DNA of 64,000 nucleotides from the NCBI GenBank assembly GCA_965248835.1, contig CBDFLJ010000001.1:896001-960000 (forward strand), given 5' to 3'. The stretch's first letter is position 1. Every line of letters begins with the position of its first letter. The translations under genes were made by a program, and so were the position numbers. Positions 1-64,000 of this stretch are shown here, one piece after another. This DNA is from Alphaproteobacteria bacterium (lineage in GTDB: Bacteria; Pseudomonadota; Alphaproteobacteria; MPNO01). Under the pieces are notes generated by a model, which worked only from the letters and a program-made list of their open reading frames with translations, did no database searches and was not told the origin of the DNA.

Positions 1-672
1 GTGCACGCCGGAGTGGAGCGTGTAGCGCTCCTCCCCCCGGTCGTAATCGCCGATGAACGCGCGCGGCTCCATGGTGTTCGAGGTGACGCGGGTGATCACG
101 AAGCGCCGCTCGACGACATGGGCGGCTGCGGCGAACGCCGCCTCGACGGCGTCACGGTCGCCGAGGCGGTGGGCGAAGCATTCGTTGTCCGGCGCTTCGT
201 CCCACACCGCTGGCGTTCCCGGCGCATCGGCGATCGCGGTATCGGTGTTGGCCGGCAGCGGCGCGTAGTCGACCGCAATCGCCTCGACCGCGTCCTTGGC
301 CTGGTCGAGGGTTTCGGCGATGACCATCGCCACCGCCTCGCCGACATGGCGGGCGCGGCCGTGCGCGAGCGGCAGGAAGGGCGGGCGCGCCATCGTCTCG
401 CCGTCTCGGCGCTTGAGCACGATCTGGGTCGGGATCGACCCGTTGCCCGAGGCGGCGTAGTCGGCCCCGGTCAGCACCGCCAGCACGCCTGGCATGGAAG
501 CGGCCGCCGCGGTGTCTATCGTGCGGATCTCCGCGTGCGCATGGGGCGAGCGCAGGAAATGCGCGCGCGCCATCCGGGGCAGTGCGATGTCGTCGACATA
601 TCGCCCGCCACCGGACAGCAGGCGAGGATCCTCCGTCCGCGGGATCGCATTGCCCACATCGAACTCGCCCAT
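1..672 (-). CDS. Xanthine dehydrogenase-family molybdopterin-binding (large) subunit, N-terminal part (runs off the window start)
   Basis: Not in the ORF track. Manual minus-strand translation from ATG at 672 gives MGEFDVGNAIPRTEDPRLLSGGGRYVDDIALPRMARAHFLRSPHAHA...TMEPRAFIG, with the R-x-EDxRLL-x-G-x-G-x-Y-x-DD, RSPHAHA and MEPR motifs. Clear paralog of 24611..26947. Confidence 0.9.
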   Translation of the reverse strand, partial: MGEFDVGNAIPRTEDPRLLSGGGRYVDDIALPRMARAHFLRSPHAHAEIRTIDTAAAASMPGVLAVLTGADYAASGNGSIPTQIVLKRRDGETMARPPFLPLAHGRARHVGEAVAMVIAETLDQAKDAVEAIAVDYAPLPANTDTAIADAPGTPAVWDEAPDNECFAHRLGDRDAVEAAFAAAAHVVERRFVITRVTSNTMEPRAFIGDYDRGEERYTLHSGVH

Positions 673-768
673 TGCGTCGCGCCTTGCCGGTGCCCCGGGC
701 GTGGCCGCGCCGGGATGCAGTGGTCTAGAATGCTCCGCTCCAGGATAACACGACACGGGAGAACGAGG

Positions 769-1515
769 GTGAAACTGGAAGGGCAAGTCGCGATCGTCAC
801 CGGCGGCGGGCGCAATATCGGCGAGCGCATCGCCGAGGTTCTGGCCGGCGAAGGCGCCCGGATCGCGCTGGTCGATCTCGACCGCGCGCGCGCCGAACAG
901 GCGGCCAGGAAGCTCACCGACGCGGGGCACGAGGCCGAAGCCTTCGTCGCCGACGTCTCCATGGACGACGACGTGGCCTCGCTGATCGCAGCGATCGTCG
1001 AGCGCTTCGGGCGGATCGACATCCTGGTCAACAACGTCGCGATCTCCGACAACCGCCACATCCTGGAGATCACCGAGCAGGAATGGGACGACACCATCCG
1101 CGTGACCTTGAAAGCCCCCTTCCTGATGACCAGGCATGCCGCCCGGCGCATGGTCGAGCAGGGCTCCGGCGGCAAGATCGTCAATATCGGCTCGACCTCG
1201 GGCTACCGCGGCCGCGGCAGCGCAGTGGCCTACTCGGCGGCCAAGGGCGGGGTCGCGAACCTCACCCGGGCGCTCGCCTTCCAGCTCGCCCCGCACGGCA
1301 TCCGGGTCAATTCGGTGTCGCCCAACCGTACCGGCTCGCCGGTCGGACGGCAGGACGTCGACCCGAACCGCTACTTCAAGAATCTGGTCAACCGCGCCGG
1401 CCAGCCCGATGACACCGCCCAGGTGGTGCTGTTCCTGTGCACCGAGGAGGCGAGCTTCATCTGCGGCGAGAACATCTTCGCGGACGGCGGGGTGATGGCG
1501 ATGGAGGCCGGCTAG
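769..1515 (+). CDS. SDR family NAD(P)-dependent oxidoreductase
   Basis: GTG start at 769 (VKLEGQVAIVTGGGRNIG). TGxxxxIG, DILVNN and YSAAK catalytic motif. The upstream part of the 504-aa ORF is the antisense shadow of the Mo-subunit gene. Confidence 0.9.
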   Translation: MKLEGQVAIVTGGGRNIGERIAEVLAGEGARIALVDLDRARAEQAARKLTDAGHEAEAFVADVSMDDDVASLIAAIVERFGRIDILVNNVAISDNRHILEITEQEWDDTIRVTLKAPFLMTRHAARRMVEQGSGGKIVNIGSTSGYRGRGSAVAYSAAKGGVANLTRALAFQLAPHGIRVNSVSPNRTGSPVGRQDVDPNRYFKNLVNRAGQPDDTAQVVLFLCTEEASFICGENIFADGGVMAMEAG

Positions 1516-1592
1516 GGCATGTCCGGATCGGGGCGGGCCGGGCCAGTCCCGCGCGGTCCTCCTCTGTTTCACGAAATTCCAGGGAGGACGCG

Positions 1593-2597
1593 ATGATCAT
1601 CGACATCTTCACCCATGTCTTTCCGCAGCCGGTGCTCGAGCGCATGGAGGCGATCTCGCCAACGTTCGGCTGGATGGGCCCGCGGATCCGCAACATGCGC
1701 GACCTCTACGAGCTCGACCGGCGCTTCCGGGTGATGGACGAGGCAGGCGAGTACGTACAGATCATCTCGCTGGCGAGCCCACCGCTGGAGGAGGTGGCAA
1801 GCGGCGAGACGGCGGCCGAGCTCGCGCGGATCGCCAACGACGCGATGGCCGAACTGGTCGAGCGCCACCGCGACCGCTTCCCGGGCTTCGTCGCCTCGGT
1901 CTCGCTCGACGACGTGGACAGCGGGCTCGCCGAGATCCACCGCGCGGTCGGCGAACTCGGCGCGCGCGGCGTCCAGCTCTTCACCGACGTCGACGGCAAG
2001 CCGCTCGACGATCCGGCCTACGATCCGGTGTTCGGCACCATGGCGGCGCTCGGCCGGCCGATCTGGCTGCACCCGACGCGCTCGCCGGAATTGGCCGATT
2101 TCTCGGGCGAGGACGAATCACGCTTCGACCTGTGGCTGGTCCTCGGTTGGCCCTACGCGACCGCGGCGACGATGATCCGGCTCGTGGTCTCCGGCTTGTT
2201 CGACCGCCACCCGGGGATCCGGATCCTGACCCACCACATGGGCGGCATGATCCCGTTTCACGAGACGCGGATCGAAGGCGCGATGGCCCGTATGGCCGCC
2301 GCGGACAGCGGCGAAGGGGGCGATCGGCCCTACATGCGCCGCGCGCCGCTCGAGCAGCTCAAGGCCTTCTATGCCGACACCGCCATGCACGGCGCGCTCG
2401 AGGCGAGGCGCTGCGGGATGGCGTTCTTCGGCGCCAACAACTCGGTCTTCGCCACCGACCACCCGTTCGGCTCGATCCGCAGAGGCCTCGACATGGTCGA
2501 GCGGCTGGAGCTGGACGACCGCGCGAGGCAGAAACTGGTCCGCGGCAACGCCGAGCGGTTCATGGGCGGGCCGCCGATCGGCGGCCCGGCCGGTTGA
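1593..2597 (+). CDS. Amidohydrolase-2 family protein (ACMSD/LigW-like decarboxylase/hydratase fold)
   Basis: GGAGG SD then ATG 1593. Motifs IIDIFTH, ARIANDAMAELV, IWLHP, THHMGGMIP, FATDHPF. Confidence 0.85.
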   Translation: MIIDIFTHVFPQPVLERMEAISPTFGWMGPRIRNMRDLYELDRRFRVMDEAGEYVQIISLASPPLEEVASGETAAELARIANDAMAELVERHRDRFPGFVASVSLDDVDSGLAEIHRAVGELGARGVQLFTDVDGKPLDDPAYDPVFGTMAALGRPIWLHPTRSPELADFSGEDESRFDLWLVLGWPYATAATMIRLVVSGLFDRHPGIRILTHHMGGMIPFHETRIEGAMARMAAADSGEGGDRPYMRRAPLEQLKAFYADTAMHGALEARRCGMAFFGANNSVFATDHPFGSIRRGLDMVERLELDDRARQKLVRGNAERFMGGPPIGGPAG

Positions 2598-2636
2598 ACC
2601 GCGCCAGGGCTCAGGCGGCCCGGTCCGTCGCGCCCG

Positions 2637-3437
2637 TCACCCGCGGTGCTCGGCGCTCGCACACAGCTTCCGGACGACCGCGCACAGACGTGCCAGGTCC
2701 TCGGCGCGCGAAAGCCGGTGATCGCCGTCGTCGACCAGCAGCACCTTGACGTCCTTGCTCAGCACCTTCTCGGCGATCCGCGCGGCGGTCATCCACGGGA
2801 CATCGGTATCCCGCTTGCCGTGCAGCAGACGGATCGGGCAGTGGATCGAGATCGGTCGGCGCAGCAGCAGATGGTTCCGGCCCTCTTCGATCAGCGGGTA
2901 GCTGATCGGGCAGGGCTCCTCGTCGTAGCCGGACGGCTCGTAACGGACGCCGTTCTCGATCAGCCCGGTGCGCGCGGCCATGTCGTAGCGCGCCCATATC
3001 AGGTCTTCGGTGAAATCCGGCGCGGCGGCCACGCCCAGCAGCCCCGCCACCCGGTCCGGCCGGGCGAGCGCGGCCAGCAGCATGATCCAGCCGCCCATCG
3101 AGGAGCCGACGAGAATCTGGCGGTCTTCGGTCAGCGAATCGAGAACCGCGAGGGCATCATCGCACCAGCGGCCGATCGTGCCGTCGACAAACTCGCCGGA
3201 AGACCGGCCGTGGCCGAAATAGTCGAACCTGACATAGGCGCGGCCGTCTTGGCGGCAGGCAGCCTCCAGCGCCGCCGCCTTGGTGCCGGTCATGTCGGAA
3301 CGGAACCCGCCGAGGAAGACGACACCGGGGTTCTTGCCGTCGAGGCGCCGGTAGGCGATTGCCGCGCCATCGGTCCGCTTCAGGATCGCCGGTGCGTCGC
3401 GCCCATCATCTGTCTCAGGCGGCAGCTCTGTGGTCAT
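2637..3437 (-). CDS. Alpha/beta hydrolase (ABHD10-like)
   Basis: [30 protein letters not shown] nucleophile, D-V-P and GDHRLS. Start taken at ATG 3437 (MTTELPP). Confidence 0.88.
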
Positions 3438-3600
3438 TCGCGATCGGGGGTCATGGACGTGGTCGATTCTCGACCTCGGGACCCTAGCATCGAACCCCAA
3501 GGCGTGGAAGCCGGCCCCCTATGATCCTCCGGTTCCGGCCGGCGCATGTGCGCGGCCGCGCGCCAGATCCACGACGCGGTGCCGAAACGGCCGGTCTCGC

Positions 3601-3629
3601 TTGTCCTTGCGTCCGGATTGCGTTAAATG
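3601..3629 (+). promoter_or_regulatory. Putative sigma70 promoter of thrS
   Basis: TTGTCC-N17-TAAATG about 40 nt upstream of the thrS ATG. Confidence 0.35.
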
Positions 3630-3666
3630 CCGGCGGCTTTCCTCGTTGCGAAATTCGATCGAGCTG

Positions 3667-5625
3667 ATGTCAATCGCCGAGCAAGAAACGAGTCCGGGCG
3701 TCGCGATCACCCTGCCCGACGGCTCCGTCAAGACCTTCGACCGACCGGCCAGCGGCGCCGACATCGCCGCCTCGATCGGACCCGGCTTGGCGAAGGCCGC
3801 GATCGCGGTAAAAATCGACGGGGTTGTCCGCGACCTCGACCTGCCGATCGCGGGTGCGGCCGCGGTAGAGGTCGTCACCCGAAAATCCGAAGAAGCGCTG
3901 GAGCTGATCCGCCACGACGCCGCCCATGTGATGGCCGAAGCCGTCCAGGCGCTCTATCCCGGAACGCAGGTCACCATCGGACCGGCAATCGAGAACGGGT
4001 TCTATTACGACTTCGCGCGCCCGACGCCGTTCTCGACCGATGACCTCGCCGACATCGAAGCCAGGATGCGCGAGATCATCGCCGCCGACGTGCCGATCGT
4101 GCGCGAGGTGTGGAACCGCAACGACGCGGTCGCCCACTTCAAGGCGCAGGGCGAGGCCTACAAGGCCGAGATCATCGAAGGCCTGCCGGCGGAGGACAAG
4201 GTGACGGTCTATCGGCAGGGCGACTGGCTCGACCTGTGCCGCGGCCCGCACATGCCGTCCACCGGCCATGTCGGCAGCGGGTTCAAGCTGCTCAAGGTCG
4301 CCGGCGCCTATTGGCGCGGCGATTCGGACAACGAGATGTTGCAGCGCATTTACGGCACCGCGTGGCGCGACGACAGGGAGCTCAAGGCCTATCTCCACCG
4401 GCTCGAGGAGGCGGAGAGGCGCGACCACCGCCGGCTCGGCCGCGAGATGGGCCTGTTTCATTTCCAGGAGGAGGCCCCCGGCGCGGCGTTCTGGCATCCC
4501 AAGGGCTGGACGCTTTATCGCCGGCTGGTCGAGTACATGCGCACGCGCCAGGAGCGCGGCGGGTATGTCGAGGTCTCCACGCCCGAGCTGATGGACCGCG
4601 GGCTGTGGGAACGCTCGGGCCATTGGGAGACCTTCCGCGAGCACATGTTCATTACCGAGACCGAGGACGGCCGGCATTACGCAGTCAAGCCGATGAACTG
4701 CCCCGGCTGCGTCCAGATCTTCAAGCAGGGCACCCGCAGCTACCGCGATCTGCCGCTCAGGATCGCGGAGTTCGGCAAGGTCCACCGCTACGAGCCCTCG
4801 GGCGCGCTGCACGGGCTGATGCGGGTGCGCGCCTTCGCCCAGGACGATGCGCACATCTTCTGCACGCCGGAGCAGATGGAATCGGAATGCCGCATCGTGA
4901 TCGCGCTGATCCTCGACATCTATCGCGATTTCGGCTTCGAGGACGTCCGCATCAAGTTCTCCGACCGGCCGGAGAAGCGCATCGGCTCCGATGAGGTCTG
5001 GGACCGCCTGGAGGGCGCGTTGAAGGGTGCGCTCGAGGGCATGGGCTTCGACTACACGGTCAACCCCGGCGAGGGAGCGTTCTACGGCCCCAAGCTGGAG
5101 TTCGTGCTGCGCGATGCGATCGGCAGGGATTGGCAGTGCGGCACGCTGCAGGTCGACCTCAACCTGCCCGAACGGCTCGACGCCAGCTATGTCGGCGAGG
5201 ACGGCGGGCGCCATCGGCCGGTGATGCTGCACCGGGCGCTGTTCGGCTCGTTCGAGCGCTTCATCGGCATCCTGCTGGAGCACTATGCCGGCCGGCTGCC
5301 GCTGTGGCTCGCGCCCGAGCAGGTGGTCGTGGCCACGATCACCTCCGATGCCGATGATTACGCCGGCGAGGTCGTTGCCGCGGCCCGAGCGGCGGGGCTG
5401 CGCGCGGTGCCCGACCTGCGCAACGAGAAGATCGGCTACAAGGTGCGCGAGCACTCCGTGGCCAAGGTCCCGGTCATGCTGATCGTCGGCCGCAATGAGG
5501 TTGCCGGACGCCAGGTCGCGGTCCGCCGCCTCGGTGCCAGGGACCAAGAAGTCCTTGCGCTGGAAAGTGCGATCGATAGACTGAGGTCGATTGCCGCCAG
5601 TCCGCTCGAAAAACAGGACACGTGA
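3667..5625 (+). CDS. thrS: Threonine--tRNA ligase
   Basis: TGS domain [52 protein letters not shown]. Precedes infC. Confidence 0.98.
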
Positions 5626-5722
5626 ATTTCATCGAATACGTCCCTTCAAGGTGTCCCTCGGGTACGCGCAAGCTTGCGCCCCCGGATTCGTGCGCAGCGC
5701 GGCCTGGAAGGGAGATTAATCC

Positions 5723-6259
5723 ATAGCGAGATTCACATCCTTCGAACCGCCGACCCGCGACGACCGCGGCGTGAACGAGGCGATTCGAGCCGAGGCCGTC
5801 AGGGTCGTCGATACCGACGGCGCGGTGCTCGGGGTCTTCCCCACAGCCGATGCGATCGTGTTGGCAACCGAACGCGGCCTCGACCTGGTCGAGGTTTCCC
5901 CCAACAGCGACCCGCCGGTCTGCAAGTTCCTCGACTACGGCAAGCTCAAATACGAGAACCAGAAAAAGAAATCGGAGGCGCGCAAGAAGCAGCGCACCAT
6001 CGACGTCAAGGAAGTCAAGCTGCGGCCGAGCATCGACCAGCATGATTACGACGTAAAGATGCGCTCGATGCGCCGGTTCCTCGGCGAGGGCGACAAGGTC
6101 AAGGTCACCATGCGGTTCCGCGGCCGCGAGATGGCCCATCAGGACCTCGGGCTCAAGGTCCTGTTCAAGGTCCGTGACGAGCTTGATGAGCTTGCCAAGG
6201 TCGAGCAGCTCCCCAAGATGGAAGGCCGCCAGATGGTCATGGTGGTCTCGCCCAGATAA
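5723..6259 (+). CDS. infC: Translation initiation factor IF-3 (probable non-canonical ATA start)
   Basis: LDLVEVSPN..PPVCK..DYGK, KEVKLRP, FRGRE. The frame extends upstream of GTG 5771 to ATA 5723, 8 nt after GGAG; an in-frame TAA at 5717 bounds it. Confidence 0.95.
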   Translation: MARFTSFEPPTRDDRGVNEAIRAEAVRVVDTDGAVLGVFPTADAIVLATERGLDLVEVSPNSDPPVCKFLDYGKLKYENQKKKSEARKKQRTIDVKEVKLRPSIDQHDYDVKMRSMRRFLGEGDKVKVTMRFRGREMAHQDLGLKVLFKVRDELDELAKVEQLPKMEGRQMVMVVSPR

Positions 6260-6296
6260 GTCCCGCGCCGCCGTTCGCGCAACGCCGGCGGCGTGC

Positions 6297-6325
6297 TTGC
6301 GCCCGTCCTCAGGGGTCTGTATAAC
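6297..6325 (+). promoter_or_regulatory. Putative sigma70 promoter of rpmI-rplT
   Basis: TTGCGC(6297-6302)-N17-TATAAC(6320-6325) in the infC-rpmI gap. Confidence 0.6.
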
Positions 6326-6427
6326 CCGCCGGCCGAACGGAGCCGTCCGGCCGCGTTGACGACATGTCGCAAAACGCAGGGCATGCCGCGGCGGCTCGAA
6401 AATCCACGTCGAGCGGCGGAGGAGAAA

Positions 6428-6625
6428 ATGCCCAAGCTGAAGTCCAAGAGCGGGGCCAAGAAGCGCTTCCGCACCACCGGCAGCGGAAAGGTGCGGTCGA
6501 ACTTCGCCTACAAGCAGCACAACCTGCGCAAGCGCCCGCAGAAGATGAAGCGCAAGGCGCGCGGCACCACGATCATGGCGCCCGAGGACGCCAAGATCGT
6601 CAAATCCTACCTGCCTTACGCGTGA
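6428..6625 (+). CDS. rpmI: 50S ribosomal protein L35
   Basis: [31 protein letters not shown] upstream of ATG 6428. Confidence 0.97.
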
Positions 6626-6635
6626 GGGGCGAGCC

Positions 6636-6995
6636 ATGGCACGGGTCAAACGGGGCGTCACCACCCACGCCCGCCACAAGAAGGTCCTCGGCCTCGCCAA
6701 GGGTTATCGCGAGCGCAACCGCACGAGCTTCCGGGTCGCGATCCAGCGGGTCGAGAAGGGCCTGCAATACGCTTACCGCGACCGCCGCAACAGAAAGCGC
6801 ACCTTCCGCGCGCTGTGGATCCAGCGGATCAACGCCGGCGCGCGCGCCCAGGGTCTGACCTATTCCCAGTTCATGAACGGCCTCAAGCGCGCGGGGATCG
6901 ATCTCGACCGCAAGGTGCTCGCCGATCTTGCCGTCCGTGAGCCCGACGCGTTCAAGGCGATCGTCGATCAGGCACAGGCGGCGCTGGCGGAATAG
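6636..6995 (+). CDS. rplT: 50S ribosomal protein L20
   Basis: [36 protein letters not shown]. Confidence 0.98.
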
Positions 6996-7021
6996 CGGGC
7001 CGGCCGGGCCCGGGTCTTGAC

Positions 7022-8095
7022 ATGGACGACCTCGAAAAGCTTCGCACCGATCTGCTGGCGCGGATCGCGGCGGCGGACCTCGATGCGCTTGAGGCCCTGC
7101 GCGTCGAGGCGCTCGGCCGCAAGGGCCGCATCACCGAGCTGATGAAAGGCCTGGGCAGCCTTGCGGCCGAGGAGCGCAAGGCGGCCGGCCAGGCGCTCAA
7201 CGCGCTCAAGAGCGTCATCGCCGAGGCGATCGATGCCAGGCGCGCCGGGCTGGAAAGCACGACGCTCGGCGCCCGCCTGGCCGAGGAGCGGATCGACATC
7301 ACCCTGCCGGCGCGCCCGGCGCCGGACGGCCGGATCCATCCGATCAGCCAAGCCATCGAAGAGATGGCGGCGATCTTCTGCCAGATGGGCTTCGCGGTGG
7401 CCGAGGGGCCGGACATCGAGGACGATTTCCACAACTTCACCGCGCTGAACATCCCGCCCGAGCACCCCGCGCGCCAGGACCATGACACGTTCTACCTGCC
7501 CGAGCGCGCGGACGGCACCCGCGCGCTGCTGCGCACCCACACCTCGCCGGTGCAGATCCGCGCCATGCGCAGCGGCGCGGCGCCGTTCAGGATCATCGTG
7601 CCCGGGCGCACCTACCGGGCCGATCACGACGCCACCCACTCGCCGATGTTCCACCAGATCGAAGGGCTGGTCATCGACGAGACCACCCATATGGGCCATC
7701 TCAAGGGCTGCCTGATCGAGTTCTGCCGCGCCTTTTTCGGGCTCGACGACCTGCCGGTGCGGTTCCGACCGAGCTTCTTTCCGTTCACCGAGCCCTCCGC
7801 GGAGGTCGATATCGGCTGTGCGCGCTCGGCCGACGGGCTGAGAATCGGCGCGGGCGGCGATTGGCTGGAGATCCTGGGCTGCGGCATGGTCCATCCGAAG
7901 GTGCTCGAGAATTGCGGCATCGATGCCGGCCGCTACCAGGGCTTCGCCTTCGGGTTGGGGGTCGAGCGGGTGGCGATGCTCAAATACGGCATCCCGGATC
8001 TCAGGACGTTCTACGAGTCCGACCTCAGGTGGCTGCGCCATTACGGGTTCGCGGCACTCGACGTGCCGACCATGACTGCCGGAGTGGGCGCGTGA
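7022..8095 (+). CDS. pheS: Phenylalanine--tRNA ligase alpha subunit
   Basis: [41 protein letters not shown]. Confidence 0.98.
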
Positions 8096-10497
8096 AGTTC
8101 ACCCTGTCCTGGCTGCTCTTGCATCTCGACACCGCCGCCGCACCAGCCGAGATCGGCGAGAGACTGACCACCATCGGACTGGAGGTCGAGAACATCGAGG
8201 ACCGCGGCAGGGCGCTGGCCGATTTCGTCGTCGGCGACATCGTCCAGGCCAGGCGGCATCCCAATGCCGACCGCCTGCTTGTGTGCACCGTCGACATCGG
8301 CGGCGGCGAGCGGTTCGAAGTGGTCTGCGGCGCCCCCAACGCTCGCGCGGGCATGAAGGGCATCTTCGCGCGCGCGGGCAGCTACATCCCGGGCTCGGGC
8401 ATCACGCTCAAAAAGACCAGGATCCGCGGCGTGGAAAGCAGCGGCATGCTGTGCTCGGAGCGCGAGCTCGGCCTGTCCGAGGAGCACGAAGGGATCATCG
8501 ACCTGGACGGCGGCTTCGCCGCGGGAACCCCCGCCCCGGCCGCGCTCGGCCTGACCGATCCGATCTTCGAGATCGCGCTGACCCCGAACCGGGCCGACTG
8601 CGCGGGCGTGCGCGGCATCGCCCGCGACCTCGCCGCGTCGGGACTCGGCAGCCTCAAGCCGCTGGACCTGTCGCCGGTCGCCGGGACTTTTGCAAGTCCG
8701 GTCGCCTGGAAGCGGGATCTCCCGGCCGGCGCCGAGGATGCCTGCCCAATGGTGGTCGGGCGCACGTTCCGCGGCGTAACCAACGGGCCGAGCCCGCCGT
8801 GGCTGCAGGACCGGCTGAGCGCGATCGGGCTGCGCCCGATCTCCGCCCTGGTCGACATCACCAACTACGTCACCTTCGACCTCGCCCGGCCACTCCACGT
8901 CTTCGATGTGGACCGCATCCAGGGCGACCTGACGATGCGTCTGGCCCGCCCCGGCGAGGCGATCGCGGCGCTGGACGGGCGTGACTATGCGCTCGAGGAC
9001 GGCATGACGGTGATTGCCGACGAGGCCGGCGTGCTCGCGATCGGCGGCATCATGGGCGGCGAGAAGTCGGGCTGCAGCGAGGCGACGACCAACGTCTTCC
9101 TCGAGGTCGCGCTGTTCGATCCGGTGCGCACGGCGATGACCGGGCGCAAGCTCGGCATCATGTCCGATGCCCGCTACCGCTTCGAGCGCGGCGTTGATCC
9201 AACCTCGGCGCTTTGGGGGGCCGAGGTTGCCGCCAGGCTGATCCTGCAAATCTGCGGCGGCGAGGCAAGCGCGTTGAGCATCGCCGGCGAAGAGCCCCGC
9301 TGGCAACGCAGCCTCGACCTGCGCAGCGCCCGCATTGCCTCGCTCGGCGGGCTTGCGCTGGCCGACGGCGAGCCCGGCCGCATCCTCGGCAGGCTCGGCT
9401 TCGAGGTCGAGGACAAGGGCGAGATGCTGAGTGTGGCGGTCCCGCCCTGGCGAGCCGATGTCGAGGGCGACGCCGACCTGGTGGAGGAGGTCCTGCGCAT
9501 CCACGGCTACGACGCCATCCCGGCAACCCCGCTGCGAGCCGAGACCGCGGTGCCGGCGCCGGCCTGGTCGGGCGCCCAGGCCCGGCGCGCCCGCGCGCGC
9601 CGCGCGCTTGCCGCCAACGGCCTGATCGAGGCGCTGACCTTCTCCTTCATGCCCGCCGGCCGTGCGGCTTCCTTCGGGGCGCCGGATCCGGACCTGGTGC
9701 TGGCCAACCCGATCAGCGCCGATCTCGACAGGATGCGCCCCTCGATCCTGCCCAACCTGCTCCAGGCGGCCGAGCGCAACACCGCGCGCGGCCTGCCCGA
9801 CATTGCATTGTTCGAGATCGGCCCGCAGTTCGAGCCGGGAACCGGCGGCGGCCAGTCGCTGGTCGCCGCAGGCATCCGGGTCGGCGAGGCCGGCGCGCGC
9901 CACTGGTCGGAGCGCGCACGGGCGGTCGATGCCTATGACGCCAAGGCCGACGCGCTCGCCGCGCTCGGCGCGGCGGGCGCGCCGGTCGGCAGCCTGCGGA
10001 TCGAAAGCGCGGCGCCGTCGTGGTATCACCCGGGCCGATCCGGCGCGCTGATGCTGGGGCCCAAGCCGCTCGCTTGGTTCGGGGAGATCCATCCCGGCGT
10101 CCTCGCCGGCCTCGATCTGCGCGGCCGCGCAGTCGCTTTCGAGGTCATGCTCGATGCGGTGCCGCCGCCCAAGGCGGCGAAAGCGGCCGCTCGGCCGATG
10201 CTGCACATGGCGGCACTCCAGCCGGTGGTGCGCGATTTCGCCTTCGTGGTCGATGAGGATACCCAAGCCGCTTCGGTGCTGCGGGCGGCGCGCGGCGCGG
10301 AGAAGACGCTGGTCAGCGATGTCGCGCTGTTCGACGTCTATCGCGGGCCGGAGCTCGGCGATGCCAAGAAATCGCTGGCGCTGGCGGTGACTCTGCAGCC
10401 GCGCGAGGCGACATTGACCGATGCCGAGATCGAGGCAGTGGCCGGTCGCATCGTCGCCGCGGTGTCCAAGGCGACCGGCGCGGTCCTGCGCGGGTGA
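8092..10497 (+). CDS. pheT: Phenylalanine--tRNA ligase beta subunit
   Basis: GTG start overlapping the pheS stop (GTGA). KFTLSWL, HPNADRL, VCGAPN, TPNRADC, RFERGVD, RDFAFVV. Confidence 0.97.
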
Positions 10498-10510
10498 GAC
10501 GGAAGCTGCG

Positions 10511-12313
<1,803 letters not shown>

Positions 12314-12323
12314 CCCGGGCGGC

Positions 12324-12644
12324 TCAGCGCAGCCGGTCCAACCACTGGTTGGACTCCGTGCGGCCGCGGAACAGCCAGACCAGCACCGCGCCGGGGACGG
12401 CCAGCACCAGCCAGGCCGGGGCCAGCAGGAGGGGCAGCACCACCTGCTCCCACAGCCACGGCGCGACATAGCGCTGGATGACGGCCTGGATCAGGTTGAG
12501 GCTGCCGCGATCGATCGCCGCCCACAACTCGCCGAAGGCGAAGCTGCGATAGCCGCCCGACTGGAGCCACGAGAACCCTTCGTGCCCCGCCGCCCCGACC
12601 GCGATCACGACCAGGACCCAACCGATGATGCGCCCGATCGTCAT
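12324..12644 (-). CDS. Hypothetical small membrane protein
   Basis: GGAG SD, two hydrophobic segments, G-E-L-W and SLNLIQAVIQRY. Fills the gap between lepA and the tRNA. Confidence 0.7.
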   Translation of the reverse strand: MTIGRIIGWVLVVIAVGAAGHEGFSWLQSGGYRSFAFGELWAAIDRGSLNLIQAVIQRYVAPWLWEQVVLPLLLAPAWLVLAVPGAVLVWLFRGRTESNQWLDRLR

Positions 12645-12757
12645 CGCTGGTCTCCCATGGCCGTCTCATGGCTCAAAAACGCCCGCGACGCCAGTGTTTT
12701 GAACGCGACCCGCCGCGATTCCCCGCACACGGCATTTGCGCTAATGTCCGGCGCACC

Positions 12758-12847
12758 GGAGGGGTGGCCGAGCGGTTGAAGGCGCACGCTTGGAAAGCGT
12801 GTATACCGGAAACGGTATCGTGGGTTCGAATCCCACTCCCTCCGCCA
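12758..12847 (+). tRNA. tRNA-Ser(GGA)
   Basis: GGAGGGG acceptor stem, anticodon arm CACGC-TTGGAAA-GCGTG, long variable arm, GGTTCGAATCC T-loop, encoded CCA. 90 nt. Confidence 0.97.
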
Positions 12848-12923
12848 CCAGGTCCTCGAATCCAAGGCGCCTTCGGATTTCCGGGCTGGCGTGGCTTCAA
12901 ACCGGAGGGAGTGGGACGCCGCG

Positions 12924-13922
12924 ATGCGATTCGGTATGACGACCATGGCCAAGGAGCCGCCGGAGCGGTTCCGGAGGCTCGTGGAGGTGGCCGAGACGGG
13001 CGGGTGCGACTACCTGTGGGTGTGCGATTCGTCGCTGCACGCACGCGACGTCTACAGCTACCTGACCCTGGCCGCGACCTGGTCGCAGCGGCTGAAGATC
13101 GGTCCCAACTGCACCCACCCCTATACCCGCCACCCGGCAATCAACCTCAATGCCATGGCGACGATCCACGAGCTGTCCCAAGGGCGCGGCATCATCGCGG
13201 TCGCGACCGGCGACCGGCCGGTGATGGAGCTGGGCTATGAAATGGCCCGCCTCGCGGTGGTCCGCGAGATGATCGACGTCATCCGCGCCTTGCAGGGCGA
13301 TGGCCCGGTCAGCCGCGTCGGGCCGGGCTTTACGCTCCAGGATGCCAAGCTCTCGTTTGCGATGCCGGCGCCGCTGCCGGTCTATCTCGCAGCCTCCGGC
13401 CCGCGGATGCTGCGCATGGGAGGCGAGATCGCCGACGGCGTCCTGTTCCTCGCCGGTGTCCAGGAGGATTGCGTCCGCTATGCGATCGCGCGCATTGCCG
13501 AGGGCGCGGCGTCGAGCGGGCGCGAAACAGCGGCAATCGACGTCGGCTGCACGGTCTACGGCTCGCTGCAGGACGACGATGCGGCCGCGCGCGACCTGTG
13601 CCGGCCGATGGCTGCCTGGTTCCCGCAGACCTCCCGGCAATATGCCGAGATCGCCGGCGTCCCGAAGCGCACCATCGAGAACATCCGGGCGGCGTATTCG
13701 GGAGGGCATTTCGACGAGGCGCGCCAGGCGCTTTCCTTCGTCACCGATGAGATGATCGATGCGTTCACCGTCGCCGGTCCGCCGGAGGTCTGGATCGAGC
13801 GCTTGAGCCGCATCGCGGCGCTGGGCGTCGAGCACATCAATATCTTCCTGCTCGGCCCCGACCGGGCGCTGATGGCCGAACGGCTGGTCGAGGAGGTCTT
13901 TCCCAAAGTGGGGAGCCCCTGA
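12924..13922 (+). CDS. LLM-class flavin-dependent oxidoreductase (Mer-like; cofactor unknown)
   Basis: AE..G.DYLWVCDS, LKIGPNCTHPYTRHP, PVYLAASGPRMLRMGGEIADG. Confidence 0.85.
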   Translation: MRFGMTTMAKEPPERFRRLVEVAETGGCDYLWVCDSSLHARDVYSYLTLAATWSQRLKIGPNCTHPYTRHPAINLNAMATIHELSQGRGIIAVATGDRPVMELGYEMARLAVVREMIDVIRALQGDGPVSRVGPGFTLQDAKLSFAMPAPLPVYLAASGPRMLRMGGEIADGVLFLAGVQEDCVRYAIARIAEGAASSGRETAAIDVGCTVYGSLQDDDAAARDLCRPMAAWFPQTSRQYAEIAGVPKRTIENIRAAYSGGHFDEARQALSFVTDEMIDAFTVAGPPEVWIERLSRIAALGVEHINIFLLGPDRALMAERLVEEVFPKVGSP

Positions 13923-13923
13923 G

Positions 13924-14721
13924 ATGCCCAAGGTCGCGATCAACGGCGTCGGGCTCAACTACGAGGACTCCGGCGCGGGCGAGCCGCTTCTGCTGCTGAT
14001 GGGCTTCGGCGACGGCATCGCGGCCTGGTCGGCCCAAATCCCGGCCTTTGCCGCGCGCCACCGCACGATCGCACTCGACCACCGCGGCACCGGCGATTCG
14101 GACAGCCCCGAGGACGGCTACACGATCGAACAGTTCGCCGATGACGCGATCGGCCTGCTCGACCATCTCGGCGTCGCGCGCGCCCATGTGCTCGGCTACT
14201 CGATGGGCGGGCGGGTCGCCCAGGACATGGCGGCGCGCCACGCCAGCCGGGTCGGCGCGATCGTGCTTGCGGCATCGGCCGCCAAGGCCAACCCGCTCAA
14301 TGTCTACAGCCTCAGGGCCGGCGCCTATCTCTACCGCCGCTTCGGGCCGGAGGCCGCTGCCGCCTTCGGTCCTCTGATCTCGTTTACCCATCGCTATTTC
14401 GAGGACCACCTCGGGACGCTTAGCGACGGGCTCGGCGCGCCTTCCGCCCATCCGATGGCACTGCACGCCTATGAAGGCCATGTGCGGGCGATCGAGCAGC
14501 ACGACTCCACGCCGATGCTGGAGCGGATCACCGCGCCCGCGCTGATCCTGATGGGCGATCAGGAGTGGCTGAACCCGGCCGCCGATGCCGAGATCATGCT
14601 GGCCGGCATCGCCGATTCCAGGCTCCATGTGCTGGAGGGCGGCGGCCACGGCTTGCTGTGGGAGATCCCCGATTCCTTCAACCGCGCGGTGCTGGCGTTC
14701 CTCGCGGCGAATCCGCTGTGA
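13924..14721 (+). CDS. Alpha/beta fold hydrolase
   Basis: D.RG.G.S, GYSMGG nucleophile elbow, GGGH. Starts 1 nt after the LLM stop. Confidence 0.88.
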   Translation: MPKVAINGVGLNYEDSGAGEPLLLLMGFGDGIAAWSAQIPAFAARHRTIALDHRGTGDSDSPEDGYTIEQFADDAIGLLDHLGVARAHVLGYSMGGRVAQDMAARHASRVGAIVLAASAAKANPLNVYSLRAGAYLYRRFGPEAAAAFGPLISFTHRYFEDHLGTLSDGLGAPSAHPMALHAYEGHVRAIEQHDSTPMLERITAPALILMGDQEWLNPAADAEIMLAGIADSRLHVLEGGGHGLLWEIPDSFNRAVLAFLAANPL

Positions 14722-15877
14722 CCGCCCGGACGACCAGAAACCAGGAAATCACGCCGCCCGTCATCATCGCCGCCCCGCCGATCAGGAAGATCGGGGTGTA
14801 GCTTTCCACCGCCTCGAACAGAGCGACATAGGCATAGCCGCCGATCGCCTGGGCGATGCCGGCGAACAGCGCCATCCGGCGCGAGATCGCGGCCATGTGC
14901 TCCGGGCCGACGAGTTGGTGGGTGCGCCCGCCCATGATCGCGGTCAGTCCGGGCTGGGCGCCGACCACCAGCGAAGAGGCGACCAGCGCCCAGACCGCGG
15001 TCTCCAGCACCGGCAGCGCGACCCCGGCGGCGACCGCGGTGAAGGACAATATCAGCCCGACGCGAAAACCGATCCGGTCGGCGAGCCGGCCCCACAGATA
15101 GGTCCCGGAGATCGCGCCCAGCCCGAACAGGGTCCATTGCAGCCCGCCGAATTCCTTTTCATGAGCGAGCCCGCGGACCAGGTAGTCGACCCAGAAGAGC
15201 GCGTGGGGGATGAGCCCCAGGGTGAAGGCCATTCGCGCGGCCACCAGCCCGGTGACCGTCCAGGACCAGCGCAGCGGCGCCAAGGCACCGGGGCCGGGCG
15301 GGCCGGCGCCCTGTCCACCGTCGAGCGGACGCCATCCCCAGAAGGCAATCGCCGCGCCCGCCGCACCGATCAGCGCGAGCCCCGTCCAGGTCGCGGCAAG
15401 GCCGAAATCCAGCATGGGCGGCACCACGATGCCGGTCAGGAGAATGGCGACGCCCACGCCGGTGAACATGATGCCGGTCGCGGCCCCCAGCCGGCCGGGC
15501 GGGGCGTGGCGGGTCACCACCGTAAGGCAGTGGATCATCATCACCGAGACCGCGGCACCGACCAGAAAGCGCCAGAAGGCGAGCCACAGGAAACCCCAGG
15601 GCGCGATGCTGGCCACCACGCAGGCGAGGGCTATCACCAGCATGAGCCGCAAGGTCGCAGCCTCGCCCAGCCAGCGGCTCAGCCGCAGCGCAACCAGGGC
15701 GCCGATCAGAAAGCCGAGAAGATTGCCGGCCCCGACATAGCCCGCATCCGGCGCGCTGAGCGAGCCGGCCTGCACCAGGGCCGGGATCATCGGCGTGTAG
15801 GAGAACCGGCCGATCCCCATCCCCAGGAACAGCGTCGCGCCCGCGCCGATCGAAAGCCGCAGCCAGGCTGGGATCAT
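14678..15877 (-). CDS. MFS transporter (YbfB/YjiJ-like)
   Basis: GMGIGRFSYTP..P motif, N.LGFLIGA, about 12 hydrophobic segments. Confidence 0.85.
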   Translation of the reverse strand: MIPAWLRLSIGAGATLFLGMGIGRFSYTPMIPALVQAGSLSAPDAGYVGAGNLLGFLIGALVALRLSRWLGEAATLRLMLVIALACVVASIAPWGFLWLAFWRFLVGAAVSVMMIHCLTVVTRHAPPGRLGAATGIMFTGVGVAILLTGIVVPPMLDFGLAATWTGLALIGAAGAAIAFWGWRPLDGGQGAGPPGPGALAPLRWSWTVTGLVAARMAFTLGLIPHALFWVDYLVRGLAHEKEFGGLQWTLFGLGAISGTYLWGRLADRIGFRVGLILSFTAVAAGVALPVLETAVWALVASSLVVGAQPGLTAIMGGRTHQLVGPEHMAAISRRMALFAGIAQAIGGYAYVALFEAVESYTPIFLIGGAAMMTGGVISWFLVVRAVTADSPRGTPAPRG

Positions 15878-15886
15878 CGGCGTGGC

Positions 15887-16921
15887 TCAGGCCTCCGCGA
15901 TGGCCTGAAGATGGTCCGCAAGCACGCGGTCCAATGCCGATGGCGGCTCCCGGCCCAGCCCGCAATAGGCAGCCACGCCGAAGTCGGGCAAGACCTTGCG
16001 CGCGGCGGCCAGTCGTTCGGCGTAGCGCGCCATGTTGTGGATCAGCCCGAGATAGATGCGCGCACCGCAAGGCTCCAGCCGGGCGAGCGCGGCGTAGTAG
16101 GCATTATCGGTCCGGTCGAGCGTCGGGATATGCAGCCAGTCGACCCGGCGGCCGGATCCAGCGGCGAACGCGTTGGCCATCCGTACCGCACCGTCCAGAT
16201 CTTCGGGTGCAAAGCGCGGCCAGCCGCCCAGCGTGCCGAAGCACAAATGGTAGCCCAGCCCTGCGGCGGCCGGGACCAGCCGGCTCAACCGGGCAAGCGG
16301 GGCGAGGTTGCGCGCTATTGCGCCGTCGTCCCCCGAATAGGCCTCTTGCATCTCGGTCGCGCAATCCCACTGGATCGCGAGGTCGTCCGCCGGGATGCGG
16401 TCGAGGATGGTGGCGATCTCCTCGGCCATCGCGGCCTCGAAGCCCGCCCGGACGACCGGCACATCGTCGGGGTCGGGAAATATCCGCGGCGGCACCGCGC
16501 TGTTGACCGAGGGAAGCGAGACCTGGAAACGCAGGTGGGGCGCCAGCGTGCCCGCATCGCGCAGGGTCCGGAAGATGAAATAGGCATTGACCGCGTCGCG
16601 GGCATAGCCCAGCCGCCATCCCGCATGCCCGAAGCGGATCGCCTTGACCCCGTCCCGCACCTTGAACCGCCAGCTATCGCCGGCATCGCGCGGGTTGAGG
16701 CGCTCCACCCCGTCCTCCAGCGCCGGTTGGTCGATGACCTCGATGTCGGGATGGAGCGCGAGCACCTGGTAATGCACCTTGCTGATCCAATGCGCGCGCG
16801 GCCCGACCTCGCCGTCGGGGACCGCCGCGAGATGGTTTCCCAGCGTGGCGCCAAAGCGGGAAAAAACCTCTTCGGCCGTTTCCGCCGGCAGGCTGCCGAC
16901 CAGGAGCAGGTCGTCCTTCAC
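15887..16921 (-). CDS. Single-domain MetE-like (cobalamin-independent methionine synthase fold) protein of unknown function
   Basis: GTG 16921: LLLVGSLP, PDGE.G.R..W, IQWD...E, GYHLCFG, LGLIH, AAYCGLGR. These match the C-terminal Zn barrel of MetE-type proteins. Confidence 0.7.
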   Translation of the reverse strand: MKDDLLLVGSLPAETAEEVFSRFGATLGNHLAAVPDGEVGPRAHWISKVHYQVLALHPDIEVIDQPALEDGVERLNPRDAGDSWRFKVRDGVKAIRFGHAGWRLGYARDAVNAYFIFRTLRDAGTLAPHLRFQVSLPSVNSAVPPRIFPDPDDVPVVRAGFEAAMAEEIATILDRIPADDLAIQWDCATEMQEAYSGDDGAIARNLAPLARLSRLVPAAAGLGYHLCFGTLGGWPRFAPEDLDGAVRMANAFAAGSGRRVDWLHIPTLDRTDNAYYAALARLEPCGARIYLGLIHNMARYAERLAAARKVLPDFGVAAYCGLGREPPSALDRVLADHLQAIAEA

Positions 16922-16926
16922 GGCGC

Positions 16927-18324
16927 CTACACCACCGGCCAGCGCGAGACCGGGCTGACATTGGCGCGCTCGATCAGCTTGGGCGCGCGCGCACGGCAAT
17001 TGGCATGGACCTCGGCGAGGTCGATGGTGGTGAGCGCGCGGTTTTCCATCAAGATGTTGCCGTCGACGATTACCGTATCGACGCTGTCGCCGGTGGCCGA
17101 ATAGACCAGGCTGTAGACCAAATTGTAGCTCGGCACCCATTCCGGGCGGTCGATGTCGATCAGGATCACGTCGGCCTTCATGCCGGGTATGAGTGCGCCG
17201 AGCTCGTCCTGCCGGCCGGTGGCCTTGGCACCTTCGAGCGTCGCCATCTCGACGACCTCCTCGGCGGTGATCACCTCGGGGTCGAGGCGGGCGTCCTTGG
17301 GCAGGGTGGCGGCGAGGAACATCGCCTGGAACATGTCCTTGTGATCGGCGGAGTTTACCCCGTCGCAGCCCAGCGCCACCGTTACCCCCTTCTCGCGCAT
17401 CTCCAGAAACTTGCCCATCCGGGTGGTGCCCTTGGCGAGCTTGAGCGCGGCCGGCGGGTTCTGGCAGACCTTGGTGTCGGTCTCGGCCAGCATGTCGACC
17501 TCGAAGGATTCCACTGCCGTCATGTGGTTGAGATAGACGTTGGGGCCAAGCGCGCCGATCTTGTACATGTGCTCGACCGGACGGTCCCCGGTCGCCCTGA
17601 TCTCGCTGTCGACCTCCTCGACCGAGGACGCCTTGTGCATCAGCGAGAACGAGCCGTACCTGGCGGCGATCTCCTTGGCCCCGAGCGTGAGCTCGTCCGA
17701 GCACGTGCCGACGCCCTCGATGGTGGCATAGATCCGGATGCGGCCGTCGGCCGAACGGTCGTAGGTCTTGATGTTGTCTTCGGTCAGCCGGAGTGCCTCG
17801 TCCAGCGTCATCGGCAGGAAATAGTCCGGGCATTTCTGGCCGTCCGGTCCGCCATGGTCCCACACCCAGCTTCCCGTGGTCGCCCGCATGCCGGTCTCTT
17901 CGACGGCCTTCAGGGTGCTCGGCAGGTACTTGCAGCCGGGCTCAACGAAGCATGTCGTGCCGGAACGGATCATCTCGGCCATCAGGCACTTGGCGTACCA
18001 GTACTCGTCCTCCTCGGTGACCGCGGCGAGATAGGGGTAGCACCAGTATTTGAGCCAGTCGCTGGTCCGCAGATTGTCGGGGATCAGCCCGCGGGCGAGC
18101 TCGATCAGGTGGGCGTGCCCGTCGATCAGCCCCGGCATGATCAGCTTGAGCGAAGCATCGATGGTCTTGGTCCCGCGATAGGCCTTGCGCAGCGCAGCGG
18201 TCTTGTCGACCGCGAGGATTCGATCGCCGCGGATCGCGATGGCGCCATCGGTGAGAATCCGCCGTTCGGCATCGAGCGTCAGGATCGTGCCGTTCTCGAT
18301 CAGGATATCGGCCGTTTCGGTCAT
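16927..18324 (-). CDS. Amidohydrolase (SsnA/MtaD/AtzA-like deaminase or chlorohydrolase)
   Basis: MPGLIDGHAH, SGTTCF.E, MH...S.EE, LGCDG, G.L.PG.KAD. Confidence 0.88.
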   Translation of the reverse strand: MTETADILIENGTILTLDAERRILTDGAIAIRGDRILAVDKTAALRKAYRGTKTIDASLKLIMPGLIDGHAHLIELARGLIPDNLRTSDWLKYWCYPYLAAVTEEDEYWYAKCLMAEMIRSGTTCFVEPGCKYLPSTLKAVEETGMRATTGSWVWDHGGPDGQKCPDYFLPMTLDEALRLTEDNIKTYDRSADGRIRIYATIEGVGTCSDELTLGAKEIAARYGSFSLMHKASSVEEVDSEIRATGDRPVEHMYKIGALGPNVYLNHMTAVESFEVDMLAETDTKVCQNPPAALKLAKGTTRMGKFLEMREKGVTVALGCDGVNSADHKDMFQAMFLAATLPKDARLDPEVITAEEVVEMATLEGAKATGRQDELGALIPGMKADVILIDIDRPEWVPSYNLVYSLVYSATGDSVDTVIVDGNILMENRALTTIDLAEVHANCRARAPKLIERANVSPVSRWPVV

Positions 18325-18408
18325 GGTCCTTGCCTCCCTGCCGGGTTCAGGCTAACCGGCGCCGAAAGGGTGCGCAATCGGCCGCCGGAGGCGTAGACTG
18401 ACGCTCTC

Positions 18409-19035
18409 ATGGCCGATCCCTACGAGATATTGGGCGTTTCCCGCGGCGCCACCGACGAAGAGATCAAGCAGGCCTTCCGCGCGCTTGCCAAGAAGCTGCA
18501 CCCCGACGCCAATCCCGCCGACGCGGCCGCTTCGGAGCGCTTCAAGGCGATCACCGGCGCTTACGACCTGCTGAGCGATTCCGAGCACCGCTCGGAGCAC
18601 GACGCCGGAGGCTGGCGGCGCGGCTATGCCGACGGCTACGGCACGTCCGGCGGCGCCAAACACCCCTGGGACCAGGAATTCGTCAACGACGTCAGCGACA
18701 AGACCGGCGAGCGGCCGATCGACCTGTTCGGCGACATCGCCGGCAACCGGCGCGGCCGGGTGTTCGGCGCCGCGAGCACGTCGATGATGCTGCCGGGCGA
18801 AGACCTGGCCGAAACGCTGGAGATCTCGATCAAGGACGCCGAGACCGGCGCGACGCGGGTGATCGATCTGATCACCGGCGCACAGGTCGAGATCACGGTC
18901 GCGCCCGGCACCGAGACCGGCAAGACGATCACCTTCGAGGGTCTCGGCCTGCCCGGCATCGGCGGCGGACCGCCCGGCAATCTCAACGTCATCGTCGAGA
19001 TCCTGCCTGCGCCGAAGCTCGGCCACGACGGCTGA
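18409..19035 (+). CDS. Short DnaJ-domain protein (J domain plus a partial DnaJ C-terminal domain)
   Basis: DPYEILGV, LAKKLHPD, F..I..AY.LLSD; C-terminal G.G.PG..GG.PG.L.V. Confidence 0.85.
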   Translation: MADPYEILGVSRGATDEEIKQAFRALAKKLHPDANPADAAASERFKAITGAYDLLSDSEHRSEHDAGGWRRGYADGYGTSGGAKHPWDQEFVNDVSDKTGERPIDLFGDIAGNRRGRVFGAASTSMMLPGEDLAETLEISIKDAETGATRVIDLITGAQVEITVAPGTETGKTITFEGLGLPGIGGGPPGNLNVIVEILPAPKLGHDG

Positions 19036-20611
19036 TCTGGCGCCGGGCCTTCTTGCCTGTCTTCGCGCCGAAGCCGCCGCCGCCCGCCGTCTCTATGACA
19101 AGCTCCGCGCCGGGCTGAAGCACGCAGCCCCGCTTCGGGTCGATCGGCCGGCCGTCCAGCGTGAGCCGGCACGGGCTTCCGTCGCCGCCGCCGAGCAGCC
19201 CCTTGGGCGGGAACAGCGCGCGCTCGAACATCGTGGAGACCGATGCCGGCAGGCCGGAGCGTAGCCTTACGCAGATCCGCTGGCCGGCGCCGCCGCGGAA
19301 CCGGCCCGCGCCGGCCGAACCGGCGATCAGCTCGCGGCGGGCGACGAGGAACGGAGCGGCCTGCTCCATGACCTCGACCGGCGCGCTGGCGACGTTGCTC
19401 GGAAAGGCGGTCGCATCGAGCCCGTCCTTGCCGGGACGCGCGCCCATGCCGCCGCTGCAGAAGAAGGTGAAGATGTAATCGCCGTCGAATTGGGTCCGGC
19501 CGCTCAAGGTCACCGCGCCGAGCACCGAGCTTTCGGCCATGATGCGCTCGGGGATGACCCGCGACAGAGCGCCGAAGATGGCGAAGGGCACGAACAGGCC
19601 CACCAGGTGGCGCCCGCCGACCGGTGCGGGATAGGCGGCATTGAGGATGGATCCGGCCGGGGCGCGGACGTCGATCGGCCGCAAGGTGCCGTCGTTGTTG
19701 GGCGAATCGGGGCACAGCGCGCATTTGAGCGCGTAATAGACGAACGCCTTGGTGTAGTTCAGCACGCAGTTCACGCCCATGCCGATCTGCGCCGAGCTGC
19801 CTTCGAAATCGACGGTGATCTCTTCGCCTTCGATCCTTACGGCGACCGCGATCACCAGCGGCGATCCGAACCCGTCGAGCGTGACGCTGTCACGGTAGGT
19901 CCCGTCGGGCACTTGCGCGATGGCCTTGCGCATCATCGACTCGGTCCGTCCCGTGATTTCGCGCGAGACCGCCGACAGGTCGCGCAGGCCGTAGTCCGCT
20001 AGCAGACTCAGCATGCGCTCGACCGCGACATGGTTGGCCGAGATCTGGGCCATCAGGTCGCCCAGGACCAGTTCCGGAGAGCGGACATTGTCCTCGATGA
20101 TGCGCAACAGCGTGCGGTTGGGAACGCCCGCTTCAAAGAGCTTCATCACCGGGATATGGAGGCCTTCCTCATAGACCGCCTCGGCGGTCGCCGAGAAGAT
20201 CCGCCCGCCGATGTCGACGGCATGGCAATTGCTGGCCGCGAACCCGACCAGCCGGTCGCCGGCGAAGGCCGGGATGACGATGGTGATGTCGTGCTTGTGC
20301 CCCGAGACCAGCCATGGGTCGTTGGTGATCAGCACGTCGCCCGGCGACAGCGTGCCGTCCTGGAAGGCGCCGACGATGTGCTTGACCCCGATGCCGAGGC
20401 TGCCCAGATGCCCGGGCGCGCCTTGGACCGACTGGGCCAGCATCACGCCGCGGTCATCGAACACGCCGGCCGACAGATCCTCCATCTCGCCCAGCACCAC
20501 CGAGAAGGCCGCCTTGACCATCGTCGCCGCCTGTTCGTTGGCGATCGAGACCAGCCGGTCCCAGCATAATTCGAGAGCCACGGGGCCGGGCTTGGGACGC
20601 CGTCGTGCCAT
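18989..20611 (-). CDS. Hydantoinase B/5-oxoprolinase family protein
   Basis: AFS....E..D.S, PGH.G, PGDV.ITNDPW..SGH..D, H..DIGG, EEGL.IP, G.G..RGG.G, ET.GGGG.G. Confidence 0.9.
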   Translation of the reverse strand: MARRRPKPGPVALELCWDRLVSIANEQAATMVKAAFSVVLGEMEDLSAGVFDDRGVMLAQSVQGAPGHLGSLGIGVKHIVGAFQDGTLSPGDVLITNDPWLVSGHKHDITIVIPAFAGDRLVGFAASNCHAVDIGGRIFSATAEAVYEEGLHIPVMKLFEAGVPNRTLLRIIEDNVRSPELVLGDLMAQISANHVAVERMLSLLADYGLRDLSAVSREITGRTESMMRKAIAQVPDGTYRDSVTLDGFGSPLVIAVAVRIEGEEITVDFEGSSAQIGMGVNCVLNYTKAFVYYALKCALCPDSPNNDGTLRPIDVRAPAGSILNAAYPAPVGGRHLVGLFVPFAIFGALSRVIPERIMAESSVLGAVTLSGRTQFDGDYIFTFFCSGGMGARPGKDGLDATAFPSNVASAPVEVMEQAAPFLVARRELIAGSAGAGRFRGGAGQRICVRLRSGLPASVSTMFERALFPPKGLLGGGDGSPCRLTLDGRPIDPKRGCVLQPGAELVIETAGGGGFGAKTGKKARRQISRRGRASAQAGSRR

Positions 20612-20612
20612 C

Positions 20613-22712
20613 TCAGCCCTGCCGCGCCGGCAAGTCGATGACCAGGTTCGAATGGGCGTCGACCATCGCAACCGCACCCGGCCCGACCACAATCGTGGAG
20701 TCCGCCTCCTCGATCGCGGCCGGCCCGCGGACGCGGCGTCCGACGGCCAGCCCGGCCCGGTCGTGGACCGGGCACGCGCGCGGGCGGTCCCAGCCCTCGA
20801 AGATCATCTGGCGGCGGCCGGCGCGCCGCCGGGCGCCGTCGAGGCCGGTCGAGCGCAGCGCCCGCACATCGATGATCGGTGGGCCGTCGGCGATCAAACG
20901 CCAAGTCAGGGCCTCGATGCGGTGTCCGTCATGAATGCGGCGGAAGACCGCCCGATACCGCCGCTCGAAGGCTTTGCGGATCGTGCCGGCCTTGCGTGGA
21001 GTAAGCCGGCCCGGGGGCAGCGTGACCGCGAGTTCCCGGCGCTGTCCGGCGTAGCGCATCTCGGCAACCCGCGAGAAGGCGATCTCCCGGCGCTTGACGC
21101 CCGCATCGGCGAGCACGTCGACCGCCTGCGCCGTCATCTCGGCATAGGCACGCTCGACCTCCGGCCAATCGAGATCGCCGAGCGTACCGATCAGCGTGCG
21201 TGAAAGCCGGTACGACCGGGGCGCGAGCTGCAGCCCGAGCGCCGAGCCGACCCCGGCCGAGGGCGGCACGACGATCCGGCCGATCCCCAGCCGGCGCGCA
21301 ACGCCGTAGGCATGGACGGGCCCGGCACCGCCGAAGGCGACCATGGTGTAGCGCGCCGGGTCGTAGCCGCGCTCGACGGTATGGATTCGGGCGGCGTTGG
21401 CCATGGTCTCATCGACGATCGCATGGATGCCCAGCGCCGCCTGCTCGGCGGGAATGCCCAGCGGCCGGGCTACCTCACGCTCGATCGCCCGTCGGGCACG
21501 GTCGGCATTCAGCCCCATCCTGCCGCCGAGGAAGGACTCTGCGCCGATCAAGCCCAGCATCAGATCCGCGTCGGTTACCGTCGGGCTCTCTCCGCCGCGT
21601 GCGTAGCAGGCCGGGCCCGGCTCGGCACCGGCGCTGCGCGGGCCGACCTTGAGCAGCCCGAGCGTATCGACATGGGCGATGCTGCCGCCGCCCGCGCCGA
21701 TCTCGATCAGATCGACCACCGGGATATGCAGCGGCAGCCCGCTGCCCTTCTTGAAGCGGTCCAACCGCGCGACCTCGAACGCGTTGGTGACCAGCGGCGT
21801 GCCGTCGTGGACCAGGCTCGATTTCGCGGTCGTCCCGCCCATGTCGAACGAAAGGACCTCATGTGCGCCGGCAAGCATCCCGATGCACCCGCCGGTCACC
21901 GCGCCGGCCGCCGGGCCGGATTCGCAGATCCGGACCGGGAACCGGCGGACCACATCGGCGGTGGAAAGGCCGCCGCTGGACAGCATGACGAAAAACGCCG
22001 CGCCGACGCCCCGGTCGCGCAGCCGTCCGGCCAGACGCTGGAGATACCCGTCGATCAGCGGCAGCACGAAGGCGTTCGCGGTCGTCGTGGTTGCGCGCTC
22101 GTATTCGCGCATCTCCGGCAGCAGCTCGCAGGACAGCGTCACCGCCACGTCGGGCAGAAGCCGCCGCAGCGCGGCGGCGAAACCGCGCTCGTGCGCCGGA
22201 TTGGCATAGGAATGCAGCATGCAGACCGCGACCGCCTCGGCGCCCGATTTTCCGATCGCCGCAAGGACGGCACCGGCCGAGGCCTCGTCCAGCGGCTCGA
22301 TCACCGCTCCGTCCGCGGCGATGCGTTCGCGCACCCCGTAGCAGCGCTCGGTGGGCACGATCGGCGCCGGCTTGTCCAGGAAGATGTCGTAGATGTCGTA
22401 CTTCTTCTCGCGCCCGATATTCAGCAGGTCGCGGAACCCATCGGTGGTCACGAGCGCGGTCTTGGCGCCCTTGCGCTCGATCAGGGCGTTGGAAACCAGC
22501 GTCGTGGCATGGAGGACGATTTCGATCTGCGCGGCCTGCGCGCCGGCCGCCGCGAGCGCGCCCTGGAGCGCCTCGTCCGCGCCGCGGGACGGGTCATCGG
22601 CGGTGGTCAGGGCTTTGAACCCGGCCGTTCTGCCGCTGCCCGGCTGGAGCATGCAGACGTCGGTGAACGTGCCGCCGATGTCCAGCCCGACGATCCACCC
22701 TTCCTGGCTCAA
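20613..22712 (-). CDS. Hydantoinase A/5-oxoprolinase family protein
   Basis: TTG start at 22712 overlapping the upstream DMT stop. DIGGTFTD, H.TT..SNA.IER.GA, ESGPAAG, DMGGTT, IGAGGGS, PGPACY, FGGAGP.H. Confidence 0.9.
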   Translation of the reverse strand: MSQEGWIVGLDIGGTFTDVCMLQPGSGRTAGFKALTTADDPSRGADEALQGALAAAGAQAAQIEIVLHATTLVSNALIERKGAKTALVTTDGFRDLLNIGREKKYDIYDIFLDKPAPIVPTERCYGVRERIAADGAVIEPLDEASAGAVLAAIGKSGAEAVAVCMLHSYANPAHERGFAAALRRLLPDVAVTLSCELLPEMREYERATTTTANAFVLPLIDGYLQRLAGRLRDRGVGAAFFVMLSSGGLSTADVVRRFPVRICESGPAAGAVTGGCIGMLAGAHEVLSFDMGGTTAKSSLVHDGTPLVTNAFEVARLDRFKKGSGLPLHIPVVDLIEIGAGGGSIAHVDTLGLLKVGPRSAGAEPGPACYARGGESPTVTDADLMLGLIGAESFLGGRMGLNADRARRAIEREVARPLGIPAEQAALGIHAIVDETMANAARIHTVERGYDPARYTMVAFGGAGPVHAYGVARRLGIGRIVVPPSAGVGSALGLQLAPRSYRLSRTLIGTLGDLDWPEVERAYAEMTAQAVDVLADAGVKRREIAFSRVAEMRYAGQRRELAVTLPPGRLTPRKAGTIRKAFERRYRAVFRRIHDGHRIEALTWRLIADGPPIIDVRALRSTGLDGARRRAGRRQMIFEGWDRPRACPVHDRAGLAVGRRVRGPAAIEEADSTIVVGPGAVAMVDAHSNLVIDLPARQG

Positions 22713-23593
22713 GGCAGGGCTTCCTGCCGGGTAATCACGGTGTCCCGCCAGGTGCTGTAGTAGGTGCTGGCGAACAGGACGGCCGCGCCGATCCAGGTCC
22801 AGACGCCCGGCAGCTCGCCGTAGAAGAAAAAGCCGATCGCCGCGACCAGCGGCAGGCGGAGATAAAGGACCGGCGAGACCAGGCTCGCCTCGGCGGCGGC
22901 GAACGACCGCGTGATGCAGATTTGGGCACCCAGCGCCGCGACCATGAAGCCTGCGACCGAGGGCAGATCCTCGACGCCGGGCGTCACCCAGGTGAGCGCC
23001 GTCGGCACCGCCGCGATCGGGAGCTGGAGAACGAAGCCGTAGACCAGGATCATGTTGACGCTGTCCCTGCCGGACAGGAAGCGGGTCGAGACGTCGACGC
23101 CGGCGAACAGCAGCGCGGCGGTAAGCGCAACCAGCATGCCGATATGGATGTCGGCGAAGCCCGGCCGAATGATGATCAGCACCCCGCCGAAGCCCAGGAT
23201 CACCGCGACCCAGCGGTGGGCATAGAGCGGCTCCTTCAGGGCGATCGCGGCAAACACGGCGGTGAAGATCGGCAGGGTGAACTGCAGCGCCACCGAATCG
23301 GCGATGGCGATCAGGGTGACCGAGTAATAGCCGGCATAGACCGCCATGAAGGAAAAGACCGCCCGTCCGGCGTAGAACCTGAGGTTCTTGGTGCCCAGCC
23401 CGGCAATCCCGACGCGGATGATCCAGGGCAGCATGACCAGGAACCCGAAAGCGAGCCGGAAGAAGGCGATCTCGAAGACGGAGAACGTGGCCGACAGGTG
23501 GCGGACCAGCGCGAGCGTGACCGAGAACAAGATCGCCGCTCCCGTCATCCAGAGCACGCCTGCGATCGGGTTGTGGCGGATGGACGACCTCAC
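22709..23593 (-). CDS. DMT/EamA family transporter
   Basis: About 10 TM segments; EIAFFR, FT.P.F, LKE, GF.GV.IIIRPG. Confidence 0.88.
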   Translation of the reverse strand: MRSSIRHNPIAGVLWMTGAAILFSVTLALVRHLSATFSVFEIAFFRLAFGFLVMLPWIIRVGIAGLGTKNLRFYAGRAVFSFMAVYAGYYSVTLIAIADSVALQFTLPIFTAVFAAIALKEPLYAHRWVAVILGFGGVLIIIRPGFADIHIGMLVALTAALLFAGVDVSTRFLSGRDSVNMILVYGFVLQLPIAAVPTALTWVTPGVEDLPSVAGFMVAALGAQICITRSFAAAEASLVSPVLYLRLPLVAAIGFFFYGELPGVWTWIGAAVLFASTYYSTWRDTVITRQEALP

Positions 23594-23683
23594 GCGCGGA
23601 CGATCTCAATTGCTTGACTCCAGAGCACGACAGAGTGCTCATCGCGCCGGCGGGCGGGCAAGCACATTCTCGGTCGGCCGCGG

Positions 23684-24595
23684 TCAGGGGACGGGGCGCG
23701 AGAGAGTGGCCGCGTAGATCCCCGCCAGTACCAGGACGGCGCCCAGGCCATGGAACCATTCGAAGGGCTCGCCCAGAAAGATGACCGCGAGCGCCGCGGC
23801 GAACAGCGGATAAAGGTTGCCGAACACCCCGGCGGTCGCCGGACCCAGCCTGATCACCCCGGCGTTGTACATCGTGGTTCCGCACACGCTGGCGAACAGC
23901 GCCACATAGCCCAGGAACGCCAGGGTTTCCGGCGTCGCAACGAAGCTGCGGCCGGCCGCCAGCTCTGCGAGGAAGAGCGGGGCCTGGAAGACCACGCCGA
24001 GCGCGATCACGACGCTCATGAAGGACGGCATGTCGAGACTGGGCGGCTTCCAACGCATCAGGAGAATCTGCCACGACCAGACGACGACCGCGGCCAGGCA
24101 CCACAGATCGCCGGCATTGAGCCGCAGCGTCCGCAGCAGTTCAGGCTCGCCCCGCAGGACGATCAGCCCTGCGCCGGCGACCGACAGCACGACCCCGAAG
24201 ACCTGCCGGCCGGTGATGCGGGTGCGCAGGAACGCGGCCACGCTGAGCAGCACGAGTACGGGCAGCAGCGCCATGATCAGCGAGCCTTGAACCGCGGTCG
24301 TATATTGCAGCCCGACATAGTAGAGGCTGTTGAAAGCGGTGATCGAAACCGCGCTGAAAACCACGAAGAACCGCCAATGCGTAAGGAACACCGCGCGCTG
24401 CCGCCAGACCCGGCGGGCGGTAAAGGGAAGGAAGATCGCCAGGGCCAGCGACCAGCGCCAGAAGTTGAACGTGAGCGGCGGCACATCGACCAGCATGGCC
24501 GCCCGGGTCACCGAGACGTTGCCCGCCCACAGCACGAGCGCGGTCGTCAGGAGTGCGCAGCCGATGACGAGGTCGCGGTTCAACGGTCCGCTCAC
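23684..24595 (-). CDS. DMT/EamA family transporter
   Basis: LWAGN, FWRW..A, LYYVGLQYTTA, GDLW, NL.P.F..L..LGE. Confidence 0.88.
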   Translation of the reverse strand: MSGPLNRDLVIGCALLTTALVLWAGNVSVTRAAMLVDVPPLTFNFWRWSLALAIFLPFTARRVWRQRAVFLTHWRFFVVFSAVSITAFNSLYYVGLQYTTAVQGSLIMALLPVLVLLSVAAFLRTRITGRQVFGVVLSVAGAGLIVLRGEPELLRTLRLNAGDLWCLAAVVVWSWQILLMRWKPPSLDMPSFMSVVIALGVVFQAPLFLAELAAGRSFVATPETLAFLGYVALFASVCGTTMYNAGVIRLGPATAGVFGNLYPLFAAALAVIFLGEPFEWFHGLGAVLVLAGIYAATLSRPVP

Positions 24596-24610
24596 GACGT
24601 CCCGAAAGCC

Positions 24611-26947
24611 CTATTCCGCCAGCCGGGTCCGGGCCTTGCGGATCGCCTGCCAGATCCGCTCGGGCGTCGCCGGCATCGCGATGTCGTCGATGCCCAGCGG
24701 CGCCAGCGCATCAAGGACCGCGCTCATCGTCGCCGGCAGCGCGCCGGTCGGCCCCGACTCGCCGACGCCCTTGGTTCCCAGCGGATTGGACGCCGTCGGC
24801 TGGGGCAGGCTGGCGACCTCGATCGGGCTCAGGTCATCGGCCCGCGGCAGGGTGTAGTCCATCAGCGAGCCGGTCAGCAGTTGGCCCGAGTCCGGCTCGA
24901 AGCGGATGTCTTCCAGCAGCGCCTGGCCGATCCCTTGCGCGATCCCGCCATGCATCTGGCCGTAATAGAGCATCGGGTTGATGACCGTGCCGGCATCGCT
25001 GATGCAGACGAACCGCTCGACCGCCACGGCGCCGGTCTCGGGGTCGATCTCGACCTCGCAGACCTGCACCGAACTCGGCCAGTTCCAATAGCGCGGCGCA
25101 TAAAAGCCCTGCGCGCCGAAGCCGGGCTCGATGTCGGGCGGCAGGCGCTGCGGCGCGAAGGCGGCCTCGACCACATCGTCCAGGCCGACGCGGCGGTCGG
25201 TTCCACCGACCACGAAATCGCCGACATCGAAGGCGATGTCGGAAGCGGCGGCTTCGAGCAGGTGGGCTGCAATCCGCCTGCCCTTGTCGATGAGCTTGTC
25301 CGCGGCAACCGCGATCGCCGCCCCACCGATGGTCAGCGAACGTGAGTTGAAGGTGCCCTTGCCGTAGGAGGCGACATCGGTGTCGCCCTGGACGAACCGG
25401 ATCGCCTCCGGCGCCACGCCCAGGCGCTGGCACAGGATCTGCTTGAACACCGTCTCATGGCCCTGACCGTGGCTGATGGTGCCCATGATCAGGGCGATCG
25501 TGCCCGACGGATCGAAGCGGATTTCCGCGCCCTCGATGTTGGGGCTGGAGGTCTTCTTGATCGTGGTGGCGAGCCCGATGCCGCGCAGCCTGCCGCGCCC
25601 GGCGGACTGCGCGCGCCGGCCGGCGAAGCCGCCATAAGCGGACCGATCGAGCGCGCGCTCCAGGTTCGCCGGGAAGTCGCCCACGTCATAGACGTAGCCC
25701 AGCGCGTTGGTCCACGGCATCATCGCCGGCGTGACCGCGTTGCGGCGGCGGATCTCCGCCCGGTCCAGCTTGAGCGTGCGCGCGGCGATATCGACCATGT
25801 GCTCGGTGACGTAGGCGGCTTCCGGCGCGCCGGAGCCGCGATAGGGCGAGGTCGAGGTGGTGTTGGTGAACACCCCCGTCACCTCGACCAGGACCGCCGG
25901 GGTCCGGTAGATCCCGGCGAGCGTGCCCAGGTTGCCGACCGGCGGACGCGGCCCGCGCACCGATAGATAGGCGCCGAGATTGGCGCGCGTTGCGATCTTG
26001 AGCGCCAGAAACCGGCCGTCGTCGTCGAAGGCGAGCGTGAGCGTGCTGGTGTTGTCGCGGGCGTGGTCGTCGGTGGCGAACCCCTCGGTCCGGCTGGAGA
26101 CCCATTTGACCGGCCGGCCGATGCGCCGGGCCGCCCACAGCACCAGCACCAGCTCGCGGTAGTTGCCGCCGCGCATTCCGAAGCTGCCGCCGATGTCGCC
26201 GCTGACCACCCGGATCCCGGTCTCCTTCACGCCGAAGACGTTCAAGGCGAGCTCGCTCCTCACCTGATGAGGGTTCTGCAGGCCGGTATGCAGCGTGTAG
26301 CGGTCCGCTCGCCGATCGTATTCGCCGATGCAGCCGCGCGGCTCCATCGTGACCGCGGTGATCCGGTTGACCACCAGATCGCGGTCGACGACGTGCGGCG
26401 CGGCGGCCACCGCCGCCTCGACGGCCGCAGCATCGCCTTCGCCGTGGGAGAAGCAGATATTGTCCGGGCAGTCCTGCCACACCGCCGGCGCGCCCGGCGC
26501 CAGCGCATCGGCGATCGAGGCGACGGCGGGCAGCGGCGCGTAGTCGACCTCGATCAGCGACGCGGCATCGAGCGCCTGGGCCTCGGTCTCGGCAACGACG
26601 AAGGCGACGTAATCGCCGACGAACCTGACTCTGTCGGCGACCAGGGCGGGCTGCGGCGGCCGCGCCATCGGGCTGCCGTCGGGCCGGGTGCCGTCCTCCT
26701 CGCATTGCAGCGAGCCCAGCCCGTCGGCCTGCACGTCGCGGCCGGTCAACACGGCCAGCACGCCCGGTGCAGCGGCGGCCCGCGCCGTATCGACCCGGCC
26801 GATCGCGGCATGTGCGTGCGGCGAGCGGAGCACCGCGCCGTGGACCTGGCCGGGCAGCGACAGGTCGTCGAGAAACGCCCCGCGGCCGGTGAGCAGCCTC
26901 CGGTCCTCCTCGCGGGGAACCGGGCTGCCGATTGCGAAGCCGCTCAT
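24611..26947 (-). CDS. Xanthine dehydrogenase-family molybdopterin-binding (large) subunit
   Basis: REEDRRLLTGRG, RSPHAHA, MEPRG, IGGSFG, YRG.G..E, HGQGHET, GQMHGG.AQG.G, KGVGESG. Confidence 0.92.
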   Translation of the reverse strand: MSGFAIGSPVPREEDRRLLTGRGAFLDDLSLPGQVHGAVLRSPHAHAAIGRVDTARAAAAPGVLAVLTGRDVQADGLGSLQCEEDGTRPDGSPMARPPQPALVADRVRFVGDYVAFVVAETEAQALDAASLIEVDYAPLPAVASIADALAPGAPAVWQDCPDNICFSHGEGDAAAVEAAVAAAPHVVDRDLVVNRITAVTMEPRGCIGEYDRRADRYTLHTGLQNPHQVRSELALNVFGVKETGIRVVSGDIGGSFGMRGGNYRELVLVLWAARRIGRPVKWVSSRTEGFATDDHARDNTSTLTLAFDDDGRFLALKIATRANLGAYLSVRGPRPPVGNLGTLAGIYRTPAVLVEVTGVFTNTTSTSPYRGSGAPEAAYVTEHMVDIAARTLKLDRAEIRRRNAVTPAMMPWTNALGYVYDVGDFPANLERALDRSAYGGFAGRRAQSAGRGRLRGIGLATTIKKTSSPNIEGAEIRFDPSGTIALIMGTISHGQGHETVFKQILCQRLGVAPEAIRFVQGDTDVASYGKGTFNSRSLTIGGAAIAVAADKLIDKGRRIAAHLLEAAASDIAFDVGDFVVGGTDRRVGLDDVVEAAFAPQRLPPDIEPGFGAQGFYAPRYWNWPSSVQVCEVEIDPETGAVAVERFVCISDAGTVINPMLYYGQMHGGIAQGIGQALLEDIRFEPDSGQLLTGSLMDYTLPRADDLSPIEVASLPQPTASNPLGTKGVGESGPTGALPATMSAVLDALAPLGIDDIAMPATPERIWQAIRKARTRLAE

Positions 26948-26971
26948 CCCCGACGGGTCGCCGGCGCCGGT

Positions 26972-28144
26972 CTATTCGGCGGCGATGAGCTCCGGCTGCT
27001 CGATGTGGGACTCGTGCAGCGCCGGCATGACCTCGCGGGCGAACAGCTCCATGTTGGCCTGGGTCAGATCCGCGGGCAGGGTGCCGAACTGGCACAGCGC
27101 CAGCAGATTGCCCAGCGCGATCGTCCGCTGACAGTCGAGCAGCTTGTTGCGCACCGTATCGGGGCTGCCGACGATCACCACCTCGTTCTCGATCAGGGTC
27201 TCGATCGACTGCTGCCTGATGATGGACGACTTGTGCTTGAGCACGTTCTTCAGCGAGGCGATGGAGGTATAGCCCGGCGGCAGCAGCATCTCCGGGGGGT
27301 TGCGCAGGAACTTGTTGGCAAAGGCCTCGATGTGGGGCCGAGCCTCGTCGATCGCCTTCTGGTCGGTGTCGGCGACGTAGATCGGCACCAGCCAGCCGAG
27401 CTGGTCCGGCGTGGCCTCGTAGCCGTATTCGCGCGCCTTGTCGCGGTAGCCGGTCATGAACTTGCAGACCGACCGGAACGGGCTGTAGGTCTGCATATAG
27501 GTGTATTTGCGGTCCGGGTGCGCGGTCCAGTCGATGGTCTCGTAGGAACCCTGCGAGGGGCACCAGATCGGCGGGTGAGGCTTCTGGTAGGGCCTCGGCC
27601 ACAAGTTGACGTACTCGAAGTGGTAGTGCTCGCCCTCGAAGGCGAAGGGGCCCTCGCGGGTCCAGGCCTGAATCACCAGGTCATGCGCCTCGTGGAAGCG
27701 GTCATGCGAGAAGGCCGGGTTGGCGCCCATCGAGTAGTACTCGCAGCCGATGCCGCGGACCATGCCGCTGATCAGCCGCCCGCCGGTGATGCAATCGATC
27801 ATCGCATGCTCTTCGGCCAGGGTCAGCGGGTGCTCCCTTATACCGAAAGCGGATCCGACGATCGCGATCTTTGCGCGCGTGGTCCGCCGGGCGAGCGCGG
27901 ATGCGGTCACGATCGGCGAGGGCATGATGCCGTAGGCGTTCTGATGGTGCTCGTTCACGCACAGCCCGTCGAAGCCGAGCTCTTCGCCGTATTCGAGCTC
28001 GTCCAGATAGCGGTTGTAGAGTTCGTGCCCCTTCTCGGGGTCGAAATAGCTGTTGGGGAGCACTACCCAGGCCGACCGGTACTTCTTGTCGTAGTCCAAG
28101 TCGAGATAGGCATAGGGCATCAGGTGGAAGAGGAAGACTTTCAT
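26972..28144 (-). CDS. LLM-class flavin-dependent oxidoreductase/monooxygenase
   Basis: ELGFDG..VNEHHQ, MPSP, AEE.AMID..TGGRL, WPRPYQKPHPPIW, VGSPDTV. Confidence 0.9.
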   Translation of the reverse strand: MKVFLFHLMPYAYLDLDYDKKYRSAWVVLPNSYFDPEKGHELYNRYLDELEYGEELGFDGLCVNEHHQNAYGIMPSPIVTASALARRTTRAKIAIVGSAFGIREHPLTLAEEHAMIDCITGGRLISGMVRGIGCEYYSMGANPAFSHDRFHEAHDLVIQAWTREGPFAFEGEHYHFEYVNLWPRPYQKPHPPIWCPSQGSYETIDWTAHPDRKYTYMQTYSPFRSVCKFMTGYRDKAREYGYEATPDQLGWLVPIYVADTDQKAIDEARPHIEAFANKFLRNPPEMLLPPGYTSIASLKNVLKHKSSIIRQQSIETLIENEVVIVGSPDTVRNKLLDCQRTIALGNLLALCQFGTLPADLTQANMELFAREVMPALHESHIEQPELIAAE

Positions 28145-28373
28145 GGCATCACCCGCAATGTCTGTACGCCGAGTTTACGCGAGCCGGCGGTGCGCGACAA
28201 CGGGCCAGCCGGCGCGCGTGGATCGCGCCCTTGTCGATGCCGACCGGTGCTGCCACTGTTCGCCCCGCCGCCGAAGCCGATATCGATCCGTTGAGAATGC
28301 CCGGCCAAAACCGCCCGCCACCCCTGACCGTCCTGCAGCGCGCGCGCAGCTCGGAACATGCGGAGACCGCGCG

Positions 28374-29285
28374 TTGATCGCGTCGGCCGGCCGGCGGTTT
28401 GCATCCCTGCCCGCGGGCTTCCGCGGCATGCTGTGGATGTCCGCGGCCTCGTTCTTCTTTGCCATGGTCTATGTCGTGATCCGCCGGCTGTCGCAGTCCG
28501 TGCCGATCGAGGAGCTGGTCTTCCTGCGCGCGGTCATGGGGATTGCAGTGATGACCCCGTGGCTCGCGCGCGAGGGGCTTGCCGCGCTCAAGACCGTCCA
28601 GCCGGGCATGCATATCGGCCGCACCGCGTTCAGCTATTCGGGGATGATCTGCTGGTTCTACGCGCTGGCCAACATGCCGCTGGCCGATGCGACCTCGCTG
28701 ATGTTCCTGCTGCCGATCTTCACCGTGCTGCTGGCCGCGACCTTCCTGCGCGAACGGGTGGGCGCGCTGCGCTGGGCGGCGACGTTGGGCGGGTTCGCGG
28801 GCGCCTTGATCATCATCCGCCCCGGGCTGGTCGCGGTGAGCCTGGCGGCCGCCGCCGCGCTCTACACGGCATTCTCATACGCCGCGGCGAACGCGATGAT
28901 CAAGTCGATCCTCAAGACCGAGGGCTCGAACGCGGTGGTCTTCTACACCTTCGCCGGGCTCGCGGTCGCCTCGGCCGGGCCGGCGATCGCATCCTGGCAG
29001 ACGCCGGCGTGGTCGGACGTCTCGTGGATCCTGGTCTTTGGCCTGCTCTCGGTCGCAGCCGCCCAATGCATCACCCGCTCGCTCGCCGCGGCACCGGCGA
29101 GCGTGGTGGTTCCCTTCCAGTTCCTCAAGCTCCCCTTCGTTGCCGCGGTTGCGCTGCTGTGGTTCGCCGAGGCGCCCGATCCCTGGACCTGGACCGGCGC
29201 GCTGGTGATCTTCGCCAGCACCTATGCCATCGTCCGCCGCGAGGCCACCGAGCAGCGCGGCGGGCTGGGCACTCGTCCAGGGTGA
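28374..29285 (+). CDS. DMT/EamA family transporter
   Basis: GGAG SD then TTG 28374. ELVFLR, F..P.F, FLRERVG..RW, IIRPG. Confidence 0.85.
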   Translation: MIASAGRRFASLPAGFRGMLWMSAASFFFAMVYVVIRRLSQSVPIEELVFLRAVMGIAVMTPWLAREGLAALKTVQPGMHIGRTAFSYSGMICWFYALANMPLADATSLMFLLPIFTVLLAATFLRERVGALRWAATLGGFAGALIIIRPGLVAVSLAAAAALYTAFSYAAANAMIKSILKTEGSNAVVFYTFAGLAVASAGPAIASWQTPAWSDVSWILVFGLLSVAAAQCITRSLAAAPASVVVPFQFLKLPFVAAVALLWFAEAPDPWTWTGALVIFASTYAIVRREATEQRGGLGTRPG

Positions 29286-29327
29286 GGCGCTGCGGCCCGG
29301 TCCGACTCGATCGGGCCGCGACCGGCT

Positions 29328-29792
29328 CTATTCCGGCCGGCCGGCCATCATCCGGACTGCGCGGTAGGTCATGACCGTCTCGCCGTCCTGGTTGAGGACG
29401 TCGTTGGTTGTGGTCACGATCCCGCGGTTGCCCTTGCTGGTCGGGCGGATGTGGACGACCTCGACCTCGGCATGGACGGTGTCCCCGGCGAAGACCGGCT
29501 TGAGCACCTTCTTTTCCACCTCCAGGAGGGCGAGCCCCGTGGTCTGCATGCTGGCCTGGCACAACAGCCCCTCGATGATGGTGTAGGTGCAGGCCGCCGG
29601 CACCACCCGGCCCTTGAGCACGCCGTGCCCTTGGTTGAACGACAGGTCGGTGAAGATCGTCTCGACCATGCCGGTCACGCCGATGAAGTTAACGATATCG
29701 GGCTCGGTGATGGTGCGGTTCAGGGTCTTGAAGCGATCGCCGACGGCAAGATCGTTCCAGTAGAACCCGATGCCGATGGTCTTGAGGGTCAT
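29328..29792 (-). CDS. MaoC family (hotdog) dehydratase
   Basis: DL.VGD.F.T..RTITE.D, PVF.GDT, RGIV, NQ.GE.V. Confidence 0.88.
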   Translation of the reverse strand: MTLKTIGIGFYWNDLAVGDRFKTLNRTITEPDIVNFIGVTGMVETIFTDLSFNQGHGVLKGRVVPAACTYTIIEGLLCQASMQTTGLALLEVEKKVLKPVFAGDTVHAEVEVVHIRPTSKGNRGIVTTTNDVLNQDGETVMTYRAVRMMAGRPE

Positions 29793-31009
29793 GCGTTTCC
29801 TTTCTCGGGCCGTCCGTCGCGGGCGGCGCCTGACCGGAACATCGCCGCGATCTCGTCTTGATCAAGCCCCGCCTCGGCCAGGACCTCGGCGCTGTGCTCG
29901 CCGAGCTTGGGCTGCAGCCGGCCGATCGCGCCGGGCGAAGCGGTGAACCGGACCGGGATGCCGGGCATCACGATGCCGCCCTCGGTCGGGTGTTCGGCGG
30001 TCTCGAAGAACCCCACGGCCCGCAAATGCGGGTCCTTCGGCAAGTCGTCCAGCGCGGTGATCGGCGCCGCCGGGATGTCGAGCCCGGCCAACAGCTTCAG
30101 CCAGTCCGTCGAGCTTCGCTCGGCGAAGCATTCGCCGGCCAGGCGGTAGAGCTCCTCGATATTGTCGTTGCGGCTGGCGAGGCTGGAAAACCGCGGATCC
30201 TCGGCAAGCGCCGGCAATTCGACCGCCTCCCAGAACCGGCGCCACTGGTCGTCGGTATAGGCCAGCATGCACACATGTCCGTCGCTTGTCCGATAGGGCC
30301 GGCGCCACGTGGCGAGCACGCGGGGGTAGCCGGCGGTGCCTTCCGGCGGCGAGAAGCTCAGCCCGTAAAGGTGCTCGGTGAGGTTGAAGGCCGCCATGGT
30401 CTCGAACATCGGGATCTCGACGAACTGGCCCTGACCGGTGCGCTCGCGGTGCAGCAGCGCGGCCATCACCGCATAGGCCGCGACCAAAGCGCAGGTCTTG
30501 TCGGCGATGATGGTCGGCATGTAGCGCGGCTCGCCGACCAGCCGCGCCATCAGATCGGCGCTGCCGCTCTGCCCCTGGATGACGTCGTCATAGGCCGGCG
30601 CCCCGGCATAGGGACCTTGGGAGAGATAGCCGTGCAGCCCGGCATAGACGATCCGCGGGTTTGCCGCCAGCACCGCCGGGTGATCGAAGCCGAGCCGGGC
30701 GATCTTCTGCGGCCGGATCGAGTGCACGAACACGTCCGCGTCGGCGATCAGGCGCCACAGGGCGTCGCGCGCGTTCTGCTTCTTCAGGTCGAGCACCACC
30801 GAGCGCTTGTTGCGGTTCACGCCCAGGAACAGGGCCGCCATATCCCCGGACCGCGCCGGTCCGGTGCGCCGCGTCGTGTCGCCCTCTGGCGCCTCGATCT
30901 TGATCACGTCGGCGCCCATATCGCCCATGATCTGGGTCGCGAGCGGACCCAGGATCACCGAGCTGAGGTCGAGGACGCGGATGCCGGCGAGCGGCCCAAA
31001 CGTGCTCAT
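29789..31009 (-). CDS. CaiB/BaiF (family III) CoA-transferase
   Basis: [43 protein letters not shown]. Confidence 0.92.
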
Positions 31010-32037
31010 GCGCCCGCCTCCAGCGGCCAGCGAGGCCGGGGCGCGAAGTCGAGCCCGTCGGTCAGCCCCAGCGCCAGCCGCTCGATCCCGGCCCAGGCGA
31101 TCATCACGCCGTTATCGGTACACAGAGGCGGCGGCGGCGCGACGAAGGCGAACCCGTTTTCGGCCGCCAGCGCCTCCAGCCGGGTGCGCAGATCGGCATT
31201 TGCGGCCACGCCGCCGGCGATGACCAGCGTCCGGCCGTCGGGGAAGTCGGCCCGGAAGGCGGTAATCGCGTTGCGGCAGCGGTCGGCCAACACGTCGCCG
31301 ACGGCCTGCTGGAAAGCGGCGCACAGATCGGCGACATCGGCCGGCCGCAGCGGGCCGGGCGGCAGCGCCTCGACGGCGTGACGCACGGCGGTCTTGAGCC
31401 CGGAAAACGAGAAATCGCAACCCGGCCGGCCGGCGAGCGGACGCGGCAGGGCGAATCGCTGCGGATCTCCGGCCCGCGCCGCGCGCTCGACGGCCGGCCC
31501 GCCGGGAAAGCCCAGCCCGAGCATCTTTCCGGTCTTATCGAAGGCCTCGCCCACCGCATCGTCGATGGTCGTGCCCAGCCGATGGTAACGCCCGACCGCC
31601 TCGACGGCGACGAACTGACAATGCCCGCCCGAGACCAGGAGTGCGAGATAGGGAAAGGCGACGGACGCGCTGAGCCGCGGGGTCAGCACGTGGGCTTCGA
31701 GATGATTGATCGCAAGGAACGGCAGGTCGTGCGCGGCAGCGATCGCCTTGCCGGTCATCGCGCCGACGAGCACGCCGCCGATCAGCCCAGGCCCCCCGGT
31801 CGCCGCCACCGCGTCGAGATCGGCAAACCCGATCCCGGCATCGGCCATCGCCCGGCGGATCACCGCATCGATCACCTCCAGGTGGGCGCGGGCGGCGATC
31901 TCCGGCACCACGCCGCCGAAGTCGCGGTGGGCATCGAGCTGATCGCGCACCACCTCGGCGAGGATACGCCTGTCGCCATCGACCACGGCGGCGGCGGTCT
32001 CATCGCAGCTCGTCTCGATGCCAAGCACCAGGGTCAT
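31006..32037 (-). CDS. tsaD: tRNA N6-adenosine threonylcarbamoyltransferase
   Basis: [68 protein letters not shown]. Confidence 0.98.
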
Positions 32038-32204
32038 GGCTCCTCGCGAGCCGGCGGCGCGCGCCGGGCGGTGCGCGCGACGGTTTTTTCGCTCGCCCGG
32101 TCATACGCCTTGCCGGTCGGGCGGCGCTTGGCGCCCAGCGCCCTCAGCGTCCGCCAGTACGGGTCGCGCGGCGCGGCGGCAGGCTTTTTCGGCTTCTTTG
32201 ACAT
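32034..32204 (-). CDS. Small basic hypothetical protein (56 aa) translationally coupled to tsaD
   Basis: ATG 32204: [56 protein letters not shown]. Mostly G/C third positions. Its TGA overlaps the tsaD ATG (ATGA). Confidence 0.6.
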
Positions 32205-32252
32205 CGTTCCGTTTATGGCCGCATATGGCTCGGTTGCTGACGGCGGTGGGCG

Positions 32253-33194
32253 ATGAGCGCTCGGATCAGGATCGGAACGCGGGGCAGCCCGCTCGCGCTC
32301 GCTCAGGCCGATGAGGTGCGCACCCGCCTGGCCGCCGCCGACCCGGCGCTCCGGGAAGACGGCACGATCGAGATCGTAGTCATCCATACCACGGGCGACC
32401 GCATGACGCAGGGCCCGTTGTCGGCGATCGGCGGCAAGGGCCTGTTCACCAAGGAGGTCGAAGAGGCGCTGATCGACCGCCGTATCGACGTCGCGGTGCA
32501 TTCGATGAAGGATGTCGCGACGCTCATGCCCGGCGGTCTGTTGATCGCAGCCCTGCTGCCGCGCGAGGATCCGCGCGATGCCTTCCTCACCGCCGACCCC
32601 GGCGGCGGCCCCGCCGGCCCCGCTGCCCTGCCGGTCGGTGCGGTCGTCGGCACCGCCTCGCTCCGCCGCGCAGCACTGCTGCGCAACAGGCGGCCCGACC
32701 TGCAGGTGGTGCCGTTTCGCGGCAACGTCAACACACGGCTGCGCAAGCTCGCCGCGGGCGAGGTCGCAGCGACCCTGCTGGCGGTTGCCGGGCTCAAGCG
32801 GCTGGGTCTGGCGGGCAAGGCCCGATCGGTGCTGTCGAGCGAGGAGATGCTGCCCGCCGTCTGCCAGGGCATCATCGGGCTGCAGTGCCGCGAAGACGAC
32901 GCGGCTGTCCGCAACCGGCTGGCCGGCGTGAACGATCCCCAGAGCACGCTCGCTGCGACGGCCGAGCGCACGCTGCTCGCCGGGCTGGACGGCTCGTGCC
33001 GGACGCCGATCGCCGCCCTGGCCGAATCGGCGGCGGGCGCGCTGTCCTTGCGCGCGCTGATCGTGCGGCCGGACGGCACCGGGCTGGTGAGCGCCGCGCG
33101 CAGCGGCTGCCCGGACGACGCCGCGGCGATGGGACGCGACGCCGCCGAAGAGTTGCGCGCCCGCGCCGGGCCCGAATATTTTTCGTCTTTGTGA
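32253..33194 (+). CDS. hemC: Hydroxymethylbilane synthase
   Basis: RIGTRGSPLA..QA, GGKGLFTKE, AVHSMKD, REDPRD, GT.SLRR, RGNV.TRL.KL, GSCRTPI. Confidence 0.97.
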   Translation: MSARIRIGTRGSPLALAQADEVRTRLAAADPALREDGTIEIVVIHTTGDRMTQGPLSAIGGKGLFTKEVEEALIDRRIDVAVHSMKDVATLMPGGLLIAALLPREDPRDAFLTADPGGGPAGPAALPVGAVVGTASLRRAALLRNRRPDLQVVPFRGNVNTRLRKLAAGEVAATLLAVAGLKRLGLAGKARSVLSSEEMLPAVCQGIIGLQCREDDAAVRNRLAGVNDPQSTLAATAERTLLAGLDGSCRTPIAALAESAAGALSLRALIVRPDGTGLVSAARSGCPDDAAAMGRDAAEELRARAGPEYFSSL

Positions 33195-33949
33195 CAGCCG
33201 AACCGGTTCGCGCGCTGGTCACCCGCCCGGCCGAGGACGCGGGACCGCTGTGCCGGCGCTTGAGAGCGCTGGGCATCGCGCCGGTCGCAGAGCCGCTGCT
33301 CGCGATCGAGCCGGACGGCGGCCGCTCCCTCGACCTCGCCGGCGCGCAGGCCGTGCTGGTGACCAGCCGCAACGGAGCCAGGGCGCTCGCCGCGGCAACC
33401 CCGGCCCGCGATGTCGCGGTGCTGGCGGTGGGCGACGCCACCGCCGATACGGCCCGTGCGGCCGGGTTCACCAATGTCTTGAGCGCGGGTGGGGCGAGCG
33501 GCGACCTCGAAAGGCTTGTCGGCGCACGACTCGATCCGGATGGCGGCCGGCTGGTTCATGCTGCCGGCGAGACGGCGGCCGGCGATCTCGCTGCCGCGCT
33601 GTCGGCAAAAGGCTTCACTGTCGACCGAGAGGTGTTGTACAAGGCGGTGCCCGCAACGGCGTTGACGGCTACCACCGCAGCGCTGATCTCGGAGGCGCGC
33701 CTGGCGATGGCGCTGTTCTTCTCGCCCCGCACCGCGGCGATCTTCGCCGCGCTCGCACGCGCGGACGGCCTCGAGGCGGCCTGCGCAGCGGTCCTGGCCG
33801 TGTTCATCTCTCCCGCAGCCTCGCACGAGGCGCGTGCGCTGCCCTGGCGCGGAGCGTGGTGTGCGGCAAGCCCGGACATGGCGGGCTTCATCGAGGCCGT
33901 CGCCGCGGCCCGACGAGCGATTGGCCCAACCCGGGACGAGAATGGCTGA
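33191..33949 (+). CDS. hemD: Uroporphyrinogen-III synthase
   Basis: GTG overlapping the hemC stop. LVTRP, TS.NG, AVG.ATA..AR..GF, FFSPRTA, IS. Confidence 0.9.
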   Translation: MTAEPVRALVTRPAEDAGPLCRRLRALGIAPVAEPLLAIEPDGGRSLDLAGAQAVLVTSRNGARALAAATPARDVAVLAVGDATADTARAAGFTNVLSAGGASGDLERLVGARLDPDGGRLVHAAGETAAGDLAAALSAKGFTVDREVLYKAVPATALTATTAALISEARLAMALFFSPRTAAIFAALARADGLEAACAAVLAVFISPAASHEARALPWRGAWCAASPDMAGFIEAVAAARRAIGPTRDENG

Positions 33950-35315
33950 CATGTCCGATCCCAAAGACCCTGGCGAAGACCCCATCGCGGACGGCGGCAC
34001 CTCCGCTCCGATCGACGAGGAGGCGCCGCAGCCCTGGGGCGCCGGCGCACGCCCGCCGCGCAACAGGCGAACCCGGCTGTGGGCGGCGGCTGCGGCGGTC
34101 GTCGCGGTCGTCGTGGTTGCGGTGGGCGTGACCGCTTGGTTGGCGCTCGAAGGATCGCTGCCGCGCGGGCCCGATCCGGCGCTCCTCGCTCTTGACGGGC
34201 GCATCGACCGGCTGGCGGCCGAGGTCGCACGGCTCGATGCAGCCCGGCCTGCCGCCCGATCCGGCGAGGACGAGGCGGCACTGGCGACGATCCAGGCCAC
34301 GGTCTCCCGGCTTACCGCGCGCCTCGGGGCGCTGGAAGCCAGCCCCGTGCCCGGCAGCGCAGCAGCGGCACCACCGGACGGCCGAATCGCGGCGCTAACC
34401 GAAAGGCTCGCTGCGCTCGAGCGAGCCGGTGCTTGGCCGAGCCTTCTGGCCGAACGCCTGGAAAAGCTCGAACGCCGGGTGGCGTCCGAGACGGGTTCCG
34501 CGGCGGACGACCGCAGCGACGCTGCGCTTGCCCGGGTCTCGGCGGAGAACCAACGCCTGGCCGCGGCGCTGGAGCGCATGTCGGGACAGATCGCCGGCCT
34601 CGAGGCCCGGCGCGCCGAGGCGGCCGAGGCGGCGGCGGCGCGCCAGGGCCTCGACCGCGACCTGCGGACCGTCGCCGGTCGGCTCGCGCGGTTGGAGGCC
34701 AAGGCGGCCCGGCTGGCCGATGCCGCGTTCACCCGCAAGGGCGATGCGCTGCTGCTTGCGATCGGCCAGCTACGCGATGCGATGGCCAGCGACCGGCCGT
34801 TCACGGGCGAGCTCGGCGCGGTGCTGCGGATCGCCGGCGCGCACAGCTTCGTCACGGAGGTGACGGCGCCGATCGGACCGCTGGCGGCCCGCGGCATCGC
34901 GACCCAGGCGCAGCTCGTCGCCCGCTTCCCCCGCCTCGCCGCCATGGCGGCCCAGGCGGCGATCGCGCCGGAGGACGGCGGCTGGATCAGCCGCGCCGTC
35001 GCCCGGCTCGCCCAGGTGGTCACCGTCAGGCGCGTCGGCGCGGATGTGAGCGGCGAGACCGCCATGGCGGCCCTTGCCCGCGCCGAGGCGAAGCTCGCAT
35101 CCGGCGATCTCGCCGGCGCCGAGGCCGCGCTCGATCCCCTCGCCGGCAAGCCGGCGGAGGTGCTGGCCGACTGGCGCGCCGCCGCTGCAGCCCGGACCGC
35201 CGCCCGGGCCGCGATCGCCCGGCTCAGCAGCGAGACCATCGCGCGGCTGTCCCGCGCGGCCGGTGCGGACGCCGATGGCGGCACCGACCGGGCGGCCAAC
35301 GGTGCCGCCCGATGA
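33942..35315 (+). CDS. Mitofilin/Mic60-like membrane-anchored coiled-coil protein (COG4223-like)
   Basis: One N-terminal TM, a long Ala/Arg/Glu coiled coil, and a C-terminal L..A...RPF..EL / G..T...L..RF / V.VRR / L.RAE..L..GDL..A / W...A..R pattern. Typical position between hemD and the hemY-like gene. Confidence 0.8.
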   Translation: MADMSDPKDPGEDPIADGGTSAPIDEEAPQPWGAGARPPRNRRTRLWAAAAAVVAVVVVAVGVTAWLALEGSLPRGPDPALLALDGRIDRLAAEVARLDAARPAARSGEDEAALATIQATVSRLTARLGALEASPVPGSAAAAPPDGRIAALTERLAALERAGAWPSLLAERLEKLERRVASETGSAADDRSDAALARVSAENQRLAAALERMSGQIAGLEARRAEAAEAAAARQGLDRDLRTVAGRLARLEAKAARLADAAFTRKGDALLLAIGQLRDAMASDRPFTGELGAVLRIAGAHSFVTEVTAPIGPLAARGIATQAQLVARFPRLAAMAAQAAIAPEDGGWISRAVARLAQVVTVRRVGADVSGETAMAALARAEAKLASGDLAGAEAALDPLAGKPAEVLADWRAAAAARTAARAAIARLSSETIARLSRAAGADADGGTDRAANGAAR

Positions 35316-36778
35316 TGCGGCGGCTGATCGGCTGGATCATCGGGATCGGCCTGCTGGTCGGGCTCGCGGTGTGGCTTGCCGATCATCCGGGCACGGCGCG
35401 GCTGGAATGGCGGAGCTGGCGGGTCGACACCAGCGTCGCGATCCTGCTCGGCGGAATTGCGGCGGTGGCGCTTGCGACCGCAATCGTCTACCGCGGCCTG
35501 GCGGCGGCCGCGCGCATCCCGCGGCGTATCCTGGTCTTCCGCCGGAGCGCGCGGCGCGAAAAGGGCTATCGCGCGCTGACCCGGGGCCTGGTCGCGGTGG
35601 CCGCGGGCGACGTGGCCGAGGCCGAGCGCCAAGCCCGCCGCGCAAACGACCTCCTGGACGACCCGCCGCTGACGATGCTCCTGAGCGCGCAGGCCGCTCA
35701 GCTCGCCGGTGATGATGTGGCCGCCCGGCAGTATTTCTCCGGCATGCTGGAAAAGCCCGAGACCGCTTTTCTGGCGCTCCGCGGCCTTCTCTTGCAGGCC
35801 CAGCGCGAGGATGACGACGACGCGGCGCTCGACTATGCCCGGCGCGCCTTCGCGCTCCGGCCGAAGACTCCCTGGGTGGTGACCACGCTGTTCGACCTCC
35901 AGGTCGACCGTGGGCTGTGGCACGAGGCGCTGAGCACGGTGGAGACCGGTCTGAAGAACGGGGTCTTCACCGGCGAGGACGGCAAGCGGCGCCGGGTGGT
36001 CACGCTCCTGGCCTGCTCGGCGGCTTCGGGCGATGACGGCGAGACCCGGCGCGCGCTCGATTTCGCCAGGCGGGCGCACGGGCTCGCGCCCGAGTTCCTG
36101 CCGGCGACCCTGCGCTATGCCGGGCTGCAGATCGGCGGCGGCCACCGCCGTTCCGCCGCCAAGCTGATCGAAGGCGCCTGGTCGACCCGCCCGCATCCCG
36201 AGCTCGCCCGGCTCTACCTGTCCATCGGCTCGAGCGAGGATGCGCTCGCCCGGATGCGCCGGATCGAGCGGCTGGTCTCCCACAACCCGAGCCACCCCGA
36301 GAGCCACCTCGCGCTCGCCGCCGCTGCAATCGAGGCATCGATCTGGGGCAGCGCGCGCGGCCATCTGGAGGCGGCCGATTCCGCCGACGGGCGCGACGCG
36401 CGGCTCTGCCGGCTGCGCGCGGATGTCGAGGAGGCCGAGCACGGCGAGGTCGATGCCGTCCGCCACTGGCTGCTCGCCGCCGCCGAAGCGCCGCCCGAGC
36501 CGGCCTGGGTGTGTGGGGACTGCGGCGCTGCCTGGCGTCACTGGAGCCCGGTCTGCGGTCATTGCGAGGCTTTCGCCACGCTGGTCTGGTCGGCCCCCCG
36601 GCGCGTCCGCGAGCTCCTCGGTCCCACGGCGGCGGCGCCGGATCCCGTTACGGCACCGGAGCATGCGGACGATCCCGCCCCGCCCGTCGAGCCGGCGCCC
36701 GTGGCCGATCCGGGCCCCGGGGACATCCGCTTCACCGAATCGCGCCCCGACAGCCGCCCGTCGGAGCCCCGCCCCTGA
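35312..36778 (+). CDS. HemY_N-domain/TPR membrane protein with a C-terminal CxxC...CxxC motif
   Basis: Two N-terminal TMs, WLAD.PG, GY.ALT.GL.AVAAGD, LL.AQAAQL.GD, W...PHP.L, WVCGDCG...PVCGHC. Confidence 0.85.
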   Translation: MMRRLIGWIIGIGLLVGLAVWLADHPGTARLEWRSWRVDTSVAILLGGIAAVALATAIVYRGLAAAARIPRRILVFRRSARREKGYRALTRGLVAVAAGDVAEAERQARRANDLLDDPPLTMLLSAQAAQLAGDDVAARQYFSGMLEKPETAFLALRGLLLQAQREDDDDAALDYARRAFALRPKTPWVVTTLFDLQVDRGLWHEALSTVETGLKNGVFTGEDGKRRRVVTLLACSAASGDDGETRRALDFARRAHGLAPEFLPATLRYAGLQIGGGHRRSAAKLIEGAWSTRPHPELARLYLSIGSSEDALARMRRIERLVSHNPSHPESHLALAAAAIEASIWGSARGHLEAADSADGRDARLCRLRADVEEAEHGEVDAVRHWLLAAAEAPPEPAWVCGDCGAAWRHWSPVCGHCEAFATLVWSAPRRVRELLGPTAAAPDPVTAPEHADDPAPPVEPAPVADPGPGDIRFTESRPDSRPSEPRP

Positions 36779-36845
36779 CCCCGCCCGAGGGCGTACCGGA
36801 TAGGTATGGAACGGGAACCGGTTTTGCGTATAGTACCGCCCCGCT

Positions 36846-36921
36846 GCCGCCTTAGCTCAGCTGGTAGAGCATCGCATTCGTAATGCGGGGGTCGTAGGTT
36901 CGAGTCCTACAGGCGGCACCA
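36846..36921 (+). tRNA. tRNA-Thr(CGT)
   Basis: GCCGCCT/AGGCGGC acceptor, TAGCTCAGCTGGTAGAGC D-arm, anticodon TT-CGT-AA, GGTTCGAGTCC, ACCA end. 76 nt. Confidence 0.97.
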
Positions 36922-36964
36922 TAGTCCGCGTTGTCCGACCCGGAGACATAGGTAACGGAACGCC

Positions 36965-37930
36965 TCAGCCTGGGTTGCGGATCAGCGTGCCGGCGCCGGA
37001 CTGGGTGAAGGCTTCCAGCAGGATCGCGTGCGGCATGCGCCCATCGAGGATGACCGCGGCCTCGACCGCGTTCTCGACCGCGTGCATGCAGGTCTCGAGC
37101 TTGGGGATCATGCCGCCGGTCACCACGCCCTTCCTGACGTACTGGCGGGCCTGGCGGACCGTCATCTCGCTGATCAGCGAGCCTTCCTCGTCGAGCACGC
37201 CGGCGACGTCGGTCAGCATCAGCAGCCGGGCCGCGCCCATCTCGGCGGCGATCGCCCCGGCCACGGTATCGGCGTTGATGTTGTAGGTCGTGCCGTCCGC
37301 GCCGACTCCGATCGGGGCGACGACCGGGATGATCGCCGAGCGCTCGAGCGTGCGCAGGACTTCCGCGTTGACCGCCTGGGGCTCGCCGACGAAGCCGAGA
37401 TCGAGCACCTTTTCGATGTTGGAGTCCGAGGTGCGCCGCTTCCGGCGCAGCTTGCGCGCCTGGATGAGGTTGCCGTCCTTGCCCGACAGCCCCACCGCGG
37501 TGCCGCCGGCGGCATTTATCGCGGTCACGATCTGCTTGTTGATCGAGCCGCTCAGGACCATCTCGACGATCTCGACGGTCGACCGGTCGGTCACCCGGAG
37601 CCCGTCGACGAACGAGCTCTGGATCCTCAGCCGGTCGAGCATCTGGCCGATCTGCGGACCGCCGCCATGGACGACCACCGGGTTGATGCCCACCCGCTTG
37701 AGCAGCACGACGTCGCGGGCGAAACCCGCGGCAAGGGCCGCATCGCCCATCGCGTGGCCGCCATACTTGATCACGAAGGTCTGCCCGGCGTGCAGCCGCA
37801 GGAAGGGCAGCGCCTCGGAGAGTGTCGCCGCCTTGTCCAGCGAGCGCTCCAGATCGGTCGGCCCGGCCGGCTTGCGCGCCGCCTTGCCGCGCGGTTTCGA
37901 CGGTGCGGTGGATCTACGCCCGGTCGCCAT
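36965..37930 (-). CDS. argB: Acetylglutamate kinase
   Basis: [43 protein letters not shown]. Confidence 0.97.
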
Positions 37931-37941
37931 GGCGGCGCACT

Positions 37942-38601
37942 CTATCCCACCCTGCCCGGCCGCGCCAAGGCCGCGAGGTCGGCCCGCAAGGCTTCGATTC
38001 CGTGGCCGGTCCGGGCGCTGGTCACCGCCAGGCTCGGGTACGCCGCGACGTGTTGGGAAAGCTCGGCCGCGACCCCGCGGGTCGCGGACTCGAGCATCGC
38101 AGCGGAGGTCTTGTCGGCCTTGGTCAGCACGCCTTGGAACGACACCGCGGCCTCGTCCAGCATCATCATCAGCGCCCTGTCGGCCTCACGCACGCCGTGG
38201 CGGGCGTCGATCAGCAGGCAAAGCCGGGCCAGGTCCGCCCGGCCGCGCAGATACGCGCGTACCAGCGCAGTCCAATCGCGGATCAGCGCCTTGGAGGCCC
38301 GCGCATAGCCGTAGCCCGGCAGATCGACCAGCATCAGACGCTGCTCCAGCGCGAAGAAGTTGAGCTGGCGCGTGCGCCCCGGGGTATGCGACGTGCGCGC
38401 GAGTGTCTTGCGCCCGGTGAGCGCGTTGACCAGCGATGACTTGCCGACGTTCGAGCGGCCGGCGAAGGCGATCTCGGGCAGGCGCGGCGCGGGCAAGGCG
38501 CCCAGATCGGGCGCGCCCGCAACGAACTCACATCGTCCGGCGAACAGCACCCGGCCGCGCTCGATCGCGGCTCCGGCTTCGGCCTGGCTGGTGTGGTCCA
38601 C
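37942..38601 (-). CDS. engB: Ribosome biogenesis GTP-binding protein YihA/EngB
   Basis: [34 protein letters not shown]. Confidence 0.95.
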
Positions 38602-38616
38602 CGCGCGGATCCCGAC

Positions 38617-40662
38617 TCACGAGCGGTTCCGGCCCGGACGCTTGCGCCGGTTGGCGCCGGACCGCCGCCCGCCCGCCGCGGCGGGCTTGGCGTCGCCCGG
38701 CATCGGTTTGGTGCCGGCGGCCTTGGCGCGGCTCGCCTTGCTGCCGCCGGAACCGGCTGCGCTCGCGGCGCTCTTGGCCGTACTCTTGGCCGTGCTCTTG
38801 GGCGTGCCCTTGGCGGATGACTTCGACCGGCCGCCGCCGCTGCCGCCCGTGACCGTCGCCATGCTCAAGGGCGCCGTCGTCTGGCCGGAGACGGTCACGC
38901 CCATCCGGCGCATGATCAGCCACTGCTGGCCGATCGACAGCAGGTTGTTCCACGCCCAATAGATCACCAGCCCGGCCGGGAACTGGCCCAGCATGAAGGT
39001 GAACACGATCGGCAGCATCAAGAAGATCTTGGCCTGGGTGGGATCGGCAGGCTGCGGGTTGAGCTTCTGCTGCAGGTACATCGTCCCGCCCATGATCAGC
39101 GGCCAAATGCCGATATTGGCGATCTGCAGCATCTGCGGGACCGACCAGTCGACCAGCCCGAACGCGGTCAGGATGCCCAACGGATCGGGCGCCGACAGGT
39201 CGTGGATCCAGAGGTAGAACGGCGCATGCCGCATCTCGATGGACACGAACAGCACCTTGTAGAGCGCGAAGAAGACCGGGATCTGGATCAGGATCGGGAA
39301 GCAGCCGCTGATCGGGTTGGCGTTCTCCTTCTTGTAGAGCGCCATCATCTCCTGGTTCTGGCGCACCCGGTCGTCCTTGAACCGGTCGCGGATCTCCATC
39401 ATCTTGGGCTGCAGCCTCTTCAGCCGGCTCATCGAGCGGTAGGACTTGTTGGCGAGCGGGAAAAAGGCGATCTTGATCAGGACCGTCAGCAGCAGGATCG
39501 CCAGGCCGAAATTGCCGATCTGGCGGTTGAAGTATTCGATCACGTAGAAGATCGGCTTGGTCAGGAAATAGAACCAGCCGAAATCGACCGCGAGGTCGAA
39601 GCGGGCGATGCCGAGCTTCTCCTCGTAGGCGTCGAGCAGGCGGACCTCCTTGGCGCCGGCGAACAGCCGATGGATGACCTGCGCCGACCCGCCGGGTCCG
39701 ATCGTGAGCCGATCGCCCAGCGTGTCGACCTGATACTTGTCGATCTTGCCCTCGAGCGTGTGGTTGAACCGGCTGGCGATATTGGCCTTCTGGTCGGGCA
39801 CCAGCGCGGCGAGCCAATACTTGTCGGTGATACCGATCCAGCCGCCGCGGCTTGTCTGGTCGATCGTGCCCTCGTCCTGGAGGTCGTCGTAGTCGACTTC
39901 CTTCAGGGTGTCAGAGAAGACCCCCAACAGGCCCTCGTGCAGAATCCAGAAGCCCAGCGTGTCGGGCGTCCCGGTCCGCGAAATCAGCCCGTACGGTCTG
40001 AGATCGACCGGCGCGGCACCGCGGTTGATGACCCGCTGGGTGATGGTGAACATGTAGTTGGCATCGAGCGCGATCTCCTGGCTGAACACCAGCCCCGCGC
40101 CGTTGTCCCAGCGCAGCACCAGCTGCCGGTCGGGGGACAGCACCAACCCGTCGGCCTGCCAGATGGTATCGAGCGACGGCGCGGCGACGGCGCTGGAGAC
40201 CGGCACCCAGCCGAACTGCGCGAAATACGGGTTCTCGTCGCCGGGAGGCGAGAACAGGGTGATCTGCGTGCTGTCGGCTTCCAGGCTCTCGCGATACTGG
40301 GTCAGCAGGAGGTGGTCGATCCGCGCGCCGCGCAGCGAGACCGACCCCTCCAGCCGGTGCGAGCGGATGTCGGCCCGCGGATCGGCCACCGCTCTGTCCG
40401 CCGCCTGGGCAGCGCTGCCGGGCATCGGCGCGCTTCCGCGATCGCCGGGCAGCGACGGCGCGCCTGCACTTGTACCGGGCGGCTTGACGGGCACCGGCGC
40501 TTGCGTCTCGGGCATGACTTCGCCGGCAGCCTCGCGGCGGGCTTTCTCGGCTTGCTGGGCGGCGCGCTCACGCTCCAGCCGCGGCGCCTCGAAGAGGAAC
40601 TGGTAGGCCAGCAGGATGCTGACCGAAAAGACGATCGCGAACAGGAGATTGCGTTGGTCCAT
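38617..40662 (-). CDS. yidC: Membrane protein insertase YidC with a long basic C-terminal tail
   Basis: ATG 40662 MDQRNLL; GWIGITDKYW, DFGWFYFLTKP, GCFPILIQIPVFFALYK, WIHDLSAPD, GLVIYWAWNN. Confidence 0.96.
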   Translation of the reverse strand: MDQRNLLFAIVFSVSILLAYQFLFEAPRLERERAAQQAEKARREAAGEVMPETQAPVPVKPPGTSAGAPSLPGDRGSAPMPGSAAQAADRAVADPRADIRSHRLEGSVSLRGARIDHLLLTQYRESLEADSTQITLFSPPGDENPYFAQFGWVPVSSAVAAPSLDTIWQADGLVLSPDRQLVLRWDNGAGLVFSQEIALDANYMFTITQRVINRGAAPVDLRPYGLISRTGTPDTLGFWILHEGLLGVFSDTLKEVDYDDLQDEGTIDQTSRGGWIGITDKYWLAALVPDQKANIASRFNHTLEGKIDKYQVDTLGDRLTIGPGGSAQVIHRLFAGAKEVRLLDAYEEKLGIARFDLAVDFGWFYFLTKPIFYVIEYFNRQIGNFGLAILLLTVLIKIAFFPLANKSYRSMSRLKRLQPKMMEIRDRFKDDRVRQNQEMMALYKKENANPISGCFPILIQIPVFFALYKVLFVSIEMRHAPFYLWIHDLSAPDPLGILTAFGLVDWSVPQMLQIANIGIWPLIMGGTMYLQQKLNPQPADPTQAKIFLMLPIVFTFMLGQFPAGLVIYWAWNNLLSIGQQWLIMRRMGVTVSGQTTAPLSMATVTGGSGGGRSKSSAKGTPKSTAKSTAKSAASAAGSGGSKASRAKAAGTKPMPGDAKPAAAGGRRSGANRRKRPGRNRS

Positions 40663-40684
40663 TACCGCACCTGCCCGCTCGCGC

Positions 40685-40957
40685 TCATGGCCGCCACCGC
40701 CGGGGCAGGCGCAGCCGTTCGGGAACCGGGTCGTGGCCGCAGCCGCCCCAGGGCTGGCAGCGCAGCACCCGCCAAAGGGCGAGCCCCGCCCCGCCGATCG
40801 GCCCGTGGCGGTCGAGCGCCTGGATGGCATAGTTCGAGCAGCTCGGCTCGAATCGGCAGCTCATCGGCAGAACCGGCGACAGCACAAGCTGATAAGCCCT
40901 CAAGGGTGCCTTCAGAAGGCCGGCCACCACCTTGCCCAACACGCCAATCCCCGTCAT
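40685..40957 (-). CDS. yidD: Membrane protein insertion efficiency factor YidD
   Basis: YQ..LSP...SCRF.PSCS.YA, R..RC.PWGG.G.DPVP. Confidence 0.93.
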   Translation of the reverse strand: MTGIGVLGKVVAGLLKAPLRAYQLVLSPVLPMSCRFEPSCSNYAIQALDRHGPIGGAGLALWRVLRCQPWGGCGHDPVPERLRLPRRWRP

Positions 40958-41346
40958 CGCACCCCGTTCCGGCGCGGCGTTCCATCGGTTGCCTGGCCCC
41001 GGCGCTCGCCGGACTCCTCGATCCGGCGCAGGGCTGTTTCCATATCCCGGACGAGCGCCGCATACGGCCGGGTGACGGTCGCGGCGCGTCCGATCAGCAC
41101 ATAGTCGCGGCCCGGCATGGCCCGCTTCGCCAGCACCTGTTCGGCAACCGCCCGCAGGCGCCTGCGGGCCCGGTTGCGCGCCACCGCCCCGCCGACCTTG
41201 CGCGAGACCGTGAAGCCGACCCTCACCTCGACGCTTCCGCCTTCAGCGGCGCGGCGCACCTGGAGGACCAGGCCCGGCGTGACCGCCTTACGGCCGCCGC
41301 GGGCCACACGGAGAAACTCGCGTCGCTTTTTCAGGCGGTCGAGCAC
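40954..41346 (-). CDS. rnpA: Ribonuclease P protein component
   Basis: RLKKR.EF, RVGFTVSRKVG.AV.RNR.RRRLR. Confidence 0.95.
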   Translation of the reverse strand: MLDRLKKRREFLRVARGGRKAVTPGLVLQVRRAAEGGSVEVRVGFTVSRKVGGAVARNRARRRLRAVAEQVLAKRAMPGRDYVLIGRAATVTRPYAALVRDMETALRRIEESGERRGQATDGTPRRNGVR

Positions 41347-41356
41347 GACACCGCGC

Positions 41357-41491
41357 TCAGGCCGAAAGGCGCTTGCGACCCTTGGCGCGGCGGTTCGACA
41401 GGACCCGGCGGCCGCCTACGGTCGCGCGTCGAGCGCGGTATCCGTGGCGCCGTTTGCGGACCAGGACGCTCGGCTGAAATGTGCGTTTCAA
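41357..41491 (-). CDS. rpmH: 50S ribosomal protein L34
   Basis: TTG start at 41491 gives the 44-aa (M)[20 protein letters not shown]...[16 protein letters not shown]. Confidence 0.95.
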
Positions 41492-41534
41492 GGCGAAACT
41501 CCGGGGCTCGGACGGCGTCCGAAACAAGCCCCGC

Positions 41535-41563
41535 TGTATAGAGAACGCTCCGGTTGGTGTCAA
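41535..41563 (-). promoter_or_regulatory. Sigma70 promoter of the rpmH-rnpA-yidD-yidC operon
   Basis: Minus strand TTGACA(41563-41558)-N17-TATACA(41540-41535). Confidence 0.75.
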
Positions 41564-41733
41564 TGCGGCACACAGCGTCGCCCGACCACGCCCGCGCACT
41601 CTCACGGTTTGTTGACAGAGGATGGATTGGTAAGCTCACACCGATGTGATCAGATGCCGCACAATGGCGTGTATGGCGGCGTGCATGGCGGCGCGCGAGG
41701 CGGCGCGTCCAAGCGCAGGGGAGCGGTGCGACG

Positions 41734-42501
41734 GTGAGCCAGGACCATCCGAGTGATGAGATCGCAACGCAGCCGGATGCCGCCCGCAAGGGTGGTTCCG
41801 GCATCTATCGGCTCCTGCCGATCGTCGTGCTGGCCGCCGGGCTGATCGCCTTCTTCGCCTTCGATCTCGACCGGTTCGTCACGCTGGATGCGCTCAAGAT
41901 CCACCGCTCGTTTCTGCAAGGCTGGGTCGCCTCGCAAGGCGCGATGGCCTGGCTGATCTTCGGGCTGATCTATTTCGGCGCGGTGGCGCTGTCGATCCCT
42001 GGAGGCGTCATCCTGACCATAGCCGGCGGGTTCCTGTTCGGTCCCTATGTCGCGACCGGCGTCGTCGTCATCGGGGCGACCTGCGGGGCGACCGTCCTGT
42101 TCCTCGCCGCCCGTTACGCCTTCGCCGATATCCTGCGCCGCAAGGCGGGCACGGCGATGAGGCGCATGGAAGACGGGTTCCGGACCAACGCGCTGAGCTA
42201 CATGCTGGTGCTCCGCCTGGTGCCGCTGTTCCCGTTCTGGCTGGTCAACCTGGTGCCGGCTTTCCTGGGCGTTAGCATCAAGACCTACGTCATCGGCACG
42301 CTGGTCGGCATCATCCCGGGCACGTTCGTCTACGCGCTGGTCGGCGATGGGGCCGGCGCGGTGCTCGATGCCGGCGAGGACCTCAATCTCGGGATCATAT
42401 TCGAGCCCCGCTTCCTGGCGCCGATCATCGGGCTTGCGGCGCTCGCCTGCATCCCGATTCTCTACAAACGGATCACCGCGCGCGGCGGCAAGCCAGGCTG
42501 A
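41734..42501 (+). CDS. TVP38/TMEM64 (DedA/VTT-domain) membrane protein
   Basis: SIPGG..LT..GGFLFG, GAT.GA...F..AR, LRLVPLFPFWLVN, T..GIIPG. Confidence 0.9.
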   Translation: MSQDHPSDEIATQPDAARKGGSGIYRLLPIVVLAAGLIAFFAFDLDRFVTLDALKIHRSFLQGWVASQGAMAWLIFGLIYFGAVALSIPGGVILTIAGGFLFGPYVATGVVVIGATCGATVLFLAARYAFADILRRKAGTAMRRMEDGFRTNALSYMLVLRLVPLFPFWLVNLVPAFLGVSIKTYVIGTLVGIIPGTFVYALVGDGAGAVLDAGEDLNLGIIFEPRFLAPIIGLAALACIPILYKRITARGGKPG

Positions 42502-42524
42502 TCGACGGCCGAGCGAGACCCGGA

Positions 42525-43958
42525 ATGCAACAAATGCCCGAGCGGCATCGCGTGGATATCTGCGTCATCGGCGCGGGCTCCGGCGGCCTGTCGGTGGCCG
42601 CGGCCGCCTCGCAGATGGGCGCATCGACCGTCCTGATCGAGCGCGACAGGATGGGCGGGGACTGCCTGAATGTCGGCTGCGTGCCCTCCAAGGCGATGAT
42701 CGCGGCCGCGCACGCCGCCCATGCGGCGCGCACCGCTGCCCCGTTCGGCATCCGCCTGGCGGAGCCGGAGATCGATTTCGCCGCCGTCCACGATCACGTC
42801 CACGGGGTGATCGCCTCCATCGCACCGCACGATTCGGTCGCGCGGTTCGAGGCGTTGGGGGTCACGGTGATCGCCGCCTCGGCCCGGTTTACCGGGCCGC
42901 GCACGGTGGTTGCCGGCGATCGCGAGATCACCGCGCGGCGGTTCGTTATCGCGACCGGCTCCAGGCCCGTGGTCCCGCCGATCCCCGGCCTGGAGGAGGT
43001 ACCCTACCTGACCAACGAGACGGTGTTCGAGCGCACCAGCGCACCGGGGCACCTGGTCGTGATCGGCGGCGGGCCGATCGGTATCGAGCTCGCCCAGGCC
43101 CATCGCCGCCTGGGCGCGGCAGTGACGGTGCTGGAGATGTTCACCGTGCTGGGCAAGGACGACCCCGAGCTCGCCGAGGTGGTCAAGGTCCGGCTCGCCA
43201 AGGAAGGCCTCACGCTGCTTGAGAGCATCAACATTCTCAAGGTCGCCAGGAACGGCCGCGGCGCGGCGATCGAGATCGAGCAGGACGGCGAAGCGCAGAC
43301 GATCGAGGCCTCGGACATCCTCGTCGCCGCCGGGCGGCGGCCCAATATCGAAGGGCTCGGCCTCGATGAGGCGGGGATCGCCCACACGCCGCGCGGGATC
43401 ACTATCGATCGGCGCCTGCTGACCACAAACCGGCGGGTGTTTGCGATCGGCGACGTCGCGGGGCCCTACCAGTTCACCCACATGGCCGGCTATCACGCCG
43501 GCATCGTCATCCGCAACGCGCTGTTCCGGCTGCCTGCCAAGGTGGACCACCGCGCCGTTCCCTGGGTGACCTACACCGATCCCGAACTCGCGCATGTCGG
43601 CATGACCGAGGCCGACGCCAAACAGCGCGTCGGCGCCATCCGCGTGTTGCGCTTTCCCTACGCCGAGAACGACCGGGCCAGCGCCGAACGGCAGACCGAC
43701 GGCTTCGTCAAGGTGATCACCTCGGCCAGGGGCAAGGTCCTGGGCGCCGGCATCGTGGGCGCCCATGCGGGTGAGCTGATTCAGACCTGGATCCTGCCGG
43801 TCGCGCGCGGTCTTCACATCAAGCATGTCGCCGGGCTGATCATGCCTTACCCGACGCTGGGCGAGATCAACAAGCGGGCGGCCGGCAGCTATTTCACGCC
43901 GACCCTGTTCGGCGATCGGACCAGACGCGTCGTTCGGCTGCTTGCCCGGCTGGGCTGA
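42525..43958 (+). CDS. Flavoprotein disulfide reductase (dihydrolipoamide dehydrogenase/mercuric reductase-like)
   Basis: VIGAGSGG, redox-active GGDCLNVGCVPSK, IATGS, GGGPIG.E, GD, YPT. No C-terminal Cys-Cys pair. Confidence 0.9.
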   Translation: MQQMPERHRVDICVIGAGSGGLSVAAAASQMGASTVLIERDRMGGDCLNVGCVPSKAMIAAAHAAHAARTAAPFGIRLAEPEIDFAAVHDHVHGVIASIAPHDSVARFEALGVTVIAASARFTGPRTVVAGDREITARRFVIATGSRPVVPPIPGLEEVPYLTNETVFERTSAPGHLVVIGGGPIGIELAQAHRRLGAAVTVLEMFTVLGKDDPELAEVVKVRLAKEGLTLLESINILKVARNGRGAAIEIEQDGEAQTIEASDILVAAGRRPNIEGLGLDEAGIAHTPRGITIDRRLLTTNRRVFAIGDVAGPYQFTHMAGYHAGIVIRNALFRLPAKVDHRAVPWVTYTDPELAHVGMTEADAKQRVGAIRVLRFPYAENDRASAERQTDGFVKVITSARGKVLGAGIVGAHAGELIQTWILPVARGLHIKHVAGLIMPYPTLGEINKRAAGSYFTPTLFGDRTRRVVRLLARLG

Positions 43959-44119
43959 TCGCGATCACGATCTGTTGAGGACGGGTGAGGGGTATTGATT
44001 TGGCGGCGCGCCGCTGTCGGTATCTAATCGGTTCCGCCAACATGGGTCCGGTTCGCCTGGGACGCCATAACCGCCGGGGTTGCGAGCCGACCCGGCAGTA
44101 CACGGGACGGGAGGTTTTC

Positions 44120-44398
44120 ATGATCCGTAAGACAGTCACGACGCTCAGCATTCTCGCCATGGCCAGCGCGACCGCCGCACTGCCGGCAGCCGCGGCCGGC
44201 GACACCGGCATGGCCAACACCCAGGTCGCAGCCTGCAACCCGTGCGCGGCCAAGAAGTGCAACCCGTGCGCCGCCAAGGCCTGCAACCCCTGCGCCGCCA
44301 AGGCCTGCAACCCGTGCGCCGCCAAAGCCTGCAACCCGTGCGCGGCGAAAAACCCGTGCGCCGCCAAGGCCTGCAACCCCTGCGCCGCCAAGAAATAG
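44120..44398 (+). CDS. Small exported Cys-rich repeat protein (92 aa; 7 x NPCAAK, six CxxC)
   Basis: GGGAGG SD then ATG 44120. Signal-peptide-like N terminus MIRKTVTTLSILAMASATAALPAAAA. Repeat units vary mainly at synonymous third positions in this frame. Followed by a hairpin. Confidence 0.85.
   Translation: MIRKTVTTLSILAMASATAALPAAAAGDTGMANTQVAACNPCAAKKCNPCAAKACNPCAAKACNPCAAKACNPCAAKNPCAAKACNPCAAKK
44234..44395 (+). repeat. Coding tandem repeat, about 24-nt unit TGCAACCC(G/C)TGCGC(C/G)GC(C/G)AA(G/A)(GCC), 7 copies
   Basis: Read directly from the sequence. Two units are shortened by one codon each. Confidence 0.95.
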
Positions 44399-44421
44399 AA
44401 CAGACCGCCAAAGGTCCCGAG

Positions 44422-44452
44422 GGCGCCGCCAAAGAGGCTGTTTGGCGGCGCC
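44422..44452 (+). terminator. Stem-loop (putative terminator) after the Cys-rich gene
   Basis: Perfect 12-bp inverted repeat GGCGCCGCCAAA-N7-TTTGGCGGCGCC. No strong U-tract follows. Confidence 0.55.
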
Positions 44453-44517
44453 ATCCGTTCCCTGCCCCGGGCTGAACGGTTCGATTCGCCGCCGATCCGC
44501 TCTACTATGCGCCGGCC

Positions 44518-45984
44518 ATGGTCGCGCACAACGCCGGATTTAAGCGCTTGGCGAGCGGACGCCGCTTCTGGACCGGGCTTTCCGCCCGCCTGCTCGTGCT
44601 GACGATCTTTTTCGTGATGCTGAGCGAGGTGTTCATCTACGCACCCTCGATCGGCCGTTACCGCCTGGTCTACCTGCAGGAGCGGATCGCCGCCGCCCAC
44701 CTCGCCTCGCTGGCCGTCCAGGGGCCGCCCGAAGGGACCATCACCAAGCCGCGGTTGCGCGAGCTGCTCGATCACGCGCGCTCACACGGTGTGGTGCTGC
44801 GGCGCCAAGCCTCCAAAGCGCTGATGCTGAGCGGCGATATGCCGCCGCGAGTCGACGACACCTACGACCTGCGCCGGACCGAGTTCTTCTCTCTGATCTG
44901 GGAAGCGCTGATGGTGTTGGCGGGCGAGAACAACCGGGTGATTCGGGTGATCGCACCCTCGCCCAAGTCGCCCGGCGTCCTGGTCGAGACCATCATCGAC
45001 GAGGCCCCGATGCGGATGGAGATGTTCGATTACTCCAAACGCATCCTGCTGCTGTCGATCGTCATCTCGCTGATCACCGCCTCGCTGGTCTATCTCAGCC
45101 TGCAGCTTCTTTTCGTCCGGCCGATGCTCGGCATCACCCAGTCGATGACCGCCTTCCGCGCCGACCCCGACGATGCCAGGGGAATGATCAAGCCGTCGCG
45201 GCGGTCCGATGAGATCGGACGCGCCCAGCGCGAGCTGGCGAACATGCAGGACGGGCTGCGCACCGCGCTTCAGCAGCGCTCGCGCCTGGCTGCGCTCGGC
45301 ACCGCGGTGGCCAAGATCAACCACGACCTTCGCAATATCCTGGCCAGCGCTCAGCTCGTCTCGGACCATATCGAGCGCAGCGCCGACCCCAAGGTGCGCA
45401 AGATCGCCCCCACCCTGCTGGGCGCGCTGGACCGGGCCATCAAGCTGTGCAGCCAGACGCTCGCCTATGCCCATGACGGCACGCCGCCGCCGGTCCACGC
45501 CGCCTTCGACCTCCGCGCGCTGGCCGAGGAGGCGGGCGGCGACATCCTGGAATCCCGGTTCCCCGATGCCGTCTTCGAATGCATCCTGCCGCCGGGCTTC
45601 GAAATCGTGGCCGACCGCGACCAGCTCTACCGGGTGCTCAGCAACATCGCGCTCAACGCCTATCAGGCCGGGGCCGGCCGGGTCGCGGTCTCGGCGCGCC
45701 GCACCGACACCGCCGCCCTGATCGAGATCGCCGACGACGGGCCGGGCCTGTCGGCCAGGGTGCGCGAGAAGCTGTTCCAGCCGTTTTCCGGCTCCGGGCG
45801 GGCCGGCGGCACCGGGCTCGGGCTGTCGATCGCACGCGATCTGATGCGCGGCCACGGCGGCGATGTCCGGCTGGTTCAAACCGGCGAGAGCGGCACCGTC
45901 TTCGAGCTCGAACTGCCGTCGGAGGCCCGCGCGGGCGCGCGCCGGCCGGTCAGGTCCGGGTCCCGGCCGCACCAGGATGCGTGA
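44518..45984 (+). CDS. HAMP-domain sensor histidine kinase (no response regulator in the window)
   Basis: Two TMs, HAMP (R.DEIG), H-box AKINHDLRNIL, N-box N...NA, DDGPG, F.PF, GTGLGL. Confidence 0.92.
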   Translation: MVAHNAGFKRLASGRRFWTGLSARLLVLTIFFVMLSEVFIYAPSIGRYRLVYLQERIAAAHLASLAVQGPPEGTITKPRLRELLDHARSHGVVLRRQASKALMLSGDMPPRVDDTYDLRRTEFFSLIWEALMVLAGENNRVIRVIAPSPKSPGVLVETIIDEAPMRMEMFDYSKRILLLSIVISLITASLVYLSLQLLFVRPMLGITQSMTAFRADPDDARGMIKPSRRSDEIGRAQRELANMQDGLRTALQQRSRLAALGTAVAKINHDLRNILASAQLVSDHIERSADPKVRKIAPTLLGALDRAIKLCSQTLAYAHDGTPPPVHAAFDLRALAEEAGGDILESRFPDAVFECILPPGFEIVADRDQLYRVLSNIALNAYQAGAGRVAVSARRTDTAALIEIADDGPGLSARVREKLFQPFSGSGRAGGTGLGLSIARDLMRGHGGDVRLVQTGESGTVFELELPSEARAGARRPVRSGSRPHQDA

Positions 45985-46012
45985 GCCGCCCGCCGCGGAT
46001 CGGTCGCCGGGC

Positions 46013-46627
46013 TCAACCTTTCCGGCGCGCCGTGATATGGAAGATATGCCAGTGCTTGGGCTGGCCGCGCGGGGTGACGCTGTCGTCCTCCTCCTCACGG
46101 AAGAACTCGATCGCGAAGCCGGCGAACAACGCTTCGGCCTCGCCGCGGGTGTGGAAGGTGATCGACGGATCGCCGAACCATTCGTCGCGCTCGCCATAGA
46201 GCTGGCCCGCGAACCGCCCGCCGGGCGCCAGCGCGCCGACGATCCTTGCCCACAGCCCGGGGAAGGAGGCGGGACGGCAAAGCGGCAGCGCGAAGCTCGA
46301 ATTGATCAGGTCCGCGCTCGGGATTTCGGCATCCTCGAAACCGCGGACAGCCGCTTCCAGCCGGCCGGTCGCCGGCAGGTCTTCGCGGGCCCGCAGCGCC
46401 TCGACCGCGGCGGCCTGGGCATCCAGCGCCAGCACGTGCCAGCCGCGGCGCAGCAGCTCGACGACGTCGCGCCCGCCGCCGCAGCCGAGGTCGACGGCGA
46501 ACCCCGGCCCGGCTTGCGCATCAAACGCATCCAGAGCACGGATCAGCGTCTCGCGCGGCGGCCGGGCACCGGTCTTGGCGTAATAGCCGCGCCAGTCCTC
46601 GGCTGCGGTGATCCGCCCGCCGCTCAC
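46013..46627 (-). CDS. Class I SAM-dependent methyltransferase (TehB-like)
   Basis: AVDLGCGGGRD...LL.RGW.V.A.D, L.PGG.F.GQ. Confidence 0.85.
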   Translation of the reverse strand: MSGGRITAAEDWRGYYAKTGARPPRETLIRALDAFDAQAGPGFAVDLGCGGGRDVVELLRRGWHVLALDAQAAAVEALRAREDLPATGRLEAAVRGFEDAEIPSADLINSSFALPLCRPASFPGLWARIVGALAPGGRFAGQLYGERDEWFGDPSITFHTRGEAEALFAGFAIEFFREEEDDSVTPRGQPKHWHIFHITARRKG

Positions 46628-47538
46628 GCGCGCAGTTCTGTCGGCGGGAAATTGCCGGCCCGACCCAGCATCGCCGGGACCTGGCGGCCGAGCTGTTGCT
46701 CGATCCAGTGGGCGGTGTCGATCAGCGCCTCGATATCGGCGCCGGTCTCGATGCCCGAGCGTTCAAGCAGGTAGACCAGGTCCTCGGTCGGGATGTTGCC
46801 GGTCGCGGCCGGAGCGAAGGGGCAGCCGCCGATCCCGCCGATGCTGGCATCGAGCGCATGGGCGCCGGCCTCGACCGCGGCGAAGGCATTGGCCAGCCCG
46901 GTGTTGCGAGTGTTGTGGAAATGCCCGCGTAGCCGCACGCCGGGCGCGATGCCGGCGACCTCGGTGAACATCTCTCTCACCTGGGTCGGGACCGCCACCC
47001 CAATGGTGTCGGCAATGCCGATCTCGAAGGCGCCTGTGCCGGCACAATGCCGGACCAGCTCATGGACCCGCTCGGGCCGCACCTCGCCCTGGAACGGACA
47101 GCCGAAGGCCGCGCTGAGCGTCAGGCTGAACCGGATGCCGGCTTGCTTGGCGGCACCGGCGATGTCCTCGAAGACCACGATGCCCTGTTCGATGGACGTG
47201 CCCTGGTTGCGCTGAGAGAAGACATCCGAAGCGACCAGCGCGTAGTTCACCTCGCGGCAGCCCGCCGCGGCAGCCCGCTCGAAGCCCCGCAGGTTGAGCA
47301 CCAGGCCGATATAGGTGACGTCCTCGCGGGCGGGCAGAGCGGCCATGACCGCCTCGGCATCGGCCATCTGGGGGACCCGCTTGGGGTTGACGAAGCTTGC
47401 CGCTTCCAGCCGGCGTATCCCGGCGGCGACCGCCCGGCCGATCAACGCGACCTTGACCTCGGTGGACAGGATCTCCGGCTCGTTTTGCAGCCCGTCGCGG
47501 GCCGAGACCTCGATCAGCTCGATTCGACGCGGCGGCAT
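46624..47538 (-). CDS. Hydroxymethylglutaryl-CoA lyase family protein
   Basis: EV..RDGLQNE, SFV.PK.VPQMAD, ADTIG.A.P, HFHNTR..G.AN, GG.GGCPFAP.ATGN..TED. Confidence 0.92.
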   Translation of the reverse strand: MPPRRIELIEVSARDGLQNEPEILSTEVKVALIGRAVAAGIRRLEAASFVNPKRVPQMADAEAVMAALPAREDVTYIGLVLNLRGFERAAAAGCREVNYALVASDVFSQRNQGTSIEQGIVVFEDIAGAAKQAGIRFSLTLSAAFGCPFQGEVRPERVHELVRHCAGTGAFEIGIADTIGVAVPTQVREMFTEVAGIAPGVRLRGHFHNTRNTGLANAFAAVEAGAHALDASIGGIGGCPFAPAATGNIPTEDLVYLLERSGIETGADIEALIDTAHWIEQQLGRQVPAMLGRAGNFPPTELRA

Positions 47539-47678
47539 GGGCCTCTCCTGGATCTCGGCACCTGGGAATAATCCGACAAGCTTGGTCAGTTCTCAATCGA
47601 TTTCGACGCTTCGCCCGGCGCGACGTTGACACCTGCCGACGGCGACCGCAATGATCCCGCGCACCCGGGGATAGGCGA

Positions 47679-48893
47679 ATGACCAGCCAGACCGAAGACC
47701 GCAAAGGGCCGCTGAACGACCTTCGGGTGATCGAGATGGGCCAGCTCATCGCCGGGCCGTTCTGCGGCCAGCTCCTGGCCGATTTCGGCGCCGAGGTGAT
47801 CAAGCTCGAACAACCCGGTTCCGGCGATCCGATGCGCGAATGGGGCTCGGAGAAGCCGCACGGCAAGGCGCTGTGGTTTCCGGTGCTCGCCCGCAACAAG
47901 AAATCGGTCACGTTGAACGCGCGCGAGGAAGAGGGCCAGGCGATCATCCGTTCGCTGGTCGAGAAGTCCGACATCGTGCTGGAGAACTTCCGGCCCGGGA
48001 CCATGGAGCGCTGGAACCTCGGCTACGACGACATGGCCAGGATCAACCCCGGGATCATCATGGTCCGGGTCAGCGGTTACGGCCAGACCGGACCCTATTC
48101 CCAGCGCGCCGGCTATGGCGCGATCGGCGAGGCGATGGGCGGGCTGCGCTACGTCGTCGGCGATCCGGCGACCCCGCCGAGCCGGATGGGCATCTCCATC
48201 GGCGACACGCTGGCCGCGACGTTTGCCGCGCTGGGCGCGATGATGGCGGTCCACAACCGCGCGCGCACCGGGCGCGGCCAGGTGGTCGACAGCGCGATCT
48301 ACGAAGCGGTGCTGGCGGTCATGGAGTGCCTGGTCGCCGAATACGACATCGGCGGATACGTCCGCGAGCGCACCGGATCGATCCTGCCGATGATCGCGCC
48401 GTCGAACGTCTATGAGGCAGCCGACGGCAAGATGGTGCTGATCGCGGCCAACCAGGACACCGTCTTCAAGCGCTTGGCCGCCGCGATGGGCCGCCCGGAG
48501 CTTGCCGAGGACCCGCGCTATGCGACCCACATCGCGCGCGGCACCAACCAGGCCGACCTCGATGCGCTGATCTCGGACTGGGCGGGTACGATGGATGCCC
48601 GCACGCTGACCGGGCGGCTCAACGAGCACGGCGTTCCCAACGGCGACATCTACCGCGCGCCGGAGATGCTGGAGGATGCCCATTTCAAGGCGCGCGAGGC
48701 CATCGTCCGGCTGGTCGATCCGATCCTCGGCCCGATGCGCATGCAGAACGTGGCACCCAAGCTGTCCGCCACCCCCGGCGAGATCCGCCGCACCGGCCCG
48801 GCGCTCGGCGAGCACAACGAAGAGATCCTGGGCGGTCTGCTCGGGCTGGATCGGGCCGCGCGCGACCGGCTGGCGGCTTCCGGCATCATCTGA
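47679..48893 (+). CDS. CaiB/BaiF (family III) CoA-transferase
   Basis: GQLIAGPF, DFGAEVIK.E.P..GDPMR, RNKKS, ENFRPG, SGYGQTGPY, P.LGEH. Confidence 0.92.
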   Translation: MTSQTEDRKGPLNDLRVIEMGQLIAGPFCGQLLADFGAEVIKLEQPGSGDPMREWGSEKPHGKALWFPVLARNKKSVTLNAREEEGQAIIRSLVEKSDIVLENFRPGTMERWNLGYDDMARINPGIIMVRVSGYGQTGPYSQRAGYGAIGEAMGGLRYVVGDPATPPSRMGISIGDTLAATFAALGAMMAVHNRARTGRGQVVDSAIYEAVLAVMECLVAEYDIGGYVRERTGSILPMIAPSNVYEAADGKMVLIAANQDTVFKRLAAAMGRPELAEDPRYATHIARGTNQADLDALISDWAGTMDARTLTGRLNEHGVPNGDIYRAPEMLEDAHFKAREAIVRLVDPILGPMRMQNVAPKLSATPGEIRRTGPALGEHNEEILGGLLGLDRAARDRLAASGII

Positions 48894-48961
48894 GGCGCGT
48901 TCGGTTCCACCGGACCGGACCGTTCCTGCGGCGCCGATCGAGACCGGGCGAAGGCGCGCGA

Positions 48962-49585
48962 TCACACCAGCGGTTTCATGATGTGTTCGCGGTATCCCGG
49001 CCGTTCGGTGAGGCGGTCGTACCAGCGGGCGAGGTTGGCGTAGTCCTCGCGCTCGATGTCGAGGTGATACCAGCGGTAGGCGGCGATCCCGACGGGAATA
49101 TCGCCGATGGTAAAGGTCTCCCCGGTGATGAAGGACCGGTCGGCCAGGGCCGCGTCCAGCATGCCGAACAGGGCCGCAAGCCGGTCGCGGGCCGCCGCGA
49201 TCGCGGCCGGGTCGCGCTGCTCCGGCGGGGTGCGCACCAGCCCGCGGAAGACCACGACCATCGACGGGCTGAGCGTGGAGATCTGCCAGTCCATCCAGCG
49301 CTCCGCATCGGCCCTGACGCGCACATTGCCGGGCCACAGCCCGCCCGCGCCGTGGACCGCGGCGAGATAGCGCAGGCAGGCGTTGGATTCCCACAGCACG
49401 AACCCGTCATCGATGATCGTCGGCACCAGCCCGTTGGGGTTGAGCGCCAGGTAGTCGGCCCGGTCGTTGCCGCCGAACGGCCCGCCGATATCGCTGCGCT
49501 CGAACGCAAGCCCGAGCTCGGCCGCCCCCCACAGCACCTTCTGGACGTTGGACGAGGTCGCGCGGCCCAGGATCTTGAGCATCAT
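48962..49585 (-). CDS. Glutathione S-transferase (GstB/YliJ-like), copy 2
   Basis: MMLKILGRATSSNVQKV.W, LNPNGLVP, LWESNA..RYL, WMDW, F..GD. ATGA overlap with the copy 1 stop. Confidence 0.9.
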   Translation of the reverse strand: MMLKILGRATSSNVQKVLWGAAELGLAFERSDIGGPFGGNDRADYLALNPNGLVPTIIDDGFVLWESNACLRYLAAVHGAGGLWPGNVRVRADAERWMDWQISTLSPSMVVVFRGLVRTPPEQRDPAAIAAARDRLAALFGMLDAALADRSFITGETFTIGDIPVGIAAYRWYHLDIEREDYANLARWYDRLTERPGYREHIMKPLV

Positions 49586-50205
49586 GCGAGCCCGATATCG
49601 ACCACGTGCTTGATGAAGGCGGGCCTTGCCGAGACCAGGTCGTACCAGCGCCGCAAATGGGGATAGTCCTCGCGCTCGATGTCGAGGTTGAACCAGCGGA
49701 AGCTCAGGATCGCGGGCGGCATGTCGCCCATGGTGATCGCATCGCCGGCGATATAGCGGTTCTCGGCGAGATGGGCATCGAGCATCGCCATCTTGGCACC
49801 CCAGTTGACGCGGGCGTTCTTGATCCGCTCGGCGTCGCGCTGTTCCGGCGGGGTGCGGATGAGCCCCTGGAAGACCGGGACATGGGCCGACGCGAGTGTG
49901 CCCAACGACCAGTCCATCCACTGGTTCGCCCGCGCGCGCGCCTTCAGGTCGGTCGGGTACCAGGTGCCCGCGGCGTGGTTGGAGGCGAGATAGCGCAAAC
50001 AGCTATTGGATTCCCAGATCACGAACCCGTCGTCGATCAGCGTCGGCACCAGGCCGTTCGGGTTGAGCGCCAGATATTCCGCCTGGTCATTGCCGCCGTA
50101 AGGGCCGCCGATGTCGGTGCGCTCGACCGGCAGGCCGATCTCCTCGCACAGCCATACCACCTTCTGGACGTTCGAGGACGTGGCCCGGCCCAGGATTTTC
50201 AGCAT
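49582..50205 (-). CDS. Glutathione S-transferase (GstB/YliJ-like), copy 1
   Basis: MLKILGRATSSNVQKV.W, LNPNGLVP, IWESNS..RYL, WMDW. GGAGGG SD. Confidence 0.92.
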   Translation of the reverse strand: MLKILGRATSSNVQKVVWLCEEIGLPVERTDIGGPYGGNDQAEYLALNPNGLVPTLIDDGFVIWESNSCLRYLASNHAAGTWYPTDLKARARANQWMDWSLGTLASAHVPVFQGLIRTPPEQRDAERIKNARVNWGAKMAMLDAHLAENRYIAGDAITMGDMPPAILSFRWFNLDIEREDYPHLRRWYDLVSARPAFIKHVVDIGLA

Positions 50206-50238
50206 TGTTGCATCCCTCCAATGAGTTTGATGGACTAA

Positions 50239-51498
50239 CTAATCGAGTGTGAGCAGCGCCGCCTTCAGGTAAGCGCTTTCCGGCAGATAGGGATGGACCG
50301 GGTGGTCCGGCGCCGCACCCCCGGTGTGGACGATGCGGCCCGCGCGCCCGGCATCGCGCAGCGCCCCGCGCACGGCTTCGGCGAAGTGCGCCGCATCGAC
50401 CCGATGCGAGCACGAAGCAGTGAACAGGAACCCTCCGGGCGCGACCAGGCGCGCGGCCAGGCGGAACAGCTTGCGGTAGCCCTTGAGCCCGCTCGGCAGA
50501 TCCTTCTTGGACTTCACGAAGGCCGGCGGGTCGGCGACCACGATATCGAAGCGGCGGGCCTCGGCGGCGAAGTCCTCCAGCGTGCGAAACGCCTCCCCGC
50601 GCACGAACGCGCAGCGCCCGGCGACGCCGTTGAGGCCGGCCGCCGCCTCGGCGAGTTCCAGCGCCGGCGCCGAGCGGTCGAGGCAGGTCACCGCAGCCGC
50701 GCCGGCGATCGCTGCCTGGACGCCGAATCCGCCCAGATAGCTGTAGATGTCGAGCACCCGCGCCCCGCCGGCGGCGAGCCGGGCAACGCGCGCCCGGTTC
50801 TCGCGGTGATCGAAGAACCAGCCGGTCTTCTGGCCGCCGCCGGGATCGCACAGGAAGCGGGCGCCGTTCTCCTCGACCGCGATGGCCCCGTCCAGCGGCG
50901 CGCCGAGGCTGCGGACATCGGCATCCAGCCCCTCCATCGTCCGCGCCGCGCTGTCGTTGCGCAGCACCACCGCGCGGGGCGCGAGGACCTCCTCGACCGC
51001 CGCGAGCAGCGGCGCCGCGAGCCGGTCCATGCCCGCGGTGTTGAGCTGGATGACGCAGACCTCGCCGTAACGGTCGAGCACCAGACCCGGCAGCCCGTCG
51101 GCCTCCGACCAGGCCAGCCGGTAGAACGGCGCCGCATACAGCCGTTCGCGCAGCGCAAGGGCGGCGCGCAGCCGTGCGGCAAGGAACGCGCGATCGATCT
51201 CGGCATCGGGGTCCTGGCACAACAGCCGCGCGCTGATCAGCGGATGGGGATTGAACATCGCCGCTCCGATGCCGCCGCCCGCGTGATCCCGCAGCGCCAC
51301 GATCGTGCCAGGCACGATCGCCTTGATGTCCGGCGTCATCTGGATCTCGTTGGAATAGGCCCAGGGGTGGCCGGCCCGCATGCGCTTGTGGCGCCCGGCC
51401 GCGAGCTTTACCTGCGGACGCCCTGTGCCGGCATCCGCGCCCGCGGGGGTTGCGAAATCGACTGTGGCCATGGCGCGCAGTCTATCGGGCTCAGTCAC
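50239..51498 (-). CDS. Class I SAM-dependent rRNA methyltransferase (RlmI/RlmK family)
   Basis: GHPW.YSNE, SEADGLPGL..DRY, GQKTGWF.D.R.NR, DPPAF, SCS, DHP.HP..PE..YLK. Exact start uncertain. Confidence 0.9.
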   Translation of the reverse strand: MTEPDRLRAMATVDFATPAGADAGTGRPQVKLAAGRHKRMRAGHPWAYSNEIQMTPDIKAIVPGTIVALRDHAGGGIGAAMFNPHPLISARLLCQDPDAEIDRAFLAARLRAALALRERLYAAPFYRLAWSEADGLPGLVLDRYGEVCVIQLNTAGMDRLAAPLLAAVEEVLAPRAVVLRNDSAARTMEGLDADVRSLGAPLDGAIAVEENGARFLCDPGGGQKTGWFFDHRENRARVARLAAGGARVLDIYSYLGGFGVQAAIAGAAAVTCLDRSAPALELAEAAAGLNGVAGRCAFVRGEAFRTLEDFAAEARRFDIVVADPPAFVKSKKDLPSGLKGYRKLFRLAARLVAPGGFLFTASCSHRVDAAHFAEAVRGALRDAGRAGRIVHTGGAAPDHPVHPYLPESAYLKAALLTLD

Positions 51499-53248
51499 CG
51501 ATCGCCACGCCTTCGCGCCTGGGATCGGCGCCGCCCTCGAGCCCGGCCGGGATGAGGCGGATGCCGTGCAGCCCGCTGTTCAGCCGGCGCGGGCGGACGT
51601 CGTGGCCGAGCGCTTTGAGCGCCGGGGCGATGGCCAGCAGCCCGGTTCCGGCCTCGATCTCTATCGGCCCGTAGCGGTTGATGTGGTTGGACAGCGCGAT
51701 GGCGCGCTGCATGTCGAGCCCCCAGTCGAGCACGCCGATCAGGGTCTTGGCGACATAGCCGATGATCCCCGTGCCGCCGGGCGATCCAACGACCATGTAC
51801 AGCTTGTCCCTGTCGTCGAAGACCAGCGTCGGCGACATCGAGCTGCGCGGCCGCTTGCCCGGCGCGACCCGGTTGGCGACCTTCCTGCCGTCTTGGACCG
51901 GATAGAACGAGAAGTCGGTAAGCTGGTTGTTGAGCAGGAAGCCGCGGACCATCAGCCGCGCGCCGAAGACGTTCTCGATCGAGGACGTCATCGAGACCGC
52001 GTTGCCGTCCGCATCGACGACGCTGACATGGCTGGTCGAGGGCAGCTCGTAGGCGTCGCCCGCCGGCAGCGCCCCCGGTGCATGGGCCTTGCGGTCCCTG
52101 GCCGGGTTGCCCGGTGCAACGCTCTCGATCCGGCCGGTCGGCGAGATCGCCCGGGACCGCCGCGCGATGTAGCGCGGATCGAGCAGGGCCTGGACCGGCA
52201 CGCGGACGAAATCGGGATCGGCCGCGTGCAACTGGCGATCGGCGAACGCAAGCCGGCTGGCCTCGGAGATCAGATGCACCGAACCGGGCGTGCCCGCCCC
52301 GAGCTTCGCCAGGTCGAAGCGCTCCAGCAGGCCCAGGATCTGGAGCACCGCCAGCCCGCCCGAGGTCGGCGGCGGCATGCCGCAGACCCTCCAGCCGCGA
52401 TAGCGCCGGCACAGCGCCTCGCGCTTCTTCGCGCGGTAGTTGGCGAGGTCGAACCGGGTCATCCGTCCGGGATTGCGTTTGGTGCTCCACACCGCGGCGG
52501 CGATGCTGGCCGCGATCTGGCCCTGGTAGAACGCGTCCGCGCCGTTGCGGGCGATCAGGTCGAGGGTGTCGGCGTATTCCGGGTTCCGCAGCAGGCTGCC
52601 CGCCTGCTTGGGCTTGCCGTCGGCGGTGAAGAAATAGGCCCGCGTGGGCAGGAAATCGGCTAGATGCTTGGCATAGCCGATCAGAAAATGGAGCCGGGGC
52701 GAGATCGCGAACCCCTCGCGCGCGAGCCTGATCGCCGGTCCGAACAGTCTCGCCCAGGACAGATTGCCGTGGTCGCGATGGGCAAGCTCCAGCATCCGCA
52801 TGACGCCCGGCACGCCCACGGATTGCCCGCCGACGACCGCATCGAGGAACCTGCGCGGCCTGCCCTCTCTATCGAGGAAGATGTCGGGCTCGATCTCGGC
52901 CGGCGCGGTCTCACGCCCGTCATAAGCCTCCACGGCGTTGTTTGCCCGGTCGTAGTGCAGCAGGAACGCGCCGCCGCCGATGCCCGAACTCTGCGGTTCG
53001 ACAAGGCCGAGGACGAGTTGGGTCGCGATCGCGGCATCGACCGCCGAGCCGCCGGCGCGCAGAATCTCCCGTCCTGCCCCGGCCGCGAGCGGATTGGCCG
53101 CAGCGATCATGTGGCGCTTGGCCGGTTCCGCCGCGCCGACCGGTTCCGCCGCGCCGGCCGATTGCGCCGCATACGCCAGCAATGCAGCGGCGCTCAGCGC
53201 GGCGAGACGGCGGCGCAGCCGCGCCCCGCCGAGGGTCCGTCGGTTCAT
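51491..53248 (-). CDS. ggt: Gamma-glutamyltransferase (signal peptide)
   Basis: GG.AVDAAIA, EPQSSGIGGG.F, DGRETAP, PPPTSGG, nucleophile STSH.SVVD, NNQLTDF, KRPRSSMSP, GADPRREG. Confidence 0.93.
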   Translation of the reverse strand: MNRRTLGGARLRRRLAALSAAALLAYAAQSAGAAEPVGAAEPAKRHMIAAANPLAAGAGREILRAGGSAVDAAIATQLVLGLVEPQSSGIGGGAFLLHYDRANNAVEAYDGRETAPAEIEPDIFLDREGRPRRFLDAVVGGQSVGVPGVMRMLELAHRDHGNLSWARLFGPAIRLAREGFAISPRLHFLIGYAKHLADFLPTRAYFFTADGKPKQAGSLLRNPEYADTLDLIARNGADAFYQGQIAASIAAAVWSTKRNPGRMTRFDLANYRAKKREALCRRYRGWRVCGMPPPTSGGLAVLQILGLLERFDLAKLGAGTPGSVHLISEASRLAFADRQLHAADPDFVRVPVQALLDPRYIARRSRAISPTGRIESVAPGNPARDRKAHAPGALPAGDAYELPSTSHVSVVDADGNAVSMTSSIENVFGARLMVRGFLLNNQLTDFSFYPVQDGRKVANRVAPGKRPRSSMSPTLVFDDRDKLYMVVGSPGGTGIIGYVAKTLIGVLDWGLDMQRAIALSNHINRYGPIEIEAGTGLLAIAPALKALGHDVRPRRLNSGLHGIRLIPAGLEGGADPRREGVAIGD

Positions 53249-53393
53249 GGCGCCGCAGGATAGCATCGTGACCCGGCGATCGCGCAATCGTCGGCATTTC
53301 GCAATCGCACAAAAGGGTCTACAAGACGGCGTTGCGAGGCTGGCGGCGGGCACCGCCGGGGCGACGGCGGCGCCGGCATGACGAGAGGGTGAG

Positions 53394-54230
53394 ATGAGCG
53401 TGGCGACTCGACGCGAACGCATGACCGTTCCGGCGCTCCGCGGCCGCAAGGGCGGCGAGCCGATCGTCGCCTTGACCGCCTACACCGCACCACAGGCCAA
53501 GACGCTGGACCCCCATGTCGACATTCTTCTGGTCGGCGATTCGCTCGGCATGGTGGTCTATGGCTTGGACTCCACGCTGGGCGTGACGCTTGAGATGATG
53601 AGCGCCCACGGCGCAGCGGTGGTGCGCGGCTCGGACCGGGCGTGCGTCATCGTCGACATGCCCTTCGCCAGCTATCAGGAATCGCCCGAGCAGGCCTACC
53701 GCAACGCCGCCCGGCTGATGATCGAGACCGGCTGCGCCGGCGTGAAGCTCGAAGGCGGGACCGAGATGGCATCGACGGTCGCGTTCCTGACCCGCCGGTC
53801 GATCCCGGTGATGGGACATGTCGGGCTGATGCCGCAATCGGTCAATGCCTATGGCGGGTTCAGGGTGCAGGGCCGCGACCGCGACGATGCCCGCGCGATC
53901 CTCGCCGATGCGCGCGCCATCGCCGATGCCGGGGCATTCTCCATGGTCATCGAGGGCGTGGTCGAGCCGGTCGCGCGCGAGATCACCGGCACGGTCGCGA
54001 TCCCGACGATCGGCATCGGCGCCTCGCCGCACTGCGACGGCCAGGTGCTGGTGACCGAGGACATGGCCGGGCTTTTCTCCGATTTCACGCCGCGCTTCGT
54101 CCGCCGCTACGCTGCGCTCGGCGATGCGCTGGGGGCGGCCGCCGCCGACTACGCGCGCGACGTCCGCGAGCGGCGCTTCCCCGGACCGGAGAATTGCTTC
54201 GGCGTGCCCAAGCGGGCCAAGCTCGCCTGA
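53394..54230 (+). CDS. panB: 3-methyl-2-oxobutanoate hydroxymethyltransferase
   Basis: [38 protein letters not shown]...DGQVLV..D. Confidence 0.97.
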
Positions 54231-54269
54231 TCCGACCGATCGCGGGGCGCGCAGGCCGGCTTCCGAACC

Positions 54270-55124
54270 ATGGAGATCGTTCGCACCACCGCAGAGGTCC
54301 GCGCCGTGGTGCGGGTGTGGCGCGCGCGCGGGTTCTCCGTCGGTCTGGTGCCGACGATGGGCGGAATCCATGCCGGACACCTGGCGCTGGTCGATTCGGC
54401 CGACCGGGAGGCCGACCGGGTGGTCGTCAGCCTCTTCGTCAACCCCAAGCAGTTCGCCCGGGGCGAGGATTTGTCGTCCTACCCGCGGGATGAGGCCGCC
54501 GATGCCGCGCTGCTGGCGGCGGCCGGCGCCGACCTCCTGTTCGCGCCGGGCCTGGCCGAGGTCTATCCCGAGGGGTTCGGCACAACCATCGCGGTCGACG
54601 GGTTGACCGAGGGTCTGTGCGGCGCCTTCCGTCCCGGGCATTTCCACGGCGTAGCCACCATCGTTGCGAAGCTGTTCAACATGGTCGGGCCGGATTTCGC
54701 CTGGTTCGGCGAAAAGGACTACCAGCAGCTCCAGGTGATCAAGCGCCTGGTCCACGACCTCGACCTGCCGGTGGCGGTCCGCGGGGTGGCGACCGTGCGC
54801 GAGCCGGACGGCCTGGCGCTGTCCTCGCGCAACGCCTATCTGAGCCCCGCCGAACGCCGCGCGGCGCCGGCGCTCTACGCGTCCCTGGTGGCGCTTTCCG
54901 AGGCTTTGAGCGCCGGCGCCGGCGATATCGCGGGCGAGATCGCACGAACGGCTGATGGCTTGCGCAAGGCCGGGTTCGATCCGATCGACTATGTCGCGGT
55001 GGTCGATGCGCAGACGCTCGTCCCACTGAGCGGGCCGATTTCCCGCCCGGGCCGCGCGCTTGCCGCAGCAAGGCTCGGACAGGCACGGCTGATCGACAAC
55101 GTCGCGGTCGCCCCGCCGGCCTGA
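54270..55124 (+). CDS. panC: Pantoate--beta-alanine ligase
   Basis: VPTMG..H.GH..L, FVNP.QF, RPGHF.GV, FGEKDYQQ, RE.DGLA.SSRN, RLIDN. Confidence 0.97.
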   Translation: MEIVRTTAEVRAVVRVWRARGFSVGLVPTMGGIHAGHLALVDSADREADRVVVSLFVNPKQFARGEDLSSYPRDEAADAALLAAAGADLLFAPGLAEVYPEGFGTTIAVDGLTEGLCGAFRPGHFHGVATIVAKLFNMVGPDFAWFGEKDYQQLQVIKRLVHDLDLPVAVRGVATVREPDGLALSSRNAYLSPAERRAAPALYASLVALSEALSAGAGDIAGEIARTADGLRKAGFDPIDYVAVVDAQTLVPLSGPISRPGRALAAARLGQARLIDNVAVAPPA

Positions 55125-55243
55125 AATGCGGCCTGCTTCAGGCGGATCGAGCCGGTCCGGCCCGCGAATTTCCTTACCGCCGTTTCCCCGTCGCCCCGGG
55201 CGTGGCATAGTCGGCCGCACCTTCAGTGACGGGACGCTGTCCG

Positions 55244-55915
55244 ATGTTCTACGAAACCGACGGCAACGACCACGGGCTTCCCTACAACCCCTACAAGTCG
55301 ATCGTCGTGCCGCGGCCGATCGGCTGGGTCTCCACGCTCGACCGCGAGGGTGGCGTCAACCTCGCCCCGTTCAGCCAGTTCAACAATTTGGGCTACGATC
55401 CGCCCTATGTGATGTTCGCGGCCGGCCAGAAGCCCGACGGCTCGCCCAAGGACAGCGTGGTCAACGCGATGAGCGGGGGCGAGTTCGTCTGCTCGATGGC
55501 GACCTACGCGCTGCGCGAGGCGGTCAACACCACCGCTCAGATGCTCGATGCCGATGTCGACGAGATGGCGTTGGCCGGGCTGACACCCGCGCCTTCGCGC
55601 CTGGTCGCCCCGCCGCGGGTCGCCGAATCCCCGGTGCATCTCGAATGCCGGTTCCACGCCTCGATGGTCCTGCCGGGCCACACGGTGGTGAACAACGCCC
55701 ACGTCGTGGTCGGCCGGGTGGTCGGGGTCCATATCGACGACGACGCGCTGACCGCGGACGGCAAGCTCGATATCGCCCGGATCAGGCCGTTGGCACGGCT
55801 CGGCTACTTCGACTACACCGCCGTGGAGTCGGTGTTCTCGATGGCCCCCGGCGGGCCCAATGTCGAGGCCTTCCGCCGCGGGCTGGCGGGCGAAGCGCGC
55901 GGCGCGGCCGAATAG
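55244..55915 (+). CDS. Flavin reductase family protein
   Basis: VVPRPIGW.ST, NLAPFS.FN, KDS..N, V.ESP..LEC, PLARLGY..Y. Confidence 0.9.
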   Translation: MFYETDGNDHGLPYNPYKSIVVPRPIGWVSTLDREGGVNLAPFSQFNNLGYDPPYVMFAAGQKPDGSPKDSVVNAMSGGEFVCSMATYALREAVNTTAQMLDADVDEMALAGLTPAPSRLVAPPRVAESPVHLECRFHASMVLPGHTVVNNAHVVVGRVVGVHIDDDALTADGKLDIARIRPLARLGYFDYTAVESVFSMAPGGPNVEAFRRGLAGEARGAAE

Positions 55916-56004
55916 CAAGCGCTCGACGAACCGGGAAATGGCGCGCGTTCGCGGCGGCCTTGCCGCCGGTGAGCGGCGACTGCCGCGCCCGGTCGCGCGG
56001 CTCG

Positions 56005-56033
56005 TTGCACGCGCCGCGTCAAGCCTGTATATC
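56005..56033 (+). promoter_or_regulatory. Putative sigma70 promoter of tRNA-Arg
   Basis: TTGCAC-N17-TATATC followed by a GC-rich discriminator, 13 nt before the tRNA. Confidence 0.6.
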
Positions 56034-56046
56034 CGCCGCCACCAGC

Positions 56047-56123
56047 GCGCCCGTAGCTCAACTGGATAGAGCACCTGACTACGGATCAGGAGGTTGGGAG
56101 TTCGAATCTCTCCGGGCGCGCCA
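56047..56123 (+). tRNA. tRNA-Arg(ACG)
   Basis: GCGCCCG/CGGGCGC acceptor, anticodon arm CCTGA-CTACGGA-TCAGG, GTTCGAATC, GCCA end. 77 nt. Confidence 0.97.
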
Positions 56124-56153
56124 ATGCCTTGTCCGACGCCGCACACATCCCAC

Positions 56154-56431
56154 CCCGATCTATTCATCCTATCGCCGATTTCCGACAATGCCGGTGCGGC
56201 GCGAACGGGGGCGTGACGCGCGGGTCCAGCGGTTGCGAGGCGCCTAACCAGCATAAGCAAGAGCGCGGCGTCCGGCCATGCCGAGGCGAACCGGATGCGG
56301 GCGGCCTTTTCGGCGACCTGGGCGCCGATCTTGAGCGGGCGTTGCCTGACGGCGAAGCATTCGGCCTTGCCGGAACAACGATTATGCCATGCTCGCCGGC
56401 CCAAATTCAGGACCGGAAGAAATAGATCGGG
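56154..56431 (-). mobile_element. Non-autonomous (MITE-like) internally deleted IS element, probably IS1380 family
   Basis: Perfect 11-bp terminal inverted repeats CCCGATCTATT (56154-56164) and AATAGATCGGG (56421-56431). Internal minus-strand 56368-56222 reads KAECFAVRQRPLKIGAQVAEKAARIRFASAWPDAALLLMLVRRLATAGP, which resembles IS1380 transposase C termini (from recall). Confidence 0.7.
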
Positions 56432-56432
56432 C

Positions 56433-58220
<1,788 letters not shown>

Positions 58221-58292
58221 CCTCGGGTTCCTTTCGGCGTAACCGGCGAGCCTGGGCGGCGGGCAAGGCGCCAAGGCGGCTTCGATGCCGGC

Positions 58293-59720
58293 TCAGAGCA
58301 CCTTTCCGGGGTTCATCAGGTTGTCGGGGTCGAGGCTCGCCTTGATGCGGCGCATCAGGTCGAGCGCGACCGCCTGCTTGTAGCGTACAAGCGCCGCGCG
58401 CTTGAGCTGGCCGATACCGTGCTCGGCGCTGATGCTGCCGCGCATCGCCGCCGCGATGTCGTGGACGATGCGGTTGAGCTCGTCCTCGCGGTCCATGAAC
58501 GCCGCACCGTCCGCCCCTTCCGGCTGGCTGAGATTGAAGTGGATGTTGCCGTCGCCGACATGGCCGAACGCGCACACCCTGACGCCGGGAACGCGTTCCA
58601 CCGTCCGGCGCGCCGCCTCGTCCATGAAGGAAGCGACCTGGGAGACCGGCACCGAGACGTCGTGCTTGATCGAGGCGCCTTCATGCTTCTGGGCCTCCGG
58701 GATGGTCTCGCGCAGCTTCCAGAAATCGGCCGCCTGGCCGCCGCTTTCGGCGATCACCGCATCGCGCACCAGACCGTCTTCCATGGCTTGGGCCAGGAAG
58801 GATTCGGTAAGCGTGCGGACCGCGTCGTCGGCCGCGCCGGCGGCGAGTTCGAGCAGAACGTAGCACGGGTGGGGCCGGTCGAACGGATCCCGCGTGCCGG
58901 GAATATGGGCGAAGACCAGCGCGAGCGGCAGCCGCAGCATCAGCTCGAAAGCCGTCACCCGGTCGCCGGTCGCGGCGCGGGCGCGGGCGAGCAAGGCGAC
59001 CGCAGCCGCCGGGTCATCGACCGCCAGCAAAGCCGTCTCCATCCCGTGCGGCCGCGGGAACAGCTTCAGCACCGCCGCGGTGATGATGCCCAAGGTGCCC
59101 TCGGCGCCGATGAACAGGTGCTTGAGGTCGTATCCGGTATTGTCCTTGCGCAACGCCGACAGCCCGTCCCAGATCCGGCCGTCGGGCAGCACCACCTCGA
59201 GCCCGAGCGCGAGGTCCCTTGCGTTGCCGTAGCGCAGGACCCCGGTGCCGCCGGCATTGGTCGACAGGTTGCCGCCGATCCGCGCCGTCCCCTCCCCGCC
59301 CAGGCTCAGCGGGAACAGCCGGTCGACCTCGGCGGCGGCCTTCTGCACGTCGGCCAGGATCACCCCGGCCTCGACGGTGATGGTGTAGTTCACCGGATCG
59401 ACCGCGCGGACCCGGTTGAGCCGGGCGAGGCTGAGGACGATCGCCCGGCCGCCCTCATCGGGAGTCGCGGCCCCGCACAGCCCGGTGTTGCCGCCCTGGG
59501 GAACGATCGGGACGCGGTGTTCGGCGCACAGCCGGACGGTCGCCGCGACCGCCTCGGTATCGGCAGGGCGCACCACCGCCACCGCCTTGCCGCGGTACCG
59601 GCCGCGCTCATCGATCAGGAACGGCGCCATGTCGGCCGGCTCGGTCAACAGCGCGGCGGGGCCAAGCAGGCCTTCCAGCCGGCCGATGATGTCTTCGGAG
59701 AGAACGCGCGTACCCGCCAT
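58293..59720 (-). CDS. FAD-binding oxidoreductase (D-2-hydroxyacid dehydrogenase type)
   Basis: PQGGNTGL.G, IGGN.STNAGG, LRKDNTGYDL, G.EGTLG, KHDVSVP, GH.GDGN.H, SAEHG.G, DP...MNPGK. Confidence 0.92.
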   Translation of the reverse strand: MAGTRVLSEDIIGRLEGLLGPAALLTEPADMAPFLIDERGRYRGKAVAVVRPADTEAVAATVRLCAEHRVPIVPQGGNTGLCGAATPDEGGRAIVLSLARLNRVRAVDPVNYTITVEAGVILADVQKAAAEVDRLFPLSLGGEGTARIGGNLSTNAGGTGVLRYGNARDLALGLEVVLPDGRIWDGLSALRKDNTGYDLKHLFIGAEGTLGIITAAVLKLFPRPHGMETALLAVDDPAAAVALLARARAATGDRVTAFELMLRLPLALVFAHIPGTRDPFDRPHPCYVLLELAAGAADDAVRTLTESFLAQAMEDGLVRDAVIAESGGQAADFWKLRETIPEAQKHEGASIKHDVSVPVSQVASFMDEAARRTVERVPGVRVCAFGHVGDGNIHFNLSQPEGADGAAFMDREDELNRIVHDIAAAMRGSISAEHGIGQLKRAALVRYKQAVALDLMRRIKASLDPDNLMNPGKVL

Positions 59721-59730
59721 GGGGATGGAT

Positions 59731-60685
59731 TTAGCCCGGCCGGCGGGGCGCGGCAAGCCGGCCGGCCGCGGCCGCCCGACGCAGCCGGTCCATGATCGCC
59801 CGGCCGAGCCCGGTCTCGGGCACCGGCATGGCCACGATGCCCGCATAGTCCGGCCGATCGAGGTCGCGGAGCATTGCGAACAGGTTGGCGGCAGCCTCGA
59901 TCAGATCGCCGCCGGGGCTCAGGTTGCGCTCGGCCGCGAAACCCGAAGGCGCATGGGCGCCGAAGGACAGCAGCGCCTCGCCCGGCCGAACCGGTTCCGC
60001 ACCGATCCGGAGCGGCAGGCGCGGCGCGTAGTGGCTTTCCAGCCGGCCCGGCGCGCGCGGGGCGCCGTCATCGCCGGCGGCCGCATCCGAGACCGGACCC
60101 AGCACTGCCGCCAGATCCTCCAGCGGGACCCCGCCCGGCCGCAGCAGGACCGGACGGGCGTCGACGAGGTCGATCACGGCGGATTCGAGCCCGACCGCGC
60201 ATGGCCCGCCGTCGAGGATCACATCGACCGCATCGCCCAGCGTGTCGGCGACGTGTCCGGCCCGCGTCGGGCTGACGCCGCCGGCCGGGTTGGCGCTCGG
60301 GGCCGCGACCGGCACGCCGGCGGCCTCGATCAGCGCGAGGGCGATGTCGTTCGCCGGCACCCGGACCGCCAGCGTGTCCAGCCCGGCACCGGCCAGACGC
60401 GAGACCGGTGCATCGCCGCGCCGCGGCAGCACCAGGGACAGCGGGCCGGGCCAGAACCGCGCTGCCGCCGCGCGCGCGCGGTCGTCGAAGGCGACGATCG
60501 TCTCGGCCCGCGCGAGGTCCGGGACATGGATGATCAGCGGGTTGAAGCGCGGCCGGTTCTTGACCGCGAAGATCCGCGCGACCGCGCAGTCGTTGCCGGC
60601 ATCGGCGCCGAGGCCGTAGACCGTCTCGGTCGGGAAAGCGACCAGCGCGCCCGCGCGGAGCCTGCGCGCGGCCTCGGCGAGCGCC

Positions 60686-60699
<14 letters not shown>
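59731..60699 (-). CDS. sua5: L-threonylcarbamoyladenylate synthase (Sua5 type)
   Basis: VAFPTETVYGLGA, K.RP..NPLI.H, FWPGPL, AAPSAN, G.ES, LLRPG, PG.L.SHYAP, and a Sua5 C-terminal domain. Confidence 0.93.
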
Positions 60700-61468
<769 letters not shown>

Positions 61469-61472
61469 CCGT

Positions 61473-62318
61473 TCAGCGCGCCCCGGGCCAGGTCGCCGCC
61501 GTACCGACAGCGGGCCAGGCGGCCGGCGCGCGGGCCGCTTGCGCCGCCTCGCCCGGCGGGATCGCCGGGTCGAAGTCGTTGGCGACGAACCGGCAATCCG
61601 TCACCCCGTCGGAGGCCTCGGAGGCAAGCCACAGGATCGGGGCCACCATGACCCCGGGCTGGACCAGCGCCGTGCGGTCGAACGGCGCGTTGGCCGGGAT
61701 GAAGCCGGTATTGGTCGGCCCGCCGGGCACCAGCACGTTTGCCGTCACCCCGGTCCCGTCGAGATCCTTGGCCCATGTCGAGGTCGCGGCCTCGAGCGCG
61801 GCCTTGGACTGGCCGTAGGGCGTGTAGGCCTTGCGGTGCATGGTATCGAGGCTGGTGGTGACGTTGACGATCCGGCCCCAGCCCTGAGCCAGCATGTGCG
61901 GAACGGCGAACCTGGCCAGCATGAACGGCGCCTTGAAGTTCACGTCCATCATCCGCTGCCAGCGGTCGATGTCGGCCTCCCAGAACGGGACGGGCTCGTT
62001 CATATAGGTCTCGCGGATGGTCTGCATGCCGATCCCGGCATTGTTGACCAGCATGTGCAGCCCGCCGAAAACTGCGATCGTCCGCCGCACGAGGTCTTCG
62101 CAGGCTGCCGGGTCGGTGATGTCGGCGGTGGCCGGTTCGACCCGGCCCGGGCCGTTGCGCTTCTTGGCCTCCTCGGCCAGCGCCCGCAGCGGTTCCTCGC
62201 GGACATCGACCGCCAGCACATCGGCGCCCTCGCCGATCAAGCCCAACGACATCGCGCTGCCCATGCCGCCGCCGGCCCCGGTCATCAGCACCGTTCTTCC
62301 GCTCAGCGACCCCGCCAC
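61473..62318 (-). CDS. SDR family NAD(P)-dependent oxidoreductase
   Basis: GGGAGA SD then GTG 62318. TGAGGGMG, LVNNAG, YGQSK. Confidence 0.88.
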   Translation of the reverse strand: MAGSLSGRTVLMTGAGGGMGSAMSLGLIGEGADVLAVDVREEPLRALAEEAKKRNGPGRVEPATADITDPAACEDLVRRTIAVFGGLHMLVNNAGIGMQTIRETYMNEPVPFWEADIDRWQRMMDVNFKAPFMLARFAVPHMLAQGWGRIVNVTTSLDTMHRKAYTPYGQSKAALEAATSTWAKDLDGTGVTANVLVPGGPTNTGFIPANAPFDRTALVQPGVMVAPILWLASEASDGVTDCRFVANDFDPAIPPGEAAQAARAPAAWPAVGTAATWPGAR

Positions 62319-62472
62319 CGACCGTCTCCCGCCTGCGTCGTCTGCACAGGGGCCGGACCATAGCGACAGCCTCCGCCGTGGCCAAGGCCCCCGATCGCGC
62401 CGGCCCGAAAACTGGACATCGCCGGTGCCGTTGCCGATCATGGCGGCCATCGGGCGCTGAACGGGGGGCGAC

Positions 62473-62916
62473 ATGGGTGTGGAACTCATCATCACGTCGA
62501 TCATCGGCGGAATCGTTGCGACCTACGTATTGCTGGCGATGGCGGCCTGGTCGCACCGGCTCGGCCTGCCGCGGCTCGATTTCGCCAAGGCGATGGCGGG
62601 GCTGACTTTCGGCGACAGCTTCGAAGGGCGCGAGCCGCCCTATTGGGCCGGGATGGCGGTCGTCTACATGAACGGCATCCTGTTCGCGCTGGTCTATTCG
62701 ACGGTGGTCGCGCAATACCTGCCGGGGATCCCGGTGGTGCGCGGCACGCTTTGGGGGATCATCCTGTATTTCGCGTCCTGCCTGTTCTATGTGCCGCTCT
62801 ATCTGCGCGAGGGGTTCTTCCTGTCGCATGTCCACAAGCGCGCCTGGATCACCTCGGGCATGGTCCACGGGCTCTACGGCATCGTCGTCGGCTGGCTGTG
62901 CCCGATCGCGGCCTGA
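62473..62916 (+). CDS. Hypothetical membrane protein (about 4 TM)
   Basis: Hydrophobic segments, G.LFA..Y and H..YG motifs, host-like codon usage. Confidence 0.75.
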   Translation: MGVELIITSIIGGIVATYVLLAMAAWSHRLGLPRLDFAKAMAGLTFGDSFEGREPPYWAGMAVVYMNGILFALVYSTVVAQYLPGIPVVRGTLWGIILYFASCLFYVPLYLREGFFLSHVHKRAWITSGMVHGLYGIVVGWLCPIAA

Positions 62917-62955
62917 GACCGGCGCCGGTCAGGGACCGCGCCGGCCGGGCTTCTC

Positions 62956-63789
62956 TCAGCCCGGCACCGGCGCCGCGGTGCCTTCGATCTGGACGCGGTA
63001 GCCCGACCGCACGTTGGGCAGGTAGTCGGAAATCGCGTAATGCTGGACGCAGCGGTTGTCCCAGAAGGCGATCGAATGGGGCTCCCAGCGGAACCGGCAG
63101 GTCCATTCCGGCCGGGTGCAATGCGCGCACAGGAAGCGCAGCAGGTGCGCACTTTCGCCTTCCGGAAGTTCGTTGATCCGCTTGGTGAAAGAGCTGTTGA
63201 CGTAGATCAGCTTCCGGCCGCTGTCGGGGTGGCGGACGATCACCGGATGGACCGCGCGCGGCGTGCCCTCGCCGAAGGTGGGCACCCCGTCATGCAAGGC
63301 GGTAAGCCCGGAAAGACAGGTCTTCATCGGCGCGGACAGCGCTTCGTAAGCCGCATACATGCTGGCGAACAGCGTGTCGCCGCCGCCGTTGGGCGGCAGG
63401 GTGTGGTTGTACAGGATGCTGCCGAGCGGCGGGACCGGGGCGCAGGACTGGTCGGTGTGCCAGATGTTGCCGGAGACCCGCGGCGTCGTCTCGTCGAAAT
63501 GAAACCGCCGCACGCGAGGATCGGCCGAGGGTTGGCTGTTGGTCTTCGCGCCGACATGTTGGCCGATCGGGCCGAAATACGCCGCCAGGCGCACATGGTC
63601 CTCGAAGCCGATCTTCTGATCGCGGAAGAACAGGACGAGGCGTTCGGTGAAGGCGCGGCGAATCTCGGCAAGCGCGAGATCGGAAAGCGGCCGCGTCAGA
63701 TCGATATTGCCGATCACCGCCCCGATATGGGGGCTGGCCGGCGTGACCGTGATCGTCCGATAAGGTGCCTCGGTGCCAAAGCCGTCCAT
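62956..63789 (-). CDS. TauD/TfdA family Fe(II)/2-oxoglutarate dioxygenase
   Basis: IGA.I..IDL, VLFFRDQ, WHTD, GGDTLF, HPV...HP.SGRK, WDNR..QH.A. Start taken at ATG 63789. Confidence 0.92.
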   Translation of the reverse strand: MDGFGTEAPYRTITVTPASPHIGAVIGNIDLTRPLSDLALAEIRRAFTERLVLFFRDQKIGFEDHVRLAAYFGPIGQHVGAKTNSQPSADPRVRRFHFDETTPRVSGNIWHTDQSCAPVPPLGSILYNHTLPPNGGGDTLFASMYAAYEALSAPMKTCLSGLTALHDGVPTFGEGTPRAVHPVIVRHPDSGRKLIYVNSSFTKRINELPEGESAHLLRFLCAHCTRPEWTCRFRWEPHSIAFWDNRCVQHYAISDYLPNVRSGYRVQIEGTAAPVPG

Positions 63790-63957
63790 GACCGCGCGAA
63801 TCCCGCCTCGCCGCGGCCGATCGCGGCCGCGCAGCGATGGTAGCAAGCGCCGCGGGATCCCGGAAGCGCGAAAGCGGTCCGACGGGTGCGGCCACCAGAC
63901 GCGGCGATGCTCGGCGGCCGCCTTGCGGCCGCCGCCTCGGCTGGGCTAAGCAGGGCC

Positions 63958-64000
63958 ATGGGCTGCGACTATTCGATCTGGGCCTTCGCCTACACCCGCT
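63958..64000 (+). CDS. Start of a gene running off the window (MGCDYSIWAFAYTR...), product uncertain
   Basis: ATG at 63958, open to the end of the window, host-like codons. Only 14 codons are visible. Confidence 0.4.
   Translation, partial: MGCDYSIWAFAYTR

Follow-up and report, generated by a model that had tools for sequence, protein, structure and literature searches.

What is the role of a small protein whose C-terminal part consists of seven NPCAAK hexapeptides and holds 13 cysteines? The question is raised by a gene in a 64,000-nucleotide stretch of an Alphaproteobacteria genome (GCA_965248835.1, contig CBDFLJ010000001.1), the window to which positions refer below. Exported cysteine-repeat peptides such as bufferins and oxazolins have recently been recognised as a major bacterial copper-stress response. 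Oxazolins (HvfA, with EGKCG repeats) and bufferins (BufA1/DUF2282, BUF_6/12Cys) are Sec-exported RiPP metallophores modified by MNIO enzymes, with Cys turned into a thiooxazole or an oxazolone-thioamide. The NPCAAK module has the outward design of these peptides, is unrelated to them in sequence and is associated with another, unstudied partner, DUF6969; it also occurs as an extension of periplasmic haem proteins with two or more different folds. We favor, at a probability of roughly 0.4, reading the protein, P0001, as a poly-thiolate arm in the periplasm, which would trap metals, metalloids or oxidants that seek thiols and would act together with a cytochrome carrying a similar arm.

The gene and its product

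The coding sequence occupies positions 44120–44398 of the plus strand, stop codon included, and encodes 92 residues with a GC3 of 0.89. A Shine-Dalgarno sequence, GGGAGG, was read at 44109–44114 (plus strand), 5 nt upstream of the ATG. On the 3′ side of the stop codon lies a G+C-rich hairpin with a 12-bp stem and no U tract (44422–44452, plus strand); the 75-nt hairpin region has a folding energy of −33.4 kcal/mol (z −2.56), and a terminator scan of the plus strand returned none. P0001 comprises a putative Sec-type signal peptide (residues 1–26; 44120–44197, plus strand), a variable linker (residues 27–38; 44198–44233, plus strand) and the repeat tract (residues 39–92; 44234–44395, plus strand), in which seven (A/K)(C)NPCAAK units contain 13 Cys and which ends in CAAKK. 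Tandem Repeats Finder assigned it a period of 24 with 7.0 copies at 44231–44392. Overall composition includes six CxxC motifs (all CNPC), 10 Lys, 30 Ala and three Met, with no Phe, Trp, Tyr or His.

Within the seven hexapeptides, all variant codons (7/7) are synonymous, and only the spacer (K, A or none) varies non-synonymously. Synonymous to non-synonymous difference codons against five orthologs (21:12, 23:20, 28:21, 26:21 and 31:23) agree with this pattern. Judged by these codon comparisons, the gene is real and its peptide is subject to purifying selection. The sequence-only reading of this DNA had described a strong Shine-Dalgarno sequence, a signal-peptide-like N terminus, a Lys-rich protein with 13 Cys, six CxxC motifs, seven NPCAAK units and no aromatic residues, mostly synonymous repeat variation suggesting selection on the peptide, and a downstream hairpin belonging to the gene; recounting and alignment bear out each of these observations, the hairpin being one without a U tract.

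The hydropathy profile displays a basic start (MIRK, with R3 and K4), a hydrophobic stretch and an AAA/G site, and L21, P22 and A24 in the signal region are nearly invariant among 21 family members (alignment A1). From this profile, the conservation in 20 relatives and the c-type cytochromes described below that carry the repeat as a fusion, we infer that P0001 is Sec-exported and periplasmic. The stretch V-A-A-C39 resembles what we take to be the lipobox consensus; it lies 12 residues beyond the hydrophobic core, with D27 in between, and in betaproteobacterial members the repeats directly follow the AxA site without any such stretch. The linker ends in VQ[IVL]AA, immediately before the first Cys. 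In alignment A1, A37 of this motif is invariant and Q35 nearly so, and the motif likewise starts the repeat tract in fused forms. AlphaFold2 left the repeat without a predicted fold (pLDDT 44; below 50 across residues 23–92); the tract is predicted to be disordered, and such a low pLDDT is what one would expect for a flexible arm.

Searches of Pfam and NCBIfam (E ≤ 10) gave no family match for P0001 beyond a sub-threshold Cornifin/SPRR hit (PF02389; 29.6 bits against a gathering cut-off of 34.8), which we read as compositional and rejected. Nothing among PDB sequences fell below E 0.17, and all ESM Atlas neighbours are annotated "hypothetical protein". The sequence-only reading had allowed for a match to an already characterised family; Pfam, NCBIfam and PDB held none. 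Literature searches found no paper naming NPCAAK or CNPCAAK (related strings led to unrelated titles), none on DUF6969 and none linking a cysteine-rich repeat with cytochrome P460; the single paper on DUF3379 is unrelated, judged by its title.

A repeat module shared with haem proteins

Relatives of P0001 comprise 453 short proteins (E ≤ 0.001) and 649 longer ones, and P0001 is the free-standing form of an unnamed, undescribed and widespread NPCAAK repeat module. We delimit the family by an N-terminal signal peptide followed by at least three NPC[AG]A[KR]-type units, in a genome with genes for DUF6969 (PF22308) and for an NPC-armed haem protein; P0001 has seven such units and its genome encodes both partners. 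The hexapeptide N-P-C-A-A-K is strictly conserved across phyla. In many relatives each NPCAAK unit holds a single Cys and CxxC is missing, so CxxC is not a conserved feature of the family.

In longer relatives, c-type haem domains of periplasmic proteins (P460-like or CCP/SoxA-like) are bordered by the repeat, with units both before and after the domain. Among the 120 longer relatives listed, a table count gave about 40 with Cytochrome_P460, about 40 with SoxA-TsdA/CCP haem domains and a few with YceI or LysM. The same genome encodes a P460-type paralog, P0122, 24 kb from the P0001 gene, in which a Cytochrome_P460 domain (Pfam 28.8 bits, cut-off 27) follows two NPC tracts. The CCP-type domain is a single haem domain and, among solved structures in the PDB, matches only the haem-binding stretch of di-haem peroxidases; the P460-type domain has no PDB sequence match.

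Carriers include many environmental Proteobacteria, Nitrospinota, Rokubacteria and others. We inspected 78 distant loci from Alpha-, Beta- and Gammaproteobacteria, Nitrospinota, Rokubacteria, Methylomirabilia and Planctomycetota, of which 40 hold the small form, 53 the haem form and 20 both; the two forms lie less than 250 bp apart in 16 of these 20. Neighbours were grouped by single-linkage BLAST of crude ORFs, in which clusters 8 and 11 are heterogeneous. The recurrent ones are DUF6969 (30/78 loci; median distance to the repeat gene, 161 bp), a YeeE/YedE transporter (23/78), DUF302 (20/78), an exported 169-aa unknown protein (17/78), a multihaem cytochrome (12/78), VTT or PNDR (pyridine-nucleotide-disulfide oxidoreductase) genes (12/78) and an FGE-like protein (11/78). 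Further neighbours include ECF sigma/anti-sigma pairs, CcdA with thioredoxin (4/78 each), AhpC/TSA-type redoxins, AhpD-like genes, MerR and an ArsS-like radical SAM protein (four loci each), MNIO and DUF2063 (three each), SCO1 and a PNDR-SelD-type fusion (two each); one neighbouring PNDR is a genuine MerA by score (630 bits, cut-off 600). Judged by name, many carriers are denitrifiers or nitrite oxidisers. Such a survey of the motif's neighbours and fusions had been proposed with the sequence-only reading, and it revealed the unnamed family, its haem-domain fusions and the tie to DUF6969.

Gene order around P0001

In the window, the gene stands in a conserved block: a DedA/VTT-domain membrane protein (41734–42501, plus strand; Pfam VTT_dom, 84 bits), a MerA-like FAD-dependent PNDR (42525–43958, plus strand) that scores below the MerA cut-offs and has no Cys among the C-terminal residues examined, the P0001 gene, and an orphan sensor histidine kinase (44518–45984, plus strand). 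No sigma/anti-sigma gene adjoins P0001, and a TehB-like methyltransferase at 46013–46627 scores only 31.9 bits, below the cut-off of 218. Five related genomes share the order PNDR, small gene, kinase (G002, G039, G029, G032 and G003, with the PNDR of G003 truncated by the contig end), and G037 keeps the gene–kinase pair. Two distant loci, L045 and L080, have the same order with PNDR orthologs of 62% identity; this statement on synteny excludes L029, L032 and L033 (g12 genomes), whose neighbours are uncallable by the GC3-based gene picker. A second small copy in G003 adjoins MsrP, SCO1 and a BaeS/CopS-like kinase.

These arrangements raise the idea that P0001 is a local accessory of the VTT–PNDR–kinase block, for example a periplasmic modulator of the adjacent sensor kinase comparable to CpxP or ZraP, as the recurrent order and an upstream block specific to the small gene (see below) would allow. 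In G007, however, PNDR and kinase are adjacent with the small gene absent between them, so the local neighbours do not need the P0001 gene. True orthologs of the window kinase adjoin the gene only in L045, L080 and L089 of the 78 loci, all from related Alphaproteobacteria; the kinase was accordingly rejected as a general partner, BLAST cluster 11 being heterogeneous, and at other loci the small gene is accompanied by cytochromes and DUF6969. We regard a local accessory role as very improbable.

DUF6969 as a candidate partner

The DUF6969 gene of this genome (G000:C2:1551355-1551966, 279 bits) lies on another contig than P0001. Among 41 relatives, 13 genomes are repeat-positive and 13 DUF6969-positive, with 11 in common, and in a 301-genome sample of the class DUF6969 occurs in 30/32 repeat-positive against 39/269 repeat-negative genomes; the genomes compared are related, and these figures therefore overstate independence. 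The two genes lie within 6 kb of each other in 15 of the 30 genomes holding both. Since the parts are scattered in the present genome, the DUF6969 tie is genome-wide and does not depend on adjacency alone.

Alignment of DUF6969 revealed an invariant His/Asp/Glu cluster (H80, H82, E90, H93, H95 and H127) and no N-terminal hydrophobic segment. Its AlphaFold2 model is confident (pLDDT 91.2) and found no fold match (best Foldseek E 0.53; best VIA-align Z 3.3 over 48,161 chains). Domain fusions were absent from seven long ORFs, where the extra length represents upstream ORF extension. Among 20 DUF6969 loci inspected, six contain an exported Cys-repeat ORF, one of them (L153) of a different CSG/CGG type, and 14 have no Cys-rich ORF within about 3 kb; an RRE-like or DUF2063-like partner was not seen beside DUF6969. 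Complex prediction for DUF6969 with P0001 gave a score of 0.01 (mark, 0.32). To our knowledge, DUF6969 has no known catalytic activity. From its distribution, it is a candidate trans-acting partner other than MNIO.

Comparison with known systems

P0001 resembles oxazolins and bufferins in its small size, predicted Sec signal peptide, short repeated Cys motifs and probable periplasmic location; as around those peptides, the loci of NPC relatives hold stress sigma factors, FGE-like proteins and mercury genes, and the MNIO and DUF2063 genes adjoining NPC clusters are of bufferin type. In contrast to them, its constant partner is DUF6969, an unrelated protein of no known fold, and haem proteins, too, bear the repeat. 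An assignment as bufferin or oxazolin precursor was rejected, as no DUF2282, BUF_6/12Cys or EGKCG-type model in Pfam or NCBIfam matched (E ≤ 10). The genome, which is 100% complete, yielded no match to MNIO/DUF692 (PF05114) or DUF2063 (PF09836), with a positive Caulobacter control; the earlier remark that no modifying enzyme is adjacent thus extends genome-wide for these two families.

Like metallothioneins and MerP/HMA proteins, P0001 is Cys-rich, aromatic-poor and equipped with CxxC, and its apo form is predicted to be disordered. Unlike metallothioneins, it is predicted to be exported rather than cytosolic, and many family members have a single Cys per repeat. Membership of the bacterial metallothioneins (SmtA/BmtA type; no Pfam match, signal-peptide-like N terminus versus cytosolic location) and of HMA/MerP, marked by a ferredoxin-like domain with GMxCxxC (no Pfam match, no predicted fold), was rejected. 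Of the sequence-only reading as a whole, a real cysteine-repeat protein, probably exported, under purifying selection and outside any characterised family, stands; CxxC as a conserved feature does not, and metallothionein, HMA or bufferin membership fails on sequence.

The combination of a Cys-bearing flexible arm with a SoxA/TsdA-type periplasmic c-type cytochrome, a partnership that we propose, recalls SoxYZ with SoxAX and TsdA, and YeeE-type transporter and CcdA/thioredoxin genes near NPC relatives extend the parallel. P0001 differs in lacking SoxY/SoxZ homology, in having many Cys instead of a single C-terminal GGCGG arm and in the P460 type of its genome's haem partner; with no Pfam match and a CAAKK terminus, a SoxY/SoxZ carrier was rejected. 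The paralog P0122 carries the haem domain of cytochrome P460/c′-beta, whereas P0001 has no haem motif or domain. PMC4436054 describes a hypochlorite-scavenging system of Azospira suillum, MrpX/YedY(MsrP)/SigF-NrsF. A MrpX-type peptide is methionine-rich, controlled by SigF/NrsF and recycled by MsrP. P0001 is likewise a small, probably periplasmic protein rich in one oxidisable residue, and NPC relatives share the stress-sigma context, with one copy beside MsrP. It differs in using Cys instead of Met, in a strict hexapeptide instead of mere enrichment and in its tie to DUF6969 and cytochromes; a MrpX-type sacrificial peptide was rejected, Met accounting for 3/92 residues and no sigma/anti-sigma gene adjoining.

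Exchange of Cys for selenocysteine was also considered and dropped. In one ortholog (G031) an ambiguous TGA stands in place of a Cys codon; this genome and four relatives encode SelB. The TGA-at-Cys pattern occurs nowhere else among 132 loci, and a metagenome scan with a narrow pattern (U-AAK followed by NPCAAK) gave two matches, both in a different frame of an unrelated repeat protein.

Proposed role and alternatives

In the reading that we prefer, P0001 would be a Sec-exported, intrinsically disordered, lysine-rich and multivalent thiolate arm or sponge in the periplasm, capturing primarily soft metal or metalloid ions and secondarily oxidants. The captured species, or electrons, would then be passed to the NPC-armed P460-like paralog of the same genome, and DUF6969, as a cytoplasmic histidine-cluster protein, would either mature the cysteines before export or serve the cytoplasmic side of the pathway. 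The loci of relatives, with MerA, MerR, SCO1, ECF sigma factors, CcdA/thioredoxin and bufferin-type MNIO clusters, accord with the earlier idea of a soft-metal chelator or redox buffer. Against a sponge, the P0001 gene, the P460 paralog and DUF6969 are unlinked in this genome, and the strict conservation of N-P-C-A-A-K exceeds what a simple sponge needs and points to enzyme recognition. Against a metal ligand, each metal-related neighbour occurs in a minority of loci, and the lysine-rich, cationic character suits anions no less than metal cations. Should metals or metalloids bind to the cysteines, or should electrons pass through them to the haems, they would belong to an unrecognised periplasmic thiol–haem system of nitrogen- and sulfur-cycling bacteria.

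The main rival follows from that conservation across phyla, which resembles an enzyme recognition motif. NPCAAK proteins, including P0001 and the armed cytochromes, and perhaps other Cys-repeat preproteins may be substrates of DUF6969, which, like MNIO with bufferins and oxazolins, would act in the cytoplasm before Sec export as a new-fold, histidine-cluster metalloenzyme that modifies cysteines, so that modified groups instead of free thiols would be the working ligands. PMC12452194 provides a precedent in Sec-exported RiPPs with EGKCG repeats and indicates that MNIO substrates can be long proteins. The near-obligate co-occurrence and close linkage of DUF6969 with repeat genes, its invariant residues, cytoplasmic-type N terminus and confident yet unmatched model, and the exported Cys-repeat ORFs at its loci, including the CSG/CGG type, all favor such an enzyme. 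Its unlinked position here, the majority of inspected loci without a Cys-rich ORF, the missing RRE-like or DUF2063-like partner and the lack of a known activity weigh against it, and the presence of CcdA/thioredoxin in some clusters suggests a role for free thiols. We consider this reading possible, if doubtful; if true, DUF6969 would represent a new enzyme class, and its products would define a class of their own: ribosomally made periplasmic proteins with post-translational modifications and metal or redox activity, which parallel the MNIO/bufferin/oxazolin systems without being related to them.

Rather unlikely, in our estimate, is a thiol-based redox buffer or electron donor that is recycled in the periplasm, the Cys counterpart of methionine-rich MrpX/MsrP (precedent in PMC4436054). 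Peroxide, hypochlorite or NO-derived species would oxidise its arms, either directly or via the attached peroxidase-like or P460-like haems, and periplasmic reductant pathways would restore them. The sigma/anti-sigma, CcdA, thioredoxin, AhpC/TSA and AhpD-like genes, the peroxidase-like haem-binding stretch of the CCP-type domain, the copy beside MsrP in G003 and the many denitrifying or nitrite-oxidising carriers are consistent with it, but the redox genes occur in few loci, a sacrificial sink does not need a strict hexapeptide, and DUF6969, YeeE/YedE, MerA/MerR and bufferin neighbours are left unexplained. The YeeE/YedE and DUF302 genes, together with the SoxA-TsdA_cyt-c and/or CCP domains in about 40 of the 120 fused relatives listed, the PNDR-SelD-type fusions and SelB, would instead suit a sulfur or selenium carrier arm: a persulfide, thiosulfonate or selenotrisulfide on Cys, loaded by SoxA/TsdA-like cytochromes as SoxY is with SoxAX, would feed the YeeE/YedE importer. 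Because the haem partner in this genome is of P460 and not SoxA type, no SoxY/Z family matched, a PDB search of the haem domains yielded no axial-Cys evidence and the Cys/Sec exchange test was negative apart from the single TGA, we judge a carrier arm improbable.

DNA elements near the gene

An upstream block beginning CACGAnnnGTTGAGnnnnGGTGAG... (43964–44004, plus strand) is kept in 6/6 orthologs aligned and, on this conservation, is a possible promoter or operator. A regulon search located its core pattern once in the 4.9-Mb genome. Overlapping the gene on the minus strand, an ORF of 293 aa (43894–44775) has a GC3 of 0.74 against 0.87–0.90 in three neighbouring genes; because of this low value and because it runs over intergenic DNA and part of the kinase gene, we read it as a shadow frame.

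The P0001 gene and its product

The finding of P0001, a 92-aa protein of NPCAAK repeats (window 44120–44398, + strand), is real. The protein belongs, as a scattered member, to a periplasmic system of Cys-repeat and haem proteins that is linked to DUF6969, is widespread and unpublished, and has a predicted function; this exceeds what the sequence-only reading could see. The 92-codon open reading frame starts at an ATG with GGGAGG standing 5 nt upstream. By hydropathy profile, residues 1–26 resemble a Sec signal peptide (basic start, hydrophobic core, then AAA|G), and the chain carries 13 Cys, six CNPC (CxxC) motifs, seven NPCAAK hexapeptides, 10 Lys and 30 Ala, with no F, W, Y or H in the composition count, confirming the earlier description of an exported-looking, Lys-rich and aromatic-free Cys-repeat protein. 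Tandem Repeats Finder placed 7.0 copies of a 24-nt period at 44231–44392. All variant codons across the seven hexapeptides (7/7) are synonymous, and codons with synonymous differences outnumbered non-synonymous ones against each of five orthologs, in agreement with the proposed selection on the peptide. These comparisons show a real gene under purifying selection.

We infer probable export from the N-terminal profile, its conservation and the occurrence of the same repeat on c-type cytochromes, a periplasmic class of protein. From an alignment of 21 rows, AlphaFold2 reached a pLDDT of 44.4, residues 23–92 lying under 50. The cysteines are probably the working groups, displayed on a disordered cationic chain. 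The downstream hairpin claimed for the gene is present 3' of the stop codon (44422–44452, + strand, 12-bp stem) but lacks a U tract, and the terminator scan found none on the + strand. The string TTGGCGGCGC occurs both 5' of the gene (43996–44015) and in one arm of this hairpin (44439–44456), and may be a short repeated element. A 293-aa antisense frame spanning the region was dismissed as a shadow frame.

A repeat family with arms on haem proteins

The only Pfam match to P0001 was Cornifin, which at 29.6 bits (cut-off 34.8) was read as compositional and rejected. NCBIfam gave nothing useful, the PDB sequence search had no match below E 0.17, every ESM Atlas neighbour was a "hypothetical protein", and full-text searches found neither NPCAAK nor CNPCAAK in the literature. 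Database searches returned 453 relatives of similar length (E ≤ 0.001) and 649 longer ones; none of the 453 is named beyond "hypothetical". The 27 of these inspected share a signal peptide, a short linker, often VQ[IL]AAC, and then NPCAAK-type units. Several carry a single Cys per unit (e.g. xNPCAAKTx), so the conserved element of the family is NPCAA[KR] and not CxxC. On sequence similarity, P0001 belongs to a large undescribed repeat family.

Among 120 longer relatives listed of the 649, about 40 carry Cytochrome_P460 (PF16694), about 40 SoxA-TsdA_cyt-c and/or CCP_MauG (PF21342, PF03150), four YceI and three LysM. Long NPCAAK-type (NPC) tracts flank the haem domain on both sides in fused relatives, an architecture that shows the repeat as arms on periplasmic haem proteins. 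The source genome encodes one such paralog, P0122 (347 aa; G000:C1:963698–964741, L130:8698–9741, minus strand), 24 kb downstream of the P0001 gene and outside the window, with unrelated neighbours. Its two NPC tracts, separated by SSNCVVPRL, a linker motif that recurs in distant fused relatives, stand ahead of a P460-type domain that contains CHECH and scores 28.8 bits in Pfam (cut-off 27).

Two orthologs of P0001 are unusual. That of G003 (L028:8074-8340) has an internal duplication repeating the LIQVAAC entry motif and the first repeat units. That of G031, a genome with SelB, has an in-frame TGA exactly at the Cys position of a CNPCAAK unit (L033:7967-7969), which might represent selenocysteine, a nonsense mutation or an error in sequencing; no second TGA-at-Cys case was found among 132 loci or in a metagenome scan with a narrow pattern.

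Local neighbourhood

Upstream of P0001 lie a DedA/VTT membrane protein (41734–42501) and a MerA-like FAD disulfide oxidoreductase (42525–43958) that scores under the MerA cut-offs and has no Cys in its printed C-terminal residues; an orphan sensor kinase (44518–45984) follows. Judged from printed N-termini, and leaving out three further genus g12 loci not gene-callable by the GC3 filter, the order oxidoreductase, small gene, kinase is kept in G002, G039, G029, G032 and G003 (oxidoreductase cut by the contig end), and the gene–kinase pair also in G037. The small gene is present in 13 of 41 relatives and in none of the 12 genomes of one genus. A member of that genus, G007, retains oxidoreductase and kinase adjacent across a 137-bp gap with no small gene between them, so this block does not depend on the small gene.

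A block of ~40 bp upstream of the gene (43964–44004, CACGAnnnGTTGAGnnnnGGTGAG...) is kept in 6/6 aligned orthologs. Its two half-sites, GTTGAG and GGTGAG, are spaced 10 bp apart. The genome has a single copy of the core, and the block was not seen in the G007 oxidoreductase–kinase intergenic DNA, where the small gene is absent.

Association with DUF6969

In a class sample of 301 genomes, DUF6969 (PF22308, a histidine-cluster protein) was found in 69, a tally counting unpublished G246 as one DUF6969-positive, repeat-negative row, and a P0001 match (E ≤ 1e-6) in 32. DUF6969 was present in 30 of the 32 repeat-positive genomes vs 39 of the 269 others; in 15 of the 30 double-positive genomes no more than 6 kb separates the pair. 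Among the 41 relatives, the repeat and DUF6969 were each found in 13 genomes and together in 11; the two with the repeat alone have completeness values of 64% and 79%. The genome-level tie is strong. Because the genomes counted in this section are related to one another, none of its figures should be read as a probability. The source genome has both DUF6969 and the partner cytochrome P0122, with DUF6969 on another contig than P0001, beside an EamA transporter and a DinB-type polymerase.

The P0001 query undercounts: six of 20 inspected DUF6969 loci (19 of them from repeat-negative genomes) hold an exported Cys-repeat ORF, the other 14 having none within about 3 kb. One of the six, near a DUF6969 match in G097 (L153:3787-4173), encodes an exported protein of 128 aa built from CSG/CGG/HAGDCGG repeats and lacking NPCAAK, suggesting that the cysteine-repeat partners of DUF6969 are of more than one type.

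DUF6969 has no signal peptide. Its alignment contains an invariant cluster (H80, H82, E90, G92, H93, H95, H127) and nearly invariant H62, D67 and H91. The AlphaFold2 model is confident (pLDDT 91.2, pTM 0.90) and has no counterpart among solved folds, the best E in Foldseek being 0.53 and the best Z in VIA-align 3.3, and no domain fusion occurred among seven ORFs scanned. In G039 and G032, an ORF of 123–129 aa with CxxCH follows DUF6969 on the other strand (L131:9959-10330, L132:9805-10194), by eye a putative cytochrome c; the source genome has no such neighbour there.

Predicted function

Our best reading, with a probability of about 0.4, is that P0001 is a periplasmic poly-thiolate arm whose thiolates would capture species that seek thiols, with soft metals or metalloids foremost, and which would operate together with the NPC-armed cytochrome; the function itself is predicted. 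The main rival is that DUF6969 modifies the NPCAAK cysteines before export, modelled on Sec-exported substrates of MNIO (PF05114) enzymes (PMC12452194); conservation of the entire hexapeptide phylum-wide speaks for such a modification, which we consider possible but rather unlikely.

MrpX (PMC4436054) provides a precedent for a recyclable redox buffer or electron-donor arm, a role that we think unlikely for P0001. It is improbable that the protein carries sulfur or selenium, and highly improbable that it modulates a kinase. The readings are not all mutually exclusive.

Surroundings of distant relatives

Sampling one genome per species gave 78 loci from Alpha-, Beta- and Gammaproteobacteria, Nitrospinota, Rokubacteria, Methylomirabilia and Planctomycetota. 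Small forms (160 aa or less, no CxxCH) occur in 40 and CxxCH-bearing haem forms in 53; 20 loci have both, the two genes lying < 250 bp apart in 16 of these. Neighbouring ORFs were clustered by all-against-all BLAST and representatives scanned against Pfam and NCBIfam; the clustering is single-linkage over crude ORFs, with VTT and pyridine-nucleotide-disulfide oxidoreductases (PNDR) mixed in cluster 8 and unrelated kinases in cluster 11. Only L045, L080 and L089 have true orthologs of the kinase in the window. DUF6969 recurs at 30/78 loci (median 161 bp away), YeeE/YedE-type Sulf_transp at 23, DUF302 at 20, an exported 169-aa unknown at 17, c554-like multihaem cytochrome and VTT and/or PNDR at 12 each, FGE-sulfatase-like at 11, DUF3179 at 10, ECF sigma at eight and DUF3379 anti-sigma at six. 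CcdA-type DsbD_TM, thioredoxin, AhpD-like CMD, MerR and ArsS-like radical SAM are each found at four, MNIO and DUF2063 each at three and SCO1 at two. One or more of six core genes are present at 46/78 loci, and at 27/45 of those of 12 kb or more. Genes of thiol-redox, metal or metalloid, and stress-sigma type are abundant around the relatives.

The neighbouring PNDR in L087 scores as a genuine mercuric reductase, with 630 bits against a cut-off of 600. A 799-aa ORF ahead of an NPC gene (L105:721-3120) is suggested by clustering to be a fusion of VTT/DedA with a MerA-like oxidoreductase, so that the window's VTT–PNDR–NPC order is independently echoed in Betaproteobacteria. A second free-standing NPCAAK gene in G003 (L035:7933-8301, within L035:5286-9142) is surrounded by MsrP, SCO1/SenC, two unknown exported proteins and a BaeS/CopS-like kinase fragment.

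Bufferin-type MNIO and DUF2063 (L095:12436-13350, L094:12925-13716) lie a few kb from betaproteobacterial NPC/DUF6969 clusters. Adjoining another NPC cluster, a 782-aa disulfide oxidoreductase is fused to an AIRS/SelD-type domain (L102:3171-5519).
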